Positions 1 through 18,931 of a DNA stretch of 18,931 bases are shown here, piece by piece. The translations under genes were made by a program, and so were the position numbers. Position 1 is the stretch's first letter, and the number at the start of each line of letters is the position of its first letter. This DNA is from Fonticula alba ATCC 38817 (Eukaryota; Protista; Nucleariida), in assembly GCA_000388065.2 (NCBI GenBank), contig KB932216.1; one strand, given 5' to 3'. A model generated the notes under the pieces. That model was not told the origin of the DNA and did no database searches. It saw nothing but the letters and a program-made list of their open reading frames with translations.

Positions 1-286
1 CCCCCCCGCCGAGGATCCAACATTAACTAGGCCATTCGTGGGGAGCTCCGGCGATCGGCGCCCCCTCCCGGGCCGCGGGCACAACCGCGGAGATCGCACC
101 GACCGGCCTCCCGCTGCCTTTTTTTTCGGGCACCAGCCCCGGCGTCGTGGCCGGGCGCGACCCAACGCAACCCCGGGCACCTCGCCAGCCCCCTCACCAC
201 CTCGTCGCCTCCTCCGCCTCCGCCGCCGCCCCTCGCCGCCGTTGAAGGAGCCGAAGCGCGCGCATTCGCCCCCCCCCCCCTCTCCC

Positions 287-308
287 CACACACACACACA
301 CACACACA
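287..308 (+). repeat. (CA)11 microsatellite followed by GCAC repeats, just upstream of the gene 1 ATG
   Basis: Directly visible. Confidence 0.95.
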
Positions 309-338
309 CGGACGCACGCGCACGCACGCGCACATAGC

Positions 339-992
339 ATGGCCCCGCCCGGCATGACCCCCGACGGCCGCGCTGGCCCGGGGAATGATGGCCCGCGGCT
401 TTCCGGCGCGGACTTCCTGGCGTCCATCCGCACCAACGGCGTGCTCGACCAGCTGGTGGCCGCGGCCACCGAGGAGCTCACGGCCTCGGTACGAGAGCCG
501 CCCGCGCTCGCGCGCCCCGGCTGCATGCATGTCGCGCCCGCCCCCGCGGCCCCAGTCTAACCCGCCTCCCCTGCCCCGATGCCCTCCCCTCGTCGGCCCG
601 CCCCCCCCCTCACCCAGGGGACCCTCGCCAACATGGACCAGACCATCCACCGGAGCATGGTGGAGTACGCCGCCGGGCATGACCACTCGAGGGCCGGGCC
701 CATGCGCGTCGGCGACCTGGTCAAGCATGTCCAGGCCCAGTGCGTGCTCCGGTTTCCTCGATGCGCCCCCTCCCCCGATGCGCCCACGCCTGACCTTTCC
801 CCCCGCCCTCGCCCTCGCCCTCTGGCTGTCCCTCCCCGGCCCCCTGCCCCTTTTCTCCCCTCCCCGGCTTGCAGCAATCCCGATCTGCGCGATCTGCCCA
901 AACGCATCGCCGACATGGTCCGCGACAATCCCCGGCTCATGGCCATGATCAGTGCGGAGCTCGAGCGCCTGGCAGCCGCGGGCGGCTCCTAG
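339..992 (+). CDS. Small 129-aa protein, probable BOD1/Shg1 (COMPASS-associated) family; exons 339-488, 618-739, 875-992
   Basis: First ATG in the window, in a good context (agcATGg). Intron 489-617 runs GTACGA..CTAAC..CAG and intron 740-874 runs GTGCGT..CTGAC..CAG. The spliced CDS is 390 nt and ends at TAG 990-992. The segment FLASIRTNGVLDQLVAAATEELTASGTLANMDQTIHRSM resembles, from memory, the BOD1/Shg1 helix pattern (LKSRGLFDSFRRDCL..AYQNLRQKV). The gene structure is firmer than the family call. Confidence 0.7.
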
Positions 993-1029
993 AAGCAGCT
1001 CCCACCCAGCGGCTCGCCCCGCCCCGCGG

Positions 1030-1080
1030 AATAATATAGACACACGCAACATGCATGCGCCCGCTTTTCGTTGTTTTTTT
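1030..1080 (+). terminator. Probable polyadenylation region of gene 1
   Basis: AATAATATA at 1030-1038, about 40 nt after the stop, then a T/GT-rich tract at 1065-1080. This is the usual hexamer plus downstream-element layout and stands out in GC-rich DNA. Confidence 0.5.
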
Positions 1081-1284
1081 CCGTCCAGCGCGCCGCGGGA
1101 AATGTTCCCCGCACACGCACGCGCCCGGAGCGGACGACGGCCCGGGGACGCCCCCGCCGGGCATGCTCCTCCCAACTCTCGGGCCTGGGTGCTCCCTGGC
1201 CGCGCGCGCGCGCACACACACCCGGTCGCCGCAGGGGGGGGGGGGGGGGGGAACGGATGGAGAGCGAGAGCGAGAGTGTGTGTG

Positions 1285-1294
1285 NNNNNNNNNN
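1285..1294. other. Assembly gap (10 N), probably a placeholder for a larger missing segment
   Basis: Run of N flanked by (GT)n and C-rich sequence. The 5' exon(s) of GSR are not visible elsewhere. Confidence 0.9.
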
Positions 1295-1334
1295 CCCCCT
1301 CCTCTCACACCGGTTCCTCGCCCCTGCCTCCTTA

Positions 1335-1383
1335 CCCCCCCCCCCCCCCCCCCCTTCCCCCCCCTCCCCCCCCCCCCCCCCCC
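1335..1383 (+). repeat. Poly-C tract in the GSR intron upstream of acceptor 1403
   Basis: Near-pure C run after a CTTAC branch-like motif at 1331-1335. Confidence 0.9.
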
Positions 1384-1403
1384 GCCGGTCCCGCCTGCCA
1401 CAG

Positions 1404-3070
1404 GTCAATGTCGGCTGCGTCCCCAAGAAGGTCATGTTCAACGCGGCCTCCATCGCCGACACCCTGCGCAATGACGCCCGCGACTATGGGTTCGGCAAGA
1501 ACCTGCACGCCGACGTCGGCCGGTCCTCGGACGAGGCCAACCCCGGCTCCAAGCAGGTCCACTTCGACTGGCAGCACCTGAAGCGCGCCCGCGATGCCTA
1601 CGTCGCCCGGCTGAACACCATCTACAACAACAACCTCAACCGCGACTCGGTGGACTGGGTCCTCGGCCATGCCTCCTTCATCGATGCCAAGACCGTGAGC
1701 GTGGCCATCCCGGCCGATGGCGACACCCCTGCCACCACCCGGCAGATCACCGCCCAGCACATCCTCATCGCCCCGGGTACGCACCCTGCGCCCTGTGCCC
1801 GGTCTCCCCCTGGCCCGGCGGCCCCCTGGCGCGCCCCCCGGCCCCGGTGTACTTGCGCCCACTGACACCCCCCGCCCTCTCCCCCCGCCCGGCGGCGTGC
1901 CTCCTCTTCGCCAGGCTCCACCCCCAACATCCCCAAGATCCCCGGCATCGAGCACACCATCGACAGCGATGGGTTCTTCCAGCTGGAGGACCTCCCCCGC
2001 CGGGTGGCCATCGTCGGCGCCGGGTACATCGGCACCGAGTTCGCCGGTGTCTTCAACCAGCTGGGCTCCGACACCACCATGTACCTGCGCGGTGCGGCGC
2101 CGCTGCGTGGCTTCGATGACCTCCTGCGCCGGACCCTGCTGGAGGAGATGCGCAACTCCAACATCAACATCCGGGCCTACACCACGGTCACCGGCGTGCG
2201 CAAGGACCCGGCCACCGGCGAGCTGTATGTCAGCCTGCGCCAGGTGACCACCCCGGACACCCTGACCGCCGACGCCACCCCCGACCCCGACGCCCCGACC
2301 GAGGCCATCGACCTGCCGGAGGAGGGCCCCTTCGACCAGGTGGTCATGGTCACCGGCCGCGTGCCCCGCACCGAGGGCCTGCACCTGGACCGCGCCGGCG
2401 TGGTCACCACCCGCCAGGGGTACATCCAGGTGGACCGGTACCAGAACACCTCCACCGAGAATGTCTACGCCCTGGGCGACGTGTGCGGCAAGGCCGAGCT
2501 GACCCCGGTGGCCATCGCCGCCGGCCGGCGCCTGGCCATGCGCCTGTTTGCCGGCTTCCCGGACAGCCACCTGGACTACGATGCCCCCATCACCACGGTG
2601 GTCTTCAGCCACCCGCCCTGCGGCACGGTCGGCCTCACCGAGGAGGAGGCCCGCGAGAAGTATGGCGCCAAGAACATCAAGGTGTACACCAGCACGGTGC
2701 GTCGTGGCTCGGCTCGGCTCGCCTCCGCTCCCTTCCCCCCCCCCCCCCCCCCGGCTTCCGGACACTGACCCTTCCCCCCGCACCTCGGGGGCTCCCTCCT
2801 CGCTCCGCTCCCTGCGCGCGCACTGTGTGCACCACGCAGTTCACCAACATGTACCACGCGGTTTCCTCCTTCAAGACCAAGACCGCCATGAAGATGGTGT
2901 GCCTCGGCCCGCAGGAGAAGATCCTCGGTCTGCATGTGATCGGCCGCGGCGCCGACGAGATGATCCAGGGCTTCGGCGTGGCCGTCCGCATGGGTGCCAC
3001 CAAGCAGCAGTTCGACGACACCGTGGCCGTCCACCCGACCGCCGCCGAGGAGTTCGTCACCATGGTCTAA
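1404..3070 (+). CDS. GSR: Glutathione reductase (glutathione-disulfide reductase), 5'-partial; visible exons 1404-1776, 1915-2696, 2840-3070
   Basis: Motifs seen: VNVGCVPKK (second Cys of the redox disulfide), [14 protein letters not shown]-site GAGYIG and [42 protein letters not shown] and C-terminal [10 protein letters not shown]. There is no thioredoxin-reductase-type C-terminal Cys/Sec tail. Introns 1777-1914 (GTACGC..ACTGAC..CAG) and 2697-2839 (GTGCGT..ACTGAC..CAG) restore the frame. Stop TAA at 3068-3070. The GxGxxG and GGTC N-terminus is not in the visible sequence. Confidence 0.95.
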
Positions 3071-3160
3071 GACGCCGGGCGGCCGTGTGGCTGTGACCCC
3101 ACATCCGCCCCTCTCTTCCTCCTGTTGCTCCCTCGCCCTCCTCTCCCCGTGCGCGGGGAT

Positions 3161-3182
3161 TGTATGTAACATATCCAATACA
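3161..3182 (+). terminator. Probable polyadenylation region of GSR
   Basis: Tandem TGTA-TGTA at 3161-3168 and the variant hexamer AATACA at 3177-3182, about 90-110 nt after the stop. Confidence 0.45.
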
Positions 3183-3306
3183 CCGGTGTCTCGCGTGGGG
3201 GGTGGGTCTTTTGGATTCCCCCGCGAGCATGTCCATCGAAAGACGATGAAAGTAGCGCGAACGAGAAGGGCACCTTCGCCGGGCGAGAAAAAAAAAGGCG
3301 TGTGGC

Positions 3307-3332
3307 TGTGTGTGTGTGTGTGTGTGTGTGTG
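3307..3332 (+). repeat. (TG)13 microsatellite between the convergent GSR and HEATR5 3' ends
   Basis: Directly visible. Confidence 0.95.
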
Positions 3333-3552
3333 CGCACGCCAGTGTGCATGTGCAGACAGGCCGAGCAAAAACAAGCAGCGGGGAGCGAGGGGGCGGGCAA
3401 AGGAAGAAAAACACGGAACACAGGGGAAAATAGGGGTGTTTCTAGTAAAAAGGGCGGAGAGAGGCACAGAGAACGATGGATCGGAAAAACAGGCAGGCAG
3501 CCACAGAGCATGGCCGCCCCCCGGTCGCCCGTCCACGGCCGTGGCCAGGGGG

Positions 3553-3554
<2 letters not shown>

Positions 3555-3586
<32 letters not shown>
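3555..3586 (+). repeat. (GA)16 microsatellite, probably in the HEATR5 3' UTR
   Basis: Directly visible. G runs at 3548-3555 and about 3622-3648 lie nearby. Confidence 0.95.
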
Positions 3587-3588
<2 letters not shown>

Positions 3589-3742
3589 AAGACAAGGAGA
3601 AGCAGGGCCACCCCTTCGAGGGTGGCAGCAGGGGGGGGGGGGGGGGGGGAGAAGGGGGAGAGAACGACCGGAGGGGACACAGCCCCACAAACCGGCCGAC
3701 CGGCACACGGGAGACCGGCCGCCGGACCATGTGCGCGCACTC

Positions 3743-3829
3743 TCAGAAGTCACTGAAATCCATGCGCAGCTTCGACTGGGAGGCAGCCGCGCGCGAGGCA
3801 TGCGACGACGACGAGGACGACTGCCCGGT

Positions 3830-3863
<34 letters not shown>

Positions 3864-6800
3864 CCGGTCGACTGGTGATAGGTGGGGTTCTGGCGCTGGG
3901 CCACGCGCAACAGGGCCGGGTCCACGCGCGACCGCCAGGGCTCGATGCTGGACCGGAAGGCCGCCGGAGCCAGGAGACCGGCCTGCAGCAGCGAGTCCGC
4001 GGCGATGTCGCTCTCCGGCGGGACAACCGCCGCCCCGCCGCCGGGGCCCGGCTCGAACATCCAGGCCGCATGGACCGCGGCAATCAGCTGCATGCTGGTG
4101 GCCGTGGAGGGCCAGTGCAACTGCCCGGCCACCGACTCCCCGTCACCGGGGCCCGGCAAGTCCGCCAGCGGCCGGGTGATGCCATCCAGCGCCACCGACA
4201 CCGACAGCACGCTGACCAACAGGCGCAGGGCCTCCTGCAGCAGGGCCGGCGGGTAGAGGCGCCCGGTGGTGGCCGCCGGGCCGGCATCCGGCTGGGCCGG
4301 CCCGGCGGCCACCGCGGCCGCCAGGGCCGACGCATCGCTGGCCAGCGAGGCCACCACCCGCGGCACCACCGCCGTCAGGATGTCCTTCGCCAGGCAGAGG
4401 CGCGGGTCGTCGGCCGTGTGCAGGTCGGCCGCCGCGGCCACCGCCAGCGACAGCAGCGTGCGCGAGCACCGCAGGGCGGTCAACTGCGCGCACGACGAGT
4501 AGGCCGGGCTGACGCCAACCTCGGCCAGCCGGCCCACCAGGAAGTCCCACACCTGGCCGGGGGCCGGCATCAGGCCGGCCGCTGCCGACTCGCCAGCCGG
4601 CGACTGTGAAGAGGAGCAAGGAGACGGGCCGCCGGCCGCCGCCGGGGCATCGGACTCGCGCCCCGGGCCGAAGGCCTGCGGCAGGGCCGACACAATCAGG
4701 CTCGAGTAGCGCACCGACGGGGCGATGGCCGAATAGGGCGACGTCAACAGCGCGTGCACCACCAGCAGGGCGATGGACCCCGGCAGATGCTGCGGCTGCT
4801 CCGAAGCCGCGTCCGGCGGGGCGATCGACGATGATGGCCCCGGGTCCGCCGCGGGCTTCGCCGAGGCCGGGTCCTGGCGCAGGAGCTCCAGCAGGGCCAG
4901 GGCCAGCGGCAGCTTCGACCGCTGGCCCTCCTCCGAATCGTCGTCATCCAGCTGCAGGTGGGAGCAGCCGCCGGTGGCGCCGGCCGAGGCCGGGTGGTGG
5001 TGCCCATCGTCCGACCCGGCGCCGGCCCCGGGCCCGGCGGCCGACAGGTCGATGGCCCCGATGCCAGTGCCGGCGCCGGCCGCCGCGCCGCCGGCCCCAC
5101 TCAGGTCGCCATCCTCCGAGCCGCTGCCCGGCGGCTGGTCCGCCGACATCGGCGCCGCCAGCATGGCCGAGCACACCGCCGCAAAGAGCTGCGCAATGGG
5201 CATGGCCCGGACCCCGGGCACGCCGGCCGGCTGCCCGGCGTCCGCATCCGCACGCAGGGCCACACGCAGGAAGCCCGCCAGGGCATGCAAGGCCAGCGGG
5301 GCCACGCGCGTGCTCAACACCGCCACCATCGGCGAGATGCCCGCGGCGAGGGGGGCCGCCGCGCCGGCCGCACCGGGGCCGAGCCCCTCGCCACCGGGGC
5401 CGCCGCCGGCCGCCGGGTCCATGGCCATGGAGGACCCCCCGGCCGGGGGGGCCATCATGGCGCCGGCCCCGGTCGGGGGACCGCCGGCGCCGGCGCCGGC
5501 ACCGGCACCAGCACCAGCACCACCGGCCGCCATGCCGCCACTGGTGGCCCCCACCGCCGCACTGCCCACCGAAGACTGGCCGAAGGTGTGGAAGTAGTGG
5601 TCGGCCGCGGCCAGCACCGGCGACGAGGCGCCGAAGCCCAACTCGCGGGGCAACCGCCGCGGCGCACACCGGATCAACACATCGACCACGATGTGAGCCA
5701 GCGCATGCGCCGGCTGCCGGTACAGGAAGGGGGCCGGGGTCCGGCCGGAGGCCGACCCGCCACCGGTGGCCTCCTCGGCCGCGGCCGCCGGGAACAGCGA
5801 CCCCGGCTGGATGACCGCGCACAGGGCCTGCACCAGGTGGCAGGCAGCCGGCATCACATGCAGCAGGCCTTCCTGCATGGCCCGGCGCAGGGCATGCGAC
5901 AGGGGGAACAGCAGGGCCGGCGGCACCAGCGGCACCGCGGTCTTCAGCCCCGGCCGATGCTCATCCAGCAGCCCCAGGCACCGGGCCACCAGGCGCAAGC
6001 ACACCACCGACAGGGGATTGGCCAGGAGCTCGGCCAGGCCGGCCGCATCGCCGAAAGCCACCGAGAAGGGATCCGCCCGGTGGGCCTGCCCGGCCGTGGA
6101 CCACACGCAGAAGGAGGCCAGCCGGGCCCCGGGAGAGGCCCCGGCCCCGGCCGCCTGGCCGGTGGCCGAACACTGCCCGGCCACCAGCGACGAGATCACC
6201 CCCCCGAAGGAGGAGTCCCCGGCATCCGGGGAGGCCAGCTGCGCCACCCGCCGGACCAGCGAGTCGACCGTCAGCACCAGCAGGGCCGCGGTGTTGGCCG
6301 CGGCGATGCGCTGCTCCGCCTCCGCCGGATGCCCCCCGCCCGGGGGGAGGCCCACATCGGCCGGCACATGCAGCAGGGCATCCAGCAGGGCCGCATCCGG
6401 CAGGGCCAACAGCGCCCGGACCAGCGAATGCCGCACATTCAGGTAGAAGGGCAGCAGCGTCTCGCTGGGCGCGGCGGCCAGGCTGCCACCGGCCGACGCA
6501 CGCCGGCACAAGGCCCGCAGGGCGGCCATCCACTCGCGTGCCAGCTCCACCACATACCCGCCGGCACCATCGGCAATGCCGGCGTGCCGAGCAGCGGTGG
6601 CGGTGGCGACGGTGCCGCCGCTGCCGGCGGTCGGCCCGGCCGAGCGGAAGACCGCGGCCAGGTCGATCGGCGCGCATGCCGGCGCCGGGAGGTCGTCCTC
6701 GCCGAGATGGGCCGCGGCCGCGGCCGCCGCCGCCGCCGCCGCCGGCGCCGCCAGCTGCCGCACGCGCAAAGCCGAGTACATGGTGGCCAGGGCCGCCAGC

Positions 6801-9642
6801 GAGGACACCCGCAGGGCACGCTCGCCGATGTTGGCCCCGGTCACATTCGAGTCGTCCTCGTGCCAGAGGCTGCTGCCATGGGCCAGGCACTGGCGCACCA
6901 GCCCGGCCATCCGCGCCGCATCATGGGCATCGGTCAGCACCGGCGAGGCCAGATACTCGGCGCACACGGCCGTCGCATGGGCCCGGACCAGGTACGAATA
7001 GCGACCGGCCGCCGGGGCCGTGCCCTCGGCCGCCGCGGCCCCGCCCACCGGCGTGACAAAGGCCGGCCGTAGGGAGGCCGAAATCTGCGCCTGATACTGC
7101 TCCAGGAAGGAGTGCCCCTCGAGCTCGGGATCCGGCACCGGGCCAAAGTACCGGATGATGGTCCCCAGCAGCGACAGCCCGGACGATTGCAGGGCCGGCA
7201 CCGCCTGCGACGTGGCCGCATTGAAGGCCACCCGGACCAAGTCCGCCAGCCGGTGGACCAGCGGGGCGTCCGGCGCGTCGGCCGGGCCACGCGGCCCGGC
7301 CGCATCAAAGTGCACCGGGTTCGAGGACAGCTGGATGATCAGCGAATTGAGGATGTCAATCAGCAGGGCCTTGGTCTGCCAGGGCAGCGGCGCCAGCAGG
7401 CGATAGTGCACCAGGCGCGAGTCCACGGCCACCGGGCTGCCGGCTGCCGGGCTGGCATCCTGCTCGGCATCCTCCAGGGCGTCGGCCAGCGAAGGGCTGC
7501 CGGAAGCGGAGGCAGCCGCAGCCGCCGCCGCAGCGGCCGCCGCCGCCGCCGCACCGAACCCCGGCCGCGGGATGGTCCCCGCCAGGGCGCTGTTGCCGGA
7601 GAAGGCCGCCATGCCGAGGCCCACCCACCGGGCCGCGTGGCTGTGCGACGCCCCGAGCACCAGGTCCATGAGGACCGACGAGATGAGGGCCAGCACCGCC
7701 GGCCGGCGCTCGGCCGCATGCAACCGACACAGCTGCTCATCCAGGAAGTAGGACGACCGGAGGACCACCCCGGCCGACCGGCCGATCAGCTGACGCAGGC
7801 AGCCCAGCGCCGCCTGGCGCAAGTCCGCCACCTCCAGGCACTGCTGCAACACCGGCACCAGGGCCGGCACATTGGCGAAGGACGGGGCAAACAGCAGCAA
7901 TTGCTCCCGCGTCCGGAGGGCCTCCCGCGCGGCGGCCAAATCCGACGACACCTGCATCTCGTCGACCATGCTGAAGATGAGCTCGCGATTGGGCCGCACC
8001 GAGGGGTCCAGCTCGTCCGGCATGGCCAGCTCCGGCCCCAGCAGCAGGACCAGCCCATTGACCAGCCGGCCCAGGGAAACCGGAATCCCATAGGAAGCCG
8101 ACGCCTCGGCCGGCAGGGCAAGCCACCCCTCGCCGGAGAGGCCCCCGGCCCCGGGCCCGGCCCCGGGCCCGGCCACCAACGACGACAGGGCCGACCCCGG
8201 GACACTGGCACAAATGTTGACCGACTGATTGGACAGGATGATCGGGCTCAGGGACAGGTCCCCGCCACCGCCATCGGTTTCCAGGTACCGGCGCGAGAGC
8301 AACGACAAGACGGCCTGCGTGAAGGGCCGGAAGGCCACCGAAGCCACATCCAGCACCGTGGCCAGCGCATGCAACGCATGCGCATGCACCAGGTGATCCC
8401 CATCGCACGCCAGCGAATTGAGGATGCCCACCGTGTCGTGCAAGTGCGAGGAGGCCGACATGACGCCCACATGCCGCAGGGTATACCCAATGGCCAGGGT
8501 GTAGCCGGCGCGGATGAACCCATCCGATGCCGGGATCGCATGCTTGACCAGGGTCCGGATGGCGGCACTGCTGCCCCCGGTGGCAGTCACCTGCGACGCG
8601 GCCGTCACCGCGGTCAGCCGGCCAAAGGCCTCGGCCGCCACCGTGCGCAGCAACAACGAGAAAGGTCCCCCGGCGCCGCGTTGCAGCACCGCCAGGATGA
8701 GCCCCTGCAAGCGCACATGCAGGGCTTCCACCCGGGCCGGGAAGTGCCGAGTGGCCATGCAATAGCGCAACATGCCCAGCACCGCCAGCATGCCATACAC
8801 CAGCACCGACACGGCCCGGTCCACGGCCGGCGTCGAAGCCAATGGCCGGCGCGACTCGGCCAGACTCCGGCTGAAGGGGTCCAACACGGCGAAGGCCGCC
8901 TCCATGTGGTGAGCCAGCCGGCCCAGCAGGGCCACCTGGGCCGGCTCCGTTTGGCAGGCAAACATCCGGGCAAAGGCCCGCACCGCCGCATGGACCACGG
9001 CCACATCGGCCGACAGCGGCCGGGCCAGGAGCGACGTGAAGGACGACGCCCATGGCAGCAGGACACTGAAGAAGTCATTTTCCAATGCCCCCGGCAGGGC
9101 CCGGGTCAGGGCGTCCAAATCGCAATCGCCATCCGTGTCATCGGGCAGGGCCACGCGCGCGGCGCCCCCGCCCCGGGTGGCCGCCACAATGCCCGCCACA
9201 TGGTGGTCATACTGCGAGCAGAATTCCGACGCCAGCGGCATGGCCGCCGCGTCGACATCCGTGGCCGCCGCATGGGTCCGGTGGGTTTGCCCGCCGAAGC
9301 GCAAGGACAAGCCGGCCCCGGCGAAGCCCGGCCCGGAGGCATCGCCCCCGGTGCCGGCGGCCACCGCCACCGCGGCCGCCGTCGTGGCCGCCGACCGGCC
9401 CAATGCCGCCTCCGACCCGCACAAGACCTCCACCGCGGTGGCCAGCAACTCCGGGCCGCCCTTGGTGGCGATGCCGATCCCGGCGTAGCAGGAATACAGT
9501 CGCAGCCGGATGAGCCGATCATCGAACGGCACCCCGGGCACCCCGGCCGCCGAGGCCAGCAATTGCGTGGTGTAGGACAGCAGGCGCAGGGCCACCAGCT
9601 GCAGGCTGGCGCCGCCGGCCGCCGACTCGCCCCCGGTGGCAC

Positions 9643-9674
<32 letters not shown>

Positions 9675-12600
9675 ACCCCGGACCCCAGGCCGAAGGCCGT
9701 CGGGTAGTGGTGCAGGTGCCACAGGCAGCCGTGAACCACAAAGCGCTCCAGGGCCCCGAGGGCGCCCTGCAAATTGCGCAGCAGCATGCGCCACTCGACC
9801 GGCGACCGGGCCGAGGTCCCCTGCTGGGTGACCATGGTGAAGGCCTCGATCAGGGGATCCCGCCACCGGGCCATCAGGGCCGGGCCATGCGTGCAATAGG
9901 CACCGATCAGCAGCCAGGCCATGTCGCTGAGGGCCACTTGGGATTCCAGCCACTCCGGCAGGCACTGCCCGAGCGAGGGGTTGGAGCTGACCGCCGACAC
10001 GGCCGCCTGGCGGACCAGCGCCCCGGTGCGCAGAGTGGCGAAGGCCCGGTCGGCGGTCGCCGCCAGCGAGGCATTTGCCTGGGTGGCATCCAGCCAGGCC
10101 GGGCCCAGGACCGCCAGGCCGGAGGCCGCCAGCGACAGGCCGGAGGCCGCCAGCGAGCCGGCCGGCGCCGCGGCCGCCGCCGCGCTCAGTGCCCCGCCGG
10201 CCGGCTCGGCCGCCGGCGTCGAGGTGGAGGACGACATCATTTGCGGGGCCGGCGCCCCGGGCCCGGTGCCGGCCGGCGCCGGCAGGCCAATCCCGGCCGC
10301 CGCCTGCAGGGCCGCCGGCGCGGCCGACGAAAACCCGGCCAACGTCGAAGCCACCAGGTCCGCATCCGACATGGTGGCCAGCGAGGTGAGCCCGGTTTGC
10401 AGGCCGGTCGGCGGGGCACCGCCAGCCCCGAAGGCCGGCCCCGGGGCCGGGGCCGACCCGGTGGCCACACTCCCCAGGGCCGGGCCGCTGGTCGGCAGCA
10501 GGACCTGCGGCGTTTCCGACGCCAGCATGGCCGCCGCCGCCGCGCCCGCACCCCGAACCCACACACTCCGGACCACGGCCCCGCCCGGGGCAAAGGCCGC
10601 CGGCATCAGCTCATGCAGGGGCCGCGCCCGGGCGGCGCCATTGCCACCGGCGCCGGTGGCCGTGGCGGCGCCCGCCGGCGACACCCCGGCCGCGGCCAGC
10701 AGCTCCGGCGGGCTGGACGCATCGACCGCCGAAAAGACCGCCGCCGCCAGCAGGGCCCCGGCGCCGGAGGCCCCGGTCGGGAAGCAGGCCGCGAAGTAGG
10801 CGCGCGAGGCGCCGGCCGCCGCCGCCCGCACCGCGTCCACACTATGGCCATAGCACCGGACCAGCGGCGAGTGCAGCAGGCTGCGCATGCGCTGGTCGAT
10901 GGTCTCCTCGGGGCCGGACCCGGACCCGGACCCGGACCCGGACCCGCCGGCCGCCACGTCGGCCGGGCCGCCGGCCGGGGTGGAGAAGGCCGCCGAGCCG
11001 AGCGACGCGGCCAGGCGCCCGGCATGCGACGCCAGCACCGCCAGCGACACCGCGGCACCGGCATTCTCCGGCGGGCTGTCCACCAGGGCCTCCATCTCGA
11101 GGGACACCACGCGCAGCATGCCGGCCAGGCCGGCCTCGCTGTCCAGGCGCTTGGCAATGCGCGACAGGAGGTAGGCAACGGCCGACCGGGCCACCAGCAC
11201 CTCCGGGTGCTTGAGGGCCGCCTCGGTGGCCGCCACCGACAGGGCCTGCGCCCCGAGCGGGGCATTCAGGCTGGCCGAGGCCAGCGGCGGGGTGCCGGCC
11301 GGGCCGCCGGCTCGCGGCGACAGGGCCCCACCCGACTGCGCGCAGATGGCCGCCCGGTGGTGATCGGCAATCGGCGCCAGCAGCTGCTGGGTGATGTGCG
11401 CCACAAAGGCGTGGAGCTGGTCGCCGCTCAGCAGCGGGTGCGGGGCGGCCCGGCTGTGCGGGCTGCCCAGCAGCTCCAGCACCCGGTCATAGGCATTCAT
11501 GATGCCGATGCGCTGGCCCACCGGGATGTTGGCCCGGGAAAATTGCAATGCCAGCGGGGCGAACAGCGAATTGATCAACCCCAATGACGGGGTGGCCTCG
11601 ATGGAAGCCAACGAGGCGCCGGTGTCGCCGGCCGGCCCGGACCGCCGCATGAGGAACGACCCGAAGGAGGAGGTCAGGGACTTGGCCGGCACCGGGCCCG
11701 TGGCCCCGGGCCCGGGGGCCCCGCCACCCGGGGCCGAAGCCCCGCCAGGCCCGGCCCCACTGCCGGACATCGAAGAGGCACCGGCACCCGGCAGGCTGCC
11801 GGCATAGCCGGCACCGCCATGCGGCTTGACATCATCCCCGGTCTCGGGGTCCAGGGCGACGGAGCCCGGCGTGCCGGCCGGCGAGCCGGCCATGCCGCCC
11901 CCGGCACCGACCCCGGCCCCGGAGGCCACCCCGGAAAAGGCCGGCAAATGCAGCAGCACAAAGGCCAGCGTGTGGGACATGGCCAGCCGGCAGCTGGCAC
12001 TGGCGCTGGCGTCCTCCAGCGACTTGAAGATGATGGCCACCAGCTGCTGCAGCCCGGCCGGGTCGACGAATTGACAGGACACCAGGGCCTCGATCAGGCG
12101 AAGCCCGGCCAGCCGCAGGGCCGGCGTCAGGAGCCGGTTTTGCGGCGGGGTCGACTCGACCGACGCCCGGGCGATCTTGAGCGCGCTGCGCACGGAGCTG
12201 GTGCTGATGCTCACCTGCAGGGTGGCCGGCACCTTGACCGGCGAGCCGGGCCCGGCCACCAGCGCCCGCAGGCCGGCCAGCTGCTCGGACATGCGCGTCT
12301 GCTCCTGGGAGATCCGGTGGTAGGGCGACAGGGCGGTGTTCGGCAGCCCGGAGAAGCAGAGGACCAGGCACTCGAGCAGCTCGACGCGCATGGTGGAAGT
12401 CTGTGCGTGTGGGGGGGGNNNNNNNNNNNNNNNNNNNNNNNNNNNNNNNNNNNNNNNNNNNNNNNNNNNNNNNNNNNNNNNNNNNNNNNNNNNNNNNNNN
12501 NNNNNNNNNNNNNNNNNNNNNNNNNNNNNNNNNNNNNNNNNNNNNNNNNNNNNNNNNNNNNNNNNNNNNNNNNNNNNNNNNNNNNNNNNNNNNNNNNNNN

Positions 12601-13035
12601 NNNNNNNNNNNNNNNNNNNNNNNNNNNNNNNNNNNNNNNNNNNNNNNNNNNNNNNNNNNNNNNNNNNNNNNNNNNNNNNNNNNNNNNNNNNNNNNNNNNN
12701 NNNNNNNNNNNNNNNNNNNNNNNNNNNNNNNNNNNNNNNNNNNNNNNNNNNNNNNNNNNNNNNNNNNNNNNNNNNNNNNNNNNNNNNNNNNNNNNNNNNN
12801 NNNNNNNNNNNNNNNNNNNNNNNNNNNNNNNNNNNNNNNNNNNNNNNNNNNNNNNNNNNNNNNNNNNNNNNNNNNNNNNNNNNNNNNNNNNNNNNNNNNC
12901 TGTGAGGCAGGATTATGATGAGGGTGCGCGCGCAGGGGGGGCCCGATGCCGGCGGCCGGCGGCCAGCCCAGCGGCGGGACCCCCGGCGCCAGGGCAAGGG
13001 GGCGGGGGGGGGGCGGGGGGGCGGGGGGGGGAAGA

Positions 13036-13079
<44 letters not shown>

Positions 13080-13522
13080 CGAGGCGCACAGGCGGAAGGA
13101 AGAGAGTCGGAGGATGGCCCGCTCGTCGGACTGGGCAGCGGCCGCGGCCGCGGCAGGCCCGGCGCCGGCCGGCGGCGCGGGGAGGACCTGCTTCCCGGCG
13201 AAGAGCGCCGCATGGCCCATCATCTCCATCATCTGGTCGTAGAGGGCACCCCCGACGCCGGGCAGCAGGGGGGCCAGCACCGAGACCGACAGGCTGCCCA
13301 GCGACCGGGACAGATCGTCGGAGGGGCTGCCCGAGGCGGCGCCCGGGGCGGTGGCCGGCGCCGCGGCGCCGGACTGCCCGGGCACCGGGCAGCATGCCAG
13401 GATGCCGACGCTGACCACGCAGCGGCTGAGGATGGCGCGGTTCAGGTGGCAAAGGTGGTGCTGGGAGGCCAGGCGGACCAGCGAGGCGAGGACATCGGAC
13501 ACCAAGAGCGCGCGCTGGAGGG

Positions 13523-13573
<51 letters not shown>

Positions 13574-13883
13574 CCGGGCGACGAAGGGGAGGCGCGGGGC
13601 CGGGGGGGAGGGACGGTCAGGCAACCGGGGCCGGAAGGGACAGCCGACTGTCGCATGGGGCAGGGAGGTGTCAGGCGCGAGGCCGGTGGCGCACATTGCC
13701 GGGGAGATCCGTCGGGCAGAGCTCCGACAGCAGGCGCTCCAGGTCCGACAGCCAGCGGAAGACGGTGCGCTGCTGCTGGTCGGGCGTCTTGCTGGCCAGC
13801 TGGGTGATGATGTCCAGCGACAGGTGCTGGCGCAGGGCCTGGTACTCCGACGAGAGGGGTTGGTCATCTTGGGAGGAGGACAT
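3743..13883 (-). CDS. HEATR5: HEAT repeat-containing protein 5 family (HEATR5/Laa1/SWEETIE; AP-1 accessory scaffold), ~3,100 aa; exons 13883-13695, 13514-13090, probable exon in gap 12899-12419, 12400-3743
   Basis: The N-terminal TVFRWLSDLERLL, the blocks RAGYTLAIGYTLRHVG..HLHDTVGILNSLA..HALHALA and LGRLVNGLVLLLGPEL..QLLLFAP..LVPVL..LRQAALGCLRQL match my recollection of HEATR5B blocks. ATG at 13883. Donors GTGCGC at 13694 and 13089. CAG acceptors end at 13515, 12900 and 12401. The terminal exon is 8,658 nt, open to TGA 3745-3743. The track ORF start at 13213 is an artefact of reading through introns and the gap. Confidence 0.9.
3824..3864 (-). repeat. Coding GAC and GACGCC repeats encoding (AS)n and poly-Ser near the HEATR5 C-terminus
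   Basis: Translates as ASASASASASA..SSSSSS in the HEATR5 frame. Confidence 0.85.
9646..9669 (-). repeat. Coding (GTC)n repeat encoding poly-Thr in HEATR5
   Basis: TTTTTTTT in the translation. Confidence 0.85.
10916..10945 (-). repeat. Coding (GGACCC)5 repeat encoding a GSGSGSGSGS linker in HEATR5
   Basis: Directly visible and in frame. Confidence 0.9.
12419..12899. other. Assembly gap (481 N) inside HEATR5
   Basis: Run of N with a G8 run on the left. Confidence 0.99.
12998..13079 (-). repeat. Poly-G on + (poly-C on the sense strand) in HEATR5 intron 2, including G43 at 13037-13079
   Basis: Directly visible, just inside the donor at 13089. Confidence 0.9.
13525..13570 (-). repeat. (GA)23 on +, i.e. 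a (TC)23 pyrimidine tract next to the 3' splice site of HEATR5 intron 1
   Basis: Directly visible. The acceptor CAG ends at 13515. Confidence 0.95.
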
Positions 13884-13973
13884 GGCGATCCGCGGCTGCG
13901 GGGCCGGGCGACAGTCCGAACGGCGCCGGGGAGGGGGGGAGGGAACGCGAGGGGGGAGGGGAGGGGGGGGGGG

Positions 13974-14387
13974 NNNNNNNNNNNNNNNNNNNNNNNNNNN
14001 NNNNNNNNNNNNNNNNNNNNNNNNNNNNNNNNNNNNNNNNNNNNNNNNNNNNNNNNNNNNNNNNNNNNNNNNNNNNNNNNNNNNNNNNNNNNNNNNNNNN
14101 NNNNNNNNNNNNNNNNNNNNNNNNNNNNNNNNNNNNNNNNNNNNNNNNNNNNNNNNNNNNNNNNNNNNNNNNNNNNNNNNNNNNNNNNNNNNNNNNNNNN
14201 NNNNNNNNNNNNNNNNNNNNNNNNNNNNNNNNNNNNNNNNNNNNNNNNNNNNNNNNNNNNNNNNNNNNNNNNNNNNNNNNNNNNNNNNNNNNNNNNNNNN
14301 NNNNNNNNNNNNNNNNNNNNNNNNNNNNNNNNNNNNNNNNNNNNNNNNNNNNNNNNNNNNNNNNNNNNNNNNNNNNNNNNNNNNNNN
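13974..14387. other. Assembly gap (414 N) in the HEATR5 5' region
   Basis: Run of N flanked by G runs. Confidence 0.99.
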
Positions 14388-14596
14388 GGGGCGCGTACGC
14401 TGGGCCGCGCGCGTGGGGGAAGCCGAGGGGGGGGGGAGGGCCGCCAGGAGGCGTGATCCGGCAGGGGGGAGGGGGCAAGAAGGCGATCGAGCAGAAGAAG
14501 GCGAGAGGGAGGAACGAGGGAAAGGCGCCAGGGGCAGAGGGGAGGGGAGAACGTGTGTCTGCCCCGACTGGGGGAGGGAAACGGACGCCAGTAGTT

Positions 14597-14621
14597 CATA
14601 TAAAAGCGCCATTCGTCGGGG
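14597..14621 (+). promoter_or_regulatory. TATA-like box (TATAAAA 14599-14605) followed by GCCATTCGT
   Basis: The only perfect TATAAAA I saw. It sits where + strand composition switches from G/A-rich to C-rich, and a similar motif is at 21-46. Function is inferred only. Confidence 0.35.
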
Positions 14622-15337
14622 CCCCGCTCCCCTGCTTCCCTTCCCCCCCGCCCTCCGGCCCCGGTGTCGGCCCCGGCGGAAGGGGGGGGGGCGCTTGCCG
14701 CAAAGGGATGTGCGGGCGGGCCTCCCCCGCCGGCCCCCGGGGGTGTGGAAGCCGCTGCCGGCCGGCGCCCATGCCCGGGGCCGCTCGAGCGCCGGCGCTA
14801 GTCCCCCCCCTCCGGGTGCCGGCCGATTCTTCTGGGCCTGGGGGGTGGGGATGGCCCGCCGCGGGCCAAGGTGGGGCGGTCTCTTGACGAGACACGACCG
14901 CGCCGCTCGCGCGCGACCGGGGGCCGGGCGTGGGGTGGTGTTTTCGCGGAAGAGCGCCCTCGCCCCCGCCGCCGCCGCCGCCGCGCCAGGCCGGGCTGCC
15001 CCCGCCGGTGCCAACTCCCAGCGGCCTGCGCCGTCTCAACGTGCCCCGCGCGCACGCCCGGGGCCCGCCCGGCAGAGGGCCGGCAAAAGCCAAGGCGGCG
15101 CGCCCGCCCCCTCCCCCCCTCCCCCCCCGGCCGGCGGCGTGCCGGCCGGGTCCAGGAATTTGCCCGGCCTGCGGCCGAGTGGCGGCGGCCCTGTCCCCCG
15201 ATCCAAGGCCCGCCGAAGGCGCGCGCGTACGGACGGACGCGCCGGTGTGCCGCCCTGCCCCCTTTTCGTGTCCCCCGGAGGGCGCGCGGCCCCTCCGGCC
15301 GGGCGAGCGAGTCGAGGCCGGCAGACACACGCGCACC

Positions 15338-15339
<2 letters not shown>

Positions 15340-15378
<39 letters not shown>

Positions 15379-15391
15379 ACACACACACACA
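15340..15391 (+). repeat. (CA)n microsatellite, about 26 units with one TA interruption
   Basis: Directly visible. Confidence 0.95.
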
Positions 15392-15588
15392 CGCAGACAT
15401 AAACACCAGCATGTCAGAGGAGGATCAAGCCCCGGGAGGAGGCCTTATTGCGCATTAAATATTAATCCATCAAATCCAATTGATCTGGACATTCACACGA
15501 AGACACCCCAGCACCGTGTCCCCGGGGCCTGGCGACGACCCGGGCCACCGCGAGCGCACGCGCACTTCATCTCCCATCAGCTGCCCCT

Positions 15589-15619
<31 letters not shown>

Positions 15620-16409
15620 CTGGCAACGGGGCCGGGGCCGGTCCTGCCCTCGCCCCCGGCCGCGGCCGCCCGGAGCCGGCATACGCGTCTCCCGTCCGGG
15701 AGCTGGCCCCCGCGCGCTGGGGCTGTCATTTCCCCCCCCCCCGGCTCCGGCGCCCTCGCCGGCATCTGCCCCGGCGCCCCGCGACTCCGCGCCCGAAGGA
15801 GAGCGCCGCCGCGACGGCCCGGTGGCCGGGGGCAAACGCGTCCGTCTGAGTGTGGCCAGGGCGGGCGCGAGGGGTCAGGCAGCCCGGCTCGCTGGCCGGC
15901 GCGTGGCCACAGCCTGCCCCCGCCCGGTTCCCCCCATCCCCGGGGGGGGGGGGGGGAGGGGGGACCAAATACCAGGACACCTCAGGCGGGCCACGGGCGC
16001 CGGAGCGCGAGAGAGAGCCCGCCGGCCTACCCACCACGGACGGGTGCCGCTGCCAAGGCGCCTCGGGCCGGGGCCCCGCCGGACCGCGGCCAGCCCCGGC
16101 CCGGCGTGAGAACGCCGGCCACAGAGCGCCGGCCGCCGCCGGGGTCCCCACTCTCCCCGGCTCACGCCGGCCCTCCGGCGCGCGGGGCGGCCCCGCCCGC
16201 CCGGCCGGCGACACGCACGACAGACGGACCAAAGCACGGGGACGATCGCCGGGGCGGCTGTTTGTTTTTCCCCCCCACGTCCAATGGCACATGCCCACCT
16301 TTCCCGCCCCTTTCTCGGGGCCCCGCCGCGCGTGCGCCTGCCATGGCTTCGCGTGTGCCGGCGCTTCCCCGGGCCGGCGGTCTGGGCTGTTTTTTTCCCC
16401 CCCCCCCCC

Positions 16410-17045
16410 NNNNNNNNNNNNNNNNNNNNNNNNNNNNNNNNNNNNNNNNNNNNNNNNNNNNNNNNNNNNNNNNNNNNNNNNNNNNNNNNNNNNNNNNNNN
16501 NNNNNNNNNNNNNNNNNNNNNNNNNNNNNNNNNNNNNNNNNNNNNNNNNNNNNNNNNNNNNNNNNNNNNNNNNNNNNNNNNNNNNNNNNNNNNNNNNNNN
16601 NNNNNNNNNNNNNNNNNNNNNNNNNNNNNNNNNNNNNNNNNNNNNNNNNNNNNNNNNNNNNNNNNNNNNNNNNNNNNNNNNNNNNNNNNNNNNNNNNNNN
16701 NNNNNNNNNNNNNNNNNNNNNNNNNNNNNNNNNNNNNNNNNNNNNNNNNNNNNNNNNNNNNNNNNNNNNNNNNNNNNNNNNNNNNNNNNNNNNNNNNNNN
16801 NNNNNNNNNNNNNNNNNNNNNNNNNNNNNNNNNNNNNNNNNNNNNNNNNNNNNNNNNNNNNNNNNNNNNNNNNNNNNNNNNNNNNNNNNNNNNNNNNNNN
16901 NNNNNNNNNNNNNNNNNNNNNNNNNNNNNNNNNNNNNNNNNNNNNNNNNNNNNNNNNNNNNNNNNNNNNNNNNNNNNNNNNNNNNNNNNNNNNNNNNNNN
17001 NNNNNNNNNNNNNNNNNNNNNNNNNNNNNNNNNNNNNNNNNNNNN
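16410..17045. other. Assembly gap (636 N) in the HEATR5-NAA40 interval
   Basis: Run of N preceded by a T7 run and a poly-C run. Confidence 0.99.
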
Positions 17046-17155
17046 AGTACGTCCGCGCGCACACGCCCCGCCTCCCCCCAGTGCCGCCGTCACAAACAGG
17101 TGGAGAGCCTTCGGTGAGGCGACGACACCTGCGGGGTCACTCCGGCGCCCCTCTG

Positions 17156-17260
17156 CCCCCCCCCCCCCCCCCCCCCCCCCCCGCCCCCCCCCCCCCCCCG
17201 CCCCCCGCCGCGCCCCGCCCCCGCCCCCCCCCCCCCCCGCCCCCCCCCCCCCCCCCTCCC
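17156..17260 (+). repeat. Long interrupted poly-C tract (C27 at 17156-17182), G-quadruplex-capable on the - strand
   Basis: Directly visible. Confidence 0.9.
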
Positions 17261-17990
17261 GGCGCATCCCTGCCCCACCCCTCATCACTTGGCTCCCAGC
17301 CCGGGACGCGACGCTGCCTCCCCCGCCGCCGACTCGCCGCGCCGAAGGGGCGGAAGGGGGGGCGAACCGGGCCCGGTGTTGTCGGCGCCGTGCGCGCCGC
17401 CCAACGTGTGCCCGGCGCGGCCGGTCGCGCCCGTTGTGGGGGGGCGAGGAGGCATGCCCCCCCCCCTCCCCCCGCAAAAAGGGGGCTGCTCTCCGGGGAC
17501 AGGGGGAACGCGCCGCGAAGGAGAGGGGCCAGGCGCGCCTCCGGGTCCGCTGGCCCCCACGCCTGGCCCGATTGGGGCCGGCCGGGCCCGTCCGCTGGAA
17601 TGCCTGCCGGCCGTCGGTTGGCATGCCATTCCCAGGGCACTGATCACACGAAGCGGTCACGCGAGGCGTACGGGAAATCCGCGCGCCGCGCCCACGGCGG
17701 CGGATTTCCCCGGCCGGTCTCGCGAGCGCCGGCCGCCCCGCGCACCCGCGCACCCGCACGCCCGCACGCCCGCACGCCCGAGTCCCGTTCCCTGTGCGGG
17801 CATGCGCGCGCACGCACACCACAGCCACAGCCGCGCCGGTGCTTTTTCGGGCCGATCGTTGAGGGGGCGGATCGCCCGGCGGTGGCCCAGTCAATCCCCT
17901 TTCCGCCCTCCCCCCCCCCCTACTAAGGGTGCATCGCCCCCCTTCGCTTTTTGCTGTCGCCCTCCTTTCGCGCCGCCCTCCCCGTCACAC

Positions 17991-18931
17991 ATGTTCGCCT
18001 CGTCGCTGTCGCGCTCGGCCGCCGGCCGGTCGGCCGGGCGTGCCTTCCGCTTCGCTTCGCCCCTGGCATCGGGCCCGCTGGCTCCGGGCCCGCTGGCTCC
18101 GGGCCCGCTGGCAGTCCTGCCCCCCGGGCTGGCGCTCCCCGAGCCGGTCGCCGCCATCCCCGCCGCCCCCACCGCCCCACACCGCCTGTTCTCGCTGACC
18201 GCCAGTGCAGCCTTCAGCGCTCAATCCGCCCTGGATCCGGTCGCTCCCCCGCCGTCGCCCGCCCGCCGCCCGAGCAGCAACGTGAAGTCCCTCTTTTCCG
18301 CCTGCGCCGACATCATGGCCAAGAAGAAGTCCACCGTGCAGGAGCGCTTTGCCCGCGTGCAGCGCCAGTCCAAAGCCCAATGGACGCACATCGTGAGCCA
18401 GGTGCGACGGTGCCTCCCCCGCCCGCCCGCCCGCCCGCCCGCCCGCCCGCCCGCTCACCTCCCTGACGGCCCTGCCACGGGGCTGCCCCGCTGCGACCCC
18501 CCTCCCCGCAGGCCAACAGCTCGCCGGAGCTCGAGAGTGCGTCTGCCCTTCTGCCCTTGCCCGCTCCCATGTGCCCCTGCCTTCGCCCCGGCTGACCTGA
18601 TGTGGCCCACGCGCTGTGGCAGAGGTCGCCGGCGCCGGAGCCCACCTGCGCTTTGTGAATGCCATCACCCCGGACTTGATGGACGCCTGCTACAATGTCA
18701 TCATGACCAACATGGCTCCCATGTGCGCTCGACCGCTCCTGGCCCCCCCCCCCCCGCCGGCGCCCGTCTGGCGGCCACTCCTGGCCCTTCTGCACGCCGC
18801 TCACCGTTGGCCATCCTCGGCGGGGCGCGGAACAGGCAGGCAGGTCCATCAGGGCCAGGGGCAGCGGAGGGCCGCCCGGCTCTCCTGCTCTCGGGCCACG
18901 GAGCGCCCGGCCCAGGGCCCGGTGGTGTCAC
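17991..18931 (+). CDS. NAA40: N-alpha-acetyltransferase 40 (NatD/Nat4)-like, 3'-partial; exons 17991 (or 18315)-18401, 18512-18536, 18623-18722, continuing beyond the window
   Basis: The spliced product MAKKKSTVQERFARVQRQSKAQWTHIVSQ-ANSSPELEK-VAGAGAHLRFVNAITPDLMDACYNVIMTNMAP(M) parallels the NAA40 N-terminus as I recall it (basic start, AAN, then [21 protein letters not shown]). Donors GTGCGA 18402, GTGCGT 18537 and GTGCGC 18723. CAG acceptors end at 18511 and 18622. The GNAT core is not in the window. Missing from the ORF track, probably because the unspliced frame reaches the window end without a stop. Confidence 0.75.
   Translation, partial: MFASSLSRSAAGRSAGRAFRFASPLASGPLAPGPLAPGPLAVLPPGLALPEPVAAIPAAPTAPHRLFSLTASAAFSAQSALDPVAPPPSPARRPSSNVKSLFSACADIMAKKKSTVQERFARVQRQSKAQWTHIVSQVRRCLPRPPARPPARPPAHLPDGPATGLPRCDPPPRRPTARRSSRVRLPFCPCPLPCAPAFAPADLMWPTRCGRGRRRRSPPALCECHHPGLDGRLLQCHHDQHGSHVRSTAPGPPPPAGARLAATPGPSARRSPLAILGGARNRQAGPSGPGAAEGRPALLLSGHGAPGPGPGGV
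18071..18112 (+). repeat. 15-bp tandem repeat GGGCCCGCTGGCTCC x2.8, encoding (GPLAP)n in the NAA40 N-terminal extension frame
   Basis: Two exact copies plus a 12-nt partial copy. The period is a multiple of 3. Confidence 0.9.
18421..18452 (+). repeat. (GCCC)8 tetranucleotide repeat in NAA40 intron 1
   Basis: Directly visible. Confidence 0.9.

Follow-up and report, generated by a model that had tools for sequence, protein, structure and literature searches.

The stretch of DNA analysed here (hereafter the window; 18,931 nucleotides, G000:C16:94865-113795) comes from Fonticula alba, whose 31.3-Mb genome has about 74% GC and contains spliceosomal introns, and its 3' end carries the first exons of a gene for NAA40, the N-terminal acetyltransferase also called NatD. 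Both the organism and the gene, H696_05976, were named by a protein search. GenBank already gives H696_05976 two products, one of 403 aa that comprises an N-terminal extension and the core (KCV67578.1 / XP_009498020.1 / UniProt A0A058Z0Y6) and one of 295 aa that is labelled "variant" (KCV67579.1), with both products falling within one 90% cluster; hence, neither the long open reading frame nor the two-product model of this gene is new. Four runs of N interrupt the window (1285-1294, 12419-12899, 13974-14387 and 16410-17045), and the last of these, 636 N in length, stops 945 nt 5' of ATG 17991, so that neither the gene's upstream neighbour nor its promoter region in full can be read. The final ~130 bases of the window (18803-18931), which adjoin an N gap, are a dispersed repeat at a contig end: 18803-18897 recurs at C17:4175-4269 with 99% identity, and 18898-18931 recurs at C8:995376-995409 with 100% identity.

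The gene structure described here relies on RNA-type contigs, spliced and drawn from four public runs, which represent two samples of one study from 2012, and every feature of the gene within the window lies on the plus strand. A pyrimidine-rich 5' flank with poly-C (17897-17990), noncoding by codon statistics, is followed by the 108-codon in-frame extension (17991-18314), the translation of which is identical to residues 1-108 of the 403-aa product. The core of exon 1 (18315-18401), placed by spliced contigs, holds the start of the canonical 295-aa NatD (MAKKKSTVQERF...), and is separated by intron 1 (18402-18511, GT..AG; contig joints from 18398/18401 to 18509/18512, ambiguous by the 3 nt CAG) from exon 2 (18512-18536), for which both the spliced contigs and the 295-aa product speak. 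Intron 2 (18537-18622, GT..AG, 86 nt) is spanned by the joint 18536>18623 in all four runs, and exon 3 (18623-18722) is the last exon within the window, since the mRNA resumes beyond it at G000:C16:117463 (L004:3668). The loose ends of the contigs past 18722 read CTATGACAAGTCC..., which is the sequence from L004:3668 on, and the NAA40 mRNA after exon 3 runs on as CTATGACAAG... (L004:3668 = C16:117463); the jump from exon 3 to exon 4 thus passes over a partial peroxiredoxin gene with a run of N on each side (2261 N before it, 10 N after it). Three further exons (L004:3668-3925, 4055-4242 and 4341-4570) complete a 295-aa protein identical to GenBank's 295-aa product, and the RNA contig depth over the downstream exons is 4-8. 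Two simple repeats lie nearby, a perfect (CCCG)9 microsatellite in intron 1 (18418-18454) and an upstream (CCCGCACG/A)n repeat (17737-17780). Records of 31-38 nt from the RNA runs, at a depth of ~200, match the upstream repeat but not (CCCG)9, and are probably low-complexity cross-matches.

The partial gene spanned by the exon 3-exon 4 jump encodes a 2-Cys peroxiredoxin (L004:2318-3560, or G000:C16:116113-117355); it lies on the same strand, inside the 3.9-kb 'intron 3' of NAA40, with the 2261-N gap and the 10-N gap as its flanks. The C-terminal 1-cysPrx_C part of this peroxiredoxin is absent from the assembly, in which it matches nothing but another gene, complete and located on C6, and the partial gene is either a nested gene cut by the gap or a contig misplaced in scaffolding. 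Its N-terminal region (L004:2318-3066) has a signal-peptide-like start (MTPKRLITLLALLALSMFMVLPGALSQ), then an Ala run and at least five (G)ECPFAKG repeats before the AhpC-TSA domain, and is coding by codon statistics (+0.23 to +0.26 per codon). C/T-rich tracts recur in this genome within ~100 nt 5' of every start codon examined, preceding the starts of cytosolic HSP70, mtHSP70, a CCT subunit, HSP60, ISU1 and the peroxiredoxin (tract positions: window 17897-17922; upstream of L006, L007, L016, L037 and L041; L004:2262-2317). Most of these tracts contain long poly-C, that of mtHSP70 having shorter C runs only, and C/T-rich tracts are found likewise in introns and beside assembly gaps.

The downstream part of the 403-aa product had been recognised as an NAA40/NatD homologue from the letters alone, and database comparisons bear out this assignment. 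The Pfam GNAT families Acetyltransf_1, Acetyltransf_7 and FR47 score above their curated cut-offs at residues 260-342 of the 403-aa product, the acetyl-CoA binding motif QGRGLGS is found, and the six best PDB sequence matches are all NAA40 chains, from human and S. pombe (E 6e-6 to 1.5e-4), with which the NAA40-specific N-terminal segment NMAPIYDKSNYKWTPASKRQEM (WGW..EKREEM motif) aligns. The Fonticula protein thus shares with canonical NatD/NAA40 (human 4U9V/4U9W, S. pombe 4UA3) the GNAT core, the W-x-W..EKR-EM segment and the QxxGxG acetyl-CoA motif, but its core is longer (295 aa, with insertions) and ~30% identical over the aligned parts, and one of its isoforms carries 108 extra residues. 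Two word-based protein searches returned nothing beyond the gene's own products, and an exhaustive protein search returned 56 distant homologues at 35-49 bits, the best non-self match scoring 49 bits. In most of these distant homologues, residue ~50 of the query is aligned to residue ~45 of the target, and the distant NAA40s begin within ~10 residues of the Met of the short form, which indicates that this Met is the ancestral start. Where the distant NAA40s have longer N-termini, these are rich in K/R and in acidic residues and show no presequence likeness; among fungal NAA40s, N-terminal extensions range from 40 to 150 aa and are variable and non-organellar.

A second NAA40 paralogue was sought in the genome and none was found, so the gene is single-copy. 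A search of the genome with residues 1-108 matched the gene's own locus alone, and an origin of the extension by duplication was rejected on this ground. Among the N-terminal acetyltransferases (NATs), NatD counts as one of those with the narrowest substrate range, which is considered to comprise histones H4 and H2A only. Histone H4 of Fonticula begins MSGRGKGGKG, and thus has the SGRGK N-terminus of the canonical NatD substrate; with this substrate present in the genome, histone acetylation is the predicted activity of Fonticula NAA40. The single copy of the gene, the SGRGK N-terminus of H4 and the start of the homologues near the Met of the short form point to a need for a cytosolic form of the enzyme.

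The first-pass annotation had drawn attention to the extension as an in-frame addition that starts like a mitochondrial presequence, and its reading of the sequence holds in each particular. ATG 17991 shares its frame with ATG 18315, which lies 108 codons further on, and the interval is free of stops in that frame and of ATGs in every frame; 94 of the 108 codons end in G or C (GC by codon position 0.72/0.70/0.87); and the 15-bp tandem repeat (18059-18112, plus strand; TRF: period 15, 3.7 copies, 92% matches) keeps the frame and encodes (GPLAP)n. The initial 24 residues hold 4 Arg, 6 Ser and 6 Ala, the first acidic residue is residue 51, and RLFS stands at residues 65-68. The contexts of the two start codons are likewise as had been described, tcacacATGt at 17991 (C at -3, T at +4) and gacatcATGg at 18315 (A at -3, G at +4). 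The caveat that had been attached, that stop-free runs of this length are not rare at this GC content, proved well placed: the frame is stop-free in 73% of dinucleotide shuffles and the ATG-free gap between the two starts arises in 19% (P=0.19), and therefore neither the open frame nor the ATG gap is informative. Indeed, the frame of the extension is open already from 17115, with additional in-frame ATGs at 17454 and 17802, and all six frames are mostly open in the region. The repeat periods are 15, 12 and 9 within the extension, and 4, 8 and 16 in the flanking noncoding repeats.

To assess coding potential, we used a synonymous-codon model trained on 6689 codons from HSP70 and CCT exons of the Fonticula genome, set against a noncoding model built from ~2.8 kb of introns or, alternatively, from the 945 nt upstream of ATG 17991. 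In frame 0, the extension has an LLR of +19.1 nats under the intron null and +11.4 nats under the upstream null, whereas frames 1 and 2 give -26 and -24 nats. The minus strand gives -60 to -104 nats, which led us to reject the idea that antisense coding causes the periodicity. Dinucleotide shuffles, each scored by the best of its three frames, have a mean of -15.2 (SD 6.2, maximum 11.0), and 0 of 3000 reach +19.1; known noncoding windows have a mean of -45 and a maximum of -5.4, and real coding windows a mean of 32 (SD 9). The onset of the signal coincides with ATG 17991, as the 27-codon windows lying wholly 5' of it are all negative (-0.6 to -17.5) and those from 17964-17991 to 18314 are all positive; at the ATGs 17454 and 17802 the codon LLR is strongly negative, and we therefore rejected both as starts. 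The score per codon is +0.18 in the extension, +0.20 in the NAA40 core and +0.23 to +0.26 in the N-terminus of the peroxiredoxin, which served as a low-complexity coding control. The LLR is still +14.5 with two copies of the tandem repeat collapsed, and the first 27 codons of the extension by themselves give a weak codon signal (+2.4). Since the frame-specific codon bias goes beyond all shuffles and all noncoding windows, the extension behaves as coding sequence that begins at ATG 17991, and translation of 17991-18314 in this frame, at present or in the recent past, is probable. In a genome of 74% GC, open frames and presequence-like composition are nearly weightless, and it is the frame-specific synonymous-codon bias that is informative.

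The likeness of the extension's start to a mitochondrial presequence is also supported, albeit by measures of low specificity. Reading 5' from conserved domains gave us genuine presequences of Fonticula, with those of mtHSP70 (MLSSFSRLARGPTTSALLRRPGAYSTS), ISU1 (MLSRFASLQRAVPLLSAAAPRRFYH) and HSP60 (MYRAAIVSRRLALSASVSSSARASVSVGALATASRTYST) serving as controls. Residues 1-25 of the extension contain 4 R/K, 0 D/E, 6 S/T, 6 Ala and 3 P+G, and their helical hydrophobic moment (muH 0.80) is the highest in the set compared; on each simple measure the N-terminus of the extension falls within or beyond the range of mtHSP70, HSP60 and ISU1, and cytosolic N-termini do not. The simple measures are nevertheless unspecific in this genome, because 7 of 16 ATG-ORFs from noncoding DNA have three or more R/K and lack D/E among their first 25 residues, most of these seven being richer in Pro and Gly. 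The presequence-like segment itself, MFASSLSRSAAGRSAGRAFRFA (17991-18056, plus strand), holds a possible R-2 site, RF/AS (residues 20-23), while R-L-F/S at residues 65-68 (18183-18194, plus strand) is a second candidate processing site, at which cleavage is suggested by motif likeness. Both resemble the RTY/S of HSP60 and the RAF/T of SOD2, with which RLF/S shares the pattern R-x-(F/Y) followed by S/T, although motifs this short have little weight. Given a coding extension, mitochondrial targeting has, on these sequence features, a prospect that is even at best and perhaps slightly worse.

How two proteoforms would arise from this gene is a question on which the RNA contigs bear directly. The first-pass annotation had envisaged a single mRNA carrying both AUGs in a leaky-scanning layout, and in this respect the data point elsewhere. 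The contigs of the four runs begin at 18260, 18290, 18291 and 18326, with neither loose ends nor an upstream joint, and no contig among the RNA-type contigs of these runs lies on 17991-18259, so that a long mRNA was not seen in them. These 5' ends indicate an abundant mRNA that lacks the upstream AUG, and thus favour a separate short mRNA over leaky scanning. Most likely, the abundant mRNA starts inside the extension and encodes the 295-aa NatD alone, matching the annotated "variant"; its 5' UTR (18260-18314, plus strand), as defined by the furthest 5' reach of the contigs, overlaps the end of the extension ORF. The proposed pairing of a weak with a strong AUG stands as regards the two contexts and the ATG-free gap, and fails as regards the presence of both AUGs on the abundant mRNA. 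GC dropout is an unlikely cause of the missing RNA at 18170-18259, where the GC of 0.68-0.73 compares with 0.67-0.75 in exons that are covered at a depth of ~6-7; at 18020-18170, where GC reaches 0.80-0.85, a GC-driven dropout of coverage may have occurred, and a rare long mRNA may be compatible with the contig data.

We favour an explanation based on alternative transcription starts, in which the short form is backed by the contig ends and the GenBank "variant", and a long mRNA is predicted for the annotated 403-aa product. The single-copy H696_05976 would carry a lineage-specific 5' extension of 108 codons, translated from ATG 17991 onward, and would give rise to two N-terminal proteoforms. 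The canonical 295-aa NatD would be made from ATG 18315, off the abundant mRNA with 5' ends at ~18260-18326, and the 403-aa form would be made from a longer mRNA, rarer or condition-specific, that we infer to start 5' of 17991. In this long form, a mitochondrial presequence would be formed by the first 20-70 residues, with putative import and a putative cleavage site, and the Pro/Ala-rich rest of the extension would be a disordered linker. Leaky scanning could make a secondary contribution on the long mRNA, given the poor context of AUG 17991: the base at -3 is a purine in 7/7 other Fonticula start codons examined vs C at ATG 17991, which makes some scanning past this AUG plausible. Taken as a whole (a translated lineage-specific extension, two proteoforms, a long mRNA and a mitochondrial presequence), we place this account a little short of an even chance; it draws on one genome and on homologues that all score 49 bits or less.

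Among the alternatives, the one that fares best accepts that the extension is translated but denies it any targeting role, so that it would be a lineage-specific disordered tail, rich in Ala, Pro, Ser and Arg, and both forms would be cytosolic or nuclear. The codon signal supports translation under this alternative too, such N-termini readily arise in GC-rich genomes, where presequence-like composition is common even in the noncoding ORFs sampled here, the 40-150 aa N-terminal extensions of fungal NAA40s are variable and non-organellar, and the N-terminal proteoforms of human NAA40 differ only in being nuclear vs cytoplasmic (PMC8037211). What speaks against a non-targeting tail, and leads us to regard it as unlikely, is that residues 1-25 agree with real presequences of Fonticula on all simple measures, low Pro+Gly among them, and are accompanied by sites of the R-x-F/S type. 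Less probable again is a single mRNA with both AUGs, on which leaky scanning past 17991 would yield the mitochondrial and nucleo-cytosolic forms. The C at -3, where the seven other starts have a purine, and the lack of an AUG in any frame between the two starts are both in keeping with such a mechanism, but such a lack also arises by chance, in 19% of shuffles, and the contigs of all four runs stop at 18260-18326 although they reach a depth of 4-8 over exons further downstream whose GC is similar. Finally, that the extension is merely the noncoding 5' flank or promoter of a gene starting at 18315, its frame open by chance and the 403-aa model an artefact, would fit the stop-free frame in 73% of shuffles, the six largely open frames, the tandem repeats and the lack of an RNA contig on 17991-18259, but is the least probable reading in view of a codon bias that is unreached by shuffles or known noncoding windows, sets in exactly at the ATG and survives collapse of the repeat (+14.5).

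If the preferred explanation by alternative transcription starts is correct, H696_05976 would join a familiar class of genes. Dual-targeted eukaryotic enzymes can be encoded by one gene with two in-frame AUGs, used through alternative transcription starts or leaky scanning, and the classic cases are yeast tRNA-modifying and tRNA synthetase genes. The Fonticula gene resembles these in being single-copy and in having an upstream AUG that adds a presequence (predicted here) and a downstream AUG that gives the cytosolic/nuclear form, but differs from them in that its long mRNA and its import are predicted here from sequence and annotation. To our knowledge, no N-terminal acetyltransferase has this two-AUG dual-targeting layout. 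Within the NAA40 family, the human enzyme has long and short N-terminal proteoforms that differ in localisation (Jonckheere and Van Damme 2021, PMC8037211) and that are produced via alternative transcripts and/or alternative translation initiation, its extension being a basic, myristoylated stretch of 21 aa that serves as a nuclear/nucleolar signal; in Arabidopsis, Naa40 has a transit sequence predicted by ChloroP (PMC8037211). The human and Fonticula genes are alike in having a pair of proteoforms, predicted in the case of Fonticula, whose N-termini are the sole difference, and in human the N-terminal piece steers localisation. Unlike the human extension, which is itself the conserved basic N-terminus, that of Fonticula has 108 aa, is presequence-like and lies upstream of that N-terminus. 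The locus would thus be a further case of one gene with two N-termini, with an organellar destination as the predicted outcome.

Reviews state that no NAT machinery has been identified in mitochondria (PMC9692967), and our literature search found no paper on mitochondrial NAA40 or on Fonticula NATs. A mitochondrial long isoform of NatD/NAA40, made from the one gene for this enzyme in Fonticula alba, is a plausible prediction from these sequence data, one that we hold tentatively and at rather less than even. If true, it would provide a third localisation for the theme of NAA40 N-terminal proteoforms (PMC8037211). It would also be the first N-terminal acetyltransferase resident in mitochondria, implying mitochondrial, non-histone substrates of NatD, and, in an organism closely related to the fungi, would raise the question of N-terminal acetylation within organelles.
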